Shown: positions 1 through 64,000, numbered from the stretch's first letter. The stretch: 64,000 bases of DNA from an uncultured bacterium (GCA_964388155.1 CAYLYH010000006.1:11350-75349); one strand, 5' to 3'. Numbers and translations: made by a program. The notes: generated from the letters alone by a model not told the origin.

Positions 1-810
1 AACATCCCGGACGGGCTTTGGGAGAAATGCCCCTCATGTTCAGAGATATTGTACAAACCTGAGTTGGATAAAAATCATTCGGTTTGTCGCCACTGTCAGC
101 ACCATTTTAGAGTATCACCGGATGTGTACCTTCAACTCATTCTTGATGGTGGAACAGATTTTGAGTTATTCCAAGGATTGAAATCCGCAGACCCGCTAAA
201 GTTTAAATCTGGTAAGAAATATGTTGATCAAATCGACGCTGCTCAAAAAAAAACCGGAGACCAAGATGCCATACGGTGTTACTCCGGTAAAATGAATGGA
301 AAAGAAATTATTTTGGGAGTTATGAACTTTGGGTTTATTGGCGGTAGTATGGGTGGTGTCGTGGGCGAAAAGGTTTCACGAGCGATTGATGTTGCTGATA
401 AAAACAATATACCGTTTGTCTTAGTTTGCACATCCGGGGGAGCGCGGATGCAGGAAGGAGCATTGTCTCTGATGCAATTAGCTAAAACAAGTACGCGACT
501 TGCACGTTTCGCCGAACATGGCGGATTGTATATCCCTATTTTAACCGACCCGACAACGGGTGGAGTAACAGCGAGCTTTGGAATGTTGGGAGATGTGATT
601 TTAGCTGAACCCGGTGCACTAGTCGGGTTTGCCGGTCCCCGCGTTATTAAACAGACGATTGGTCAGGACTTGCCAAAAGGATTCCAACGAGCGGAGTTTC
701 TTCTGGAAAAAGGATTTGTGGATCATATCGTTCCACGAGAGAAATTGAAATTAACGCTGACAAATATTATTAAAATATTACAATCGAAAATAGATAATAG
801 TAAGCAGTGA
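1..810 (+). CDS. accD: acetyl-CoA carboxylase carboxyltransferase beta subunit (5' end upstream of window)
   Basis: Frame open from base 1 (NIPDGLWEKCPSCSEILYKPELDKNHSVCRHCQHHF, a C-x2-C/C-x2-C zinc ribbon), then GGSMG and TSGGARMQEG carboxyltransferase motifs. The listed ORF 49..810 starts at an internal TTG. Confidence 0.93.
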   Translation, partial: NIPDGLWEKCPSCSEILYKPELDKNHSVCRHCQHHFRVSPDVYLQLILDGGTDFELFQGLKSADPLKFKSGKKYVDQIDAAQKKTGDQDAIRCYSGKMNGKEIILGVMNFGFIGGSMGGVVGEKVSRAIDVADKNNIPFVLVCTSGGARMQEGALSLMQLAKTSTRLARFAEHGGLYIPILTDPTTGGVTASFGMLGDVILAEPGALVGFAGPRVIKQTIGQDLPKGFQRAEFLLEKGFVDHIVPREKLKLTLTNIIKILQSKIDNSKQ

Positions 811-847
811 GTAGAAAGTAGTAGCAGTAAGCAGGAGCAGTGACGAC
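811..847 (+). repeat. purine-rich 3/6-nt periodic tract directly after accD stop (agtagt agcagt aagcag gagcag tga)
   Basis: Read directly. Stop codons occur in several frames. The unit agtaagcag is also the last 9 coding nt of accD. Confidence 0.7.
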
Positions 848-864
848 GCGGACACTTGAGTACT

Positions 865-911
865 TTAACACCTTAACACTCTAACACCTTAACACTCTAA
901 CACCTAACATT
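865..911 (+). repeat. G-free 8-nt periodic TTAACACY tract (about 6 units; 16-nt unit ttaacactctaacacc x2.5) abutting the surE ATG
   Basis: ttaacacc ttaacact ctaacacc ttaacact ctaacacc taacatt ATG. There is no G in 47 nt. Confidence 0.9.
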
Positions 912-1682
912 ATGATGCCAAAACAACCAAAGATATTAATTACAAACGATGATGGGATTCATGCTCCCGGAATTTACGCTTTATGGGAAGCTATGAAGGA
1001 ATTAGGCGAGGTCACCGTTGTTGCTCCGGATACAGAAAAAAGTGCTGTGGGGCATGCGATTACAATTTCAAACCCGATACGAATCCAAAAAATTGAACGG
1101 CACGGCGGATTTACCGGCTATGCAGTAAATGGTACGCCTGCAGATTGTGTAAAAATAGCTGTACGTTCATTGCTGAAAGATAAACCCGATATTGTTGTCT
1201 CCGGGATTAATGCAGGAGCAAATGTTGGAAATGATATTATCTATTCAGGAACAGTCTCTGCAGCGACGGAGGGTGTTTTTTATAATATTCCCTCCATAGC
1301 CGTTAGCTTGGATTCTATTCACGGAGGAGATTTTAATCCATCAAAAGAAATCATAAAACTAGTTGTGAATAATTTATTTGAAAATAATATTCCCAAAGGA
1401 ACCTTACTTAACGTAAACATTCCTAACTTACAGGCTGGTGAAATTCGCGGATTCAAAGTTACAAAACAAGGAGAATCTTTCTATCGTGATTGGTTTGAAA
1501 AACGTGAAGATCCACGTGGACGTATCTATTATTGGATGTCTGGCGAAGTTGTGACTCCGAATTCAAATTCTGAGATGGACAGCAGTGCTTTAAAGAGTGA
1601 TTACATCAGCATTACCCCCATCCATTACGATCTGACGAATCATGACTATCTCGATGAACTAAAAAAGTGGAAATTTGAATGA
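912..1682 (+). CDS. surE: 5'/3'-nucleotidase SurE
   Basis: N-terminal ILITNDDGIHAPGI motif, SGINAGAN and YSGTVSAA motifs, typical length of 256 aa. Confidence 0.93.
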   Translation: MMPKQPKILITNDDGIHAPGIYALWEAMKELGEVTVVAPDTEKSAVGHAITISNPIRIQKIERHGGFTGYAVNGTPADCVKIAVRSLLKDKPDIVVSGINAGANVGNDIIYSGTVSAATEGVFYNIPSIAVSLDSIHGGDFNPSKEIIKLVVNNLFENNIPKGTLLNVNIPNLQAGEIRGFKVTKQGESFYRDWFEKREDPRGRIYYWMSGEVVTPNSNSEMDSSALKSDYISITPIHYDLTNHDYLDELKKWKFE

Positions 1683-3232
1683 GCCCTTCATCGAAATCCG
1701 GCATCGCTATCATTGATTTTGGCTCGCAATACACTCAACTGATTGCCCGAAAAATACGAGAGCAAAACGTGTTCTCTGAAATATTTCCTCATCATGTGGA
1801 TAAAGAAATATTACTTCTGCATGCACCCAAAGCGATCATCCTTTCCGGAGGTCCGTCTGGTGTTTATGAGGACTCTTCGCCGGATTATGATTCAGCTATT
1901 TTTGAGATCGATCTTCCCATACTAGGGATATGTTATGGGTTGCACTTATTAACAATCCAGTACGGTGGTAGCGTTAATTCGATAGAACACGGGGAATATG
2001 GGTTTGCAAATTTAGAAATCTCAGAAGCAAGTAACCTTTTACATTCCGTGGGAGATAAAACTCAAGTTTGGATGAGTCACGGAGATACAGTTACAAAAAT
2101 TCCCCCAGGATGGACTCCGTTAGCAACATCTTCTAATGGAGTGATTGCAGCAATGAGTTTTGAGAAAGAAAAACGCTATGCAACTCAATTTCACCCTGAA
2201 GTTGCTCACACGTTAGAAGGTCAAACAATTCTGAATAACTTTCTTTTCAGAATCGCACACTGTACTCCGGATTGGACGCCCGGGAATTTTGTTCAAGAGC
2301 AAATCAAGGAAATTCGTGAACGGGTTGGTGACCAAAAAGTACTTGTGGGAATTAGCGGCGGCGTGGATTCGTCAGTCGTCGCTACATTGCTACATGAGGC
2401 GATTGGGGACCAAGCCATCGGAGTCCTAATCGATCACGGATTGCTAAGAAAGAATGAAGCCAATCAATGTTTATCGGTGTTAAGAGACGGACTTGGCATT
2501 AACATACAACTATTTGACGAATCAAAAAGGTTTTTATCCAAATTGGTCGGAGTTACTGAGCCGGAGAAAAAACGAAAAATCATTGGTGAACAATTTATCC
2601 GTGCATTTGAAGACGCCTCCGGTGAAGTCGATAAAGTAAACTTTTTGGTTCAAGGAACATTATATCCTGATATCATTGAGAGTGGCACCTTGCATCAGGG
2701 AGGGCATGCGGCTGTGATTAAGAGCCATCATAACGTTGGTGGTCTACCTGCTGATATGAAATTTGAATTAATCGAACCACTAAAAGATTTGTTTAAAGAT
2801 GAAGTTCGTAACGTCGGGCGGAAACTTGGATTGCCAAAATCGTTAATTCAGCGACATCCTTTCCCCGGTCCGGGGCTGGCTGTACGTATCCTTGGAGAAA
2901 TTACGGAGGAAAGAATCAAAACATTGCAGGAAGCTGACGATGTCTACATTAATTGTCTTTATGATGAGAATGTGTATGACGAAATTTGGCAGGCGTTTTC
3001 TGTGCTCATCCCGGTAAAAACCGTTGGCGTGATGGGAGATCAGCGGACCTATGAAAACCTGTTAGCTCTTCGAGCAGTCACCAGTACCGATGGGATGACC
3101 GCCGACTGGTATCGTATGTCACCCGAACTGCTTTCGAAAATATCCAATAGGATTGTGAACTCAGTGAAAGGAATAAATCGTGTGGTTTACGATATAACAT
3201 CAAAACCACCGGGAACTATTGAATGGGAATAA
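1679..3232 (+). CDS. guaA: GMP synthase (glutamine-hydrolysing)
   Basis: ATGA overlap with surE stop. Class-I GATase N-domain (GICYG, HPEV), PP-loop SGGVDSS, C-terminal KPPGTIEWE. Confidence 0.96.
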   Translation: MSPSSKSGIAIIDFGSQYTQLIARKIREQNVFSEIFPHHVDKEILLLHAPKAIILSGGPSGVYEDSSPDYDSAIFEIDLPILGICYGLHLLTIQYGGSVNSIEHGEYGFANLEISEASNLLHSVGDKTQVWMSHGDTVTKIPPGWTPLATSSNGVIAAMSFEKEKRYATQFHPEVAHTLEGQTILNNFLFRIAHCTPDWTPGNFVQEQIKEIRERVGDQKVLVGISGGVDSSVVATLLHEAIGDQAIGVLIDHGLLRKNEANQCLSVLRDGLGINIQLFDESKRFLSKLVGVTEPEKKRKIIGEQFIRAFEDASGEVDKVNFLVQGTLYPDIIESGTLHQGGHAAVIKSHHNVGGLPADMKFELIEPLKDLFKDEVRNVGRKLGLPKSLIQRHPFPGPGLAVRILGEITEERIKTLQEADDVYINCLYDENVYDEIWQAFSVLIPVKTVGVMGDQRTYENLLALRAVTSTDGMTADWYRMSPELLSKISNRIVNSVKGINRVVYDITSKPPGTIEWE

Positions 3233-3250
3233 CCGTTGATTGGTTAACAG

Positions 3251-3675
3251 TTTATGGTTAATAGTTAACAAGTATTTAGTGTGTTCGGATGAAAAAAAAG
3301 GATACAATCCGTGAGTTAACTTACAAATTTGCAATTCGGATCATTCGTATGGCAAAATATTTACAAGAAGAGAAAAAAGAATATATTTTGTCAAAGCAAG
3401 TATTGAAAAGTGGCACAGCAATTGGAGCACTTATTAGAGAAGGACAATATGCTGAATCGGATGCGGACTTTGTGCATAAATTGTCTATTGCATTAAAAGA
3501 AGCGAATGAAACGGAATATTGGTTATCTTTGTTACAGGAAACTGAATACATTTCGTCTGAAAAACTACATACGTTATTGGACGAAAATATTTCAATAATA
3601 AAGATGTTAATAGCCATAATCAAAACAAAAAAGAAAAATATTAATAATGAAAAACTATAAACTATTAACCATAAA
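3251..3675. repeat. perfect 16-bp inverted repeat (tttatggttaatagtt 3251-3266 / aactattaaccataaa 3660-3675) bracketing the four-helix-bundle ORF
   Basis: The arms are exact reverse complements. The left arm lies 23 nt before the ATG and the right arm overlaps the stop codon. Confidence 0.9.
3289..3660 (+). CDS. four-helix-bundle protein (23S rRNA intervening-sequence protein / Avd-like family)
   Basis: 123 aa. KFAIRIIRMAKYL...SKQVLKSGTAIGALIREGQ...DFVHKLSIALKEANETEYWLSLL matches the family pattern as I remember it. Confidence 0.85.
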   Translation: MKKKDTIRELTYKFAIRIIRMAKYLQEEKKEYILSKQVLKSGTAIGALIREGQYAESDADFVHKLSIALKEANETEYWLSLLQETEYISSEKLHTLLDENISIIKMLIAIIKTKKKNINNEKL

Positions 3676-3690
3676 TCGGAAACCGTCATT

Positions 3691-5529
3691 ATGTGTGGAA
3701 TCGTAGGATATTTTGGGAATAAAGATTCTGTCCCTATTTTAATCAAGGGGCTGCAACGCTTGGAATACCGCGGATACGACTCTGCGGGAATTGCTGTGTT
3801 TGAAAATGAAAAACTAAGATACATCAAGAAAACCGGTAAGGTCAGTAAGCTGAACGATAGCGTTCAGTCTGAGGGTCTGGCCGGAAATATCGGTATTGCT
3901 CATACACGCTGGGCTACACACGGAGAGCCTAATGATGTAAATGCCCATCCGCATTTGGATGAAACGAATTCCATCGCGTTAATTCATAATGGCATTATCG
4001 AAAATTATAGTATTCTGAAAAAAGCGCTAATCAACCAAGGTGTCGTTTTCAAAAGTGATACAGATACAGAGGTTTTGGTACAACTTATTTCCTCGTTTTA
4101 TCGCGGGAACGGTCTTCGGTTCGAGGATGCAGTACAAGCGGCACTTCAGGAGGTTGTTGGGGCGTATGGAATTGTTGCGATTTGTAAAGCCGAACCGGAT
4201 GTGATGGTTGCCGCCCGCCTTGGAAGTCCGTTAGTACTTGGCCTGGGTGAAAACGAATATTTTCTCGCAAGTGATGCGTCTCCCATCGTAGAACACACTC
4301 GTAGTGTTGTATATTTGGATGAAGGTGAAATGGTAATAATTCGCAAGGATGGACACGCCATTCGAAGGATTGAAGACAACCACGTTGTTACGAAGCAGAT
4401 AACAAATCTGGATTTAAGCATCGAAGAAATCGAGAAGGGTAATTTTCCTCATTTTATGCTTAAAGAAATCCATGATCAGAAACGGACGATTATGGACACG
4501 ATGCGGGGGCGCCTTTTAGTTGAAAAGGGAACCGCACATTTAGGGGGGATTCACGATTGTCTCCCGAAAATCGAGCGATCAAAACAGTTTATCATTACTG
4601 CCTGCGGAACCTCGTGGCATGCCGGGCTTATCGGGAAGTATTTGATTGAAGAATATGCACAAATTCCTGTGCACGTCGAATATGCGTCGGAATTTCGTTA
4701 CAGAAATACTATCATTGACGGCAACACAACGGTGATTGCAATTAGCCAATCTGGTGAAACAGCGGATACACTTGCGGCAATCCGCAAAGCGAAAGAACAC
4801 GGGGCACTTACGGTCGGAATTTGCAATGTTGTCGGGAGTTCCATTCCACGCGAAACCGATTGCGGTGTGTACACACACGCCGGTCCTGAAATCGGTGTCG
4901 CATCCACGAAAGCCTTTACTGCGCAAGTAACCGTGTTATCCATGTTGGCGTTATTATTGGGTCGTCGGAATGGTTTATCGTTAGCAAAGGGACAATCCAT
5001 TGCAAAGGCGTTGAGCAATCTGGGTAGCATCACTGAAACAATATTAAAGGATACGAAACAGATCGAAACCGTTGCAAAAGATACGGCTCACGTCAATAAC
5101 TTTTTATATCTTGGTAGAGGATTGAACTTCCCCGTTGCTTTAGAGGGAGCACTTAAATTAAAAGAAATATCATATATTCACGCAGAAGGATATCCGGCTG
5201 CAGAGATGAAACATGGTCCCATCGCTCTGATTGATGAAAAGATGCCGGTCGTGTTTATCGCCCCTCATGATCAGACATTTGAAAAAGTACTGTCCAATAT
5301 TCAAGAAGTCAAAGCCAGAAAAGGTAAGGTGATTATTCTGACGGACAAACGCACACAGGATGTCGTAGATTTAGCAGACTATTTTATTGAGATTCCGTCA
5401 ACGCACACCAGGATATTCCCCATCGTAGCGTCCATCCCGTTACAATTGCTTGCGTATCATTTGGCGGTGCTGAGAGGATGCAATATTGACCAACCTAGGA
5501 ATCTGGCAAAAAGTGTCACAGTGGAATAA
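3691..5529 (+). CDS. glmS: glutamine--fructose-6-phosphate aminotransferase (isomerising)
   Basis: MCGIVGY N-terminal nucleophile, two SIS domains, C-terminal NLAKSVTVE, 612 aa. Confidence 0.97.
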   Translation: MCGIVGYFGNKDSVPILIKGLQRLEYRGYDSAGIAVFENEKLRYIKKTGKVSKLNDSVQSEGLAGNIGIAHTRWATHGEPNDVNAHPHLDETNSIALIHNGIIENYSILKKALINQGVVFKSDTDTEVLVQLISSFYRGNGLRFEDAVQAALQEVVGAYGIVAICKAEPDVMVAARLGSPLVLGLGENEYFLASDASPIVEHTRSVVYLDEGEMVIIRKDGHAIRRIEDNHVVTKQITNLDLSIEEIEKGNFPHFMLKEIHDQKRTIMDTMRGRLLVEKGTAHLGGIHDCLPKIERSKQFIITACGTSWHAGLIGKYLIEEYAQIPVHVEYASEFRYRNTIIDGNTTVIAISQSGETADTLAAIRKAKEHGALTVGICNVVGSSIPRETDCGVYTHAGPEIGVASTKAFTAQVTVLSMLALLLGRRNGLSLAKGQSIAKALSNLGSITETILKDTKQIETVAKDTAHVNNFLYLGRGLNFPVALEGALKLKEISYIHAEGYPAAEMKHGPIALIDEKMPVVFIAPHDQTFEKVLSNIQEVKARKGKVIILTDKRTQDVVDLADYFIEIPSTHTRIFPIVASIPLQLLAYHLAVLRGCNIDQPRNLAKSVTVE

Positions 5530-7399
5530 AAAATACATCATCATCGCCGTTTGCGTGGTGCTGTTACAGTCTATGCTTCTCGGGCAGGGATGGCTGAAAA
5601 CGCGAATGATTCGTGACCAGCTCAAGAAAGCGGTCGTCCACTTTAATGAGAAAAATTACGTTTCTGCGGAGAGAACTCTTAAACCACTTATTGAAGCTGA
5701 TGCCGGGAAATATACGTCTACGACAATGCTGCTGCTAATAAAGACATCTGTCATGCTTGAGAAAGATGAACAGGCAATGCAGTTAGGGCGGGATTTTCTT
5801 CGTCGTTTCCCGAAAAGTACGTATCTGAGCGAGGTGTATCTATCCTATGGAGATATTTTTATTCGAAATGGAGATTTCTCTTCAGCCTTCCGGATGTACT
5901 TGAAAAGTCGGAAAATTTTACCCGCGGATACACTGTTGACAAAGATCGATCGTCGCTTAGTGAAAACGATGAAATATACGATGGATGAAACGCTCCTTGA
6001 TGAGCGGCTATCAGTAGAATATGACAGTAGTGCACGTGCGATACTTTTTCTTGCAAAATCGTACAATCAATTGGCAAAAGGTCATCACGATGAAAGTGCT
6101 ATAACCCTGAATCGTATACAGCCTGAGGCGGTTCCGGATATCTATTTTGATGTGTATGAGCGATTGATTTTAGCGACATATCGGCGGGACCCAAAGAATG
6201 TGCAAATTGGTGTTGTCCTTCCACTCAGCGGGCAGCATAAAACCGCCGGAAGGTCGTTTTTAGCCGGGCTTCGATATACAGCGGCTGATACCGGTCGCCT
6301 GCTGAAGTTATCTTATCTTGTTTATGATAATCAAAGCAGAGATATAGAAACCATCCGAGCAATTCAAGCGCTGAAAAAAAATAAGAACGTCCTGACGATA
6401 GTTGGTCCGATTAGTGAACAAAATTCACTCATTGCCGCAAATACGATGACGGATTCCAAACTCCCGCTGATTATACCAAACTCAACGCAAAACGGGTTAA
6501 CAGAATTGTCCTCTTTTGTTTTTCAAATGAACTCCAATTTAGAACTTCGCGGGCGTTTTGCAGCAAGGACAGCCGTTTTGGAGCTTGGTTTGGATTCGAT
6601 TGCTGTATTATCGCCCTCTGATGAGAAGGGGCAGCAATTGACGGAAGCATTCCTCTCTGAGTTGAATATTTTAGGAAAAGAGCCTGTTGCGGTAGAATGG
6701 TATTCTGAGACGCCTGAAGATTTAACCCGTCAGTTTAAAGTCATTCGATCGCGTGCATGGGAGCTTCTTCCAATGGAAAAGGAAACGGATGAATTCCTTG
6801 GGATGGAAATTGACAGTCTCGATGCTCTGTTTGATGTCTCCGGTGATGACTTTTTTGATTTACCCGAGACAAAAGAAAAAGTGATGACATCCAGAGACTC
6901 GAGCCGGGTCGTACTGAACACGATTGATGCGATTTACATGCCGATTGTCTCTGAACATTTACGGTATATTGCTACACAGTTCCCCATGTACAATTTGTCC
7001 GCGACTGTCATCGGAAATGAAGCATGGCAAAATTTGGATATTCTAAATGAAAAGAACATCGGACCTCATTTGGATAGTATGATTGTGATTACCCCAACGT
7101 ATAAAACTACGATGCACGAAGGAATGTCTGTTGAAGAATCGTATTATTATTCTCAGGGATTAGATTGCGCAAAACTTTTGATGGGTGCCATGGAGACCTC
7201 AAGAGCAAATCGCAATAGTGTGTGGGAACGATTAGCCTCCACAGATGAGTATCACGGCGATGGGAAAATCATCTCATTTACCGGAACATCCCGGAATGTG
7301 AATACAGCACTTCAGGTATTACGCTACCACAGATCTGCTTTTCATTCGTTAGGATATTTTAAAGGGGATTCTCTTAGATATTTAAGATTTAAGAATTAA
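5486..7399 (+). CDS. envelope protein with N-terminal TPR/BamD-like region and C-terminal type-I periplasmic-binding fold (LpoA/LppC-like architecture)
   Basis: Hydrophobic N-terminus (YIIIAVCVVLLQS), TPR-like helices, then IGVVLPLSG...TIVGPISEQN typical of the Leu/Ile/Val-binding fold. Start uncertain (ATG 5486 or GTG 5513; both overlap the glmS end). Confidence 0.55.
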   Translation: MTNLGIWQKVSQWNKKYIIIAVCVVLLQSMLLGQGWLKTRMIRDQLKKAVVHFNEKNYVSAERTLKPLIEADAGKYTSTTMLLLIKTSVMLEKDEQAMQLGRDFLRRFPKSTYLSEVYLSYGDIFIRNGDFSSAFRMYLKSRKILPADTLLTKIDRRLVKTMKYTMDETLLDERLSVEYDSSARAILFLAKSYNQLAKGHHDESAITLNRIQPEAVPDIYFDVYERLILATYRRDPKNVQIGVVLPLSGQHKTAGRSFLAGLRYTAADTGRLLKLSYLVYDNQSRDIETIRAIQALKKNKNVLTIVGPISEQNSLIAANTMTDSKLPLIIPNSTQNGLTELSSFVFQMNSNLELRGRFAARTAVLELGLDSIAVLSPSDEKGQQLTEAFLSELNILGKEPVAVEWYSETPEDLTRQFKVIRSRAWELLPMEKETDEFLGMEIDSLDALFDVSGDDFFDLPETKEKVMTSRDSSRVVLNTIDAIYMPIVSEHLRYIATQFPMYNLSATVIGNEAWQNLDILNEKNIGPHLDSMIVITPTYKTTMHEGMSVEESYYYSQGLDCAKLLMGAMETSRANRNSVWERLASTDEYHGDGKIISFTGTSRNVNTALQVLRYHRSAFHSLGYFKGDSLRYLRFKN

Positions 7400-7436
7400 G
7401 ATTTAAAATTCGGTATTCAAAATTCAACTATCAACT
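7374..7436 (+). repeat. degenerate heptamer tandem array (ttagata tttaaga tttaaga attaaga tttaaaa ttcggta ttcaaaa ttcaact atcaact) spanning the stop codon at 7397-7399
   Basis: 7-nt register read directly from the sequence. Confidence 0.65.
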
Positions 7437-7454
7437 AACATCATTTTTCATTAA

Positions 7455-7478
7455 CCCCCGTAAAAAACACGGGGTTTA
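7455..7478 (+). terminator. hairpin ccccgt-aaaaaac-acgggg followed by ttt
   Basis: 6-bp GC-rich stem (7456-7461 / 7469-7474) with a short T run, 56 nt after the stop of the upstream gene. Confidence 0.5.
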
Positions 7479-7520
7479 CGCTCTGCTCCAATATTTTCCA
7501 TTAACTATTTTCCATTTTCC

Positions 7521-8198
7521 ATGTTTATAGATTTATCTCATTATTTTCCTGTTGAAAATATACGTGCAGGGTTTAGTCTGCGATCATTTCCTTTTTCACC
7601 TCCCCAGGACAGAATTGAACTGGCGCATCAGCTTCAACTAAATTCTGAAGGTCTTGTCCTGCCGGAGCAAGTTCACTCCGGGAATGTTAAAATTATCACA
7701 AAGCCCGGAAAATATCATGATACAGATGGCGTGATTACTGCAGAAAAAAGTGTGGTGTTCTCGATACAAGTTGCGGATTGTATTCCGCTGTTTTTTGTAG
7801 ACTCTGTCAATAAAATTACCGGGTTAATTCATGCCGGATGGAGAGGTGTAACAAAAAATATCATCGAAAATGGAGTAAATAAGATTTATGAGTTAGGTGC
7901 GGAAAAAGAATCATTGCATGTATTAATCGGTCCGTCCATTCGGGGATGCTGCTATGAAGTTGGTCCGGAAGTTGCCGAACAATTTGAAGAGAAATATATC
8001 CGACCCGGAAAAGGTGATAGGTCTTTTCTTGATCTGCATGGGACGGTGGAGAATGAACTCATTTCTCTGGGAATCCCGCAAAAGCACATCACGATGATGA
8101 TTGAATGTACGCACTGCAGGACTGAGATGTACCATTCTTACCGGAGAGACGGTGAGAAATCAGGACGTATGATCGCGATGTTGGGATGGAAAATTTGA
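7521..8198 (+). CDS. pgeF: peptidoglycan editing factor / laccase-domain protein (YfiH family)
   Basis: DCIPL, HAGWRG and CTHC...YHSYRRDG motifs, 225 aa. Confidence 0.88.
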   Translation: MFIDLSHYFPVENIRAGFSLRSFPFSPPQDRIELAHQLQLNSEGLVLPEQVHSGNVKIITKPGKYHDTDGVITAEKSVVFSIQVADCIPLFFVDSVNKITGLIHAGWRGVTKNIIENGVNKIYELGAEKESLHVLIGPSIRGCCYEVGPEVAEQFEEKYIRPGKGDRSFLDLHGTVENELISLGIPQKHITMMIECTHCRTEMYHSYRRDGEKSGRMIAMLGWKI

Positions 8199-8296
8199 TT
8201 TTATTGAAGAATTAAAATGAACGAAGTAAAAGAAGTCATTTACTCATTAACTCTTTTGTGTATTTTCAATAAATTCCACTTCAATATTTTGATACT

Positions 8297-9061
8297 ATGA
8301 CATTCATTGACGCCATCATACTAGGAATCCTTCAAGGGTTTACAGAGTTTCTGCCCATCAGCAGTTCGGGGCATTTGGTGTTGGGGCAGCATTTACTTGG
8401 AATCCACATCCCGGGGAACACCTTTGAAGTGGCCGTTCATATGGGGACGTTATTAAGTGTTGTCGTCGTATTTTCGAATGACATTCTCAATATTGTAAGC
8501 TCACTGCAGAACCGAACGACTCAGAAATACGTTCTTGCAATTCTGGTCGGAACACTCCCCGCAGTAATAATTGGGCTGGTTTTTAAGGAAGATATTCAGT
8601 CCGCATTTGACAATATTCGTTTAGTCTCAGGGGCATTAATGGTGACCGGTATTATCCTCATATCCACTCGCTGGGCGTCAGGGAAAAAAGAAAGCATCAC
8701 GCTTTGGCAAGGACTTTGGATTGGAATTGCACAGGCATTTGCAATTATTCCGGGAATATCACGTTCAGGTTCGACGATAAGCATTGGCTTATTGATGGGG
8801 TTGGATCCTAAACAAACTGCACGGTTTTCCTTTTTATTAGCGATTCCTGCCTTAGCCGGAGCAGGATTGCTTACGGCTCTTGATGCAGTGAGTTCTGCTG
8901 AAACGATTCTTCCGCTATCCATTTTATCTGCAGGATTTATCAGCTCATTTCTTGTTGGCTGGATTTCATTAAAGTGGTTGCTTGCTTTATTAGGAAAAGG
9001 AAAATTTTACTGGTTCGGAGCTTATTGCTTTATTTTGGGATTTGTCACTATATTATTTTAA
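8297..9061 (+). CDS. uppP: undecaprenyl-diphosphate phosphatase
   Basis: EFLPISSSGHL N-terminal motif, PGISRSGSTI motif, polytopic membrane protein of 254 aa. Confidence 0.93.
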   Translation: MTFIDAIILGILQGFTEFLPISSSGHLVLGQHLLGIHIPGNTFEVAVHMGTLLSVVVVFSNDILNIVSSLQNRTTQKYVLAILVGTLPAVIIGLVFKEDIQSAFDNIRLVSGALMVTGIILISTRWASGKKESITLWQGLWIGIAQAFAIIPGISRSGSTISIGLLMGLDPKQTARFSFLLAIPALAGAGLLTALDAVSSAETILPLSILSAGFISSFLVGWISLKWLLALLGKGKFYWFGAYCFILGFVTILF

Positions 9062-9120
<59 letters not shown>

Positions 9121-9189
9121 TAAAAAGTTAATAGATTACACAGATTTTTATTAGAAAAACAAAACATATTTTGAGCACCAAACATTTAT

Positions 9190-9239
9190 CCGCACACCAC
9201 GATGCACAAGCCCTCCTTAGGCGGGCAAGCATCGGGCGG
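9190..9239 (+). other. GC-rich imperfect stem-loop (ccgc..cgatgc...gcatcg.gcgg) in AT-rich spacer
   Basis: cgatgc 9200-9205 pairs with gcatcg 9229-9234, and ccgc 9190-9193 with gcgg 9236-9239. No T tract follows. Confidence 0.4.
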
Positions 9240-9272
9240 AGTCTTAACCCCTAACTCCTAACGTAGAACACC

Positions 9273-9302
9273 TAACACTTGAATACATTAACACTTGAAT
9301 AC
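9273..9302 (+). repeat. 16-nt-period direct repeat taacacttgaatac x2 inside a G-poor TAAC-rich leader (9241-9326)
   Basis: Identical 14-mers at 9273-9286 and 9289-9302. They share the TAACACT core with the 865-911 tract. Confidence 0.85.
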
Positions 9303-9326
9303 TCTAACACCCTGGCACTTTAACCC

Positions 9327-10784
9327 ATGAATATTATTAGTCTCACATTCATCATCTATCTCTTTATCATCATGGGAGTTGGATTTATCACTTCCCGGAT
9401 GATGAAGAACCTGAAGGATTTTGCGTTGGGAGGGAACCGTCTTGGTCCTGTGGTTATTGCGTTTTCAGAAAGAGCTTCAGGGGAATCTGCGTGGCTTATT
9501 TTAGGTTTGCCGGGTGTCGCAATTGCCGCCGGATTATTAGAAGCATGGACAGCACTTGGATGCGTGCTTGGGATTATTTTTTCATGGCTAATCATTGCAA
9601 AACCCATTAGAATGCTCACAGAAAAATATGATGCTCTGACAATCCCGGAACTTTTATCGAAAAAATTCGAAGATGAAACAGGGACAATTCGATTACTTTC
9701 TGCAATCATTATCACGTTCTTTTTCACATTTTACGTCGCCGCACAATTCTCCGGCGCAGGCAAAGTCCTCCACGTGACGTTCGGCTTTTCTCACCTGGAA
9801 GGCATGATCGTTGGCGCTATCATTATCTTATCGTACACGATTATGGGCGGGTTTCTCGCCGTCGCATGGACGGATTTAGTCCAGGGGATTATCATGATTG
9901 GAACATTGGTTATCTTGCCCATCGTTGGTTGGATCGAACTTTCAGGGATATCTCCCTCCGCACAGGTGTTGGATTGGTCGACCTTGTATGGAGGACAAAC
10001 CGGTGTAAGTGCATTGCTGGGGGCAATCGCCGGATTAAGTTGGGGGCTCGGATACATGGGGCAACCGCATTTGATCGTCCGATATATGGCGATTGACCAT
10101 GCAGACAATATAAAAGTGAGTCGCCGGATTGCTATCGCCTGGGCTATCCCTGCATTCATGGGTTCACTTCTTATTGGACTTGTCGGGGCGAAACTCATAG
10201 CAGGTGGAGCGTTACATCATAACGGCGAAATTTTATCAGTGATGAATCTTGATGACCCTGAAAAATTGATGCCGATTATGGCGGCAAATTTATTACCGCC
10301 GTGGTTAGCCGGGATATTTATCTCCGGTGCAATTGCTGCGATGATGTCAACGGCAGATTCCCAATTATTGGTTAGCACAACAGTATTAACCGAAGATATT
10401 GTCGGACGATCGAAAAAAGGTGTTTTACAAAAAATAAATTTGCTACGTCTTGGCAGGATATTGACAGGCGTGATAGGTACGGTTGCATTTTATTTGGCGT
10501 GGCAGTCAACGGATTTAGTATTTGAAATGGTGTCGTATGCATGGAGTGGGTTGGGAGCGTCTTTCGGTCCGGCGTTGGTGCTAACTCTATGGTGGAAACA
10601 TACCAGCAGAAATGGAGTAATAGCGGGATTGCTTGTTGGCTCAGTTTCAACAATAATTTGGAAGAATATTGACATTCTCCACATGGCAGTAACAGAGCGG
10701 TTAGTCAGTTTTGTTTTGGCGTTTTCTGCTGTGATATTATTTAGTTTATTGGATAGATTCAAAGAGCATGACGATAGAACTTAA
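9327..10784 (+). CDS. sodium:solute symporter family transporter (PutP/PanF-like)
   Basis: 485 aa with about 13 TM segments. The SSF-like stretch GGNRLGP...ASGESAWLILGLPG and the overall pattern support the family. Substrate not assignable. Confidence 0.8.
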   Translation: MNIISLTFIIYLFIIMGVGFITSRMMKNLKDFALGGNRLGPVVIAFSERASGESAWLILGLPGVAIAAGLLEAWTALGCVLGIIFSWLIIAKPIRMLTEKYDALTIPELLSKKFEDETGTIRLLSAIIITFFFTFYVAAQFSGAGKVLHVTFGFSHLEGMIVGAIIILSYTIMGGFLAVAWTDLVQGIIMIGTLVILPIVGWIELSGISPSAQVLDWSTLYGGQTGVSALLGAIAGLSWGLGYMGQPHLIVRYMAIDHADNIKVSRRIAIAWAIPAFMGSLLIGLVGAKLIAGGALHHNGEILSVMNLDDPEKLMPIMAANLLPPWLAGIFISGAIAAMMSTADSQLLVSTTVLTEDIVGRSKKGVLQKINLLRLGRILTGVIGTVAFYLAWQSTDLVFEMVSYAWSGLGASFGPALVLTLWWKHTSRNGVIAGLLVGSVSTIIWKNIDILHMAVTERLVSFVLAFSAVILFSLLDRFKEHDDRT

Positions 10785-11757
10785 AACCGTTATACGCTCA
10801 ATAGAGAAAGGAGATGTACGTCCTGTATATTTTCTTGAGGGCGATGATCAATTTTTACAGCAAATATTTATCAAAAAATTAGAGTCAGCTTTTTTTGGTG
10901 AAGCCGTTGTTAATCGGACGTTGTTGACACCCGAAGAAATGGGTGGGAAGGAAATCGTCGACCGATTGATTGAGACAGATTTGTTTTCCAGTAAAAAATT
11001 ATTTATTCTGCAAAATCCTCATGCGTTAAGAGAAAAAACCCAAAAAGAAATGTTGGCGTATTGTAATTTGCCCATCCAAAATCACTGTCTTATTATCGTG
11101 AATGAAGACAGTAGTAAAAAACGTGCGTTTATCACAAAACTGAGGTCAGCATTGGATTCTGTCAATGTCAGAAAACCCTATGAAGATAAAATAAGAATTT
11201 GGGTGAAATATTTTTTTGGTGAACATGGAAGAAAAGTAGACAGACATGTCATGGACTCACTGGTTGAAATCGCCGGTGATTCGGTGCATCATATTGCGAA
11301 TGAAGTCAACAAAATATGTATCATGACAGACAAAGAAGACGCAATCACACCGGAAGTGGTTTATCAATTTGCAGGATGGAGTCGTGATTATCAACGTTGG
11401 GAATTTATTGCATCTGTGGCAAAAAAAGATTTGGCGAAAGCCTTACTTACAGGACGGTCTCTTCTAAACCAGAATGAAACGATGTTGAGTTTGATGTATC
11501 CGTTAGTTAGTTTTTATCAGGAGCTTCTATACGAAAAAATGTCACCGGGAACTTTTAATCCAAGGATGGGGTATATTCCTCTGCCGCCTTCTGTGAAAAA
11601 GAATATTCCACAGTTTGCAAAAAAGTTTTCACGGCAAGAGATTGATCACGCATTATTTCAACTAGGGGATGTTGACCATCGCATCAAGTCTACCACAATA
11701 TCCGATGAAACAGAACTCGTCCGGTTCCTGTTTAGTGCATTCAAGTCCAATGGATAA
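10768..11757 (+). CDS. holA: DNA polymerase III delta subunit
   Basis: 329 aa. N-terminal PVYFLEGDDQFL and the helical C-terminal domain are typical of HolA. Confidence 0.75.
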   Translation: MTIELKTVIRSIEKGDVRPVYFLEGDDQFLQQIFIKKLESAFFGEAVVNRTLLTPEEMGGKEIVDRLIETDLFSSKKLFILQNPHALREKTQKEMLAYCNLPIQNHCLIIVNEDSSKKRAFITKLRSALDSVNVRKPYEDKIRIWVKYFFGEHGRKVDRHVMDSLVEIAGDSVHHIANEVNKICIMTDKEDAITPEVVYQFAGWSRDYQRWEFIASVAKKDLAKALLTGRSLLNQNETMLSLMYPLVSFYQELLYEKMSPGTFNPRMGYIPLPPSVKKNIPQFAKKFSRQEIDHALFQLGDVDHRIKSTTISDETELVRFLFSAFKSNG

Positions 11758-12328
11758 AGACCACAGATATACGGACGAAGAACTTATCATTCGCTTTCAA
11801 CAAGGCGATGAACGTGCATACATAGAGCTTGTCAGGCGTTATCGTGATCGGTTGATGACCTTCGTATTTCGTTTTGTGGGAGATATGGAGCAGGCAGAAG
11901 ATATTGTCCAGGATGCTTTAGTGAAAGTGTATACGCATAAGCATTATTATAAGGAAATCGCAAAGTTTTCTACATGGGTCTATACTATTGCAGGAAATTT
12001 AGCAAAAACGGAGCTTCGTAAACGCAAACGCAGAAAAACTACCCTGCTGAGTCAAATGGGACCTGAAGAGCGAGATTATGATCTGCCGGCTGTTCAGCCG
12101 GAAACAGGCGAAGCGGTTGAGAGTGAATTTGCTGAAGTGCAAATCCAGGAAGCGATCCAGGAACTTCCTCTTCATTTTCGGACCGTTATCATCTTGAGAG
12201 ATATTCAGGAACTTTCTTACGAGGAAATTAGTAGAATCGTTGACGTTCCGCTTGGAACAGTAAAATCACGCATAAATCGTGCAAGGCTGCAATTACAAGA
12301 AGCCTTGAAAGAATTCAGACATTATTAG
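11750..12328 (+). CDS. ECF-type RNA polymerase sigma factor (sigma-70 family, group 4)
   Basis: Region 2 (YRDRLMTFVFRFVGDMEQAEDIVQDALVKV) and region 4 (LSYEEISRIVDVPLGTVKSRINRAR). ATG 11750 overlaps the holA stop, so the upstream 27 codons of the listed ORF are unlikely to be coding. Confidence 0.88.
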   Translation: MDKDHRYTDEELIIRFQQGDERAYIELVRRYRDRLMTFVFRFVGDMEQAEDIVQDALVKVYTHKHYYKEIAKFSTWVYTIAGNLAKTELRKRKRRKTTLLSQMGPEERDYDLPAVQPETGEAVESEFAEVQIQEAIQELPLHFRTVIILRDIQELSYEEISRIVDVPLGTVKSRINRARLQLQEALKEFRHY

Positions 12329-12343
12329 GAGGAAACCCTATCG

Positions 12344-12886
12344 ATGGATCGTTATCAGTTTGAAGATAGTATATCAGATTATATTGAAAATTCACTAACG
12401 CTTTCTAAACGAAAGGACTTTGAGGATTACATAGAAAATAATCCGGAGTCCGTCGTCTTAGTAGAGCGGGTACGTTCAGTGATAAACAACATGCATAAAA
12501 TGTCCGCTGTAAAAACCTCACCGGATTTTATGAATCAATTAATGCGTAAAGTGGATGTTGAAAAAAATCGCCCTGCTCAGCGTGTCAAACCCGGAAACAC
12601 CGTATTTGGGTTTACGCCTCTCTACGCCGGTTTGATGTCCGTGGCTGTCATTGGTTTGATTTTGATTGGTGTGCAAATGATCCCGGATTCTCTCCAGGGG
12701 CCGACACCGATTCCCAATCACTATACACAGGAACCAGCTCCGGTACAGTCACCCGCTACACAGCCTCATGAATTGAGGATGGAATCCTTGGCTGAAGCAG
12801 AGGAAGACTCGACTGATGTCGATGCCCCGATGGATAAACGCCGGTCCAACATAAAAAATAAAATACGGTTGGTAAAAAACCAGTAA
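12344..12886 (+). CDS. putative anti-sigma factor (single-pass membrane protein)
   Basis: Lies directly downstream of the ECF sigma gene with AGGAGG 8 nt upstream. It has an N-terminal anti-sigma-like helix bundle and one TM (LYAGLMSVAVIGLILIGVQMI). Confidence 0.65.
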   Translation: MDRYQFEDSISDYIENSLTLSKRKDFEDYIENNPESVVLVERVRSVINNMHKMSAVKTSPDFMNQLMRKVDVEKNRPAQRVKPGNTVFGFTPLYAGLMSVAVIGLILIGVQMIPDSLQGPTPIPNHYTQEPAPVQSPATQPHELRMESLAEAEEDSTDVDAPMDKRRSNIKNKIRLVKNQ

Positions 12887-12996
12887 TCCCAGGTCCGCTT
12901 CACTAAAACAAATAACCACTAACAAATTCCCCAATAACCAGTCCACCACTCACCAATTAACTAATTAGCAATAATTAACAATCTTCCTTTATTTCT

Positions 12997-13032
12997 CCCT
13001 GCTGTTTGTGTAATTTTACAGCGGGGTTTTTT
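12997..13032 (+). terminator. intrinsic-terminator-like hairpin (ccctgctgt / acagcgggg, 12-nt loop) + TTTTTT, ending 3 nt before the GGDEF gene ATG
   Basis: 9-bp stem with one G-U pair (12997-13005 / 13018-13026) and a T6 run at 13027-13032. Confidence 0.7.
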
Positions 13033-13035
13033 AAT

Positions 13036-14718
13036 ATGAATTTGGATATCCTTAAAAAAACAGCACTAACATTTGCGGGACTGTTCACGATCAGTTTCGT
13101 CATCCTTCTTTTCAGGGAAGCCGAAGGGGATGCTTTAATCATTGTTCTTCGGGCAATTTCCGTCATCGGTTTACTGATTTCATTACTGTATTTATATTTT
13201 TCAAACGATACGAAAATCGACGAAAAGCAGACAGGTACTCATCAAACGCATCAACAAATTACACCTGAAGAAGTCGACACGTATTATGATGAACTTCTTG
13301 ATGCAATATTCAGTTTAGCAAAAGCGGTTCATCCGGATTATCAGATTGCTGTATATATGGTGGATTCTATCCATGGCGGACAAATGCTTCAAAAAGCCAC
13401 GTCAAACATATTTGAGAAAAATATTTCACATGATGATAAATTAATTACGGCATTAATGAGCCAAAAAGGAACATCCATTCTTCAGCAAAAAGATGTTCGA
13501 GACAATTGGAAAGTCATATTCCAAGATAAGACATGGCGAGGGAGTGAGTGTTTCCTTGGCAATCGAATTATGTACCGCAATAATCCTGTTGGAAGCGTCC
13601 TGTTATATATGGAACATTTTAGCGATGTGGAGAAACGGGATAAAAATATTTTGAATGTACTGTCGAACTTAATTTCGATGGGATTGGAAAGATTAGATAA
13701 AATTAGTGAATTATTTTTAAAAATAGATTATCAGTCTTTTTTATCTAACCTGTATTCTACAATAGATCTAAAATCCAGCGAACAGGATATTTATCAATCG
13801 ATTCTTCCTTTATGCCGCACATTCTTTTCCTATGATAAATTGACAATATCTGTTGGAAATGATTCTGAGAAAGCGACTGTAAAATTTGTTGACGGAATTC
13901 AAGAAAATGTAGAAATAGGGGCGACATTCTCATTACAATCTTCGTTACATGGGATGTGTATAGAGTCCAAAGAGATTGTCCAATCACGTTATTGGAGTCA
14001 AGATTATCCGAATAAAGTGCGATTTAATATTGAAGAAGAATCGGATTATAATTTCTCTTCTGTTTTATTTATCCCCTTTGTAATCATGGATCAAAATGCA
14101 TGTTTTGCATTGGAAAGAGTTTCATCAAGACCGTTCACTGAAAACGATAAACAATCCATCGAGATGTTGGCATCTGTGCTGAGCTCTGTCTTGTCTTGGC
14201 ATACAGAATATCAGCACATGTACAAGAGTGCGACGCATGATGGACTGACGGGATTGCTGAACCACCGAACGTTTATGATTCGATTTGAAGAGGAGTTGAA
14301 TCGTGCCGTTCGTTTTCAACAAACTTTTGTTCTCTCGATGCTTGACTTGGATAAATTTAAACGAGTCAATGATACATTTGGTCACTATTTCGGTGATTAT
14401 GTGATCAAAACGGTCGCTCAAATTATCAAAGAAAGTGTCCGGAATATTGATGTTGTTGCCAGGTATGGCGGTGAGGAGTATGTAATTATTTTAGTGGACA
14501 CAAATAAAGAGAAAGCACAGATTGTTGCAAACCGAATTGTTAAAAATATTGAAGCATTTTTATTTGAACAGGATGAAATTCATACACGATTAACCATTAG
14601 CGCCGGATTAGCAGAATTCCCCAAAGATTCTGATATGGCGAAGGGATTAATTGAAAAAGCCGATGAAGCAATGTATGATGCTAAAAAACTTGGTGGCAAC
14701 ACCTTTTGTAACGCTTAA
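13036..14718 (+). CDS. membrane-anchored GAF-like / GGDEF diguanylate cyclase
   Basis: C-terminal GGDEF domain with active site RYGGEEY and I-site RNID 5 residues upstream, plus N-terminal TM helices. ATG 13036 is preferred over the listed TTG 13006, which lies in the hairpin loop. Confidence 0.85.
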   Translation: MNLDILKKTALTFAGLFTISFVILLFREAEGDALIIVLRAISVIGLLISLLYLYFSNDTKIDEKQTGTHQTHQQITPEEVDTYYDELLDAIFSLAKAVHPDYQIAVYMVDSIHGGQMLQKATSNIFEKNISHDDKLITALMSQKGTSILQQKDVRDNWKVIFQDKTWRGSECFLGNRIMYRNNPVGSVLLYMEHFSDVEKRDKNILNVLSNLISMGLERLDKISELFLKIDYQSFLSNLYSTIDLKSSEQDIYQSILPLCRTFFSYDKLTISVGNDSEKATVKFVDGIQENVEIGATFSLQSSLHGMCIESKEIVQSRYWSQDYPNKVRFNIEEESDYNFSSVLFIPFVIMDQNACFALERVSSRPFTENDKQSIEMLASVLSSVLSWHTEYQHMYKSATHDGLTGLLNHRTFMIRFEEELNRAVRFQQTFVLSMLDLDKFKRVNDTFGHYFGDYVIKTVAQIIKESVRNIDVVARYGGEEYVIILVDTNKEKAQIVANRIVKNIEAFLFEQDEIHTRLTISAGLAEFPKDSDMAKGLIEKADEAMYDAKKLGGNTFCNA

Positions 14719-14785
14719 TTGAAAGCGTCTACACGGAACTTTTAGAACTCAAAGCAATAAATACAGTATCTTAAGTACAGTAAAA

Positions 14786-16384
14786 ATGTTTACTCGACAA
14801 CGAACCTTCCTCTTCATTTTAGGATTTTTATTCATATCCTGTGCAACATTACCACGGCAGGAATTGAAAAACGAACCGCTTCCCAAACAGGTGGAAGAAA
14901 AATCCGAGGTTAACCCTGATGCTCTACAACGTTTTATGGATGGTCAGTTTTATATGAGCGAGGGGAATTACGCTATGGCTGTATTAGAATTTCAAGACGC
15001 ACTTGTCATAGACCCGAAAGTAAGCACGATCCATATTTCTCTTGGAGAAAGTTATTGGCATCTTGGTAAGACGGAGCATTCTGAGTATCATCTAAAAAAA
15101 GCCATCTCCTTGGATTCTACAGACACAGAACCGCGTGAACTGTTAGCAGGACAGTACCTCATGAGAAAACAATTTGATTTTGCCAGGGATCAATTCTTGT
15201 CATTACGTACACTTGATGCAGAGAACATTGATTACATTCTTGCCCTTGCAGATATTGCAAAAATTGAAAAACAGTTTGAAGAAGCAGTAATATTATATAG
15301 AGAAGCCTATGAAATAAATTCCGATGCGAGTCATGCGTTGGAAGCCGCGGTCGAAATTTATTTAAATCAAAAAAAATATAAATCCGCTCAAGATATTATA
15401 TCAACATTAATTTCTGAAAATCCAAAAAATGTACACTACAAACAGGCATTAGCAGAAATTGCCGTCTTAAACGGTGACCTTGAAATCGCCCTAGAAAGTT
15501 TACAGAAAATTATAAGTATACAGGGTGCCAATCCTGAAGTTCTTTCACAAATCGGATTATTGCATTACGAATTGAAAAACACCGAAGCAGCATTAGAAGT
15601 ATTCCTGGATGTTGTGGATATTGACAGCACACACCAATCGGCGCTACATTCATTATCAACGATTTTCCGCGAACAAGAAAACAGCAAGGATTCAAAATAT
15701 TTCGCTGAAAAGATGATTGCTGTTGATTCACTGGATCCAAGCGGATATGTAAATGCGGCCCTAGCTGCGATGCTGGAGGATGATTATCTGTATGTTATCG
15801 CATTACTGTCTGAGGTTAGTCAAAGGTTTATTGAGGACTATACCATTCAATATTTGCTTGGCGTTGCGTATGAGTTAGAAAAAAAATATGAGAACGCTTT
15901 ACCGTATTTGGAACAGGCTTTGCATCTCTGGCCCGAATCCAGAAATGCATTGCATACGCTTGCGATTGTTTATGATAACACAGAACGTTGGAGCCAATCT
16001 GATAGCGCATACACGCAATTAATTGAGACTGACAGCACGGACGCACAAGCCTACAATAATTACGCCTATAGCTTGATTGAACGAGATGGAAATCCTGAAT
16101 TAGCGAAGTCTTTATCAAAAAGAGCAATAACATTGGAACCTGAATCTGCGGCATATTTAGATACGTACGGATGGATCTGTTTTAAATTAAACGATGTAGA
16201 TTCTGCCTTGTATTACATCCGCCGTTCCGTTGAGATTGAAGAAACAAATGCAGAAGTATTGGAACATCTTGGAGATGTGTTGTTGATATTGGGACAAGAT
16301 GAAGAGGCAATTAGCTATTTTAAAAAAGCCCTTCAGTATGATCCGAATAATATTGAACTCATAGAAAAAATCAGCCATGATTAA
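14786..16384 (+). CDS. TPR-repeat lipoprotein
   Basis: Lipobox FISC at the N-terminus and more than 10 TPR-like repeats. Confidence 0.75.
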   Translation: MFTRQRTFLFILGFLFISCATLPRQELKNEPLPKQVEEKSEVNPDALQRFMDGQFYMSEGNYAMAVLEFQDALVIDPKVSTIHISLGESYWHLGKTEHSEYHLKKAISLDSTDTEPRELLAGQYLMRKQFDFARDQFLSLRTLDAENIDYILALADIAKIEKQFEEAVILYREAYEINSDASHALEAAVEIYLNQKKYKSAQDIISTLISENPKNVHYKQALAEIAVLNGDLEIALESLQKIISIQGANPEVLSQIGLLHYELKNTEAALEVFLDVVDIDSTHQSALHSLSTIFREQENSKDSKYFAEKMIAVDSLDPSGYVNAALAAMLEDDYLYVIALLSEVSQRFIEDYTIQYLLGVAYELEKKYENALPYLEQALHLWPESRNALHTLAIVYDNTERWSQSDSAYTQLIETDSTDAQAYNNYAYSLIERDGNPELAKSLSKRAITLEPESAAYLDTYGWICFKLNDVDSALYYIRRSVEIEETNAEVLEHLGDVLLILGQDEEAISYFKKALQYDPNNIELIEKISHD

Positions 16385-17006
16385 CCTGCCCATTAAATGG
16401 TTGTTAGTTGTGGGGTTATTACTGAGTGCGTGTACTCGTGTTCAAGATGTTATTCAAAAACCCCCGTCAGTCATGTTGGAATATGATGCACTAAAATCGT
16501 CCTATCAAACCTGTAGTGGTAGAGGAAAGATAACGTCATCAGGAACCGTAAAAGGGCATTTAGTCTTTTCCTTTACTTCAAGAAACGACAGTACGTATAT
16601 TCAGTTCAAAGATTTGCTGGGAAGACGAACGATGTATGTACAATTATTTGAGAATAAGATACACCTTTGGGATATGATGAAAAATCGAAAATACTCTGAA
16701 GAAAAAATTATTGAGCATTTTCCTGTCGTAAAATTGATATCTCCTTTGGAATTAACAAAATACTTTTGGGGTGTAGATCCATTTGAAAGCACAACCGATA
16801 TCATTCCTGTTGCCGAATCAAAATCAATGAATGCTATGCTGCATTCTAAGTCCTCAGTTACATCAAATGGATTCGAAACAACAAGCCTGTTATTTCAAGA
16901 TCATCAGGAAGATTATGAGTTATCTCTTGAAATCACAGACAGAGAATATGGTTCATGGACATCCCGGCTTGTTCGCTCCATCCCTTCATCCGTAAAATGG
17001 AATTAA
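16377..17006 (+). CDS. lipoprotein, LolB/DUF4292-like
   Basis: Lipobox LLSAC, about 200 aa, beta-rich, translationally coupled to the TPR protein as in Bacteroidota DUF4292 genes. Family assignment is from memory only. Confidence 0.45.
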   Translation: MINLPIKWLLVVGLLLSACTRVQDVIQKPPSVMLEYDALKSSYQTCSGRGKITSSGTVKGHLVFSFTSRNDSTYIQFKDLLGRRTMYVQLFENKIHLWDMMKNRKYSEEKIIEHFPVVKLISPLELTKYFWGVDPFESTTDIIPVAESKSMNAMLHSKSSVTSNGFETTSLLFQDHQEDYELSLEITDREYGSWTSRLVRSIPSSVKWN

Positions 17007-17010
17007 ACAC

Positions 17011-17937
17011 ATGATTAAACCAATTTCAGTCGTTATCCCGGTATATAATGAAATCGAATCGTTGCCGGAATTAATTCAGCAAGTTACCGATGTACTAAAT
17101 CCTTTCCGCACGTGGGAAATCATTTTCGTCGATGACGGCTCTACGGATGGTAGTGTCGAGTATTTAGAAAAAGTTGCCGGCGAAACATCACAGGTTTCAT
17201 TGATTCAATTCCATCGTAATTACGGTAAATCTGCTGCGCTCTCAGAAGGATTCAAGCACGCAAATGGCGACTATATTGTGACCATGGATGCTGATCTTCA
17301 GGATGACCCAAAAGAGATTCCGAATTTAGTGAAAAAACTAGAAGAAGGATTTGACCTCGTTTCAGGGTGGAAAGTAGACCGGAAAGACCCTTTGACGAAA
17401 ACAATTCCGTCTAAGATATTTAATTTAGTTACGCGGATGTTTACCGGTGTTCATATCCATGATTTTAACTGCGGGCTAAAGATATATCGGAAAGCTGTTA
17501 CCAATGCGGTGGATATTTACGGCGGACGGCATCGATATATCCCGGCGATGGCAGGGCAGAAGAAGTTTAGAGTTACCGAAATTCCGGTAAAACACCACGC
17601 AAGAAAACACGGTGTAACAAAATATGGGGGTTCACGACTCTTTCACGGATTTTTTGATTTACTCACGATATTGTTTTTTAATCGGTATACGCAACAGCCG
17701 CTACACTTGTTTGGCTTCTTTGGGCTGTTTTGTGTTTTGATTTCATTTTTTATCGAAGTGTATGTGGTTGGGCTAAAAATTATTGCAGGACATTCCTTTT
17801 ATACGCATATGGCAATGATGCTCTTTGGGGCGATGATTTTTATCCTTGGGCTTTGGTTCTTTTCAATCGGAATTATTGCTGAAATGATTGCCAGAGGCGA
17901 TCAGGATAAAGAGTCAAGAGTCCGGCGGATCGTTTGA
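17011..17937 (+). CDS. GT2 polyprenyl-phosphate glycosyltransferase (GtrB/CsbB/ArnC-like)
   Basis: VVIPVYNE, DDGSTDGS and DADLQDDP motifs, plus two C-terminal TM helices. Confidence 0.85.
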   Translation: MIKPISVVIPVYNEIESLPELIQQVTDVLNPFRTWEIIFVDDGSTDGSVEYLEKVAGETSQVSLIQFHRNYGKSAALSEGFKHANGDYIVTMDADLQDDPKEIPNLVKKLEEGFDLVSGWKVDRKDPLTKTIPSKIFNLVTRMFTGVHIHDFNCGLKIYRKAVTNAVDIYGGRHRYIPAMAGQKKFRVTEIPVKHHARKHGVTKYGGSRLFHGFFDLLTILFFNRYTQQPLHLFGFFGLFCVLISFFIEVYVVGLKIIAGHSFYTHMAMMLFGAMIFILGLWFFSIGIIAEMIARGDQDKESRVRRIV

Positions 17938-17981
17938 TTAAATTCGAGTTAATCTAAGCCACCAGAGATGGAGTAAGCACA

Positions 17982-19091
17982 ATGCGTGTTTGTTATTTTG
18001 GAACGTACGAAAAAGCGTACCCGCGCAACGCCATTTTTGTTGAAGGACTGAAACAAAATGGGGTAACTGTTTTTGAATGTCATGCACCGTTGTGGGAAAA
18101 AACACAATCAAAAGGAAAAGATTTTGGTTTTTCTCTTTCGTTTTTATTTTCGTTGATTACTGCTCAAATCAAACTATTTTTCCGTTATCTGTTTTTTACA
18201 CCAAAACATGATGTAATCATTGTCGGGTATATTGGTCAATTAGATATTTATTTAGCAAAAATATTCGCATATATTTGTCGAAAAAAACTGGTATTTAATC
18301 CACTGATTTCACTTTATGATACGGTCATAGCTGATCGTGGATATTTTGAAGCCACATCTTTAAAGTCGCGGTTATTTCGTTTTCTGGATAGGTCAGCATG
18401 TAAACTATCGGACTTAGTCTTACTTGATACAGAAGCCCATATTCAGTATTTCCAAAATCAATTAGATTTGAAAGAAGTGAATTTTAAACGGATCCCAGTT
18501 GGCGCGGATGATAGAATATTTTGCCCCATTCCTTCAGTATCGCGTGACAAATTTCACGTTATGTTTATTGGAAAATTTATTCCACTTCACGGCATAGAAA
18601 AACTTGTGGAAGCCGCGTCTATATTGAAAACAGAAGATGACATAAAATTTACGTTTATTGGTACAGGACAACTTCGGGATATAATAGAAACGAATATCCG
18701 AAAAAGAAATTTGGAAAATGTACAGTTGGTCGATTGGGTGCCGTATCATAAGCTATCAGAAAAAATGAGTGAAGCAGATATTATCCTTGGTGTCTTTGGT
18801 GATTCCGATAAAGCGAAGAGAGTCATCCCGAATAAAGTGTATCAAGGGTTGGCTGTAAGCAAACCTGTATTAACTGCAGAAACCGATGCAGTAAACGAAT
18901 TGCTGATTTCGGATAAGCATCTTTATTGTTGTGGGTCAACACCAAAGAAAATCGCGGGTAAAATCGTGAGTATTTACGAGAACACATCACATCGGAAAAA
19001 GATTGCTTCCCAAGGATACCAGTTTTTTCTGAATCATTTATCCGTTGAAAGATTAGGCGCAGAATTAAAAGAATGTCTTGAGAGATTATGA
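17982..19091 (+). CDS. glycosyltransferase (GT1/GT4-like, GT-B fold)
   Basis: 369 aa with a C-terminal Rossmann half (FIGKFIPLHGI...NKVYQGLA). Weak motif support. Confidence 0.6.
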   Translation: MRVCYFGTYEKAYPRNAIFVEGLKQNGVTVFECHAPLWEKTQSKGKDFGFSLSFLFSLITAQIKLFFRYLFFTPKHDVIIVGYIGQLDIYLAKIFAYICRKKLVFNPLISLYDTVIADRGYFEATSLKSRLFRFLDRSACKLSDLVLLDTEAHIQYFQNQLDLKEVNFKRIPVGADDRIFCPIPSVSRDKFHVMFIGKFIPLHGIEKLVEAASILKTEDDIKFTFIGTGQLRDIIETNIRKRNLENVQLVDWVPYHKLSEKMSEADIILGVFGDSDKAKRVIPNKVYQGLAVSKPVLTAETDAVNELLISDKHLYCCGSTPKKIAGKIVSIYENTSHRKKIASQGYQFFLNHLSVERLGAELKECLERL

Positions 19092-20278
19092 TGTTAAAAG
19101 GTAAAGACATTATTTTAATATCCAACCAAATGATGGATGACCGTTATTGGACATCCAAGCAATATATTACGATGGAGCTTATAAAAAAGAATCGCGTGCT
19201 CTATGTGGAAGCAAATTATTCATTTGGTAAACTAATCTCAGGATTATTAGGAAAAAAATGGCCGGTTTCTCCATTCGGGCGAATGCAAATAAAGAATGAG
19301 AACCTAACAATTATGACACCATTCCCACGGTTACCGTACAGAAATCATTTTCGATGGATTGGGTGGCTTAATCAAAAACTGTTGTTATATAAAATTCGAA
19401 AAGCTACAAAACACCTAAATTTTGATAAACCAATCCTATGGAGTATTTTGCATCAAACCGCTGACCTCATTGGGAAATTAGGTGAGGAAATCTCCGTGTA
19501 TCACTGCGTTGATGACTGGCCGATACTGTTACCATTGGCAGGGATGGGTATTTCGTCCGTCATTCAAAAAGATGAACAAAAACTCCTATCATCAGTGGAT
19601 GTCACGTTTAGAGTTTCACCAAGGTTGTTAAATTATGCAGATATTTCAGAAAAACATATTACCGACATCTCGAACGGTGTAGATACAACGTTGTTTGACA
19701 TGGATACATATTCAGATAAAGCGTTACCCATCGATTTGAAAAACCTTCCGCGTCCGATTATTGGATTTTCCGGTTCACTGGGGAAATGGATTGATATCGA
19801 ATTAATTCTGAGAACAGCCGAATATTTTAAAAACGCTTCCATCGTTGTCATCGGACTTAATGAAAAAAATCCAAATGTTCAACAATTATCATCTATGAGT
19901 AATATTTACTTCCTTGGAATGAAACAGCGTAAAGAAGTACCCTTGTATGTTACCAATTTCGATGTATGTTTGATGCCGTTTAAACGTTCAATAATAGGTG
20001 AAGGATTAATTCCGTTAAAAATGTTTGAATATTTGGCACTTGGCAAACCGGTGGTTTCAATATCCTCCGATGCATTAAATCCCTTTAAAAACATTCTTTT
20101 CCTCGCAGATAATGAAAAAGAATTTATCACCTTGGTTGAACGAGCTATTATTGAGTGGAATCCGAATAAGTCTGCTTTTGCCAGAGAACTTGCGTTGGAA
20201 TATTCCTGGGAAAATCGGGTTAAGAAATATAGTTCAGAAATAAATAAAGAAATAAGCAAAACCAATGATGGAAAATAA
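19088..20278 (+). CDS. glycosyltransferase family 1/4
   Basis: 396 aa. GFSGSLGKWIDIEL...KMFEYLALGKPVVS is typical of the GT-B C-terminal domain. Confidence 0.7.
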   Translation: MMLKGKDIILISNQMMDDRYWTSKQYITMELIKKNRVLYVEANYSFGKLISGLLGKKWPVSPFGRMQIKNENLTIMTPFPRLPYRNHFRWIGWLNQKLLLYKIRKATKHLNFDKPILWSILHQTADLIGKLGEEISVYHCVDDWPILLPLAGMGISSVIQKDEQKLLSSVDVTFRVSPRLLNYADISEKHITDISNGVDTTLFDMDTYSDKALPIDLKNLPRPIIGFSGSLGKWIDIELILRTAEYFKNASIVVIGLNEKNPNVQQLSSMSNIYFLGMKQRKEVPLYVTNFDVCLMPFKRSIIGEGLIPLKMFEYLALGKPVVSISSDALNPFKNILFLADNEKEFITLVERAIIEWNPNKSAFARELALEYSWENRVKKYSSEINKEISKTNDGK

Positions 20279-22673
20279 TACACTTAATTTAAAAGCAATA
20301 AAAACATGGGCGTTGATGGTCACGGGACTTATCATCGGTATTGTATTTTTATATCAAGAGCCCATTATTGATGGACAGAAACTGGCCATCGGAGATGTAA
20401 AAACGCAGGGTTTAATATTTGAAAAACATAAGGACGATTGTCAAACTGAATTTGGCGAACACGCGCTGTGGTATCCTTACATTTTTTGCGGAATGCCTTT
20501 TCATGCTTCAGGTACATACCGACTACAATACACACTTGAAACACTTTACAAAATCGTACCATTAACCATCAGAAAAAGTTTATCAGCAGGATTCACATTT
20601 AATATTCTTGCGGGTGCGATTTTTATGTTGCTTTTGTTACGCTCGTATGGTCTTGGATATTCTGCATCTTTTTTCGGGGCGGCAGCATTTGTGTTTACAA
20701 CTAAAATTTTAGGGACTCCGCACACAAATCGAATTGTGACATTTATTCATCTGCCGTTAATATTGTATGCACTTCGGCAGTTGTGGAATACAAAAAAATG
20801 GATATTTATGGTTCTGCTTGGCGGTGCGGTCGGTTCCCAAATTGGAAGCTATCATCCGCAAGTGGCATATTACGGATTATTGATGGTCGGGTTGTACACA
20901 CTTTATCGATTTGTACAGGGTATGAGGGAAAAAGAGTCGTGGAAAAGTCTTATGACCATTCTTGGGATGACAGGGGTATCGCTGGGTGTGGGATATTTTA
21001 TGGCATCAATCGTATTGACACCGATGCAGGAATATCTTCCATTTTCCATTCGCGGGGCGGCAGGTGCATCCGGTGGCGGAAGCGGTTTATCTTTTGATTA
21101 TGCAACAGGATGGTCATTCAGTTGGTGGGAGATATTTTCGTTTATCATTCCAAGTTTTAGCGGGTTTGGCGGAAGTACCTATTGGGGAGATATGCCATTC
21201 ACAAGCTATCCGCACTACCTTGGGATTCCGGTTTTGATTTTTGCGGTGATTGCGTTTATTTCAACAAATAAACGGCGGGATTATTGGTTTTTAGTCCTGA
21301 TGATGATTTTTTCATTACTCATCGGAATGGGCAAGAATTTCTCTGTTTTATCTTCGCTACTGCTAAATTATCTGCCCTATTTTAATAAGTTTCGTGAACC
21401 ATCCATGATTCTTATACTATTTGCAATGAGTACGGCAATTTTATCCGCGTGGGGCTTTCATACCCTTTTGGAAAAAATATCTGAAAAAAATAACGTGAAA
21501 TGGGGAAAAATATCCCTGCGCACACTTATAGGAATCGGCGTGTTTGCCGTCATCGTGCTGGTGTTCAAAGATGGATTGCAAAACCTCATGTTTGGCGTTT
21601 ACAATAACGCGGACATCTCAACCGATAGGATAAAGCAATTCCAAGATTCGAGGCAAATCAGCTACCTGTATAAAATGCGATTTGATATGTTTTACAAAGA
21701 CCTGTGGGTTGCGATCTTGCTATCTGCAGGGACGATTGGGATCATCTGGGGCGGGTTAACCAAGAAAATTCTCATAAATCCCCTCATTGGTATGCTGCTG
21801 ATCCTAATGATTGCTGACCTTGGTTTTGTGGGCAGAAAAGTGATCCCACCGATGTTTTCGAAAACATCCCGAAGAGCAATGGAACCACGAAAAACCGGTG
21901 TCATTGACTACCTGAAGAAGGATTCAGACTTGTTCAGAGTGCTGCCACTGGATAATTTCACCACCAACGAGTACGCGTGGTTTGGGATTGCCTCCATTGG
22001 AGGATATCACGCCGCAAAAATGGCAAATTACCAGGACTTTTTAGATTCAAAGTTTGTCAGTAATTTAAACTTTTTACGATTGACGAACACAAAATATGTG
22101 ATAACGAAACAACGGTTCAATCATCCGGAATTAGACTTTAAACATACAGCAAATGGTGAAAATATTTATCAGGTGAAACAACATTTACCACGACTATTTT
22201 TGGTTGATTCCGTTGTCGTGAGTCAAGATAAAAAAGCCACATTTGATATGTTAAAGTCCGATTGGTTTAATCCACAAAAACATGCGATTGTGGATTGGCA
22301 ATTACCAGAAAGTCAGTATCTAACGATGGGGTCGGAAGTAAAGGTCATCGATTGGGATCCCCAAAAAATAGTGGTTTCAGCTTCAATGACCGGAGATGGA
22401 TTATTAGCGTTTAGTGAAGGGTATTATCCACCCGGCTGGCATGCATATATTGATGGTGAAGAAACCGATATATACAAAACCAATCACTTTATGCAGTCGA
22501 TCATCGTTCCAAAAGGAAACCACACGGTGGAATTTCGTTTTGAGCTAGCCTCCTTTAATCGGTCGTTATGGATGAGTAAATTTCTGTTTTTCAGCGTGTT
22601 GCTTGTCTTAGTGGGATACGGTGTTTGGAAGTATCGTCTTACCATTATTCCTGAAAAATATTTCAAATCCTAA
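20265..22673 (+). CDS. YfhO-family polytopic membrane glycosyltransferase (GT-C like)
   Basis: 802 aa with more than 12 TM helices and a C-terminal extracytoplasmic domain ending GNHTVEFRFE plus a terminal TM, as in YfhO. Confidence 0.75.
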   Translation: MMENNTLNLKAIKTWALMVTGLIIGIVFLYQEPIIDGQKLAIGDVKTQGLIFEKHKDDCQTEFGEHALWYPYIFCGMPFHASGTYRLQYTLETLYKIVPLTIRKSLSAGFTFNILAGAIFMLLLLRSYGLGYSASFFGAAAFVFTTKILGTPHTNRIVTFIHLPLILYALRQLWNTKKWIFMVLLGGAVGSQIGSYHPQVAYYGLLMVGLYTLYRFVQGMREKESWKSLMTILGMTGVSLGVGYFMASIVLTPMQEYLPFSIRGAAGASGGGSGLSFDYATGWSFSWWEIFSFIIPSFSGFGGSTYWGDMPFTSYPHYLGIPVLIFAVIAFISTNKRRDYWFLVLMMIFSLLIGMGKNFSVLSSLLLNYLPYFNKFREPSMILILFAMSTAILSAWGFHTLLEKISEKNNVKWGKISLRTLIGIGVFAVIVLVFKDGLQNLMFGVYNNADISTDRIKQFQDSRQISYLYKMRFDMFYKDLWVAILLSAGTIGIIWGGLTKKILINPLIGMLLILMIADLGFVGRKVIPPMFSKTSRRAMEPRKTGVIDYLKKDSDLFRVLPLDNFTTNEYAWFGIASIGGYHAAKMANYQDFLDSKFVSNLNFLRLTNTKYVITKQRFNHPELDFKHTANGENIYQVKQHLPRLFLVDSVVVSQDKKATFDMLKSDWFNPQKHAIVDWQLPESQYLTMGSEVKVIDWDPQKIVVSASMTGDGLLAFSEGYYPPGWHAYIDGEETDIYKTNHFMQSIIVPKGNHTVEFRFELASFNRSLWMSKFLFFSVLLVLVGYGVWKYRLTIIPEKYFKS

Positions 22674-23844
22674 TTTGCAGAAATTCTTAAAACATATCAT
22701 CCTTTGTACGCAGCAATTTGGTAATTATTGGTCCGGGTTAGGTGCATACTCAACACATCTGGCAAGAGGCTTGGTACGATCGGGTCTGAAGGTAACCGTA
22801 GTTTCTCCCGGCACTTCGGCTAAGGTTGAAGGAGTGGATATTATTTCTGTTTCTCCATCGAAATATGATCCGACACATGGTGGATGGTTTTCTTTATCCT
22901 ATGCTTATACCAAGGCAATAAAAGATATCGAAGCTGATATTGTTCATTTTACCGATGCGCGTGAATCTTTTGCTTATAAAGGGAATATTCCATCGATTGG
23001 CACCTTGCATGATGACTATTTTGCACGACATAAGTGGAACCTTTTTTACTATAAAAAAGATTATGTAGACTGGTTAAAACGATGGGCATATTATTCTTTT
23101 GTGACGTTGACAGAACGGAGATCACTTAGACGATTGACAGGTCTTTTGGCGAATTCGAATGCCACTGCAAAAACTATTTCTAATGTCTATAAAATCCCAC
23201 ATAAAAATATTAATACTATATATTTAGGAATGGACTTGGAGATAGCACCAATTACTAAAGATTTAGAAAATAGACGGTTAACGAATCCCACACTACTACT
23301 TGTAGGGGGAAATATTCAACGGAAGGGACTGCCGATTATCTTAAGGGCTTTAAAAAGTTTGATCAAGGAAATTCCAAATTTAACGTTGCAAGTTGTAGGG
23401 AAAAATCAAAACATAGATAGAATGAAAGCATTAGCAAATAAATTGGGAGTTGGAGATTATGTAGATTTTCTTGGGTGGGTTCCGCCCGAAAAGATTCATA
23501 TGTATTACCGTCAAGCCTCAATCTTTGTGATGCCATCGTTGATGGAAGGATTCGGATTGGTATTTTTGGAGGCAATGGCTCAGGGGCTGCCAGTCATTGG
23601 CGGGAACGTAGGAGGGACGTCGGAATTAATCAAAGACGGAGAAAATGGGATATTAGTTTCACCCGGACATAGTGCGTCATTACACGATAAAATATTATCA
23701 TTGTTAACTAACGGTGATTTTCGTAAAAAACTCATAAAAAACGGATACAAGACTATTGAGAAGAGATTCGCAGTAAAAAATATGATACATGAAACCGTCA
23801 GATATTATGATGAAGTATTGAGTGATGCTCACAATGCTGAATGA
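22621..23844 (+). CDS. glycosyltransferase family 4 (GT-B)
   Basis: EGFGLVFLEAMAQGLPVIG...ENGILV motif. Start uncertain (GTG 22621 or TTG 22675 just after the YfhO stop). Confidence 0.85.
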   Translation: MFGSIVLPLFLKNISNPNLQKFLKHIILCTQQFGNYWSGLGAYSTHLARGLVRSGLKVTVVSPGTSAKVEGVDIISVSPSKYDPTHGGWFSLSYAYTKAIKDIEADIVHFTDARESFAYKGNIPSIGTLHDDYFARHKWNLFYYKKDYVDWLKRWAYYSFVTLTERRSLRRLTGLLANSNATAKTISNVYKIPHKNINTIYLGMDLEIAPITKDLENRRLTNPTLLLVGGNIQRKGLPIILRALKSLIKEIPNLTLQVVGKNQNIDRMKALANKLGVGDYVDFLGWVPPEKIHMYYRQASIFVMPSLMEGFGLVFLEAMAQGLPVIGGNVGGTSELIKDGENGILVSPGHSASLHDKILSLLTNGDFRKKLIKNGYKTIEKRFAVKNMIHETVRYYDEVLSDAHNAE

Positions 23845-25132
23845 ACTTAAAAAAATATTGAATCTTAATACTGAGTTCAGCAAAAATGTGCTGACATTGG
23901 TCACCGGGACGACGGTTGCTCAGGTGATTCCCATTGCAATCAGCCCAATTCTTACTAGAATATATACTCCAGAGGATTTTGGTGTTTTAGCGTTGTTTTT
24001 GTCGGTATCTATGCTGTTAGGGGCTATTGCAAGCGGAAGATACGAGCAGGCAATTATTTTACCAAAAAAAGATGAAGAGGCTCTTAATTTAATTATATTA
24101 TCCTTATTCTTTTTGATGTTTACATCTATTTCAATCTTAGTACTAGTTGTCTCTTTTCATCGACAAATTGTTGGATTTCTAAATAATGATGCTATCTCGA
24201 TTTGGCTTTATTTTGTTCCGTTAATGGTTCTACTGTTGGGAGCATTTAATATTGTAAATGTATACGCTACACGCTTAACACATTATCAAATTATCGCCAA
24301 AACCAATGTGTATAAATCTGTCATATTAGCAACATTTCAAGTGTTATGGGGTGTGCTTAAGTCCGGAGCCTTCGGTTTGATTTCCGGGCAGATTATTTCA
24401 CAGGCTATATCTACACTTTATCTTTTTATAAAGTCAATCAGATTGAAGGTCATTAAGGAAGTTGTCTCTTTGTCTAAAATAAAAATTCTTGCTAGAAGAT
24501 ACATTCGTTTTCCAAAATATTCTCTTTGGGCAATCATGTCAAATGTGTTAACACAAAATATATTAAATGTGAGTGTGTCCACCATTTTTTCTATGGCGAC
24601 ATTGGGACTATATTCCTTTGCGAATAAAATAATTGCAATGCCGATTAACTTAATCGGGACATCTATTGGACAAGTGTTTTATCAACAAGCATCGCGTGAA
24701 CAAAAAGAAACCGGCAAGACAATAAAGACATTCAAAGCGGTTATCATAAAATTAACGATAATGTCTTTGATTATATTTATTCCCCTTCATTTTATTGTTG
24801 AAGATATATTTATATTTATTTTTGGATCTGAATGGAAAGTTGCAGGTCAATTTGCCAAAGTCTTGATTCCGGTAATCATGATAAAATTTATTGTTTCACC
24901 GTTAAGTACAATTAATAATATATTTGATAAGCAAATCGCTTCGTTAATATGGCAAATTGGTTTATTGCTCATCACGCTGATTTCATTGGTTTGGACAAAA
25001 GTATATCACATTGAGTTTCAATCATTTATTTCAATATATGCTAAGGTAGTTTCCGTGTATTATGTAATTATGTTGCCTGTTTTATTTAATCATTCTCAAG
25101 GAAAAAACTGGTTAGGGTTATCTAAGAATTAG
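23822..25132 (+). CDS. Wzx-type oligosaccharide flippase (MOP superfamily)
   Basis: 436 aa, about 12 TM helices, located in the glycan cluster. Confidence 0.75.
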   Translation: MMLTMLNELKKILNLNTEFSKNVLTLVTGTTVAQVIPIAISPILTRIYTPEDFGVLALFLSVSMLLGAIASGRYEQAIILPKKDEEALNLIILSLFFLMFTSISILVLVVSFHRQIVGFLNNDAISIWLYFVPLMVLLLGAFNIVNVYATRLTHYQIIAKTNVYKSVILATFQVLWGVLKSGAFGLISGQIISQAISTLYLFIKSIRLKVIKEVVSLSKIKILARRYIRFPKYSLWAIMSNVLTQNILNVSVSTIFSMATLGLYSFANKIIAMPINLIGTSIGQVFYQQASREQKETGKTIKTFKAVIIKLTIMSLIIFIPLHFIVEDIFIFIFGSEWKVAGQFAKVLIPVIMIKFIVSPLSTINNIFDKQIASLIWQIGLLLITLISLVWTKVYHIEFQSFISIYAKVVSVYYVIMLPVLFNHSQGKNWLGLSKN

Positions 25133-26473
25133 ATGTTAACTCAATATCGCACCGTAGAAAAAATTGTCGAGGACAACCTCTGTATGGGCTGTGGTGTTTG
25201 CAGTAGTATTTGTCCTGAAAGTGCAATCCAAATCGGGATGGATAAAAACAAAGGCTACTTTACGCCTTCTATTGATAATAACATCTGCGATTACTGTAGT
25301 CAAATGAAAAATGGTAAGTGTGTTATTGTTTGTCCCGGCGTTGAAGTTGATTTCCAAAAAATGGGTAATCGCGGGGTTAATGGCAATGCGGAAACAGATA
25401 TTTTGGGCTCATTTCTAAAAACAGTTTATGCACATGCCACGGACGAAGATATTAGATATCAGTCGTCGTCGGGAGGTTTAGTTACTTCTCTTCTTATATT
25501 TGCGCTAGAACAAAAAATGATTGATGGTGCGATTGTGATTCAATCAGATGAAAAGGACCCTTTAATTCCTAAAGGTGTTTTGGCAACAACGTTTGAGGAA
25601 ATCAAAGCGGCAGCCGGTTCAAAATACAGTTCAGCACATATTGGAGAACCTCTCTCGGCGATATTAACAAAAAATGGGAAATATGCTGTTGTCGGGTTGC
25701 CATGTCATATCCATGCCGTCAGAAAATGGGAACAATTTAATCGAAGCATATCAGAAAAAATAGTATTACACCTTGGTCTTTATTGTGCAAATAATAATAC
25801 AATTTTTGCCACAGAACATTTTTTAAGGAAAAATAATATCCAACCTAAACATGTGAAAAAAATGACGTATCGAGGCCATGGTTGGCCAGGTAAGATGTCG
25901 GTGAAATTGAATAACGAAACTCAACAAGAAATTAAGCGCGGGACAACAGAAACATCACTTAGACGAAAACTAAGTTTTAGTTCTTCTTTTCATTATGATT
26001 TTCAGATACCAAGATGTCTTACGTGTATAGATTTAACAGCAGAACTCGCAGATATTTCATTTGCAGATCCATGGAATCATAGGTTTTTAAAAAGCGAACA
26101 TATCGGGAAATCTATGTTAGTCATACGAAATGAAATCGGGTTGAGTCTGATTGAGCGTGCAATAAAAAGCGGTATGATTGATGTAGAAGATGCAGACAGC
26201 AACGAAGTGCGTTTGTCGCAAAACATTGAGTTTAAGCGTAAAGCAACAGCCAGAATATGGTTAAGAAAATTACTTAAAATGCCTGTCCCGATTTACAAAG
26301 GAAAGTCATACGAGCTCAATCGAATACATGCATTTTCTTATGGAAATTATTTTATGTCCTTTATCTCATCAAAAAAGTGGTGGCGTCATTTTCTACCCTT
26401 AGTCCAAATTAGTCGTTGGGTTATCGGCGGATTCCTTCATAAAATAAAGAAGCAATTTCAGTTAACAACATGA
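25133..26473 (+). CDS. FrhB-family (coenzyme F420 hydrogenase/dehydrogenase beta-like) 4Fe-4S flavoprotein
   Basis: Ferredoxin motif CMGCGVCSSICP plus a second Cys cluster. The FrhB-like core (SSSGG...GLPCHI) is translationally coupled to the pyruvyl transferase. Confidence 0.7.
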   Translation: MLTQYRTVEKIVEDNLCMGCGVCSSICPESAIQIGMDKNKGYFTPSIDNNICDYCSQMKNGKCVIVCPGVEVDFQKMGNRGVNGNAETDILGSFLKTVYAHATDEDIRYQSSSGGLVTSLLIFALEQKMIDGAIVIQSDEKDPLIPKGVLATTFEEIKAAAGSKYSSAHIGEPLSAILTKNGKYAVVGLPCHIHAVRKWEQFNRSISEKIVLHLGLYCANNNTIFATEHFLRKNNIQPKHVKKMTYRGHGWPGKMSVKLNNETQQEIKRGTTETSLRRKLSFSSSFHYDFQIPRCLTCIDLTAELADISFADPWNHRFLKSEHIGKSMLVIRNEIGLSLIERAIKSGMIDVEDADSNEVRLSQNIEFKRKATARIWLRKLLKMPVPIYKGKSYELNRIHAFSYGNYFMSFISSKKWWRHFLPLVQISRWVIGGFLHKIKKQFQLTT

Positions 26474-27657
26474 TTCATAATATTGTATTAATTGGTGCAC
26501 GTTTAAGTGATAATCTTGGGGGTCCATCTTTGGCTGTTTCTACCATGGAAGTGTTAAAGCAGGAGTATCCGACTGCTAAATTCACACTATTGGTTCCGGA
26601 ACAGGCGTATTTAAAAGATCAGAAGCTTGAAAGAAAATATCAAATAACAGTCTTGCCATTTCAAGCAGAAAAAGTGTTAATCTATCTTTTAATTAAACAG
26701 TGGTTTAAATTATCAATTGGTTCTGAAGTTTATCGTAAATCAATAAAAATAATACAAAAATCTGATTTGATTGCGGATATTTGGGGAATCATGTTTGCCG
26801 ATTCATTTCGATCTGTTTCCTTTGTGTCTAAATTGCGAGAGGGAATCCGATTGGTGTATGGTCGCATTGTAAAAACTCCCGTTGTAAAGTATACAGCTGC
26901 AATGGGTCCATTTAAGTCAAGGTGGAATAGAATTTTTGCAAAGTATTACTTAGATAATTTCGTTGATGTCATCCTTGCAAGAGACGAGACGACAAAAACG
27001 CATCTGAAAAATATTCATATTTCTACTCCAATATTTCAGGTTCCGGATACTGCTTTTCTTCTGCCGTTTGCAAGTGTTGAGAGTGCCAAGAAGAATAATC
27101 TTGTTGGAATATCCGTAAGCTACCAGGCAAGAAACCGTTATTCAACGCCATCAGAGTATACAACAATGATGTCAGAATTTATTCGAGATATCATAGACCG
27201 ATATGGGATAAATATTATTATAATTCCGAATGAAATTGAACCAGGTAAAGATGATGATTATAAAATCGCAATTGAAATAAACGCACGTATCAATCACAAT
27301 CGATGTATGATACTAGAAACAAAGAATTTCACTGCTTCTCAAATTAAAGGAGTGATTCAAGAGTGTGACGTTGTTATTGCGGCAAGATATCATACTATTG
27401 TTGCCTCATTATCATTGGGAATACCAACACTGGCAATCGGTTGGCATCATAAATACACAGGTGTATTAAAGCTTTTTCATCAGGAAAATTATATGATAGA
27501 TATACGAGAATTGGAGTTTGATATACTTTCTGAAAAATTCAGTAGTTTATGGAAAGAAAGAAAAAAGGCTCATGGTGAGATTGCATCGTATGCTAAACAA
27601 GTGAAGAACGATGTAATGCTAGGTGGGGCGTACATACATAACAAATTAAAGGATTAA
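26470..27657 (+). CDS. polysaccharide pyruvyl transferase family protein
   Basis: 395 aa with N-terminal LIGARLSDNLGGPS and C-terminal AARYHTIVASLSLGIPTLAIGW, typical of the WcaK/CsaB-type family. Confidence 0.75.
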   Translation: MIHNIVLIGARLSDNLGGPSLAVSTMEVLKQEYPTAKFTLLVPEQAYLKDQKLERKYQITVLPFQAEKVLIYLLIKQWFKLSIGSEVYRKSIKIIQKSDLIADIWGIMFADSFRSVSFVSKLREGIRLVYGRIVKTPVVKYTAAMGPFKSRWNRIFAKYYLDNFVDVILARDETTKTHLKNIHISTPIFQVPDTAFLLPFASVESAKKNNLVGISVSYQARNRYSTPSEYTTMMSEFIRDIIDRYGINIIIIPNEIEPGKDDDYKIAIEINARINHNRCMILETKNFTASQIKGVIQECDVVIAARYHTIVASLSLGIPTLAIGWHHKYTGVLKLFHQENYMIDIRELEFDILSEKFSSLWKERKKAHGEIASYAKQVKNDVMLGGAYIHNKLKD

Positions 27658-27658
27658 C

Positions 27659-28846
27659 ATGCGTCAATATCGATATTCAGGGAACATAAAAGCAGGGTTG
27701 TTTATATTGGGATTGCTCTTGGTGTCAGGGCTGATGTTTTATACTCAGACCTTGGTGAAAAGTCTGCGTGAAGATAATCGTGAGATTGTAAAACTCTATG
27801 CAGAACTGATGGCGAAAGCTGTCATTAATGAAAGCGATGAGAATCTGAATTTTATTTTTGAGAATATTATCAAGAAAGTTCAGTTTCCGATTATTCAGTC
27901 GGACAGAGACGAAAATCCGCAATCATGGCGAAACCTCCCCCGGAGGGTGAAAACTCCGAAACAAGTTCGCCGATTTATGAAGACGATGGATGCCCAAAAC
28001 ACACCCATTGTGCTGAGCTTCCGACCTTCTGTAGGTGAAGAACCCATTATTTACGGAATGCTTCATTACGGAGATTCAATTCTTATTCGAAAATTAATGT
28101 GGCTGCCATATTTCGAAATTGGAGCAATGGCTGTATTTATTTTCTTAGGATTTATTGGTTTTACCTTTATTCGAAACAGCGAAAAACGGTATATATGGAT
28201 TGGGATGGCGCGTGAAACTGCCCATCAGCTTGGCACCCCCGTTTCTGCTCTGATGGGATGGATAAACTGGCTTAAAACGCATCCGGAGAAATCAGAGGAT
28301 ATAGCCGAAGAGATGGAAACCGATTTGTTTAGATTAGAACAGATTAACGAACGGTTCAGTAAAATGGGTTCAGAACCAGAATTATCCGATATCGATGTTT
28401 CAGAATTGATGGATACGGTATTTCAATATTTACAGAAACGCCTTCCGACCACGCGAAAGAACCTTGAACTTGAACATAAGATAGATAAAGGATTGCAGAT
28501 TAAGGCAAACGGGACACTGTTGTCCTGGGCAATCGAAAATATCGTGAAAAATGGGATAGATGCCATTCAGAGTGATATCGGAAAAATCACAGCCACTGTT
28601 GTACATAGAAAAAGCGGAGTCTCGATTAAAATACGAGATACGGGTTCAGGGATTCCGAAAAAGAACTGGAAAAACATTTTTCGTCCGGGATTTAGTACAA
28701 AAAAACGTGGTTGGGGATTAGGGTTATCTCTGACACATCGCATTATTAACGAAATTCATCAAGGTCAAGTATCCGTTATTGACTCGTCAGAACTCGGTAG
28801 CACTTTTGAAATCATTTTACCTGTATTGAATAAAGAAACAGAATAA
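27659..28846 (+). CDS. sensor histidine kinase (2 TM, HisKA + HATPase_c)
   Basis: H-box ARETAHQLGTPVSAL, N-box NIVKNGIDA, G-boxes DTGSGI and GWGLGLS. No adjacent response regulator. Confidence 0.88.
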   Translation: MRQYRYSGNIKAGLFILGLLLVSGLMFYTQTLVKSLREDNREIVKLYAELMAKAVINESDENLNFIFENIIKKVQFPIIQSDRDENPQSWRNLPRRVKTPKQVRRFMKTMDAQNTPIVLSFRPSVGEEPIIYGMLHYGDSILIRKLMWLPYFEIGAMAVFIFLGFIGFTFIRNSEKRYIWIGMARETAHQLGTPVSALMGWINWLKTHPEKSEDIAEEMETDLFRLEQINERFSKMGSEPELSDIDVSELMDTVFQYLQKRLPTTRKNLELEHKIDKGLQIKANGTLLSWAIENIVKNGIDAIQSDIGKITATVVHRKSGVSIKIRDTGSGIPKKNWKNIFRPGFSTKKRGWGLGLSLTHRIINEIHQGQVSVIDSSELGSTFEIILPVLNKETE

Positions 28847-28868
28847 AAGATAAGTAATTTATGGCTTT

Positions 28869-29294
28869 TCAATCATCGTCTATACTCACTTTTTGACGAA
28901 TTTTTTTTAGAACTCCCCGTTGGTGTTTTTTCTCTAATCTTTTCCGTTGAGAGGATTTGGTCGGTTTTGTTGGCTTTCTGGTTTTCAGTTTTTCTGATGC
29001 CTTTCTTATCAGATTAATTAATCTGTCGATTGCATCTTTACGGTTTTGGTGCTGTGTTCGGTGCTGTTTTGCCTCTATAATCAATTCCCCGCGGTCGTTC
29101 ATTCTGTTTTTTGCTGTAATGAGTAATCGTTTTTTCACCCTATCCGTCAGAGAAGGTGAATTAATTACGTCAAAACGTAACTGAACAGCGGTTGCAACTT
29201 TATTTACATTTTGACCACCGGGGCCTGTTGATCGGACAAATTTTAACTGTAGTTCGTCTTCGCGAATGTTGATATCTGTTTTTGGTATGTGCAT
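28869..29294 (-). CDS. arfB: alternative ribosome-rescue factor ArfB (peptidyl-tRNA hydrolase, YaeJ family)
   Basis: GPGGQNVNKV GGQ motif, basic C-terminal tail, 141 aa. Confidence 0.9.
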   Translation of the reverse strand: MHIPKTDINIREDELQLKFVRSTGPGGQNVNKVATAVQLRFDVINSPSLTDRVKKRLLITAKNRMNDRGELIIEAKQHRTQHQNRKDAIDRLINLIRKASEKLKTRKPTKPTKSSQRKRLEKKHQRGVLKKIRQKVSIDDD

Positions 29295-29456
29295 GATGAA
29301 GTTCGAAATTATCCATTGGAAAGTTACTGTGAATTCATGGATAAAATGTTAAAATATATTTGTGGATCAAAGAGTGAATTTCTTGGTATACGATCCATAA
29401 AAACGGTAAATTTGGTACTAATAAAAAAGGAGTATGTTTTGGAAATAATCTATGCA

Positions 29457-29777
29457 ATGGCCGGAGGTGGTGGACAAGGCGGTGGAATTGCCGCTTTTTT
29501 ACCGTTTATCATCATTATGGGAATTATTTACTTTCTGATGATTCGTCCGCAGTCAAAAAGGCAAAAAGAGAAAAAAACCATGCTGGAGAACCTAAAAAAA
29601 GGCGATAAGGTTCTCACGATTGGTGGTATCCATGGTGTGATTTCCGGGTTAAAGGCAAAAGGAACAGTTATCGTTCTAAAAATTGGTAAGAATAATGACC
29701 TCACGGTTAATCGATCTGCAATTGCCGGATTAGCCGGAAGTGTGACCGAAGAGGACACCTCAATCGTAGAAAATTAG
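29457..29777 (+). CDS. yajC: preprotein translocase subunit YajC
   Basis: FLPFIIIMGIIYFLMIRPQSKRQKE...LKKGDKVLTIGGIHG. The upstream part of the listed ORF (29289-) is unlikely to be coding. An alternative TTG at 29439 has AAGGAG 6 nt upstream. Confidence 0.85.
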   Translation: MAGGGGQGGGIAAFLPFIIIMGIIYFLMIRPQSKRQKEKKTMLENLKKGDKVLTIGGIHGVISGLKAKGTVIVLKIGKNNDLTVNRSAIAGLAGSVTEEDTSIVEN

Positions 29778-29782
29778 AATTA

Positions 29783-30328
29783 GTGTCAACAAAAGAGATC
29801 ATAAAATTAGGAGATCCTATTCTTCGTAAGGCGTGTTTGCAGGTTGAAGACTTTTCAATGCTTTCTTCAATTATTGATGATATGTTTGATGCAATGTATG
29901 AGAGTGAAGGGATTGGGTTGGCTGCAAATCAAGTCAATTTAGACATGAATCTGTTTATATTGCACGTTCCGGGGGAAGATGAAAATGATGATGGAGAACC
30001 GCGGATATTTGTTAACAGTAAAATTATTGCAACAGAGGGAGAATCCAAAGATTCAGAAGGGTGTTTATCTATTCCCGGTGTCCGATTGGAGATTACACGT
30101 CCTGAAACAATTACACTTGAATATCAGGATATGGACAGAAATAGTCATGTTGAGAAGTTTAGTGGTTTGACAGCGCGGGCGATTCAGCATGAAACAGATC
30201 ATCTGATTGGTGTTTTAATTACGGATAAAGTGAGTCAGGTTCAAAAACTTCAATATAAACAAGATCTGAAAGAGATTGAAAGACAGGCAAAGGTTCGGTA
30301 TTCTGAGAGGCAATCCGGAGGCGACTGA
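29783..30328 (+). CDS. def: peptide deformylase
   Basis: GIGLAANQ, EGCLSIPG and QHETDHL motifs, GTG start. Confidence 0.94.
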   Translation: MSTKEIIKLGDPILRKACLQVEDFSMLSSIIDDMFDAMYESEGIGLAANQVNLDMNLFILHVPGEDENDDGEPRIFVNSKIIATEGESKDSEGCLSIPGVRLEITRPETITLEYQDMDRNSHVEKFSGLTARAIQHETDHLIGVLITDKVSQVQKLQYKQDLKEIERQAKVRYSERQSGGD

Positions 30329-30399
30329 TTTTTTTTGTATTATTTGCTGAACGGAATTTTCAGGTTCAACATAACCTACGTTTTTTCAGGAGATAAAAA

Positions 30400-31332
30400 A
30401 TGCGGGTGATTTTTATGGGGAACCCGGAATTCGCTGTTCCTTGTCTTCAACGTTTAAACGCATCTTCTCATGAAGTTGTTGCGGTCGTTACAAATCCGCC
30501 AAAACGGATGGGGAGAGGGAAAAAAGAACAAAATTCTGATGTCCATTGTGCTGCGGTTGACCTAAATTTGCCGGTTATATTTGCAGAAACCCTGAAGGAA
30601 GCGTCTCTCGTCAGCCGGTTAACAGACCTTTCCGCAGATGTGTTTGCTGTAGTTGCATACAGAATTCTCCCCAAAGAATTATTAGCGATTCCCGTTGTTG
30701 GATCTGTTAATTTGCATGGTTCACTTCTGCCCGCTTATCGTGGAGCTGCCCCCATACAACGTGCGATTATGAATGGGGATTCCAGCACCGGCTTGACCAT
30801 GTTTTTGCTTGATACAAAAGTGGACACAGGGAAAATACTTACCCAAAAGAAAATGGAAATTACCTCTGAGGATACTTATGGAACGATGTCAGAGAAAATG
30901 AGTATAGCAGGTGCAGAATTACTGACTAAAACGATGGATGCCATAGAGACAAAAACTGTTCAACCTACTTCCCAGGATCATTCAAATGCAACATCCGCCC
31001 CAAAGATTCGCCCGGAAGAACGGGAAATCAATTGGTCAAACTCAGCTGAAGAAATACGAAATATCGTTCGTGGGATAACACCGATTCCCGGAGCATTTAC
31101 GACGAAAGATTCAACGCGTATAAAAATACTTAAAACAGAAGTGATTTCGCCATCTCAGCCAAAAACAGTACCCGGGACAGTCACAGAGCTCACTAAAACT
31201 AGCTTAATTATTCAAACAGGTGATGGCTCATTGTCTATTTTATCTCTTCAGCGTGAAGGAAAAAAGAAGATGAAAATTGTCGACTTTCTAAAAAGCGATT
31301 TCTTTAAGGTCGGGGACAAACTTGGAACCTAA
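30400..31332 (+). CDS. fmt: methionyl-tRNA formyltransferase
   Basis: HGSLLPAYRGAAPIQ motif, 310 aa, follows def. Confidence 0.94.
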   Translation: MRVIFMGNPEFAVPCLQRLNASSHEVVAVVTNPPKRMGRGKKEQNSDVHCAAVDLNLPVIFAETLKEASLVSRLTDLSADVFAVVAYRILPKELLAIPVVGSVNLHGSLLPAYRGAAPIQRAIMNGDSSTGLTMFLLDTKVDTGKILTQKKMEITSEDTYGTMSEKMSIAGAELLTKTMDAIETKTVQPTSQDHSNATSAPKIRPEEREINWSNSAEEIRNIVRGITPIPGAFTTKDSTRIKILKTEVISPSQPKTVPGTVTELTKTSLIIQTGDGSLSILSLQREGKKKMKIVDFLKSDFFKVGDKLGT

Positions 31333-32600
31333 TGAGTGATGCACGTGAACATGCCCTGAATATTCTGGAGCAATTCCGAAAAACCAATATTCGTCTGAAA
31401 TCTCTTATTGATTCCTACTATAACGACACACACCTCATCACCTCAGATCGACAAAGAATCCTCGTACTAACGCGGGAAGTTCTGCGATGGAAACGCAGGC
31501 TTGATTTGTGGATTGATTCTGCGCTTACAAAACCAATTAACACGCTACAGCCACGGTTATTAACTTTGTTGGAAATTGCCGTTTACGAATTGATCGTGGA
31601 TGAGAAAGCCCCCGATTATGCAGTGATACATTCTGCAGTTGAATTGACAAAGAAACGAGTAGGACGACACACATCAGGATTGGTGAATGCTGTGCTTAGG
31701 AAGTTAAAGAATGTCGATATGGATACAAAACAGGACAATGCAACATTATCTGAATGGGTGTCAATGCCGGAGTGGTTATATCATCGTTGGGAGTCTCGAT
31801 TTGGAGATGACGTAACACATTTATGTTTAACGTTGAATATACCGGCAAATTTGACTGTTAGGCGAAATGTGTTAAAAATTGACGAAGCAACATTTGTTGA
31901 GTTGCTTCTACAAGATAATATCCTGTGTGAAACCATTCCCAGTACAGACCGATTTTATCATGTTAAAAAAGGCGGTGATAAATTACGTCATCATCCGCTG
32001 TTTTTGAACGGCTCGTTCTCATTCCAAGACCGCGGAGCCGGAATGGTGGTTGAATTGTTAGATCCACAGCCCGGAGAAACTCTCCTGGATGTCTGTGCTG
32101 CCCCCGGGACAAAGGCGTTATATTGTGCAGAACGGATGAATGCCGATGGGGAAATTCTGGCATACGACAGTAACCCAGAACGAGTAAATCTGGGGAAGCA
32201 TGACGTGCAGCGACATGAGATGACTAATATTCAGTGGGGCGTAAAAGATGCCGTGAAGGATGTATATCCCAAGGCTGATAGAATTATGGTTGATGCCCCC
32301 TGCACAGGGACAGGTGTGATTGGTCGGAGACCGGATATTAAATGGCGACGATCATCCGAACAGATACATGAAATGAGTTCACTTCAATTGGATATATTAC
32401 AAAATGTAAGTCAATATGTAAAACACGGGGGAATATTGCTTTATTCTACGTGCTCGCTTGAGCCCGAAGAGAATTGGAATGTAGTTGAAGCATTCCTTAA
32501 ATTAAACGATGGATTTCATGTCAAAGACACACTGGAACTTTTTCCGCACACGTCACATACAGATGGTATGTATGCTGTGAAGATGGAACGAGAAATATGA
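31332..32600 (+). CDS. rsmB: 16S rRNA (cytosine967-C5)-methyltransferase
   Basis: N-terminal NusB-like domain, SAM site DVCAAPGTK, catalytic DAPCTGTG and YSTCS. Confidence 0.9.
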   Translation: MSDAREHALNILEQFRKTNIRLKSLIDSYYNDTHLITSDRQRILVLTREVLRWKRRLDLWIDSALTKPINTLQPRLLTLLEIAVYELIVDEKAPDYAVIHSAVELTKKRVGRHTSGLVNAVLRKLKNVDMDTKQDNATLSEWVSMPEWLYHRWESRFGDDVTHLCLTLNIPANLTVRRNVLKIDEATFVELLLQDNILCETIPSTDRFYHVKKGGDKLRHHPLFLNGSFSFQDRGAGMVVELLDPQPGETLLDVCAAPGTKALYCAERMNADGEILAYDSNPERVNLGKHDVQRHEMTNIQWGVKDAVKDVYPKADRIMVDAPCTGTGVIGRRPDIKWRRSSEQIHEMSSLQLDILQNVSQYVKHGGILLYSTCSLEPEENWNVVEAFLKLNDGFHVKDTLELFPHTSHTDGMYAVKMEREI

Positions 32601-33355
32601 AACCACTATTACATTATTTGATTGCGATTGGCGTGATAATGGCTGCCGGGTTGCTCTTGTTAGAGACAGTTATCATGCCCATGTATGTTCGTGCTGATCA
32701 GAAACATGTTTTAGCGAATGTCCAGCATCGGCCATTGTATCAAGCACGGCGTATTTTAATTTCAGAAGGATTTAAAGCAATCGTTGAAGATACGGTCTAT
32801 TCAAACTATGCTGCACCCAATACGGTGGTTGATCAATATCCGAAACCCGGAAAGATGGTAAAACCAGGTCGAACGGTGAGACTAAAAATATCCCAACCGG
32901 AAAAACTAGTATCTGTTCCAAAACTTATCGGACATACATTAAGAAGTGCTGAACTTAGCCTTCAGCAAATTGGATTGGTTGTGGATACGGTGTACACAGA
33001 GTATAATCCAAATTATCCCAAAGGAACAATTGCCTGGCAATCACCCAAAGGCGGTGATATGTTAAAAAAAGGATTTGGGATTCACATGACCGTAAGCAAA
33101 GGGATACCTCCGAACTTTTTTCAAATTCCTAATTTGTTTGGGTTAAGTTTAGATAATGCGGAAAAACATCTGAAAAAAGCAGGACTAACATTAGGGCGTG
33201 TCGAATACCGGCAAAATGAAGATTTAATTCCTTATACCGTATTGAGCCAATCTATTGAAGCCGAAACGGTTTTAGATAGATCAATGCCCATAGACATTAT
33301 CGTTAGCGTATTAGATATGCAGGATGTTTTTGACGAAATGATGGGAAGAGATTAG
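32597..33355 (+). CDS. membrane-anchored PASTA-domain protein (3 PASTA repeats)
   Basis: One N-terminal TM, then three PASTA-like units of about 65 aa (VP.L.G....A...L...GL). Confidence 0.75.
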   Translation: MKPLLHYLIAIGVIMAAGLLLLETVIMPMYVRADQKHVLANVQHRPLYQARRILISEGFKAIVEDTVYSNYAAPNTVVDQYPKPGKMVKPGRTVRLKISQPEKLVSVPKLIGHTLRSAELSLQQIGLVVDTVYTEYNPNYPKGTIAWQSPKGGDMLKKGFGIHMTVSKGIPPNFFQIPNLFGLSLDNAEKHLKKAGLTLGRVEYRQNEDLIPYTVLSQSIEAETVLDRSMPIDIIVSVLDMQDVFDEMMGRD

Positions 33356-33362
33356 AAAAAAC

Positions 33363-33397
33363 AGTGAGTAGTGAAGAGTAAGTAGTGAGAAGTGAAA
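33363..33397 (+). repeat. C-free heptamer array AGTGARN x5 (agtgagt agtgaag agtaagt agtgaga agtgaaa) just after the PASTA gene stop
   Basis: Read directly. It is dense in TGA/TAG/TAA in several frames. Confidence 0.85.
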
Positions 33398-33444
33398 ACA
33401 CAACCCATATTTATAGAGAAGAAGAGCACACTAACACTTAAATT

Positions 33445-34041
33445 ATGCTGAAAAAAGGAGACATATACAGAAAAGTATTTCATCTTGGGAATATGATATT
33501 TCCGTTAGGTTACTGGTTTTTCATTTTAACCAAAACTGAGATGATTATCATCACGGGAAGTTTATTATTGCTCTCTGTTATTATTGATGTACTTCGATTA
33601 AAAAATGATAGACTCCAACAATTTTTCCGCCGGTGGCTTCATGTGATGATGAAAACAGACGAAGTAGAGGGCAGGTTCACCGGTGCAACCTGGGTAATGA
33701 CAGGTGTATTTCTTACCGTCATTCTATTCCCAAAAGAGGTTGCCATTCCGGCGATGCTATTTTTATCTGTGGGGGATTCCGTGGCAGCGATTGTAGGGTT
33801 GAAATACGGTCGGATTCACATCGGAAAGAAAACGCTGGAAGGGGCACTTGCCGGATTCGTTTCCTGTTTGTCTGTCGTCGCTTTTTATCCCGACGTTTCT
33901 TTTTTCATAAGAATCATGGGAGCCGTCACGGCAATGCTTGTGGAGCTTTTTCCAATTCCAATAGATGATAATGTCCGAATACCGGTTTTGTCCGGTGCAG
34001 TAATGTACGGGCTGTATTATTTTGGATATAACATTGTATAG
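33445..34041 (+). CDS. polyprenol/dolichol-kinase-like membrane protein (CTP-dependent kinase / CdsA superfamily)
   Basis: 198 aa with about 6 TM helices. The SVGDSVAAIVGLKYGR motif resembles the phytol/dolichol kinase family. Confidence 0.55.
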   Translation: MLKKGDIYRKVFHLGNMIFPLGYWFFILTKTEMIIITGSLLLLSVIIDVLRLKNDRLQQFFRRWLHVMMKTDEVEGRFTGATWVMTGVFLTVILFPKEVAIPAMLFLSVGDSVAAIVGLKYGRIHIGKKTLEGALAGFVSCLSVVAFYPDVSFFIRIMGAVTAMLVELFPIPIDDNVRIPVLSGAVMYGLYYFGYNIV

Positions 34042-34049
34042 ATAAACGA

Positions 34050-36119
34050 ATGACATTTTTATCACCAAGCATATTATGGGGATTGGCAGCTGCGAGCATC
34101 CCAATAATTATCCATCTTATCTCGTTAAAAAATACACGAGAAATTGAGTTTAGTACGTTGCGCTTCATCCAGGAACTTGAGCATGAAACACTCCGAAAGT
34201 TAAAACTGCGGCAATGGCTGTTAATTCTCTTGCGTGTATTGGCGATCATTTTCTTGGTGCTGATGTTTGCTCGTCCGGTTCAGCAGGGATTTTTATCCGG
34301 GTGGGAAGCAGGAGAAAGAGAGTCAACCGTGATTATCATCCTTGATAACTCTGCTAGTATGGCTGCGAAAATTGACGGAACGTCATTGTTGGAATCAGGA
34401 AAAAAATCCATTCCAAACATTTTGGATGTATTCGAAGGAAAAACAAACGTAGAGCTTTATCAGACAAATCCTGTAAAAAATTTGTATGATGGTGAACCGA
34501 ATATTAACACCATAAATGAAATTCTCAATTCTGTCCCGCAAGCTTATACTGCCGACCGATTATTTCCCGTTGTCGAATCCGTTATAACATCGATAACGGC
34601 ATCAGCACCAAACCGTGAGTGTTTCCTTATTAGTGATTTCTCTCGACCGTTGGACATACAGGAATTGCAAAAACTGAAGTTAAAGGAAACATCCTGGCGG
34701 TTCTACTGTTTGGGGCAATTACCTATTACAGAAAACCTCTCGCTCAGAGAGGTACAGGCTGTCAGTCAAATTCGCTTGCCAAATCATTTGTTAAAATTGA
34801 ATACACGAATTACCAATGATGGAAAGACGGTAAAAAAAAATCATGCAGTTGAACTCTATTTAAATAATGAACGTCTTGGACAAGTTGTGTCCACATTCCA
34901 ACCGGAAAAGACAAAAGAATTCCTGTTTCAAGCTTATCCGGGGAAAAGCGGAATTATTCGAGGAAAAGTGATTCTCCCCGATGATGATTTTGCTCTGGAT
35001 AATCAATGGAATTTTGAACTGCCCATCCCGGAACAGATAGCCATTACCTTAGTCGGCAACTCAAAAGAGGAATTATTCCTGCTTGAAACGGCACTGTCCT
35101 CTATTGATAACCAATCGGGATTTTTATTTATTCGTCCACAGATTACTTCTTCAATAAACAGACTTTATTTAGATGAAAGTGACGTATTAATTTTGCACAA
35201 TCCGGGCAAGTTGTCGAATAAAGCAGTTGAAGATATTCAGACGTTTTTACGCAGAGGAGGTGGCGTCTTGTGGTTTGCCGGGGAGCAGCAGGTAGCGTTG
35301 AAAGACAATAAAATGGAGGGAGCAGTTGGTATCCCTGAAAGTATTGATTTACACAAGTTAAGCGGAGAAGCCTATTTTTCTGTAGCACCTAAAATGGATG
35401 ACCACCCTATCCTTGCCGATTTAAATTTGCGGGAGATCCAAAACGAGCTTCCTCAGATATTTCGGTATGTTGAAACGAAAAATGTGATAAATGAAACCAC
35501 AATTCTGAACGTAGGAAAATCTCATCCGTACTTGACGGAAATTCAGGTGCATAACGGCACGATTTATTATTTTACTTCGCTGATCGATCTTAATTGGAAT
35601 GACCTTCCTGTACGTGGATTTATGGTCCCGATTTTGCATAGGATTCTCTTGCTTCTTGCTACCGATGAGTCGAATACAAAGTCCGTTGTGGTCGGAGAAA
35701 CGAAAACCATTAAACTTGACCGGGAGCTTATCAACTCGCAGTGGTCTCTCGAAACGCCGTCCGGGCAATCCATTTTGCTCATCCCTGATTTTAATCGCGA
35801 GGCGCTAAACATTACTCAGACAACTGAATTGGGATCGTATAATGTCCGGTCTGATGGGTATCCGTACACAGCTTTTTCTGCTCGTTTATCTCCCAGAGAA
35901 TACCCCTCCAACCGAATGCCGGAGTCTGACGTGCGTAAATTCCTCCCGAATGATAAAACCCGTTGGATTGAGCCCTCTGTTGATTTAACGAAGGAATTAA
36001 ACTCCATCCGATACGGACGTTCATTGTGGCGGATATTTCTTATTTTAGCCATCATCACATTGATTATTGAATCTGCAGTTGGACGCACAAAGTCCGAAGA
36101 ACTCAAACAGCAACATTAA
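34050..36119 (+). CDS. BatA-N (aerotolerance regulator N-terminal) domain membrane protein
   Basis: N-terminal F..P..LWGLAAASIPIIIHLI signature, a second TM, a large periplasmic region and a C-terminal TM. 689 aa. Confidence 0.6.
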   Translation: MTFLSPSILWGLAAASIPIIIHLISLKNTREIEFSTLRFIQELEHETLRKLKLRQWLLILLRVLAIIFLVLMFARPVQQGFLSGWEAGERESTVIIILDNSASMAAKIDGTSLLESGKKSIPNILDVFEGKTNVELYQTNPVKNLYDGEPNINTINEILNSVPQAYTADRLFPVVESVITSITASAPNRECFLISDFSRPLDIQELQKLKLKETSWRFYCLGQLPITENLSLREVQAVSQIRLPNHLLKLNTRITNDGKTVKKNHAVELYLNNERLGQVVSTFQPEKTKEFLFQAYPGKSGIIRGKVILPDDDFALDNQWNFELPIPEQIAITLVGNSKEELFLLETALSSIDNQSGFLFIRPQITSSINRLYLDESDVLILHNPGKLSNKAVEDIQTFLRRGGGVLWFAGEQQVALKDNKMEGAVGIPESIDLHKLSGEAYFSVAPKMDDHPILADLNLREIQNELPQIFRYVETKNVINETTILNVGKSHPYLTEIQVHNGTIYYFTSLIDLNWNDLPVRGFMVPILHRILLLLATDESNTKSVVVGETKTIKLDRELINSQWSLETPSGQSILLIPDFNREALNITQTTELGSYNVRSDGYPYTAFSARLSPREYPSNRMPESDVRKFLPNDKTRWIEPSVDLTKELNSIRYGRSLWRIFLILAIITLIIESAVGRTKSEELKQQH

Positions 36120-36121
36120 TC

Positions 36122-37393
36122 ATGGAACGCAAAATCGATATTCGAAATGAAAAAGCCATCCTTGTTGGTGTGGTTACAGGCGGAATGACACCGGAAACGA
36201 TGCAGGAGCATTTGGACGAATTAACATTACTGGCGAACACCGCCGGTGCTGAGGTTATCGAGCAGGTGACGCAACGCTTAGCAAAAATTAATCCTGCATT
36301 TTATGTGGGAAAAGGGAAAGCATCTCAAATTGTCGGTCAAGCTGAAGAACTTCGCGCAAATCTTATCATCTTTGATGAAGACTTAAGTCCGGCGCAGACA
36401 AAAAATTATCAGAATCTTACTGAAAATATCAAGGTCATTGATCGGAGTGCTCTCATTCTTGATATTTTTCGGAAACACGCGAAATCGAAAGAAGCGAAAA
36501 CTCAGGTGGAGCTTGCGCATCTCCAGTATATCCTGCCACGGTTAACCCGTATGTGGACACACCTTGAACGACAAATGGGTGGAATAGGTACCCGTGCCGG
36601 TGCAGGGGAAACACAGATTGAGGTAGATAGACGATTAATTCGCAACCGCATTGCCGGTTTGAAAAAAGATTTGAGTCGGATTGAAAAAGAACGTGTTACG
36701 CAATCGAAGCGTCGGAAAAATGAATTTAAAGTAGCATTGGTCGGATATACGAATGCCGGAAAGTCGACTATTATGAATACCGTCTCCGGAGCAAATGTAT
36801 ATATAGAGGATCAACTCTTTGCTACATTGGATACAACTACACGTGCCGTAAAGCTCAAAAACGGGTTGGGATTTTTACTGAGCGATACTGTCGGGTTCAT
36901 CCGCAAACTTCCCCATCATTTGGTGGCAAGCTTCGGAAGTACGCTGAAGGAAGTGGTAGAATCCAACCTTATTTTGATTGTATTGGATGCGTCATCAGAA
37001 CAGATTACAGATCATTACAAGACAATTCAATCTGTGTTGAAAGAACTGAAAGCACACAAACTTCGATCGTTGGTCGTGCTGAATAAAATTGATTTGGTGA
37101 ACGAAAGCAGCCGGTTAAAGTATTTGAAACGGGTGTATCCCGATGGCGTGATGATTTCTGCAAAAAACCATTTGCGAATTGACCACTTGCTTGAGACGAT
37201 TGAGATAATTATGAAGGAAGCCTACTCCACGATAGCAATGCATTTTACCTATGAGCAAGGACAAGTGATGGCGCAAACTGAACAGGGAATGGAAGTTTTA
37301 GAGCGACATTACGGAGAAGACGGCGTAACGCTAACTCTCCGCGGATCGATCGACCGGATTGAAAAAATAAGGTCCTTATTTGGTGTGGATTGA
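36122..37393 (+). CDS. hflX: GTPase HflX
   Basis: HflX N-domain, G1 GYTNAGKST, G3 DTVGF, G4 NKID. Confidence 0.93.
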   Translation: MERKIDIRNEKAILVGVVTGGMTPETMQEHLDELTLLANTAGAEVIEQVTQRLAKINPAFYVGKGKASQIVGQAEELRANLIIFDEDLSPAQTKNYQNLTENIKVIDRSALILDIFRKHAKSKEAKTQVELAHLQYILPRLTRMWTHLERQMGGIGTRAGAGETQIEVDRRLIRNRIAGLKKDLSRIEKERVTQSKRRKNEFKVALVGYTNAGKSTIMNTVSGANVYIEDQLFATLDTTTRAVKLKNGLGFLLSDTVGFIRKLPHHLVASFGSTLKEVVESNLILIVLDASSEQITDHYKTIQSVLKELKAHKLRSLVVLNKIDLVNESSRLKYLKRVYPDGVMISAKNHLRIDHLLETIEIIMKEAYSTIAMHFTYEQGQVMAQTEQGMEVLERHYGEDGVTLTLRGSIDRIEKIRSLFGVD

Positions 37394-37440
37394 CGGAGTT
37401 AATCCACACATCAACTGTGTCGTGGCATTCCATATATACA

Positions 37441-37466
37441 AGAAAGCCCTCAAAAGAGGGCTTTCT
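37441..37466. terminator. strong hairpin agaaagccctc-aaaa-gagggctttct between convergent genes
   Basis: 11-bp perfect stem. The flanks are only weakly U-rich (aattcc on plus, tgtatatat on minus), so the strand and the intrinsic-terminator role are uncertain. Confidence 0.55.
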
Positions 37467-37814
37467 AATTCCGTTGAAGCAGTTTTTCAGGACCGCGTTA
37501 TCACACGGTGGATGCCTCCCGCATACAGCAAACTTCCTTTACCCCAAAACGCATAAGAGAAGGCCTGTTTTTTGTACACGAAGTACAGCTTCCAAGATAT
37601 ATTATTTGAAGATCCTGAAAAAACGTGGTCTCCAACGGAAATTGTAAAATATCTTGTCAAAAGTTAGACAGGAATATTGAGTTAGACAAGAGAAACCGAT
37701 GGTTTATCCCATTTAAAAAAAATCATTCGGACAAGTAAACCTTTGTGAGGAGTGAATTTAAAACTCCAACCCTCCATCAATCTGTTTTAAAAAGCTAAAG
37801 TCTTAACTCCGCTT

Positions 37815-39158
37815 TTAACGGGAAATCGTAATCTCTCCGCTGCCGGTCGCGTAAATCCAGTATCCTTTTCCGGGATAGAGGCTATCTGATAAAACATATC
37901 CGGCGTCCAAAGCATAGCAGGTGTTTGGTTCAATCAGTTCTGAGGAATATAAGGTTTCGACAGAAACAGAAAATGAAAGTCCTGAGATTAAATTCCATGA
38001 TTCCTGAACAAATAACGTTAACTCATTCATTAGATAACCGGTAATCGCGGAATATCCCTCTACCGGGAAACGCAGTAAATATCCCACGCCCAGAGTCAGC
38101 GTATCACAGTTTGTGTATCCGCCATCGAAAGAAAAACATGTCCCGGGGTGCGCGTTTGGGAATACATCCAAATAATGGGAGGACTGTACATCTAAAGGCA
38201 ACCCTACGATATTCCAGTTTTCGTTATTTGCGATGGTGAGTTCAACCATGTCCGATGCGCATGGAAATGTATCTGTTACAGTGGAATCGGAAACAAATGT
38301 CTGCCACTGGATTACCGCATCTTCGGATGGTGACCAAGAAGCCGTATCCGCAAAAAGCGGATAGCAGTCATACTGTGAAATGATGTGTTCCCTTCGGTCT
38401 CCCAACCAGCCCGTTGTGAGATCAACTTCATTTAATGGGTATACTTCATTTGTCGGGAATTCATCCGGGAGTCTCCGTGAGATAATATCCAAAAAATAAT
38501 TGTCTAATAAATATCGGTTTGTAATGCGGTTATGAGCGGCATCCGGTTCCATTGCCAAGCTCCAGGGAGCACCGAGAGGGCGATGTGTTAGAAAAATTCC
38601 GGTGAGGTTCTCGATTCGGTAATCAAGGTCATTTTCACCGATGAACATCAATCCCGGGACGTCTACCGCATCTCTGGCAAACGTGGTGTCGTGATATCCG
38701 CCTTTCATCGTCACAAAGCCGATGATCCGACTGGGCTGCCACAATGTGAAGTGATACGACCATTGACCGCCCCATGAATATCCCTCAAAAAAGAGGGGAG
38801 AGTGTTCAATCTCCGGATGACCGCTTTGCTGAGCAAAATTCGCAAGAGCGTTGAGAAGTGCATCACCAATCCCGGATTCCATGTGCATATTATCAAATTG
38901 GGCACCCATGATGGAAAATTGATTCTCCCGACAGAGTGAGCGCATATCGGGATCGTTGACAATATTCCTTGAATCAGACCCGAGAGGATTCAGATAAACG
39001 TAAATCCCGCGTGATGTATCCGCATCTTCCGGAAGGTAGATTCGAAAGCGTGCGATCGTGTACGTATCATCCGGTCCGGGAGTTGCCGTGTAGTCATACA
39101 CTTGCCCAAACAGTGCGGAGATAAAAAGAGCTGACAGCAGAATAAATTTATGGTTCAT
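37815..39158 (-). CDS. secreted alpha/beta-hydrolase (esterase-like) with C-terminal beta-rich domain
   Basis: Signal peptide MNHKFILLSALFISALFG (ATG 39158 preferred over the listed GTG 39182) and nucleophile elbow GYSWGG (G-x-S-x-G). The C-terminal 130 aa belong to an unassigned domain. Confidence 0.55.
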   Translation of the reverse strand: MNHKFILLSALFISALFGQVYDYTATPGPDDTYTIARFRIYLPEDADTSRGIYVYLNPLGSDSRNIVNDPDMRSLCRENQFSIMGAQFDNMHMESGIGDALLNALANFAQQSGHPEIEHSPLFFEGYSWGGQWSYHFTLWQPSRIIGFVTMKGGYHDTTFARDAVDVPGLMFIGENDLDYRIENLTGIFLTHRPLGAPWSLAMEPDAAHNRITNRYLLDNYFLDIISRRLPDEFPTNEVYPLNEVDLTTGWLGDRREHIISQYDCYPLFADTASWSPSEDAVIQWQTFVSDSTVTDTFPCASDMVELTIANNENWNIVGLPLDVQSSHYLDVFPNAHPGTCFSFDGGYTNCDTLTLGVGYLLRFPVEGYSAITGYLMNELTLFVQESWNLISGLSFSVSVETLYSSELIEPNTCYALDAGYVLSDSLYPGKGYWIYATGSGEITISR

Positions 39159-39207
39159 AGGCTTGTGCTCAAATGGTAACACTTCCTGTTTATCTACTCA
39201 CTACTTT

Positions 39208-40437
39208 CTACTCATACAGGTTAGTTTCTCCTTCGCTTTGCGCGACCACGACGGCACCAATACTGTCGCTTCCAACATTGACCATGGTTCGTGCCATGTC
39301 GAGCGGGCGGTCTACAGCCAGCATAGTCCCGACGATGAGTGCTGCCCCCGGATGATCTGCCAGTCCAACGGCTTCCAGGACGATAAATATCATCACAAGC
39401 CCGGCGGATGGAATTGCAGCTGCCCCGACTGATGCAAGAAATGCTGTAATGACAACCAATATCTGCTGGGTCAGAGAGAGGTCAAACCCAAGCGCTTGGG
39501 CGATGAACAGTACTCCGGCGCATTCGTAGAGTGCGGTACCGTCCATGTTGATGGTTGCACCCAATGGCAACACAAAACTGGATGTCTTATTTGAAACACC
39601 GCAGTTATTTTCCACACAATCCATGGTAACAGGAAGCGTTGCTCCGGATGAGCTTGTTGAAAACGCGGTGGCAAATGCCGGAGCCATTGCTTTCCAATGT
39701 TTTAGTGGGTTAATCTTCGTCATAAAATAAAATACAAGTGGTAAAACGATGAGAAAATGGATAGACAATCCAATGGCGATGGTGAGCATATATTTGCCTA
39801 CCGCTTGAAATAAATCAAATCCTGTGGATGCCACAGCGTTTGTAATGAGACCAAAAACTCCGATTGGCAAAAACCGAATGATACCATGGGTTAGAGCCAT
39901 CATCGCTTTAAATCCGGCATCGAAGAAATTCACAAGAACCTCTTTCGGCTTTCCGGTCAAACGTGTAATCGCAAACCCAAAAAGAATGCACCAGAAAATG
40001 AGTGCCAGTATATTTCCATCCGCTGCGGCTTGTATCGGATTTGTGGGAATCATTCGGTAAAAAATGTCCATGGGAGAATCCGGAGTGGAAAGAGTAGAAG
40101 GGTCAAATGAAGATTCCATTCCTTTTAAAGTTACACCTGCGCCCGGTTTTATCAGATTTGTGAGTGTGAGCCCAATTAAGATTGCGGACAAGGATGTGAA
40201 GAGGTAATATCCGAATGTTTTTGCTCCCATTCGTCCGAGAGTTTTACTGTCGCCAAGACTGGCAACACCACTGGTGATTGAAAAAAGCACCAGTGGAACA
40301 ATAATCATTTTCAGCAGACGCATAAAGATTGTTCCAAGAGGAGCGACAACTAATGAACGTTCCCCGAATGTAAGCGCAAAAAGGATGCCTAACCCCATTG
40401 CGATGAGGACTTGCCAGTGAAGTTTAAGTTTTATCAT
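39208..40437 (-). CDS. dicarboxylate/amino acid:cation symporter (DAACS family)
   Basis: 409 aa, polytopic. ATINMDGTALYE and VDRPLDMARTMVNVGSD are typical of the GltP/SstT family. Confidence 0.88.
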   Translation of the reverse strand: MIKLKLHWQVLIAMGLGILFALTFGERSLVVAPLGTIFMRLLKMIIVPLVLFSITSGVASLGDSKTLGRMGAKTFGYYLFTSLSAILIGLTLTNLIKPGAGVTLKGMESSFDPSTLSTPDSPMDIFYRMIPTNPIQAAADGNILALIFWCILFGFAITRLTGKPKEVLVNFFDAGFKAMMALTHGIIRFLPIGVFGLITNAVASTGFDLFQAVGKYMLTIAIGLSIHFLIVLPLVFYFMTKINPLKHWKAMAPAFATAFSTSSSGATLPVTMDCVENNCGVSNKTSSFVLPLGATINMDGTALYECAGVLFIAQALGFDLSLTQQILVVITAFLASVGAAAIPSAGLVMIFIVLEAVGLADHPGAALIVGTMLAVDRPLDMARTMVNVGSDSIGAVVVAQSEGETNLYE

Positions 40438-40535
40438 GTTTGTTCATCCGTTCCGTTTGGTGTGTTGATTCCCTTAATTTGTGAGCGTAATGGTTATGAG
40501 GATATCTTAATCCCTGCTGTAAATTATGATTCAAT

Positions 40536-41879
40536 TTAATCAATTTCAATTTCTTCGTGAAAATATTCCTTTGGCTTGTAAAATTTGACGACAAACAAAA
40601 ACAAGACTGCGGTAATCAGCATCGTCCCTGCGAAAAAGTTGAAATAAGATGCCCCTTCAAGTTTTGTTGTTCCATCCGGGTTTTGGATGAACGCATTTAC
40701 GATGGCTGTGAAAATATTTCCAAGAGAAATGGACAACATATATAATCCCATGATGAGAGATTTCATTGTTTTTGGTGCTTGAGTATACGAGAATTCTAAC
40801 GCTGTAATCGAGATGAGAACCTCCGCTGATGTGATGATAGCATAAGCGACGATCTGTCCAAAAATATTGGGAGTGCCGCCCGCATCAATTTGGGTTTGAA
40901 TCATGGCAATAAGGATAAAAGACGGAACGGCTAAGAACAAACCAAAGGCAATTTTGCGTAATGGAGTTACTTCAAAGAATCGTCCAAGGAAGGGATAAAG
41001 AAAATACGTGAAGATTGGGGCTGCAATTAAAATCATCATGGGATTAATGGCTTGAATTTGTGACGGTAGCCATTCAACTCCAAGCCACGTACGATCCATA
41101 TCCTGCGCTTGAATAACCCATGAGGATCCGGTTTGGTCATACAAAGACCAAAAAATAGCGACAAAAACATAGATTGTCATCAATCGAACTACAGCACTAA
41201 TCCCTTCACGGCTAAATGTTTCTTTTATGAATATTTTTCCACCGGGAGGAATATGAATGAATTTATTACGTCCCATCCAGAATATAATGGTTGCCAACAG
41301 CATAAGTCCGCCCGGGAGCCCAAATGCAAGGTGTGGTCCGTATCGATCCAATAAAAATGGTGTGAGTAGCGTAGATAAAAATGCACCAACATTGATCGTG
41401 ATGTAAAACCAGCTGAACACTTTTTCGAGGAGGAAGGAATTGGTTTTTCCAAACTGATCGCCTACATGGGCAGAAACGCAGGGTTTGATACCGCCTGCAC
41501 CGATGGCAATGAGGGTTAATCCGAGTGACAGACCAAACCGTGTTTCATCCATGGCAAGTGCTAAGTGTCCCAATACATACACGATGGATAAGAAAATAAT
41601 GGTTTTGTATTTCCCCAGAAAAACATCGGCTAAAATTGCGCCGATAATGGGTGTTAAGTACACGGCTGAAGTAAATACATGATACCAAAAAGTGGCATCT
41701 GAATTAGACATTGGAGATAAAACACCATCAGCTCCCATGAGGTAGCGCGTCATAAAAATGACTAAAATTGTTTTCATTCCATAGAAGCTAAATCGTTCGG
41801 CGAGTTCGTTTCCGATAATGTACGGTATTCCAAGCGGCATTCGTTTACTTGGGCGGGGAGCGGTAAGATATTTGGGCAT
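40536..41879 (-). CDS. proton-dependent oligopeptide transporter (POT/PTR2 family)
   Basis: GNELAERFSFYGM PTR2 signature, 12-14 TM helices, 447 aa. Confidence 0.88.
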   Translation of the reverse strand: MPKYLTAPRPSKRMPLGIPYIIGNELAERFSFYGMKTILVIFMTRYLMGADGVLSPMSNSDATFWYHVFTSAVYLTPIIGAILADVFLGKYKTIIFLSIVYVLGHLALAMDETRFGLSLGLTLIAIGAGGIKPCVSAHVGDQFGKTNSFLLEKVFSWFYITINVGAFLSTLLTPFLLDRYGPHLAFGLPGGLMLLATIIFWMGRNKFIHIPPGGKIFIKETFSREGISAVVRLMTIYVFVAIFWSLYDQTGSSWVIQAQDMDRTWLGVEWLPSQIQAINPMMILIAAPIFTYFLYPFLGRFFEVTPLRKIAFGLFLAVPSFILIAMIQTQIDAGGTPNIFGQIVAYAIITSAEVLISITALEFSYTQAPKTMKSLIMGLYMLSISLGNIFTAIVNAFIQNPDGTTKLEGASYFNFFAGTMLITAVLFLFVVKFYKPKEYFHEEIEID

Positions 41880-42131
41880 CAGTGTAGGGAGTAGTTAGTG
41901 GAGGGGAATAAGGATTGAAGCGTTAAGATTCAAAATCGATCATTATCAGAAAATCATCATTGAGTTCACTCCGAAAACTACGAATTAACACCAATTATCT
42001 CCGCAACAAATACGGGATGTAAACACGCTATTGATAAGTGCTGTCTTTAACAATATAAGAACTTATGATATTCAAAATATAGCATTTGTATCTTTCTGGA
42101 ATGGACTCATCATTTGTTTAATCTTCAATCT

Positions 42132-42791
42132 TCAATTCTTAAAGATCATTGCTTTTTCAAAACGATTTTCCGTACCGTTTCTCAGTCGTGATATATTACT
42201 TCTGTGTGTGAAGATAATAAACCAGGGAATAAATAGTGAGAAGACAAGCAGCGACAGCGGTGCTGGTTCTATCCCAAAAATGGGAGGAAGAATAAAAAGG
42301 AAGATGGGAAGAGATATCCCGGCGACCATGGAGCTTAGTGAAACATACCCAGTGAATATTAATGTTAAGACAAACGCCAGCAAACAAAGAGGGAATGCAA
42401 TAGGAAATAAAGCTATCAACATTCCTGCGAGTGTACCGACACCTTTTCCGCCCTTAAATCCGGCGAAAATTGTATACGTATGCCCCAATACCGCAGCAAA
42501 TCCGGCAAGTATTTGTACAACACCCTCATCAGGAATCGGGTGACCTTGAAAAAACGTTGTAGCAAAATAGGCGACAGGCAGCCACCCTTTAATAATATCA
42601 ATGATGGCGACGAGGAGAGCGGATTTCCATCCCAAAACACGATACACATTTGTAGCTCCGGCATTTCCGCTGCCATGGTCACGGATATCGATTCCGCGAG
42701 TTAGTTTTCCGGTAAGGATGCTGGTGGGAAAAGATCCGGTGACAAAACTTAAGGCAAGAAGAAAGAATAACTGTAACCATGAATTATCCAT
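42132..42791 (-). CDS. plsY: glycerol-3-phosphate acyltransferase PlsY
   Basis: GSGNAGATN and FKGGKGVGT motifs, 219 aa. Confidence 0.93.
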   Translation of the reverse strand: MDNSWLQLFFLLALSFVTGSFPTSILTGKLTRGIDIRDHGSGNAGATNVYRVLGWKSALLVAIIDIIKGWLPVAYFATTFFQGHPIPDEGVVQILAGFAAVLGHTYTIFAGFKGGKGVGTLAGMLIALFPIAFPLCLLAFVLTLIFTGYVSLSSMVAGISLPIFLFILPPIFGIEPAPLSLLVFSLFIPWFIIFTHRSNISRLRNGTENRFEKAMIFKN

Positions 42792-43401
42792 GTTTGTGCT
42801 CCTTTTTTAATGTAGATTGCCAAACATCATGCGTTGGCGGGGCAAGCATCCCACCTGAGATGACAATTTTTAATGCTTCTTCGATATTGGTATTTGCCGG
42901 AAGTGTATCATCTTTTGGAATCATAATAAAAACTCCGGATGTAGGGTTGGGTGTTGTCGGTACAAAAAGATGGTAATATTCGCGGTCATTTTTGTTAACA
43001 GAATCTCCGGTCACAAAAGCTAATGTCCATAACCCCTTCCTTGGGTATTGAATATACACTACGCTCTGAAAATTTCGATTTGTCGTTCCGGAGAGAGCTT
43101 GTGTAATTTGTTTTATCGTCTTGTAAATTGTGTTCACAAGCGGAATGGTTGTAATAATTTTTTCTGTCCAGACAAATAATTTTTTCCCAAGGATGTTTGT
43201 AACAAATAATCCCAACATATAAACAAGTGCTAAGGTTAATACCACACCGAGTCCTGGAATATTAAGATCAGCTTTGGTTAAAATGGGGTCGGTCAGCTTA
43301 TTCAAAAATGTGAATATAACTTTAAGGATGTAAAAGGTCAACGCCACCGGAGCAATAGCGATTAATCCGGTGAAAAATATTTTTTTAAGATGTTTCCACA
43401 T
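42784..43401 (-). CDS. DUF502-family membrane protein
   Basis: 205 aa with two N-terminal TM helices. The FVPTTPNPTSG motif is typical of DUF502. Overlaps the plsY start by 8 nt. Confidence 0.7.
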   Translation of the reverse strand: MWKHLKKIFFTGLIAIAPVALTFYILKVIFTFLNKLTDPILTKADLNIPGLGVVLTLALVYMLGLFVTNILGKKLFVWTEKIITTIPLVNTIYKTIKQITQALSGTTNRNFQSVVYIQYPRKGLWTLAFVTGDSVNKNDREYYHLFVPTTPNPTSGVFIMIPKDDTLPANTNIEEALKIVISGGMLAPPTHDVWQSTLKKEHKHG

Positions 43402-43447
43402 AATAGGTAATATCCATTTTTTATTGTTTATTTAGGTCGAAAAGTAC

Positions 43448-43942
43448 TCAAATTGCACCTTCTAATTCCAGTAAGAACATTTTACGTTCCAACCTTCCTC
43501 CGTATCCGCCCAAAGAACCGTCGTGTGCAATCACTCGGTGGCAAGGAATGATGACGGGAATCGGATTTTGTGCATTAGCGATTCCGACTGCACGTGCCGC
43601 TTTTGGATTTTGTATTCGTTTAGCAATTTCACCGTAAGAGGCTGTTTTTCCATAAGGAATATTTTGAACTTCTGTTAATGCTTTTAGGTAGAAAGCCGAT
43701 ATTTGTAAATCTAAGTTTAAATCAAATTGCCTGCGTTTTCCATCAAAATACTCTTTCAATTGTCGAATGCAATCCTGGAATGCCATTGGTTCTTGCAAAA
43801 CCTCTGTGTGAAACATCTTGCTCAATATTTGGTCAAAAGGGGCGTCTTCCGGAAAAAGAATACGACAAATACCGACATCACTTTTTGCAATAGCCATGTT
43901 TCCAAATGGTGAGGGGAAAACTGAATACGTAATTAATTTCAT
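43448..43942 (-). CDS. ogt: methylated-DNA--protein-cysteine methyltransferase
   Basis: Active site IIPCHRVI, YGEIA helix, 164 aa. Confidence 0.92.
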   Translation of the reverse strand: MKLITYSVFPSPFGNMAIAKSDVGICRILFPEDAPFDQILSKMFHTEVLQEPMAFQDCIRQLKEYFDGKRRQFDLNLDLQISAFYLKALTEVQNIPYGKTASYGEIAKRIQNPKAARAVGIANAQNPIPVIIPCHRVIAHDGSLGGYGGRLERKMFLLELEGAI

Positions 43943-43969
43943 TGGTACGAACTTAATATGTATTCGGAA

Positions 43970-44860
43970 TTATTCCGATGGAATACTTTTCTCCGGGAAG
44001 TTGATAATCAGTGCACCTCCAATAATCAAAATGGCTCCGATGATAGCCACAGAGGAAAGCACCTCCCCTAAAAAGATCCATCCGATGGTAATGGCAGCAA
44101 TCGGCGGAAAAAAAGCCACATACGATACTTGAGTGATGGTTAAGTGTGAAAATAGCCAAAAATAGATCAACCAAGTAATTACGGACCCGGGAATGGTTAA
44201 ATAGGTAATCGCAAGTAAATTATTTTGAGACCACACCATCGACTGTCCGGGCTCAAATAGGATGGACAGTAAAATGAGAATCAGTCCCCCGCCGGTTTGA
44301 CCGACTGCGTTAAGTTGGATAGTGTTCACCTCCTTGACATGTTTCTTCAAATTTACATTTGGAACAGAGGCAATTAACACTGAGATCATTAATGCGCCGA
44401 TTCCCAAAAACACATTATCACCACCAAATGCTTTTCCCTGAGTTAGAACAAGGACGGCTCCGATCGTCCCGATGAAGATGCTTAGAAACTTTTTTCGTGT
44501 AATCGGTTCTTCCGGTAATATTACGTGTGCGATACCGGCGATAGTTAAAGGAAAACCTGCCCAGATAATCGAAGAAACATTCGAGTAAACAAACTGTGTT
44601 GCCCAATACGTAATGGCATAGGCGATGGAAAAGTTTAGAATTGCAAACTGAAGGTATAATCCTATCGCCTTACGGGATTTAGGAAGTTCTTCTTTACGGA
44701 TGAAAAATATGATCCAAAAGATTAGTCCCGCAATAAAGAAACGAAGTCCTGCACCAAGAAATGGAGGCATGCCCTCATTTAAACTGACTTTTATCGCAAA
44801 CCAGGTCGTTCCCCATAATATACAGAGGAGTGAATATGCGGAGTAAATTTTAAGCTTCAT
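43970..44860 (-). CDS. EamA/DMT-family transporter
   Basis: 296 aa, 10 TM helices, duplicated EamA-like halves. Confidence 0.8.
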   Translation of the reverse strand: MKLKIYSAYSLLCILWGTTWFAIKVSLNEGMPPFLGAGLRFFIAGLIFWIIFFIRKEELPKSRKAIGLYLQFAILNFSIAYAITYWATQFVYSNVSSIIWAGFPLTIAGIAHVILPEEPITRKKFLSIFIGTIGAVLVLTQGKAFGGDNVFLGIGALMISVLIASVPNVNLKKHVKEVNTIQLNAVGQTGGGLILILLSILFEPGQSMVWSQNNLLAITYLTIPGSVITWLIYFWLFSHLTITQVSYVAFFPPIAAITIGWIFLGEVLSSVAIIGAILIIGGALIINFPEKSIPSE

Positions 44861-44866
44861 TGGAAT

Positions 44867-44898
44867 AAAAAACGCCCTCCGATAATAGGAGGGCGTTT
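44867..44898 (-). terminator. rho-independent terminator after secF (minus strand: aaacgccctcc-tattatc-ggagggcgttt + TTTTTT)
   Basis: 11-bp perfect stem (44870-44880 / 44888-44898) followed on the minus strand by a T6 run. Confidence 0.85.
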
Positions 44899-44923
44899 GA
44901 ATGAGTTAAATGGTTCACCAAAG

Positions 44924-45856
44924 TTATTTTTCCACTTGCTTACTATGGAGATGTACAACAATTGGACTGGCAATATAGATGCTGGAATATGTTCCGACAA
45001 TAACGCCGACAATCATTGCGAAAGCAAACCCGTGAATAACCTCACCGCCAAAGAGCCACAAAATAAGCACCACAAAGAATGTTGTCAGCGATGTAATGAC
45101 AGTACGGCTTAATGATTCGTTGATGCTTTCGTCAACAATTCGCTCGTATGAATGGCTACGTTTTGCTTTTATGTTTTCGCGTATTCTATCAAAAATGACA
45201 ATGGTGTCATTGAGGGAATATCCGACAATCGTTAAAAATGCCGCCACAATAGAGAGGGAGATTTCATATCCAAAGATTGAAAACAGCCCGAGTGTAACAA
45301 GAATGTCGTGAGAAAGTGCCGCAATAGCACCTAACGCAAATTTGAATTCAAAACGAATGGAAATGTACAGCAAAATTAATCCTAATGCTGAAATGACCGC
45401 CATGACAGCTTTTCCGCTTAATTCAGATCCAATTTTCGGACCGACACGTTCTATCGTCAGAATAAAGTTTTTAGTGTCTGCGGGGACTTTATCGGGATAG
45501 GCATCGTAAAGGTGATTCACAACATCCTGTGCAAAATTTTCTGGTCTATCTTCATTATATGATAGACGAATTGAGATGTTTGACGGATCACCGAACTGTT
45601 TGATTTCATCTTTACTCAAATCAAAATGTTGCCCATTTACTGACACATCTGACAACGTATTTCGGACAGAGTTGATGTCCACCGCTTCTGTGAAATTTAC
45701 AGCGACCATCGTTCCGCCATTAAAGTCGATGCTTAATTTTGGACCGCCTTGATACATCAGAGACATAAGCCCGGCCAAAATTACAACGGTTGATAGAATA
45801 AACCCGAACCGTCGTTGATCCATGAATTTAATATGTGTTTCTTTAATAAGTCTCAT
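44924..45856 (-). CDS. secF: protein translocase subunit SecF
   Basis: 310 aa, six TM helices, FDRIRE motif, overlaps the secD stop. Confidence 0.93.
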   Translation of the reverse strand: MRLIKETHIKFMDQRRFGFILSTVVILAGLMSLMYQGGPKLSIDFNGGTMVAVNFTEAVDINSVRNTLSDVSVNGQHFDLSKDEIKQFGDPSNISIRLSYNEDRPENFAQDVVNHLYDAYPDKVPADTKNFILTIERVGPKIGSELSGKAVMAVISALGLILLYISIRFEFKFALGAIAALSHDILVTLGLFSIFGYEISLSIVAAFLTIVGYSLNDTIVIFDRIRENIKAKRSHSYERIVDESINESLSRTVITSLTTFFVVLILWLFGGEVIHGFAFAMIVGVIVGTYSSIYIASPIVVHLHSKQVEK

Positions 45857-47760
45857 ATGCTTAACCTCTGGAAACCTTTACGTTTTGCAAAGGAGTTGAA
45901 AATTGTTCGTGTTACAAATATAGCTGTAAACATGCTGATGATAATCCCCCAAAAGAGGACAGTTGCAAATCCACGAATAGGACCGGTTCCAAACTGATAC
46001 AAAACCAGAGCTGCGATAACTGTCGTGATATTTGCATCAATAATGGTCGTCAACGCTCGATCATAGCCACCATCAATTGCTGCTTTAGCTGTTTTTCCTT
46101 TTCGTAGTTCTTCTCGAATTCTTTCAAAGATAATCACATTGGCGTCGATGGACATTCCAACCGTCAGAATGAGTGCGGCGATGCCCGGGAGGGTTAACGT
46201 CGCTTGGAGAGAGGCCAGAACTGCCAGCACCAACAGAATATTCCAAATCAAGGCAAAGTCGGCGATGGTTCCGGATGTTTTATAGTAAATGAGCATGAAG
46301 ATTAGCACCAACCCAAGTCCAAAGAGAACAGAAAGCGTGCCCTGTCTAATAGAGTCCGCTCCAAGTGATGGTCCGACAATCCTCTCCTCAATGATATTGA
46401 CGGGAGCGGGAAGTGCACCGGCTCTGAGGACAATGGCAATATCTTTTGCTTCATCCATATTTTCAAAGCCTTCGATTTGCGTTCCACCTCGGGTAATCTT
46501 TTCACGGATATTGGGAGCCATGTGAACTTTTTTATCCAATACAATCGCGACGCGGCGACCGACGTTTGCGCCGGTGACTCGAGCCCATTGTTTGACACCG
46601 TCGCTGTTCATGCTTAGCAAGACAACCGGCTGCCCGGATGCACCGCCTACCTGGCTTCCAAGACGTTCTTTAGCTTCCTCAATAACCCCGCCGGTAATTT
46701 CCGGATCTTTTTCAAGGTGATATAGACTAAAAATCTTTTCTTCTCTTCCGTCGACATCCGTCAGAGACTCCGCTTCATCGGAAAACAGAAAAACGCCGTT
46801 TCCTGAGGTGAGTTTTGTCTTTATTTCCGGCATGTCCAAAATCTTTTTCACGGCGTAGACGTTTTTTTCGGGGACACCGATATTACCGGCATAGGTTCTT
46901 AATAGAGCGGAAAACGGACGTTCTTCAAAAAGTCGTTGATCCACAATGGCTGAACTTGTGTCGTCTTCAGTCTCTGATTCACCGAACAACTCACTGACAG
47001 AGACAGTCTTGTCGTCACTGACCGGCACGACTTCTTCAGGTTTGCTGTCAGTACTTTTGGTTTCATCTTCAGTAAGATCTTCAAGCTCTGTGTTGCCTTT
47101 AAGTATTTTATCGATTCGAATGAGTAGCTCATTGGTAAGTTCGGCGTTCTTTACAATGTAAAATTCTAATAATGCTGTACTTTGGAGTAGTGCTCGAGCA
47201 CGCTCCGGATCCTGTATTCCTGCAAGTTCGACGACGATTCGATGACTACCCTGCTTTTGGATTGTTGGCTCAGAGACACCAAATTGATCCACGCGATTTC
47301 GCAGGATTTCCAACACCCGATTAATCGCATCATCGGCTTCTTCACTTAGTCCGGCAACAATTTCATTGACACTTGAGCCATATTCATGGTAATACCGTGC
47401 CAATCTGAGTTCATGTTTTGAGGAAGCGATTGTAAATATATCAAAGAAATCAGCTTCGGGGATATCCATTTGAGATTTTACATCATCCAGTGCCCGATTA
47501 AATTTCCCGTCTTTATTGATAGCAAGATTTGTGACCAATATGGGTAAGTCAACTTCTAAAACGATGTACATTCCGCCTTTCAAATCCAATCCTTGCTTAA
47601 TGACTTTGGATTCCAAACTGTTGAAGGTACCTTTTTCTTTCATCTCCTCAATTTTGTCCTTGGACATCATTTGATATTGTACTGACGGCCAGAGAGCATA
47701 AATTGCCCAGGCGAGGATTAATGCAATGATAATATATCGTGGTGTAAGTTTTTTATTCAT
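45853..47760 (-). CDS. secD: protein translocase subunit SecD
   Basis: 635 aa. LDLKGG, periplasmic P1 domain, IIFERIREE motif. Confidence 0.93.
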   Translation of the reverse strand: MNKKLTPRYIIIALILAWAIYALWPSVQYQMMSKDKIEEMKEKGTFNSLESKVIKQGLDLKGGMYIVLEVDLPILVTNLAINKDGKFNRALDDVKSQMDIPEADFFDIFTIASSKHELRLARYYHEYGSSVNEIVAGLSEEADDAINRVLEILRNRVDQFGVSEPTIQKQGSHRIVVELAGIQDPERARALLQSTALLEFYIVKNAELTNELLIRIDKILKGNTELEDLTEDETKSTDSKPEEVVPVSDDKTVSVSELFGESETEDDTSSAIVDQRLFEERPFSALLRTYAGNIGVPEKNVYAVKKILDMPEIKTKLTSGNGVFLFSDEAESLTDVDGREEKIFSLYHLEKDPEITGGVIEEAKERLGSQVGGASGQPVVLLSMNSDGVKQWARVTGANVGRRVAIVLDKKVHMAPNIREKITRGGTQIEGFENMDEAKDIAIVLRAGALPAPVNIIEERIVGPSLGADSIRQGTLSVLFGLGLVLIFMLIYYKTSGTIADFALIWNILLVLAVLASLQATLTLPGIAALILTVGMSIDANVIIFERIREELRKGKTAKAAIDGGYDRALTTIIDANITTVIAALVLYQFGTGPIRGFATVLFWGIIISMFTAIFVTRTIFNSFAKRKGFQRLSI

Positions 47761-47891
47761 GTGTTTACCAGATTTTCAGTGTTAATAAAGCCGAGAAATA
47801 TAACCAACCTGTTGGTCGTCAGTCAATTTTTTATTCATAAAAATCTACACGTTTTTTTTATGACTTTAATTCCAATATTGCCGTGGCAAGT

Positions 47892-49133
47892 TTAGTATGA
47901 TGCAAACTGCATGATTATTCCGCAAATCCACGCGCCGTAGGTCCCGACGGCATATCCAAGTACTGCCAGTAAAACTCCGACCGGAGCTAGTGACGGATGA
48001 AACGCAGATGCCACAATCGGTGCAGACGCCGCACCGCCAACATTTGCTTGACTTCCGACGGCAAGAAAAAAGAAAGGAGCACGAATCCACTTTGCCACTC
48101 CGATGAGAATAAGGGCATGGATTGCCATCCAAATCATCCCGATTAGAAAAAATCCGGGGTTGTCGAAAATAGCTAAGAGGTCCATCTTCATTCCGATTGT
48201 TGCCACAAGAATATAGAGAAATACACTCCCGTATCGTGATGCACCCACACCTTCAAGTTTTCGAAATGGCGTAAAAGATAAAATGAGTGCAATGGTCGTG
48301 GCGAAGACAATTATCCAGAAAAACCCGGAGGTTAAACTAAACTTTTCTAAGTAGGATGCATTTTGTTGTATCCATGGAGCGATGATATCTGAAAGAAAGT
48401 GTGACACAGCGGTAACGCCAAACCCGACACCTACGACCGTAATCGCGTCGGTGAGATCGGGGATACGGGAGATTTCTGCCCGATAATCTTCAATTTTATT
48501 CTGCAGATGACTAATCGCAGAGGTGTCACCTTTTAACCAGGTATCCAATCGTGTGTGAATACCGGCTCCGTAGAGTAAAAACGCCATCCAAATGTTCGCG
48601 ACGACAACATCCACGGCAATCATGGCTGAAAACAATGGATCACTGACGTTAAAAACCTCTTTCATCGCCGCTTGATTGGCACCACCACCGATCCAACTTC
48701 CGGCGACGGTAGCCAGTCCGCGCCAAACCGCATCAGGACCTATGCCACCGACAATGCTCGGGGCAAAGTAAGACACAATTAAAATTGCCAGAGGACCGCC
48801 AATGATGATACCAAGCGTCCCTGCAAAAAACATGATAAGTGCCTTAGAGCCTAATTTTCTGATTTCCTGTAAATCAATACTGATTGTGAGCAAGACGAGA
48901 CTGGTGGGCAATAAATATCGGGAAGCGACAAAATACAGACGGGAGTTTTCTCCTGAGATAATTCCTGCTGAATTTAAAATTGACGGAATAAAATAACACA
49001 GGAGCAGTGTCGGGACATACGTGTAAAATTTCTTCCAAAATGGATGGGGGCTTTTTGATGTTCGGAAAACGAATATCAGGATACTCATTAGTATTCCCAG
49101 AACAACGGCATCATTTGTAATTAGTGGACTCAT
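47892..49133 (-). CDS. DUF819-like polytopic membrane protein (putative transporter)
   Basis: 413 aa with about 12 TM helices. The N-terminal ITNDAVVLGIL...FWKKFYTYVPTLLLCYFIPSILN resembles DUF819 as I recall it. Confidence 0.55.
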   Translation of the reverse strand: MSPLITNDAVVLGILMSILIFVFRTSKSPHPFWKKFYTYVPTLLLCYFIPSILNSAGIISGENSRLYFVASRYLLPTSLVLLTISIDLQEIRKLGSKALIMFFAGTLGIIIGGPLAILIVSYFAPSIVGGIGPDAVWRGLATVAGSWIGGGANQAAMKEVFNVSDPLFSAMIAVDVVVANIWMAFLLYGAGIHTRLDTWLKGDTSAISHLQNKIEDYRAEISRIPDLTDAITVVGVGFGVTAVSHFLSDIIAPWIQQNASYLEKFSLTSGFFWIIVFATTIALILSFTPFRKLEGVGASRYGSVFLYILVATIGMKMDLLAIFDNPGFFLIGMIWMAIHALILIGVAKWIRAPFFFLAVGSQANVGGAASAPIVASAFHPSLAPVGVLLAVLGYAVGTYGAWICGIIMQFASY

Positions 49134-49245
49134 CGTTTCTTTTTTAGTATGAATTACGTGTAAATTGTGAGCACGAATTTACAATGGATATTGAAACTAC
49201 TGTAGATACATTATTTGAAAAATTAAACAAAATGAAACAAACCTT

Positions 49246-50097
49246 ATGAATAATAACCTAATAATTCTTGCTGCCGGAATTTCTTCACGGATGAAAAAAT
49301 CTTCTGTAAAAGAGGACATGGATTCACAACTGATTGAGGAAGCAAATTTAAAACCAAAGTCGATGATTAGTGTCGGAGACGGTGGACGTCCGTTTATGGA
49401 TTACCTTTTGTTCCACGCTGCTGAAGCGGGCTATAAGCATGTGGTGATCGTGATTAATGAACGGGATAGGTTTACAGAACCTTATTATACAACTCACGAC
49501 ACATGGGGATTGGATATTCAGTTTGCACGACAGATGATTCCGAAAGGACGGTCTAAACCGTTAGGGACAGCAGATGCAGTATTACAGGGATTAATCGCTA
49601 AACCCGATTGGGCGCACAAAAAATTCACCATTTGCAATAGTGATAATCTATATTCTGTGAGCGCTTTTAAATTACTTCGGGAGGATACACATCTCTGTGC
49701 TATGATTGATTATGATCGAGATGGATTAGGTGTTGAGCCGGAACGGGTAAATGCGTTTGCTGTGATCTGGAAAGATAAAGATGGTTTTTTAGAAGATATC
49801 GTTGAAAAACCCGCGCAGGAAGATGTTGAGCGCTCCGCCGATGAAAATGGGCGTGTTGGCGTGAGTATGAATATATTTCGCTTGGATTATGATACCTGCC
49901 TTCCGGAATTGGAGAATTGTCCGCTTCATCCGACCCGGGATGAAAAAGAGCTCCCTACAGCCATCAGAATGATGATGAAGAAACATTCTCAAGCGATGTT
50001 TACAATTCCGGTATCAGAAAACGTTCCGGATTTGACCAGTAAAAAGGACATTTCCAACGTTAAGAAATATCTTGAATCTCTTAATATTGGACAATAA
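49246..50097 (+). CDS. sugar-phosphate nucleotidyltransferase-like protein
   Basis: N-terminal LAAGISSRMK (G-x-G-x-R) loop and KPLGTADA motif. Substrate unknown. Confidence 0.6.
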   Translation: MNNNLIILAAGISSRMKKSSVKEDMDSQLIEEANLKPKSMISVGDGGRPFMDYLLFHAAEAGYKHVVIVINERDRFTEPYYTTHDTWGLDIQFARQMIPKGRSKPLGTADAVLQGLIAKPDWAHKKFTICNSDNLYSVSAFKLLREDTHLCAMIDYDRDGLGVEPERVNAFAVIWKDKDGFLEDIVEKPAQEDVERSADENGRVGVSMNIFRLDYDTCLPELENCPLHPTRDEKELPTAIRMMMKKHSQAMFTIPVSENVPDLTSKKDISNVKKYLESLNIGQ

Positions 50098-50250
50098 TAT
50101 AAAATTTGATATTTGAGAACTAAGTTTTTGACTCTACTCTATTGCTAGCGGAGCTAACGTATCATAGTTGGATATTATTTCTGTAACGAATAACCACATG
50201 TAACATCAAATTAGTGGAATTCATAATAACATACATAAAGGAGACTCATA

Positions 50251-50598
50251 ATGATATTACAAACAAACCTAGACCATATTGCGTCTGAAGAAGAGTATGA
50301 TAAAATGCTAGAAGAAAATGAAAACGTCATGATTTGCTGTGGCAGAATGGGGCCGATGTGTCTACCTGTCTATGCTGCGATGGAAACGCTGAAGCCGGAT
50401 TATAAACACATAAAATTTTACGATATGGCATTCGATGCCCCTTTCGCCCACGTCATTCGCAATCATCCCGATTGTTCAGGTTTTATGGGACTGCCGTTTA
50501 CGATGTATTATAAAAATGGGAAAGTTGTGAAAGCAACAAGTAGTATCCAAAATACATCTCAAGTTAAGACGATTCTTGACGAAAACTTTACAGACTAA
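50251..50598 (+). CDS. thioredoxin-fold protein with atypical CCGRMGPMC motif
   Basis: 115 aa, AAGGAG 7 nt upstream. Thioredoxin-like beta-alpha-beta layout with cis-Pro-like LPFTMYYKNGK. Confidence 0.6.
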   Translation: MILQTNLDHIASEEEYDKMLEENENVMICCGRMGPMCLPVYAAMETLKPDYKHIKFYDMAFDAPFAHVIRNHPDCSGFMGLPFTMYYKNGKVVKATSSIQNTSQVKTILDENFTD

Positions 50599-51036
50599 AT
50601 GAGGAAAATCATGAATGTAAAATGGTTGATCATTTCTTTTTCATTTGGGTTGATGTTCACTGCGTGCTCCAAGGATGAGGTACAAAACAAAACAACCAAA
50701 AACCCTGTGTCAAAGATGGTAAGTTCATCCTCAGATAAGACTGTTAATAAATCAATTGTTGAGAAACAAAAACTCTTGTTTTTTATTAACCCGAATGGAC
50801 GTCCGTGTCAGATACAAAATACAATTTTGGAAAAAATAAGATCGCAAATCAATGAAAAGGCTGACGTTATTTACGTTAAAACAACGGATCCGTCTGCACG
50901 GGATTTGTTTTACAAGTACGGTATTCGGTCGTTGCCTAGTATAATCATTGCAGATTCTAAAGGTGGTCCGATAAAACGTTTCCCTCCCGGAATCCAGAAT
51001 GAAGACACTATCTTAAACGTTTTGAAAGCATTTTGA
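50599..51036 (+). CDS. thioredoxin-fold lipoprotein (single-Cys GRPC site)
   Basis: Lipobox MFTAC. LLFFINPNGRPCQ at the position of WCxxC, and SLPSIII...G cis-Pro region. Confidence 0.6.
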   Translation: MRKIMNVKWLIISFSFGLMFTACSKDEVQNKTTKNPVSKMVSSSSDKTVNKSIVEKQKLLFFINPNGRPCQIQNTILEKIRSQINEKADVIYVKTTDPSARDLFYKYGIRSLPSIIIADSKGGPIKRFPPGIQNEDTILNVLKAF

Positions 51037-51683
51037 TGGAGTTTTCACTTTCGGCATTATTCCTTGCGATGGGAGCGGGATTGATGAGCGTTGCTTCACC
51101 TTGTGTGCTACCGGTTGTCCCGATTATTATAACAGGGACGGAACAGGATCATAAGCTACGCCCTTTATTAATTGTCATGGGTTTATCTCTCACATTCATT
51201 TTGATGGGGGTCATCAGTTCATTATTCGGTTCGATGATTGCCGGAAAAATGTTGTTAGTGGAAAAAGCCGCCGGTATTTTTGTTATTTTGTTCGGAATAT
51301 TGATATTGGGAGATATCAACATCTTTAAACGTATTACTATTTTCAATAAGATCGGTAACCCTTCCGGCGGAAAGTGGTCAGGATTTGTTCTTGGGCTTAC
51401 TCTAGGGCTAGTTTGGATTCCGTGTGTTGGGCCGATGTTGTCAGGTGTACTTACGATGGTGGCGACACAAGGTCAAGTATTACCCGGAGTTATCCTGTTA
51501 ATGTTTTATTCTGCAGGGTTTGCAATTCCGATGCTGATAGTTGGTTATTCTTCACAGGCAGTCAGAAATAAGATTCGAGTGGTTCAGAAATATCCAATTG
51601 CCGTGCGAATTTTCAGCGGTGGAATATTGGTTGCGTTCGGAATATATATTCTTGTGAACGGTATTTTGGGTTTTGGTTGGTAG
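51033..51683 (+). CDS. ccdA: cytochrome c biogenesis / thiol-disulfide transporter CcdA (DsbD membrane domain)
   Basis: 216 aa, 6 TM helices, conserved Cys in TM1 (SPCVLPVVP) and TM4 (WIPCVGPML). Confidence 0.88.
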   Translation: MMEFSLSALFLAMGAGLMSVASPCVLPVVPIIITGTEQDHKLRPLLIVMGLSLTFILMGVISSLFGSMIAGKMLLVEKAAGIFVILFGILILGDINIFKRITIFNKIGNPSGGKWSGFVLGLTLGLVWIPCVGPMLSGVLTMVATQGQVLPGVILLMFYSAGFAIPMLIVGYSSQAVRNKIRVVQKYPIAVRIFSGGILVAFGIYILVNGILGFGW

Positions 51684-51715
51684 TTAACTTGTAAACAGTA
51701 TAATAAAAAAGGCTC

Positions 51716-51880
51716 TCAGGAGTCTTTTTTAATGGGGACAGTAGCGCGTTTTAATCTTTTTATTCCCATTGTCATCAGAGATAAAAGGATTGCCATAAGA
51801 ACATCCGCAACGGGAGGGACGGAAGGGAAGCCGTAATTCCAGGCAATCACTCCCAAAAGCCAAATTAAATACGTTTTCAT
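51716..51880 (-). CDS. possible small 2-TM membrane protein
   Basis: MKTYLIWLLGVIAWNYGFP...LMAILLSLMTMGIKRLKR. Only hydrophobicity and the flanking hairpin support it. Confidence 0.3.
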   Translation of the reverse strand: MKTYLIWLLGVIAWNYGFPSVPPVADVLMAILLSLMTMGIKRLKRATVPIKKDS

Positions 51881-52008
51881 AAGTGCGAAAGTTATCAAAA
51901 TACCTGTGTTCAGATGAAAGAATATTTCAGGAAATATTTACTCGTTATTTTTAATTTGAACAGACTTGCTCAATTTAGTCCAAACTTATTGTTCAACGAA
52001 TCATAAAC

Positions 52009-52046
52009 TCGTAAAATTGTGACCGTAAAAAGTCGTAAAATTGTGA
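52009..52046 (+). promoter_or_regulatory. direct repeat tcgtaaaattgtga x2 (24-nt spacing) upstream of the YchF-like gene
   Basis: Identical 14-mers at 52009-52022 and 52033-52046, with a third cgtaaaa between them, 53 nt upstream of the TTG start. Confidence 0.5.
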
Positions 52047-52098
52047 AAGACAGCACACGTATCCATTTTAAAGAAAAAATAAAGAAGGAAAACAAACA

Positions 52099-52788
52099 TT
52101 GAAGATTGGATTTACAGGGATTGATTTACCGGAAGGAAAAATTAAATATCAAGATAAGTATTTAATCGCGTTAGCCGGAAAAGACAACCCCAAAAAAGTT
52201 ACGCCGTATTTCATGGAATTGATTCAGGATGATTTTACACAAGCAGAAGCAATAATTGTCCCGAAAGATAAAATATTAGATATATTAATTTATGATTTAG
52301 AAAAAATGGAAGCACGCTTAGAACGTTCAGATGATTCATCAGAAAAAGTGTTAATTAAAAAATATATAAAGATACTGGAAAATGAAACTCCGCTTTGTGA
52401 TGCTGAATTTGATAAGGCTGAACAAAAAATACTAAAAACGATTTCTCCGTTTAGTCTAAAACCTGTGGTTCAAGTAGAGGAAACTGACGAATTAAATAGC
52501 CTTTTTACAGAGACATTTGAAAAAGCTAATCGGATGTTTTTTTACACCTCAGGTCAGGCAGAATCTCATGCTTGGATTGTCAAAAAAGGATCAGACATTG
52601 TTACATGTGCCGGGAAGATACATACGGATTTGGCACGAGGGTTTATCCGTGGAGATGTTGTATCATTTGAAGAATACATGACATGTCATAATTTTAACGA
52701 CTGTAAATCAAAAGGGAAAGCCAGGGTAGTTGATAAAGAATATATTGTTCAGCCAAACGAAGTGATTGAGATTAGATTTAATGTTTAA
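52099..52788 (+). CDS. YchF-related protein retaining the coiled-coil and TGS/DUF933 domains but lacking GTPase motifs
   Basis: The C-terminus FFYTSGQAESHAWIVKKGSDIVTCAGKIHTDLARGFIRGDVVSFEEY...VIEIRFNV matches the YchF C-terminal domain. At the N-terminus, MKIGFTGIDLPEGKIKY replaces the GLPNVGKS P-loop. TTG start. Confidence 0.7.
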   Translation: MKIGFTGIDLPEGKIKYQDKYLIALAGKDNPKKVTPYFMELIQDDFTQAEAIIVPKDKILDILIYDLEKMEARLERSDDSSEKVLIKKYIKILENETPLCDAEFDKAEQKILKTISPFSLKPVVQVEETDELNSLFTETFEKANRMFFYTSGQAESHAWIVKKGSDIVTCAGKIHTDLARGFIRGDVVSFEEYMTCHNFNDCKSKGKARVVDKEYIVQPNEVIEIRFNV

Positions 52789-53011
52789 GTTGTATTTATT
52801 TTGCTTAAATAATTAAAACCCTGTCGGGAAGTTGAAGATTTTTCTTTACGTTTCCAGTCGATTTAAAATATGCTGTAGATATCTTGCTAGACGGAGGAAA
52901 ACAAGCACTTGATTAGGTTTTTTCTTTGACTTAAATTACCTCCTGATTTGCAGATTATTGCAATCTCGAACATACAATTTATTTAATCAGATTAAGAATA
53001 GGAATGTCAAT

Positions 53012-53491
53012 ATGGCGACTTTGATTTTGCGGGATACACACCGCGCATTGGAAGAGAAAATGGATTCTCTTAATAAATTAAAAAAGGAGACTTCAGTAAA
53101 GATTAGAGATGCAGCTAGTCATGGCGATCTTAAGGAAAATGCGGAATACCATGCTGCCAGGGAGGAACAGAGTTTAATAGTACGTAAGACACAATCGCTG
53201 CAGACCCATACACCATTCAAGATTATCGAGTATGGCGAAATTGAAACAGGCAGAGTAGGGTTTGGCAATAAGGTTACAATCTGGGAGGAGGGCAAAGATA
53301 AGGCTGAAGACTATTATCTATTAGGTCCCATCGAATTTGAGTTGGATCTTTATCCCATGGTTGTAACCTATCATTCACCTTTTGGTCGAGCCATAGCGGG
53401 GAAAAAGGTTGGTGAAGATTTTACACTTGAAAGCCGGGGTAAAGAGACAAAGTTCACAATTACTGCAATTGAAAAGATTTCCACAGAATGA
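53012..53491 (+). CDS. greA: GreA/GreB-family transcription elongation factor
   Basis: GDLKENAEYHAAREEQ motif and a C-terminal FKBP-like domain. ATG 53012 preferred over the listed 52958. Confidence 0.8.
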   Translation: MATLILRDTHRALEEKMDSLNKLKKETSVKIRDAASHGDLKENAEYHAAREEQSLIVRKTQSLQTHTPFKIIEYGEIETGRVGFGNKVTIWEEGKDKAEDYYLLGPIEFELDLYPMVVTYHSPFGRAIAGKKVGEDFTLESRGKETKFTITAIEKISTE

Positions 53492-53574
53492 TGATTAAAA
53501 TTTAACCCGTTGTGCATATTAAATGATTTTATACAAATTGACCTGAGTATGTCTCAATATTTATAGTTTTGGAC

Positions 53575-53978
53575 TGAGAAGTGGACCCCTAAAACTGTCT
53601 GCCCGTGCAGACGGGGACAGGGTATTAAGTTGTAATTTCTGCATGAACAAATAGCAAAGGAAGATCAGAAATGAGCAAGAAACGCAGAAATCATTCAGCA
53701 GCATTTAAAGCGAAAGTAGCTTTAGTTGCGATAAAAGGTGATAAAACGATGAGTGAACTATGTCACAATACATCTTAAATCAAGTGCAGATACAGAAATG
53801 CCTGCCGGCCGCAGGCGGGGAAGAAACAACTTTTGGAAGGTTCTGAAGATGTATTTGGTGTATCAAAGAAAAAGGAAAAGAACCATGAGGTGGAGGTAAA
53901 AGATCTCCATGCAAAGATTGGTCAGTTGACCATGGAACGTGATTTTTTAGCCAAAGGTTACTTTATTTCTCTAATTTA
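53575..53978 (+). mobile_element. truncated IS3-family element (left end + decayed orfA only)
   Basis: TGAGAAGTGGACCCC... resembles an IS3-type left terminal repeat. The orfA remnant follows. No orfB/DDE region or matching right end was found. Confidence 0.6.
53671..53978 (+). pseudogene. IS3-family transposase OrfA (HTH) remnant, interrupted and truncated
   Basis: MSKKRRNHSAAFKAKVALVAIKGDKTMSEL... then a TAA at 53776, then KKQLLEGSEDVFG...DLHAKIGQLTMERDFLAKG back in the same frame. A GC-rich segment of about 22 nt disrupts the HPNQISQW region. Confidence 0.75.
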
Positions 53979-53979
53979 A

Positions 53980-54023
53980 TAGGGAATTATAACTGTCGTC
54001 AGTAGGGAATTCAACTTGTCGCT
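53980..54023 (+). repeat. two imperfect 21-nt direct repeats, 23-nt period (tagggaattataactgtcgtc / tagggaattcaacttgtcgct)
   Basis: Read directly, immediately after the IS3 truncation point. Confidence 0.7.
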
Positions 54024-54387
54024 GATCATTCGTGAAGACAATACTTTGCTTGTAGTTCGTAGCTCGTGACGGGTGGGGACACCCTTAACGTCGGGAAAAC
54101 GAACATTTTTAAGAATTACCGAAAAATAGAATAATTATTTATGGTTGTACCTTATTGTATTACAGGTATATACAGGATATCAATATGCTTCATTTAAAGA
54201 GATGCAAAAAGTTCATATTTTCGAATGCACGCACCGCAACGCTAAAGCCTCGATTTATGGATCAGTTGTTTTGCAAACCCATAAGATTTTATATTTTTTA
54301 AGAACATATATTACTTTACCCATACCGAATAAAGTATTGTAAATTTTCGTCTTAATTTCAATACAAAAAAGTAAATGTGAAACCGAT

Positions 54388-55815
54388 ATGACGACTAATA
54401 CTCCCAGAGTCAGATTTGCACCCAGCCCAACCGGTCAGCTGCATTTAGGTGGCGCCAGAACCGCTCTCTTTAATTGGCTCTTTGCCAAACATCATCACGG
54501 AAAATTTCTTCTGAGAATAGAGGACACAGATCGCCAACGTTCAAAGCAAGAACATACTGATCAAATTTGTGAGTCTATGCTTTGGCTTGGACTTACATGG
54601 GATGAAGGCATCGTTTATCAATCAAAAAGATTGGAGATATATCAAAAAGCAATTCAATCGTTGCTGAAAACGGATAATGCATACCGTTGTTTTTGTTCCA
54701 AAGATGATTTATCCCGGCAGCGTGAGGACGCTCAAAAACGTGGTGATGGTTATCAGTACAATCAAGCTTGCCGAAATTTATCCGAAGACATTATTGAGCA
54801 GAAATTATCGTCAAGCACACCATTTACAGTGCGACTGAGAGTCCCTGAAAAAGTTATCACATTTAAAGATCGTATTTATGGTGAAATTAACGTGAATACA
54901 AACGAACTTGATGATTTTATCATTGCAAGAACAGATGGACATCCTACCTATAATCTTGTGGTTGTCGTTGATGATAATGATATGAATATTTCGCATGTTA
55001 TTCGCGGAGAAGATCATATTTCAAATACGCCAAAACAAATACTCATCTATGATGCTTTGGCATTACCAATCCCCGAGTTTGCACACCTTCCAATGATATT
55101 AGGTCCTGACAAACGCCGATTGAGTAAACGTCATGGAGCTACCGGAGTTCAAGAGTATCGTGATATGGGTTATTTATCTCAAGCACTAAACAATTATTTG
55201 GCGTTATTAGGATGGAACCCCGGGACAGAAGAAGAAATATTTTCTTTACCGCGTCTCACAGAGGTGTTTTCAATCGGACAAATACAGAAAAAACCGGCTG
55301 TATATGATGAGAAAAAATTACAATGGGTAAGCGGGCAGCATCTGTTCAAACTATCAGGGAAAGAATTAATGACAGGAGTTCGGCGTATATTTCCTGATTG
55401 GCAAAAAAACGAAGAAGACACTTACGTTGAAAACGTATGTGAATTACTAAAATTACGAGCAAAGTCTCTCACAGAATTAAAAAACATTTCAACATATTTT
55501 TTTAAAGATCCAAAATCTTACGATGAAAAGGCAGTCCGAAAACGATGGAAAAATGATTCGGTGAATTCTCTGGTAAAGCAATTGTTGGACGAATTAACTT
55601 CCTTAGTAAATTGGACAGAATCAGGAGTGGAAATATCCCTGCGAAATGTTGCTGAGAAAGAGGGTATCTCCGCAGGGAAATTGATACACCCTGTTCGTTT
55701 AGCCCTCAGCGGTGTGTCGGCGGGTCCATCGCTGTTTGCCATGATGGAACTCCTCGAAAAAGAGACTTGCCTGCGCCGAATTGAAACAGCACTTGAAAGA
55801 TTACCGATACAATAG
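54388..55815 (+). CDS. gltX: glutamate--tRNA ligase
   Basis: HIGH region [19 protein letters not shown]-like RLSKRHG, 475 aa. Confidence 0.95.
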
Positions 55816-55819
55816 CACT

Positions 55820-57505
55820 ATGAATACCACAGAACATAAATCGAACAATTTTATTGAAAATATCATTGACCAAGATCTGGAAAACGGGAAAAATGATTCG
55901 CGTGTGCATACACGTTTTCCGCCGGAGCCTAACGGGTATCTTCATATCGGGCATGCGAAATCGATTTGTCTAAATTTTAGTATCGCAAAGAAATATGACG
56001 GTGGATTATGTAATCTCCGCTTTGATGATACAAATCCGATAAAGGAAGAAGATGAATACGTCGATTCGATTATAGAGGATGTGAAATGGCTTGGGTTTAA
56101 TTGGCAGGATCGTTTGTATTATGCGTCTGATTATTTTGACCAAATGTATGCATACGCCATTCAGCTGATTAAAGCAGAGAAGGCGTACGTCTGCGACCTA
56201 ACAGCCGATGAAATTCGTGCTCACCGTGGCACGTTAAAAAACCCGGGAACGGAAAGTCCGTATCGAAATCGAACCATAGATGAAAACCTCGACCTTTTTC
56301 AACGAATGAAAAATGGTGAATTTGAAAATGGGTCGAAAACATTACGTGCGAAAATTGATATGGAATCTCCGAATTTGAATATGCGCGATCCTGTAATGTA
56401 TCGTGTTTTGAAAGCCTCACATCACCGCACCAGCGATACATGGTGCATTTATCCGATGTACGACTGGGCGCATGGATTAGAAGATTCGATAGAGGGAATT
56501 ACACATTCACTTTGCACGCTGGAATTTGAAGATCATCGTCCTTTATACGATTGGTTTTTGGAGGAGCTTAGTGTCTATCATCCTCAACAAATAGAATTTG
56601 CACGGTTGAACATGAGTTATACGATTATGAGTAAACGAAAACTGCTTCGCTTAGTGCAAGAAAATCACGTTACCGGCTGGGATGATCCAAGGATGCCGAC
56701 GATTTCAGGGCTACGCCGTCGAGGGTACACACCTAAATCAATCCGTAATTTCGCGGATAAGATTGGCATTGCAAAACGCGATAATATCGTGGATATGGCA
56801 TTATTAGAACATAGCGTCCGCGAGGATCTAAACCAACATGCCCCGCGCGTAATGGGTGTGCTTGATCCGTTGAAGGTAGTAATTGATAATTATCCTGAGG
56901 GGCACGTCGATGAATTGGAAGCTATTAACAATCCGGGCAACCCGGAGGCAGGGACGCGGATGGTGCCGTTCTCACGGGAATTATACATTGAAAGAGCTGA
57001 TTTTATGGAAGATCCTCCACGAAAATTCTTTCGTTTAGCTCCAGGGAGAGAAGTGAGATTGCGGTATGCATATTTTATTACATGTCAAAATGTTGTTAAG
57101 GATGATAATGGTAATATCATTGAGTTAAGGTGTACCTATGATCCGGCAACGAAGGGTGGCTCTTCGCCGGATGGTCGGAAAGTAAAAGGTACATTACACT
57201 GGGTTTCGGCATCTCATGCCATTGATGCAGAAATCCGTCTTTATGACCGCCTTTTCTCAGTTCAAAACCCGGGGAAAGAACATGACTTTGTTGAAGATAT
57301 TAATCCTAATTCACTTACTGTGCTTAAAGAATGTAAGCTGGAGCCGTCACTTAATAATCCTGAAAAAGGAATCATCTATCAGTTTGAGAGACAAGGGTAT
57401 TATACACCGGACTTAAAGGACTACTCGAAAGAACATCCGGTCTTTAATTGCACTGTGTCGCTGAGAGATTCCTGGGCGAAAATTGAAAAAGCTCGGAAAC
57501 GTTGA
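55820..57505 (+). CDS. glnS: glutamine--tRNA ligase
   Basis: [16 protein letters not shown] and IMSKRKL motifs. ATG 55820 lies 5 nt after the gltX stop and is preferred over the listed 55781. Confidence 0.95.
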
Positions 57506-57613
57506 ACATAGAACATGGAAAACGGAAAATGTTGAAGCGTAGAGTATCAGTGAAATTTTTACACAAAAATATTTCGGTAGAAACAGTGATAAAATATTGA
57601 GTACTTTTCACGT

Positions 57614-58918
57614 ATGCGTTACCCGATATTTACATTAGTTGTCCTTCTTTTCGCGGGTTTGGAACTTGGTAACCCGGTTTCTGCGGCAGAAAATACCTAT
57701 GTGTATATCCTCAATTTCGATAACATTCAGGATGAAACTGCTACAGAATGGTTGGAGATTGGATTTGCCGATAAACTTCGTGAGAAATTATCATCTCAAA
57801 ATGGATTACATATTCGTTCACGGCAGGATCTTGAGAAAATTATGGATGATCGTCAACGTCTGCTGTCTCAGCCACGAGGATCGAATAATGTCCTCTTATT
57901 AGGAAAGTTTAACCGTTCCCTCGATGAGATTAGTGTGAGTGTCCAGCTTATCAATATTGTGACATGGAAAGAACTGGATTCTAAGAAAGTTCTTGGGAAA
58001 TATTCTGAAATTTCATTATTAATGGACACTCTATATAACGCCATATTTACGATGTTAAAACCATTATTACCGGAAGACAAACCGTTGAAGCGTCCCTATC
58101 CTGATATGAATGTGTCAACAACAAAAGCTCTTTTGCCAACCGTGCATAAGCAAAGTACAGATGTTGCCGGAAATATTGATTCTGCTATTGAAGATTTAGA
58201 AATATCCATGGATATTGTCATCGGAGCACGTGAGGAAGCATCTGAAATGGATATGGATGTGGAAGGTGAATGGACGTTGGATCTCAATGTAGATAATGAG
58301 GAAGAAGAGAATCCTGAAAATGACGTGAATACAGATATACTGGTGGGAGTAATTGAGACACTCACGAAAAACCCATATCGTGTTAAGATGGAAAAACCAC
58401 GATTTGAATATGATACAGAAAATGACGATAACATGAAAGTCATATTTCCTGTTACATATGCTTTAAAGGAAACGATACTTAAAGATATGCTGTATTCGAT
58501 GCCTTACACCGGATTAAAACAAGATGGAACATTAACAATATTTTCCTTCAATAAAGAAAAATTTAATTTTCCACAGGCAACGGTAGATAAACTAAAATAC
58601 GGGACATATCGCAAAGTCCCGGTTATACAGTTTGTGGATAAAAATAGCGAACCGGTTGTGGTTATTGCAGATACACCTGATTATGAGTTGCATTCCATCG
58701 GTAGTGACCGGACGATTTTTGTACCAACACATCGGTTTTCACCATTAGTCGATATAACCGTCGGCGGCTGGGAAATACACATTGCAATGGAGACTGTATC
58801 AATTTCTGTCGATTATACGTTCATCATAGATGTTAAAGACGTAAATCGTCTCGAGGGTGTTAAACTTAAATTTATTCCTGCGGAAGAACTTCCTTTGTAT
58901 CTAAACCGTCTTCTTTAA
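57614..58918 (+). CDS. secreted hypothetical protein (N-terminal FlgO/TolB-N/LpoB-like module, acidic linker, unknown C-domain)
   Basis: Signal peptide ...GNPVSA|AE. YVYILNFDN...EWLEIGFADKLREKLSS...IRSRQDLEKIM resembles CsgG/LpoB-like scaffold modules. Confidence 0.4.
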   Translation: MRYPIFTLVVLLFAGLELGNPVSAAENTYVYILNFDNIQDETATEWLEIGFADKLREKLSSQNGLHIRSRQDLEKIMDDRQRLLSQPRGSNNVLLLGKFNRSLDEISVSVQLINIVTWKELDSKKVLGKYSEISLLMDTLYNAIFTMLKPLLPEDKPLKRPYPDMNVSTTKALLPTVHKQSTDVAGNIDSAIEDLEISMDIVIGAREEASEMDMDVEGEWTLDLNVDNEEEENPENDVNTDILVGVIETLTKNPYRVKMEKPRFEYDTENDDNMKVIFPVTYALKETILKDMLYSMPYTGLKQDGTLTIFSFNKEKFNFPQATVDKLKYGTYRKVPVIQFVDKNSEPVVVIADTPDYELHSIGSDRTIFVPTHRFSPLVDITVGGWEIHIAMETVSISVDYTFIIDVKDVNRLEGVKLKFIPAEELPLYLNRLL

Positions 58919-58940
58919 TCTCAAGGTTGTTTAATTGACA

Positions 58941-59507
58941 ATGAAGTATGTTTTTTTTATCTTTATATATTTTTCTATTTTGTTTGCAGAAGAGTCAGAG
59001 AAAGTTAAACAAACTGAATTCCCAAATGTAAGAATACACACACTCAAAGGTCAAAGTATCTCACCGCATGATATATTAGATAAGAAATTGACATTAGTTA
59101 ATTTTTGGGCAACATGGTGTGTTCCATGTCTGAAAGAAATGAAATATCTAAATCAATTTCATGAAAAATATAGTGAAGAGGGGTTTCATGTGGTTGGTAT
59201 TTCCATAGATGATACACGCACCTCCCGCCGTGTACCGTCTGTTGTAAGATCAAAACATATTACCTATCCAATTTATCTTGATACAGAACAGGCTTTGTTC
59301 CAGCGTTTCCAATGTTCTGCGATGCCATTTTCGGTGTTAGTGTCTTCTGAGGGAATTGTTCTTTGGGAACATACGGGATATATTTCCGGTGATGAGAAAG
59401 AAATGGAACGTGTCATTCTCTCACATTTGAGGGAGAATGATATCCATGAAAATGCTGAAGCCGTTTCCGGAAAAGATGAAGATTTACTTGAGCAGAAAAG
59501 CGAATAA
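58941..59507 (+). CDS. TlpA-family periplasmic thiol-disulfide oxidoreductase
   Basis: Signal peptide, NFWATWCVPC CxxC motif, AhpC/TSA-like fold, 188 aa. Confidence 0.85.
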   Translation: MKYVFFIFIYFSILFAEESEKVKQTEFPNVRIHTLKGQSISPHDILDKKLTLVNFWATWCVPCLKEMKYLNQFHEKYSEEGFHVVGISIDDTRTSRRVPSVVRSKHITYPIYLDTEQALFQRFQCSAMPFSVLVSSEGIVLWEHTGYISGDEKEMERVILSHLRENDIHENAEAVSGKDEDLLEQKSE

Positions 59508-61173
59508 AATATTCCTCATATTCGCGTTAATCTCGTTACAGATTTGTACGGGATATTCTGCGATGAATTTTAGTGTATCCTCCCGTTATGGACAGGGAAG
59601 TCAATCAGGACTTAATTACCGATATAACGAACATTATTTTCAACTCAATACCTCGTATAACCGGTGGGATTTAACAGCGGAACTACAATTTACAGATCCG
59701 CCAGAATTTGGTTTTTCATCCGCCGGTTTTCGACAACTGACTCTATCATATTTTGGGGAGAACTTTACCACAGAAATAGGCCATATTAAAGCAGTGTTTG
59801 GAAATGGACTATCGCTGAATATCTTTGAACAAAAAGAAATCGATTTTGACAACAGACCGGTTGGGATGAAAATCCGTGGCAACCTTACGGATAATGTGGA
59901 AATCCTTGTTCTCGCCGGAAGGAAAAATGAGTACCGTTTTTATTCTCCGAATTCTGACCTGCGTGAACCGGATGGACAATCAGCGTTTGATATCGGGGGG
60001 ACTGAATTGCGGCTTCTTTCAAAAGATGGTTTTTGGTCATTGAATCCTTATGTGGTTCTTTCGCGATTTAAGTCTGACATTATTCAGATAAGCATGGATC
60101 CTGTAACGTTCGTGCCGGTTGAGAATACACGTGTTCAATACACTTCAATGTTAAACCCAGGACTCGCAACATCCTTTTTTGGAACCTCCTTTGATGTGAT
60201 GATTGAATTCAGTATGATGGAGAAACGATTTGATTATCCATTGGTAAGACTATCGGTTACACAAAATGCAATTAACGTGACGGAAGCGGTAACACGTCAA
60301 AAAGGAAATGCTTTCTATTTGCAATGGAATTGGTATCCGGATTGGCTGACGGTTTTTGCGGAGTACAAGCGGTATCATTGGGGGATAGAGGCTCAGCAGG
60401 ATAGAACAAACTTGCATCGACAAGCCTCACGGGTGTTACCGTTTCAAATGGGACCTACAGGCATTAGGCAGCATGATATCAGTCTGTTGGCAAACAGAAC
60501 TCACCCAGTGAATTATAGTGATGAAGTTGGAATAAATATCGATATAAAATATTCGGTCGGTAATTGGATAGGCACGATAAATATTGCAAAACTAAGTCAA
60601 ACCACTTTTTGGAATAAAAATGTATCCGATAATCTATTTTATCCAAGTTCTCTGCCGAAATATCTCCCGTTTTCGGAAAAATATTTTGAGCTGGAGTATT
60701 CAGGAAATAGGCTGACTAATCGTTTTGTGGCAGCCTATACCGATTACACAGAATCTCTCTCCACCGAACGGGCAGAAAATTTACAGCATATAACGATTAC
60801 TCCTTTATACGCATCGTTTAGGTTGGGTGAGTTTGTTTTGAGTCATATTTTTACTTGGCAGCAATCACAAAAAATATCGTTGACGTTGACGGGTGAAGAA
60901 ATCCATCAAGAATTACCATATTATTCACAGCAGTGGGTGAATTCAGTTGATTGGAAAGGGCAATGGTCAGTTTCTGCAATCTTCGATGTGAGTGATGAAT
61001 CCGGTGAAACAGAAAATTGGTTGAGCGGAGAAATCGTCTACAAACCCTCACCAAGATACTGGCTTCGTGGATCTTACGGAGCAGAAAAAGGCGGTGTACG
61101 GTGTACAAGTGGCGTTTGCAGAATTATTAGTCCGTTTGAAGGAGCAAGGCTCTCAATGGAGGTTAGGTTCTGA
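59476..61173 (+). CDS. outer-membrane beta-barrel protein, DUF6029-like
   Basis: Signal peptide MKIYLSRKANKIFLIFALISLQICTGYSA, alternating beta-strand pattern, C-terminal ...LSMEVRF (terminal Phe). VFGNGLSLNIFEQKEIDFDN resembles the DUF6029 signature as I recall it. Start uncertain (59437/59476). Confidence 0.6.
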   Translation: MKIYLSRKANKIFLIFALISLQICTGYSAMNFSVSSRYGQGSQSGLNYRYNEHYFQLNTSYNRWDLTAELQFTDPPEFGFSSAGFRQLTLSYFGENFTTEIGHIKAVFGNGLSLNIFEQKEIDFDNRPVGMKIRGNLTDNVEILVLAGRKNEYRFYSPNSDLREPDGQSAFDIGGTELRLLSKDGFWSLNPYVVLSRFKSDIIQISMDPVTFVPVENTRVQYTSMLNPGLATSFFGTSFDVMIEFSMMEKRFDYPLVRLSVTQNAINVTEAVTRQKGNAFYLQWNWYPDWLTVFAEYKRYHWGIEAQQDRTNLHRQASRVLPFQMGPTGIRQHDISLLANRTHPVNYSDEVGINIDIKYSVGNWIGTINIAKLSQTTFWNKNVSDNLFYPSSLPKYLPFSEKYFELEYSGNRLTNRFVAAYTDYTESLSTERAENLQHITITPLYASFRLGEFVLSHIFTWQQSQKISLTLTGEEIHQELPYYSQQWVNSVDWKGQWSVSAIFDVSDESGETENWLSGEIVYKPSPRYWLRGSYGAEKGGVRCTSGVCRIISPFEGARLSMEVRF

Positions 61174-62483
61174 TGGATGTTCTGCAAAAAAGGAATAGAG
61201 TGATAGGGTGGAGGCTAAGGGAGTTTGTAGGTTTTATGCTATTATTGGTGTTCACAGGATGTGAGTTTTTCAACAATCCGTATGAGGGGCCATTCAATGA
61301 GTATGTTGAAACCATTTATCTTGAACCGAATGATACGCTAACCATAGATATTCCTTCAATTCTAAACGGCAAGAATAATATAAATATAGAAATATCAAAT
61401 ACCGGAAATAGTTCTATTGTAGATGTGATTGAATTAATTCCTGAAGGACTAACAGTCATTGGATTGACAGAAGGAGAAAGTACAATAATCGCCGAATGCA
61501 ATGATGGTTCGGAACGTGATAGAATATTTTTCAATTTTCACGTTATAGAGGGGAAACCCCTGTTCCTCAAAATGGGTGAAGTAATCGAGTTAAATCCCCA
61601 AGAAATATTTGAGATGCCCGGCGTTTTTCCTGATTCCGTCAAATTGGAAGACATAACAGAAGGATATCATGAATTTCCTGACGACTTTGAATATATTTAT
61701 AATGAGTCCATAAAAATGACCGGTTCATTACCAGACCAAGTGAGTGGTATCCTCAAAGGATATTATGGATATGAAATTATTGAAGTACGGTTGCATATTG
61801 TTACTGAAATCCGCCATATTGTTTTAACAGAATTATTTACGAGTACAACTTGCACAAACTGCCCGGAAGCGAATGAATATATTGATGAAATTATTTCTGA
61901 TTATGATATTTCATTGGCGGTAATACGTTACCATGTCGGGATCCCTGTCGCCGGTGACCCGATGTATGCTTACAATATGGAAGACAGCGATGTCAGATTG
62001 AATTATTATCCGATGCTGTTTCCGGTTGCACCTTTTCTGTCCATCGACGGAAGTGATCCGTTTGTTGGAGTTGGCCAAATTACCAATTCCACAGCAACGT
62101 TAATTGAACGCCTTCAAACTCCGGCTGATATTTATCTTGGGCATGAGGTAGAGGAGGCAGAATCCGCTCTCGATGTTTCCGTGCATGTTTCTGGAATGCA
62201 AGTTGGTGATGTGTACACACTTCGAGCCGTATTGATTGAAAACGAGGTCTTATATGAGGGATCCAACGGCGAAACTCACCATCGGCAAGTAATGCGGGAT
62301 TTGAATGCTATGTCCATTTCAGGTGATGATATCTTTGAACTAACTCTTATGAAACCTGATTGGTATACCGAAGAAACATTTAGTGTCGTTACGTTTCTGC
62401 AAAATGAGGAGACACGTGAAGTTATACAAGCGAATATTCATCACAAGTTATTGTTAGAAGTGGATTATTCGTCTGAAAAATAA
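61173..62483 (+). CDS. lipoprotein with Big_2-like Ig domain and Omp28-like thioredoxin-fold domain (C-T-N-C)
   Basis: Lipobox VFTGC. The Ig-like segment is IVDVIELIPEGLTVIGLTEGESTIIAE. ELFTSTTCTNCPEA is typical of Omp28-related proteins. Confidence 0.6.
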   Translation: MDVLQKRNRVIGWRLREFVGFMLLLVFTGCEFFNNPYEGPFNEYVETIYLEPNDTLTIDIPSILNGKNNINIEISNTGNSSIVDVIELIPEGLTVIGLTEGESTIIAECNDGSERDRIFFNFHVIEGKPLFLKMGEVIELNPQEIFEMPGVFPDSVKLEDITEGYHEFPDDFEYIYNESIKMTGSLPDQVSGILKGYYGYEIIEVRLHIVTEIRHIVLTELFTSTTCTNCPEANEYIDEIISDYDISLAVIRYHVGIPVAGDPMYAYNMEDSDVRLNYYPMLFPVAPFLSIDGSDPFVGVGQITNSTATLIERLQTPADIYLGHEVEEAESALDVSVHVSGMQVGDVYTLRAVLIENEVLYEGSNGETHHRQVMRDLNAMSISGDDIFELTLMKPDWYTEETFSVVTFLQNEETREVIQANIHHKLLLEVDYSSEK

Positions 62484-62594
62484 TATGGATGTGATCCGGT
62501 TAACATTAATTTATTCCATACTTTGAAAAGATTTATTGCACACGTAATTTCGTTGCAATATTTAGTCCAATAAACGCATTAGAGGAGTCTTCTT

Positions 62595-64000
62595 ATGAAA
62601 TCACTACGCACATTTTTATTCCTTAATATATTGTTTTCTTTTGCACTTGCAACCCAAATGATGGTTGTGGGTGAAGTATTTACGGAATCCTGGTGAAGCT
62701 ACTGTCCACAAGCCCGTGCCGGCTTGTCACAATTAAACGATAATTATGATATCATCCCACTTATTTGGGAAGGTGATGGACATACAAGTCCAAATTATTC
62801 TACAAGATATAATTGGTATTCTGTTCAAGCACTACCTACCGCTGTTTTTGGTGGAGAAGTCCCGGATGTTGGCGGCGGGGATACTTACCCAAGATATGTA
62901 AACCATTATAACACGGTTTCAGCGATACAAAGTCCACTGGAGATTGATGTGTCTTTTGAAACATCTATTGGTGGTAGTGTAGTCCTTTCTGCAGACGTAG
63001 AAGTAACAAATACTGTGACTACCGACGATAATTTTGTGCAGCTAATTCTGACCTATAATTATTCTGCTTCGTACTTTTGCACTGTTGTGAGATATGAAGA
63101 AGAGACTTTTAATTTAACAGATGTTGGGCAAACTGCACAATTTTCGCGTTCATTTACTATAGATGATGACTGGGATTTGGCAAAATTAACCGGTGTCGTA
63201 ATCGTGCAAACCAATGAAGGAAGTATGACAGGGGGGCAATATCCCATTCATACTCGTGCAGTTTTACAGGCAGGTAAGGCTTTTTTACCACAAGATGCCG
63301 TTCTTACCGGCATGGTAACGGATGCATTTACGAATAACCCAATCGCAGGTGCAACCATTACAGCCGGGTCGTTTGAAACAACGACAACGTTTAACGGGAC
63401 CTATACATTAAACACAATTCCAACAACATACGACGTCGTATGCAGTTCTCCTAATTATGAACCCACAACAGAAAACATTACGACTATTTCAGATGAAATT
63501 ATCAATCTTGATTTAACGCTGTCAGAGATGCTGCTTCCTCCATATGTTGTTTATGCAGAGGTCGATGGGGGATCTGTCTCCTTAACATGGCCTTACCCGG
63601 AGATACCAACAGCAAGCTTTGTTGTAGAAATACGAACAGATGACTATCCGGCGGAGACATCCTGGGGTGTTACCGATCACAGCGGAAACCAAATTGCAGG
63701 AATTAACGCAGGAGATTTATCCAATGCTAGTACCGTTTATACTTGGGAAATGGAATTGGATATGGGGTCATATACATTTACAATCTATGATTCCTACGGA
63801 GACGGTATTTGCTGCAACTATGGCCAAGGATATTATTCGCTTGTTTTAAACGGAACGGAAATAGCAAACGGTGGAAACTTTGGTTCATCTGAAAGTGTAA
63901 ATTTCAATACCGAAGATGCACGAACCCGCGATGTACTTGGATATAACATTTGGGAAGGGGACAACGAAGAGCCAATCAACGGTGAAGATATTGTTACTGA
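62595..64000 (+). CDS. candidate selenoprotein: exported Omp28-like thioredoxin-fold protein with U-S-Y-C (TGA 62694-62696 read as Sec), carboxypeptidase-regulatory-like and Cys-rich beta domains; 3' end beyond window
   Basis: Hand translation gives ATG 62595 (AGAGGAG 7 nt upstream), signal peptide MKSLRTFLFLNILFSFALA, then VVGEVFTESW-TGA-SYCPQARAGLSQLNDNYD. The frame is otherwise open to 64000. It aligns with the paralogue ELFTSTTCTNCPEANEYIDEIISDYD. Absent from the ORF track because of the TGA and the missing stop. Confidence 0.65.
62703..62731 (+). promoter_or_regulatory. candidate bacterial SECIS hairpin
   Basis: tgt-cc-ACAAGCC-cgugcc-GGCUUGU-c-aca. 7-bp upper stem (62708-62714 / 62721-62727), 6-nt loop containing GU, 3-bp lower stem. 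The core stem starts 12 nt after the TGA. Confidence 0.55.

What the first reader, a model, noticed from the sequence alone, without database searches (positions are those of the whole stretch)
57614..64000. Five-gene envelope cluster suggesting a periplasm-to-surface thiol/selenol redox module
Five co-directional, tightly spaced genes make up the cluster:
- a secreted protein with an LpoB/FlgO-like scaffold module (57614-58918);
- a TlpA-type periplasmic CxxC reductase (58941-59507);
- a DUF6029-like OM beta-barrel ending in Phe, overlapping the TlpA gene (59476-61173);
- a lipoprotein with an Ig domain plus a CxxC thioredoxin-fold Omp28-like domain, whose start overlaps the barrel stop (61173-62483);
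- a second Omp28-like protein with UxxC (62595-).

A reductase, a barrel and two lipid- or surface-anchored thioredoxin-fold proteins form a coherent architecture. Reducing power could pass across the outer membrane or be used on surface or extracellular substrates. None of the last four components has an experimentally defined function as far as I know. The CcdA operon at 50251-51683 could supply electrons to TlpA.
Basis: inference. Interest (0 to 1): 0.7.

Follow-up and report, generated by a model that had tools for sequence, protein, structure and literature searches.

The report
Conserved reductase–barrel–surface thioredoxin gene module
The genes are real and belong to a widespread but undescribed module (a periplasmic reductase, an outer-membrane barrel with one invariant cysteine pair, and exported thioredoxin-like proteins, one using selenocysteine) that probably supplies reducing power to the cell surface, though this is untested.

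Summary
All five ORFs exist as described, in a marine Marinimicrobia (SAR406) contig. An identical contig shows the cluster continues past the window. g5 is an 871-aa type IX secretion (T9SS) cargo, and a sixth gene (g6) is also T9SS cargo.

The g5 in-frame TGA (U-S-Y-C) is kept in three diverged orthologues. It aligns with the first Cys of g4's CTNC.

Among 62 non-redundant DUF6029 loci (down to 21% identity, including a Bacteroidota MAG), every locus with upstream sequence has a TlpA-like CxPC gene before the barrel. All 40 loci with downstream sequence encode an exported thioredoxin-fold CxxC/UxxC protein after it: 31 Omp28-like, 9 selenoproteins, often W-U-G-P-C with a T9SS tail.

All 53 barrels with a complete C-terminus carry a C-x4-C pair, usually their only cysteines. 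AlphaFold2 places it in the last external loop of a plug-less barrel of about 24 strands.

The g4/g5 domain belongs to the Omp28/DUF1223 superfamily, which includes P. gingivalis HBP35, a T9SS surface protein with in-vitro thioredoxin activity.

The core is three genes, not five. The LpoB/FlgO label for g1 and the CcdA link are unsupported. Electron flow across the outer membrane remains inference.

The parts
57614..58918 (+). g1: a secreted or periplasmic protein of 434 aa with no cysteine and no known family. It is an accessory member of the module.
   Evidence: ORF. No Pfam, NCBIfam or PDB-sequence match. Homologues lie directly upstream of the TlpA-like gene in the window clade, the L009/L016 clade and the W-U-G-P-C selenoprotein class. 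It is absent from the L010-type and Bacteroidota-type loci.
58941..59507 (+). g2: a periplasmic TlpA/ResA-type thiol:disulfide reductase. Its W-C-V-P-C codons are at 59118-59129.
   Evidence: Pfam Redoxin 80.6 bits and AhpC-TSA 65 bits. NCBIfam ResA 86 bits and TlpA 64 bits, both below their equivalog or subfamily cut-offs. A homologue sits immediately upstream of every DUF6029 gene examined. Of 74 distinct sequences, 73 have C-x-P-C.
59476..61173 (+). g3: a DUF6029 outer-membrane beta-barrel. An alternative start lies at 59437. The conserved C-x4-C pair is at codons 61102-61104 and 61117-61119.
   Evidence: Pfam DUF6029 67.7 bits. AlphaFold2 model with pLDDT 80 and pTM 0.75: about 24 strands, no plug domain, and the Cys pair on a small hairpin in the last external loop. 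Foldseek best hits are barrels of TonB-dependent transporters and the PapC usher, with TM about 0.44. The GG-x2-C-x4-C motif is present in all 53 barrels with a complete C-terminus.
61173..62483 (+). g4: a lipoprotein with a beta-rich N-terminal half and a C-terminal Omp28/HBP35-type thioredoxin-fold domain. The lipobox Cys codon is at 61260-61262 and C-T-N-C is at 61851-61862.
   Evidence: A profile of its domain finds 6448 proteins at E<=1e-3. Of the 149 best, 142 have CxxC. Relatives pass the Pfam Omp28 cut-off. The family profile matches the PDB entries for HBP35, Omp28 and Atu2684. It follows the barrel in every Marinimicrobia locus of the genome scan.
62595..64000 (+). g5 (cut by the window end): a T9SS-secreted selenoprotein. 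Order of parts: signal peptide, Omp28/HBP35-type domain with U-S-Y-C, CarboxypepD_reg domain, further beta domains, T9SS C-terminal sorting domain. The full length is 871 aa.
   Evidence: The full gene was read on the 99.99% identical contig L001:11423-14038. Por_Secre_tail 46.3 bits and CarboxypepD_reg 48 bits. hhalign of the N-terminal domain against the Omp28-like family gives probability 99.6% and E 5e-24.
62694..62696 (+). In-frame TGA read as selenocysteine (residue 34 of g5).
   Evidence: The TGA is kept at the same codon in the orthologues L005/L006, L007 and L033, with conserved flanks VVGEVF(T/S)(E/Q)(S/T)W-U-(S/T)YCP. g4 and the rest of the family have Cys at this position. It is the only credible Sec site in the window.
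62708..62727 (+). Candidate bacterial SECIS hairpin, ACAAGCC-CGUGCC-GGCUUGU, starting 11 nt after the TGA.
   Evidence: In the 40 nt after the UGA, MFE is -10.8 kcal/mol with z = -2.4, and 1.9% of shuffles fold as well. A hairpin occurs at the same place in the orthologues but is weak in L005 and L007. There is no Rfam match.

Best explanation
The 3' end of the window holds a Marinimicrobia version of a widespread, undescribed envelope module. Its core has three parts. The first is a soluble periplasmic TlpA/ResA-type C-x-P-C reductase (g2). The second is a large, plug-less DUF6029 outer-membrane barrel (g3) whose only conserved cysteines form a C-x4-C pair on its last external loop. The third is an exported thioredoxin-fold protein of the Omp28/HBP35 type with a CxxC site, here the lipoprotein g4. 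In this lineage the core is extended by a cysteine-free periplasmic protein (g1), a T9SS-secreted selenocysteine paralogue of g4 (g5, U-S-Y-C) and a T9SS protein with its own C-x4-C pair (g6, beyond the window).

Most likely mechanism: this is a reducing pathway that ends outside the outer membrane. As in known TlpA/ResA/CcmG pathways, electrons would reach g2 from the cytoplasm through a CcdA/DsbD-type inner-membrane protein. g2 would keep the cysteine pairs of the barrel and of its partner proteins reduced. The barrel would hold the partner at the surface or give access to it. The surface CxxC/UxxC proteins could then reduce or rearrange disulfide-type bonds (disulfides, possibly persulfides or polysulfides) in surface or external substrates.

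Shown: the genes and motifs, their near-universal linkage, the export signals, the family relationship to HBP35 and the conserved TGA. Inferred: who reduces whom, the topology of g4, any transfer across the membrane, and the substrate.
For: Linkage:
- A TlpA-like gene lies directly upstream of DUF6029, usually overlapping it, in all 59 non-redundant loci with upstream sequence. A thioredoxin-fold CxxC/UxxC protein lies downstream in all 40 with downstream sequence.
- In L064 and L070 the trio stands alone among unrelated genes.
- The partner has been replaced several times by a different thioredoxin-fold protein: an Omp28-like lipoprotein, Omp28-like + T9SS tail, W-U-G-P-C + T9SS tail, or a large protein with a C-terminal U-G-Y-C redoxin domain. 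TlpA and the barrel stay. This argues that the shared redox chemistry is what is selected.

Cysteine pairs:
- Apart from g1, every component carries a conserved Cys/Sec pair. TlpA-like: 73/74 C-x-P-C. Partners: 45/45 CxxC. Barrels: 53/53 C-x4-C, mostly their only cysteines. g6 family: invariant W-x4-C-x4-C-x-P.

Export and precedent:
- g5, g6 and most partners carry T9SS sorting domains.
- Sec replaces the N-terminal, nucleophilic Cys of the CxxC, as in other redox-active selenoproteins.
- The family profile matches HBP35 (5y1a, E 8e-7), which has in-vitro thioredoxin activity and T9SS-dependent surface localisation (PMC2907840, PMC3120885).

Geometry and context:
- The barrel model has about 24 strands and no plug, so a lumen wide enough to admit or dock a small domain is plausible.
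- In the L010 clade the module sits next to OsmC, rhodanese, DUF6132, a glutaredoxin, often a CoA-disulfide reductase, and an ECF sigma factor. That is a thiol/sulfur-stress context.
Against: - There is no experimental or structural evidence for any electron-transfer step.
- The barrel's Cys pair is predicted on the external side, in a low-confidence hairpin (pLDDT below 50 at residues 545-550). It may simply be a structural disulfide.
- The topology of g4 (periplasmic or surface-exposed) is unknown, and its model was unusable (pLDDT 51).
- Besides CxxC, the Omp28-like domain has a strongly conserved polar set (E, Y-H, D-P, R, Y, N-G, R, Q, Q). This suggests a specific ligand rather than general disulfide reduction.
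- HBP35 also binds hemin, so an uptake role is possible.
- CcdA is not syntenic with the module.
- Promoter and terminator scans were uninformative, so co-transcription is inferred from spacing only.
- The SECIS-like hairpin is weak in two orthologues, and no Sec machinery was seen in the window.
Confidence: 0.4

Rival explanations
1. Biogenesis or anchoring only. The barrel is a dedicated docking or export platform for its thioredoxin-fold partner, analogous to LptD-LptE, SusC-SusD or PorP/SprF with their cognate cargo. The TlpA-like protein acts only in the periplasm, keeping or correcting the cysteine pairs of the barrel and of the cargo before assembly or export. No electrons cross the outer membrane afterwards.
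For: - g2/g3 and g3/g4 overlap in a way that suggests translational coupling and fixed stoichiometry.
- The barrel Cys pair flanks a tight hairpin, which is typical of a structural disulfide.
- LptD is a precedent for a barrel whose disulfides need periplasmic oxidoreductases (established knowledge).
- T9SS cargo folds in the periplasm before export (established knowledge). A Sec/Cys active site would therefore be exposed there to DsbA-type oxidation.
Against: - It does not explain why the partner is always a redox-active thioredoxin fold and why it is so often upgraded to selenocysteine.
- T9SS-tailed partners already have their own export route and anchor, so they should not need a private barrel.
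Confidence: 0.27
2. Uptake system. The Omp28/HBP35-like protein is a surface ligand-capturing lid. The ligand could be haem, a metal, a selenium or sulfur species, or a disulfide-containing nutrient. The plug-less barrel is its import channel, and the TlpA-like reductase processes the ligand, or releases it from a mixed disulfide, in the periplasm.
For: - HBP35 binds hemin and is needed for growth when hemin is limiting (PMC2907840).
- The barrel's nearest solved folds are the barrels of TonB-dependent transporters, including BtuB with its surface lipoprotein.
- The conserved polar constellation in the Omp28-like domain suggests a specific small ligand.
- In one clade the neighbours are rhodanese, DUF6132, OsmC and CoA-disulfide reductase, which fits sulfur-species handling.
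Against: - The barrel has no plug and no TonB box, and no TonB/ExbBD or periplasmic binding-protein genes are linked to it.
- Foldseek similarity is generic: TM about 0.44 and 8-10% identity.
- The W-U-G-P-C partners look like plain thioredoxins rather than binding proteins.
Confidence: 0.2
3. Neighbours without a common function. The five genes are adjacent only through lineage-specific genome order, like gltX-glnS just upstream.
For: In the closest relatives the whole block, including gltX-glnS, is collinear. Conservation at that range alone would say little.
Against: The trio persists in three different genomic contexts within Marinimicrobia. It also persists in very distant loci (barrel 21-25% identical) and in a Bacteroidota MAG, where all flanking genes differ.
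Confidence: 0.03

Closest known systems
CcdA/DsbD -> TlpA / ResA / CcmG periplasmic reducing pathways (cytochrome c and CuA maturation)
   Same: g2 is a secreted thioredoxin-fold protein of the Redoxin family with the W-C-x-P-C motif typical of TlpA (CVPC) and ResA (CEPC). A CcdA gene exists 7 kb upstream in this genome.
   Different: - g2 scores far below the NCBIfam TlpA and ResA cut-offs (64 against 230, 86 against 170).
- Its invariant neighbours are an outer-membrane barrel and exported thioredoxin-fold proteins, not cytochrome-maturation or Sco/CoxB genes.
- CcdA is not syntenic with the module in any other lineage.
HBP35 of Porphyromonas gingivalis (PDB 5Y1A), a T9SS cargo with a thioredoxin motif
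   Same: - It belongs to the same domain superfamily as g4 and g5. The family profile matches both sub-domains of 5y1a at E 8e-7.
- Its active-site context EVFTAEW-C-GYCP closely resembles EVFTESW-U-SYCP in g5.
- Both carry a T9SS C-terminal sorting domain.
- HBP35 has measured thioredoxin (insulin-reduction) activity that depends on its two cysteines (PMC2907840, PMC3120885).
   Different: - g5 uses selenocysteine, is much larger (871 aa with extra beta domains) and sits in an operon-like cluster with TlpA and DUF6029.
- hbp35 is reported as a 1.1-kb monocistronic transcript (PMC2907840).
- The single-sequence match of g5 to 5y1a is weak (E 0.32).
- Hemin binding was not examined here.
Omp28 family (Pfam PF11551; NCBIfam NF033782; PDB 2R2C) and 'Omp28-related selenoprotein' (NCBIfam NF045500)
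   Same: g4 and g5 share the domain. hhalign of g5 against the family gives probability 99.6%. The g4 profile retrieves proteins that pass the Pfam Omp28 cut-off. NF045500 shows that a Sec-containing Omp28 relative is already recognised in annotation.
   Different: - Both window proteins miss every curated cut-off: g4 26.3 against 34.9 and 34 against 150; g5 38.8 against 200. They are divergent branches.
- I found no paper linking Omp28 to thioredoxin chemistry, TlpA or DUF6029.
DsbD (inner-membrane thiol-disulfide electron transporter), as a functional analogue only
   Same: The idea is a membrane-embedded protein with one essential cysteine pair, which relays reducing equivalents between thioredoxin-fold partners on either side.
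   Different: DsbD and CcdA are alpha-helical inner-membrane proteins, whereas DUF6029 is an outer-membrane beta-barrel with no sequence or fold relation. No relay has been shown. No trans-outer-membrane thiol relay is known to me (my own knowledge).
Barrel-plus-lipoprotein outer-membrane complexes (LptD-LptE, SusC-SusD, BtuB-BtuG)
   Same: There is a large barrel gene translationally coupled to a lipoprotein gene (g3/g4 share one base). The barrel fold is nearest to 22-strand transporter barrels, including 8bmx, the Bacteroides B12 transporter with its surface lipoprotein.
   Different: There is no plug domain, TonB box or LPS-transport context. Complex formation was not tested.
DUF6029 / Wzi-like barrels proposed as polysaccharide porins (PMC9603273)
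   Same: g3 is a member of Pfam DUF6029. That paper noted HHpred similarity between Wzi-like barrels near OPX genes and DUF6029.
   Different: No polysaccharide-export genes flank any of the loci examined. The invariant neighbours are redox proteins. The model has about 24 strands rather than the 18 of Wzi.

Membership tests
TlpA/ResA-type periplasmic thiol:disulfide reductase (g2) | Thioredoxin/Redoxin fold detected above the curated threshold | tested here: met
   Pfam Redoxin 80.6 bits (cut-off 26.6); AhpC-TSA 65.2 bits; Thioredoxin_8 49.1 bits.
TlpA/ResA-type periplasmic thiol:disulfide reductase (g2) | W-C-x-x-C active site of the CxPC type | tested here: met
   The motif is NFWATW-CVPC. 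Among distinct homologues next to DUF6029, 73 of 74 have C-x-P-C.
TlpA/ResA-type periplasmic thiol:disulfide reductase (g2) | Equivalog-level match to TlpA or ResA | tested here: not met
   NCBIfam ResA 86 bits (cut-off 170); TlpA 63.9 bits (cut-off 230). g2 is therefore TlpA-like, not an orthologue.
TlpA/ResA-type periplasmic thiol:disulfide reductase (g2) | Receives electrons from CcdA/DsbD | not testable with these tools
   A CcdA gene lies at 51033-51683 (Pfam DsbD_TM 57.9 bits). It is not syntenic with the module elsewhere.
DUF6029 outer-membrane barrel (g3) | Pfam PF19494 match above the gathering score | tested here: met
   67.7 bits against 27, covering residues 51-565.
DUF6029 outer-membrane barrel (g3) | Beta-barrel fold with a C-terminal aromatic residue | tested here: met
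   AlphaFold2 pLDDT 80 and pTM 0.75, with about 24 strands. The protein ends in Phe. Foldseek finds outer-membrane barrels only.
Omp28 family (g4) | Pfam PF11551 or NCBIfam NF033782 above the curated cut-off | tested here: not met
   26.3 bits against 34.9; 34.2 bits against 150.
Omp28/DUF1223/HBP35 superfamily (g4, g5) | Profile-level homology over the whole domain, including the E-x-F-T-x3-C-x2-C start | tested here: met
   - The g4-domain profile finds 2211 proteins at E<=1e-10. Relatives pass the Omp28 cut-off.
- The family profile hits 2axo, 5y1a and 2r2c.
- g5 against the family: probability 99.6%.
Bacterial lipoprotein (g4) | Signal peptide ending in a lipobox with an invariant Cys | tested here: met
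   The sequence is LLLVFTG-C30. This Cys is at least 90% conserved in 31 family members. Membrane and leaflet location could not be tested.
Selenoprotein (g5) | In-frame UGA conserved in orthologues, with conserved coding sequence on both sides | tested here: met
   The TGA is at the same codon in L001, L005/L006, L007 and L033. There are 434 or more open codons after it.
Selenoprotein (g5) | Cysteine at the aligned position in homologues | tested here: met
   g4 has CTNC, and 142 of 149 family representatives have CxxC.
Selenoprotein (g5) | SECIS hairpin shortly downstream of the UGA | tested here: inconclusive
   A 7-bp hairpin starts 11 nt after the UGA (z -2.4; 1.9% of shuffles). A hairpin occurs at the same place in the orthologues but is no better than shuffles in L005 and L007. 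There is no Rfam match.
Selenoprotein (g5) | selA/selB/selD and tRNA-Sec present in the genome | not testable with these tools
   No tRNA genes were found in the window. The rest of the genome is not available.
NCBIfam NF045500 Omp28-related selenoprotein (g5) | Score above the family cut-off | tested here: not met
   38.8 bits against 200.
T9SS type A cargo (g5, g6) | N-terminal signal peptide plus a C-terminal Por_Secre_tail domain | tested here: met
   g5: Por_Secre_tail 46.3 bits (cut-off 27), read on L001. g6: 21.2 bits for Por_Secre_tail, below its 27-bit cut-off, plus a FlgD_ig hit of 29 bits over the same C-terminal stretch. The T9SS machinery of the organism was not examined.
LpoB/FlgO-like scaffold (g1) | Detectable sequence or fold similarity to LpoB, FlgO or CsgG-type modules | tested here: inconclusive
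   No Pfam or NCBIfam hit. A six-sequence profile finds nothing relevant in the PDB.

The most novel reading that the evidence does not exclude
DUF6029 is the outer-membrane counterpart of DsbD. Its invariant C-x4-C loop would shuttle reducing equivalents from a periplasmic TlpA-like reductase through a wide, plug-less barrel to thioredoxin-fold (seleno)proteins on the cell surface. This would be the first thiol/selenol electron relay across a bacterial outer membrane. It would also explain how surface thioredoxins such as HBP35 are recycled.
Probability: 0.2. Interest if true: 0.9.

Novelty: new variant of a known kind. Interest (0 to 1): 0.72.

Why it matters
Extracytoplasmic thiol-disulfide pathways are known to end in the periplasm. 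Yet FCB-group bacteria export thioredoxin-fold proteins to their surface, HBP35 being the one studied case, and it is not known how these are kept active.

The survey here gives three uncharacterised families a shared, testable context: DUF6029, Omp28/DUF1223-like proteins, and a TlpA-like subfamily. It identifies an invariant cysteine pair in an outer-membrane barrel. It also shows that T9SS cargo repeatedly uses selenocysteine (U-x-x-C, often W-U-G-P-C).

If the module does deliver reducing power to the surface, several things could follow:
- It may affect how abundant marine Marinimicrobia and other FCB bacteria deal with oxidants, sulfur species or disulfide-rich substrates in oxygen-poor waters.
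- It would name genes to delete or assay in a cultured carrier.
- Even under the more modest reading, it provides functional annotation for DUF6029 (six T9SS-tailed selenoproteins were identified directly in the loci read here).

Tried and rejected
- AlphaFold2 of g4 with the six usable homologues gave pLDDT 51, which is too poor for a fold search or for judging redox-site accessibility.
- The word-indexed homologue search found only 5 relatives of g4 and 1 of the g5 N-terminal domain. The exhaustive HMMER search was needed to see the family.
- The first genome scan, with a 31-sequence alignment, failed for lack of conserved stretches. The 9-sequence alignment worked but reached only Marinimicrobia.
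- Rfam found no SECIS or other RNA, neither in the whole window nor around the TGA at a permissive threshold.
- ARAGORN found no tRNA, so no tRNA-Sec in the window.
- Promoter and terminator scans gave chance-level counts. FCB promoters are not covered by that model.
- I looked for an LpoB/FlgO/CsgG relationship for g1 through Pfam, NCBIfam and a PDB profile search. Nothing was found.
- I considered a Sco-like copper-chaperone reading of g4 (CxxC plus conserved His/Met, reduced by TlpA). I set it aside for three reasons. The His and Met positions are only partly conserved across the family: H370 52%, M264 42%. CGPC/CPPC motifs and Sec substitution point to redox catalysis. No copper genes are linked.
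- I considered the polysaccharide-porin idea for DUF6029 (PMC9603273). No polysaccharide-export genes occur in any locus.
- I looked for CcdA near the module in 99 loci by BLAST. It was found only on the window's own contig.

Full report
**1. What is in the window**

- g1 (57614-58918, 434 aa) has an N-terminal signal-like sequence and no cysteine. It matches no Pfam or NCBIfam family.
- g2 (58941-59507) is a Redoxin-family thioredoxin fold (80.6 bits) with W-C-V-P-C. It resembles ResA and TlpA but scores far below their curated cut-offs.
- g3 (59476-61173) is a DUF6029 protein (67.7 bits). It ends in Phe and overlaps g2 by 32 nt.
- g4 (61173-62483) starts on the last base of the g3 stop codon. 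It has a lipobox cysteine and a C-T-N-C motif. Its matches to Omp28 and DUF1223 models are only sub-threshold.
- g5 starts at 62595. It has an in-frame TGA at 62694-62696 that gives W-U-S-Y-C, and it then stays open to the window end.
- The window contains no tRNA and no Rfam family.

**2. Source, and what lies beyond the window**

Homologues of g3 are named Candidatus Marinimicrobia. A 125-kb JGI marine metagenome contig, L001, is 99.99% identical over 12.8 kb, so it shows the rest of the cluster.
- g5 is 871 aa. Its order of parts is: signal peptide, a domain of about 230 aa with U-S-Y-C, a CarboxypepD_reg domain, further beta-rich regions, and a Por_Secre_tail T9SS sorting domain (46.3 bits).
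- A sixth co-directional gene, g6 (339 aa, with a PKD domain and a T9SS tail), follows after 25 nt.
- After g6 come convergent NUDIX and helicase genes.

**3. Selenocysteine**
- The TGA sits at the same codon in orthologues whose N-terminal domain is about 66% identical (L005/L006, L007) and in L033. The flanks VVGEVF(T/S)(E/Q)(S/T)W-U-(S/T)YCP are conserved.
- Gene callers split the gene there into a 33-aa ORF plus a 749-828-aa ORF.
- g4 and 142 of 149 family representatives have Cys at this position.
- A 7-bp hairpin starts 11 nt after the UGA. Within the 40 nt after the UGA its energy beats 98% of shuffles. The equivalent hairpins in L005 and L007 are no better than shuffles, so I call the SECIS evidence suggestive only.
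- It is the only credible Sec site in the window.

**4. The g4/g5 domain**
- The word-indexed search found few relatives. An exhaustive HMMER search with the g4 domain profile found 6448 proteins at E<=1e-3 and 2211 at E<=1e-10.
- Nearly all of the best hits have CxxC, often CGPC or CPPC. Many have the g5 layout, with the domain at the N-terminus and a T9SS tail at the C-terminus.
- Relatives pass the Pfam Omp28 gathering score.
- A 30-sequence family profile matches three solved structures: Atu2684/DUF1223 (2axo, E 7e-7), the P. gingivalis 35-kDa hemin-binding protein HBP35 (5y1a, E 8e-7, both sub-domains) and Omp28 (2r2c, E 7e-5).
- hhalign places the g5 N-terminal domain in this family with probability 99.6% and E 5e-24 over 212 columns.
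- HBP35 is a T9SS-dependent surface protein. The recombinant protein reduces insulin, and this depends on its two cysteines. It also binds hemin (PMC2907840, PMC3120885). Its site, EVFTAEW-C-GYCP, is strikingly like EVFTESW-U-SYCP in g5.
- Besides CxxC, the family conserves E220, Y253-H254, D262-P263, R275, Y279, P287, E356, N365-G366, R375, Q410 and Q419 (g4 numbering). g5 keeps only part of this set. That hints at a specific ligand or partner.

**5. The barrel**
- With 42 homologues, AlphaFold2 gave a confident model (pLDDT 80, pTM 0.75).
- DSSP shows about 24 transmembrane strands. Long loops follow the odd-numbered strands, which is consistent with both termini being in the periplasm. There is no plug domain.
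- Foldseek against the PDB returns only generic large barrels: TonB-dependent transporters such as OprC and BtuB, and the PapC usher. TM is about 0.44 and identity 8-10%. A sequence profile finds nothing in the PDB.
- The family signature is GG-x2-C-x4-C, about 20 residues from the C-terminus. It is present in all 53 barrels with a complete C-terminus, and most of them have no other cysteine.
- In the model the two cysteines flank a small hairpin in the last external loop. Local confidence there is low.

**6.

Close relatives:
- They keep gltX-glnS-g1-g2-g3-g4-g5-g6 while the outer flanks differ.

More distant Marinimicrobia show two other contexts:
- A longer g1, then TlpA-like, DUF6029 and g4-type genes (L009, L016).
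- ECF sigma, anti-sigma, glutaredoxin, Cpn10, (CoA-disulfide reductase), a DUF1858-like gene, OsmC, rhodanese, DUF6132, a roughly 240-aa T9SS protein, TlpA-like, DUF6029, g4-type and DUF2231.
- That small T9SS protein is homologous to the N-terminal domain of g6. The motif W-x4-C-x4-C-x-P is invariant.

Scans:
- A GTDB scan with the g4 alignment gave 16 loci, all with the trio.
- A metagenome scan with a DUF6029 alignment gave 67 loci, down to 21% identity.

Pooled results, reduced to 62 clusters at 90% barrel identity:
- All 59 clusters with upstream sequence have a TlpA-like gene before the barrel. In 57 it lies within my strict window. L068 has it 700 nt upstream, and in L097 it overlaps the barrel gene.
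- All 40 clusters with downstream sequence have an exported thioredoxin-fold protein after the barrel. In 31 it is Omp28-like, either a lipoprotein or carrying a T9SS tail.
- In the other 9 it is one to three selenoproteins. Most have W-U-G-P-C or W-U-x-x-C and a T9SS tail. In two high-GC lineages it is a large protein with a C-terminal U-G-Y-C or U-G-S-C redoxin domain.
- One barrel cluster is named Bacteroidota and another Marinimicrobia.
- In L064 and L070 the trio stands alone among unrelated genes, and the L070 partner passes the Pfam Omp28 and Por_Secre_tail thresholds.
- 73 of 74 TlpA-like proteins have C-x-P-C, and all 45 Omp28-like partners have CxxC.
- No CcdA homologue lies within about 8 kb in any lineage other than the window's own contig.

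**7. Interpretation**

The conserved unit is reductase + barrel + exported thioredoxin-fold protein. The partner has been swapped among unrelated thioredoxin-fold types and repeatedly converted to selenocysteine, while TlpA and the barrel stay. So what is conserved is a redox relationship, not a particular binding protein. T9SS tails put most partners outside the outer membrane.

Best explanation (confidence about 0.4): a reducing pathway that ends at the cell surface. TlpA would be fed by a CcdA/DsbD-type protein, as in known pathways, and would be the periplasmic donor. The barrel would hold the partner or give access to it. Whether the barrel's cysteine pair is itself a relay (the DsbD-like idea, about 0.2) or a structural disulfide cannot be decided here.

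Rivals:
- A biogenesis or anchoring role with no electron flow after export (about 0.27).
- An HBP35-style capture-and-import system (about 0.2).
- Chance adjacency, which is effectively excluded.

The sulfur- and thiol-stress neighbours in one clade, and the origin of many loci in oxygen-poor or sulfidic waters as judged from their sample names, suggest disulfide, persulfide or polysulfide-type substrates. This is speculation.

**8.
- The functional core is three genes. g1 and g5 are accessory, and g6 was missed because it lies beyond the window.
- The LpoB/FlgO label for g1 has no support.
- The Ig label for g4 is weakly supported.
- The CcdA operon is not linked by synteny.
- The Omp28-like family has one characterised member, HBP35.

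**9. Novelty**

Several pieces are already known: TlpA-type reductases, T9SS cargo with a thioredoxin motif (HBP35), and an annotated 'Omp28-related selenoprotein' family (NF045500).

I found no paper that links DUF6029 with TlpA or Omp28, none on T9SS-secreted selenoproteins, and none on the barrel's cysteine pair. The only DUF6029 mention proposes a polysaccharide porin (PMC9603273), which the gene contexts here do not support.

I rate it a new variant of a known kind. It has a modest chance of being categorically new.

Noticed in passing
window 50251-51683: The 'CcdA operon' has three genes. The first is a 115-aa protein with no Pfam hit and the motif CCGRMGPMC. The second is a 145-aa lipoprotein-like thioredoxin fold whose site, NPNGRPC, weakly matches NCBIfam TsoC ('NEPxGxxU motif selenoprotein', E 0.011), so it looks like a Cys version. 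The third is a CcdA whose best NCBIfam hit is the DsbD part of the selenoprotein TsoB. This may be a Cys-type relative of the Tso system.
   Followed up: partly
L001:14064-15083 (just beyond the window end); also L010:6786-7502 and equivalents: g6 and the roughly 240-aa T9SS proteins upstream of TlpA in other Marinimicrobia share an unannotated N-terminal domain of about 110 aa with invariant W-x4-C-x4-C-x-P. The C-x4-C spacing, with a Gly inside, resembles the barrel's own C-x4-C.
   Followed up: partly
L028:5366-8295; L076, L078, L080, L081, L085, L088 downstream of DUF6029: There are tandem T9SS-tailed selenoproteins, up to three in a row in L081, with a thioredoxin-like ...A(S/T)W-U-G-P-C site. 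Some are fused to, or next to, Cys-rich 'CGxCxGxN..C' repeat proteins. Hairpins with GGA loops follow the UGAs in L028. No NCBIfam selenoprotein family matched them.
   Followed up: partly
L089:9380-11863; L099:8521-13545: In two high-GC lineages the barrel is followed by large proteins (about 820-840 aa). Their C-terminal redoxin domain carries W-U-GYC, S-U-GYC or G-U-GSC, which recalls NCBIfam's 'TUGYCR motif thioredoxin fold (seleno)protein'.
   Followed up: no
L010:2563-6814 and the same block in L011, L017-L027, L031, L032: A conserved block lies directly upstream of the module: ECF sigma, an 83-aa putative anti-sigma, a YruB-type glutaredoxin, Cpn10, (CoA-disulfide reductase, 479.6 bits against a cut-off of 458), a redox-disulfide DUF1858 domain, OsmC, rhodanese and DUF6132. 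It looks like a thiol/persulfide-stress regulon.
   Followed up: partly
window 63640-63900 (g5 residues ~350-440): The middle of g5 has an unassigned domain with the motif YDSYGDGICCNYGQGYY. On L001, two tandem repeats follow it, each containing DWNM(V/I)..P...PG.GYW(L/V)R. No Pfam family matched these.
   Followed up: no
window 53492-54387: There is a stretch of about 900 nt between the greA-like gene and gltX with no ORF of 60 aa or more other than one 65-aa ORF. Gene callers place only a 48-aa ORF there. There is no tRNA or Rfam hit.
   Followed up: no
L009:10883-11540: The region after the g4-type gene in L009 has no long ORF. One reading frame gives a string typical of a translated tRNA gene. 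g5 and g6 are absent from this lineage.
   Followed up: no
window 62664-62890 (g5 residues 24-99): Taken alone, the N-terminal sub-domain of g5 matches class I plant glutaredoxins best (CGYC site; E about 1e-3). The match includes the cis-Pro 'LPT' and a 'GG..GGGD' stretch that aligns with the glutaredoxin glutathione-binding region. A glutathione-like co-substrate might be worth testing.
   Followed up: no
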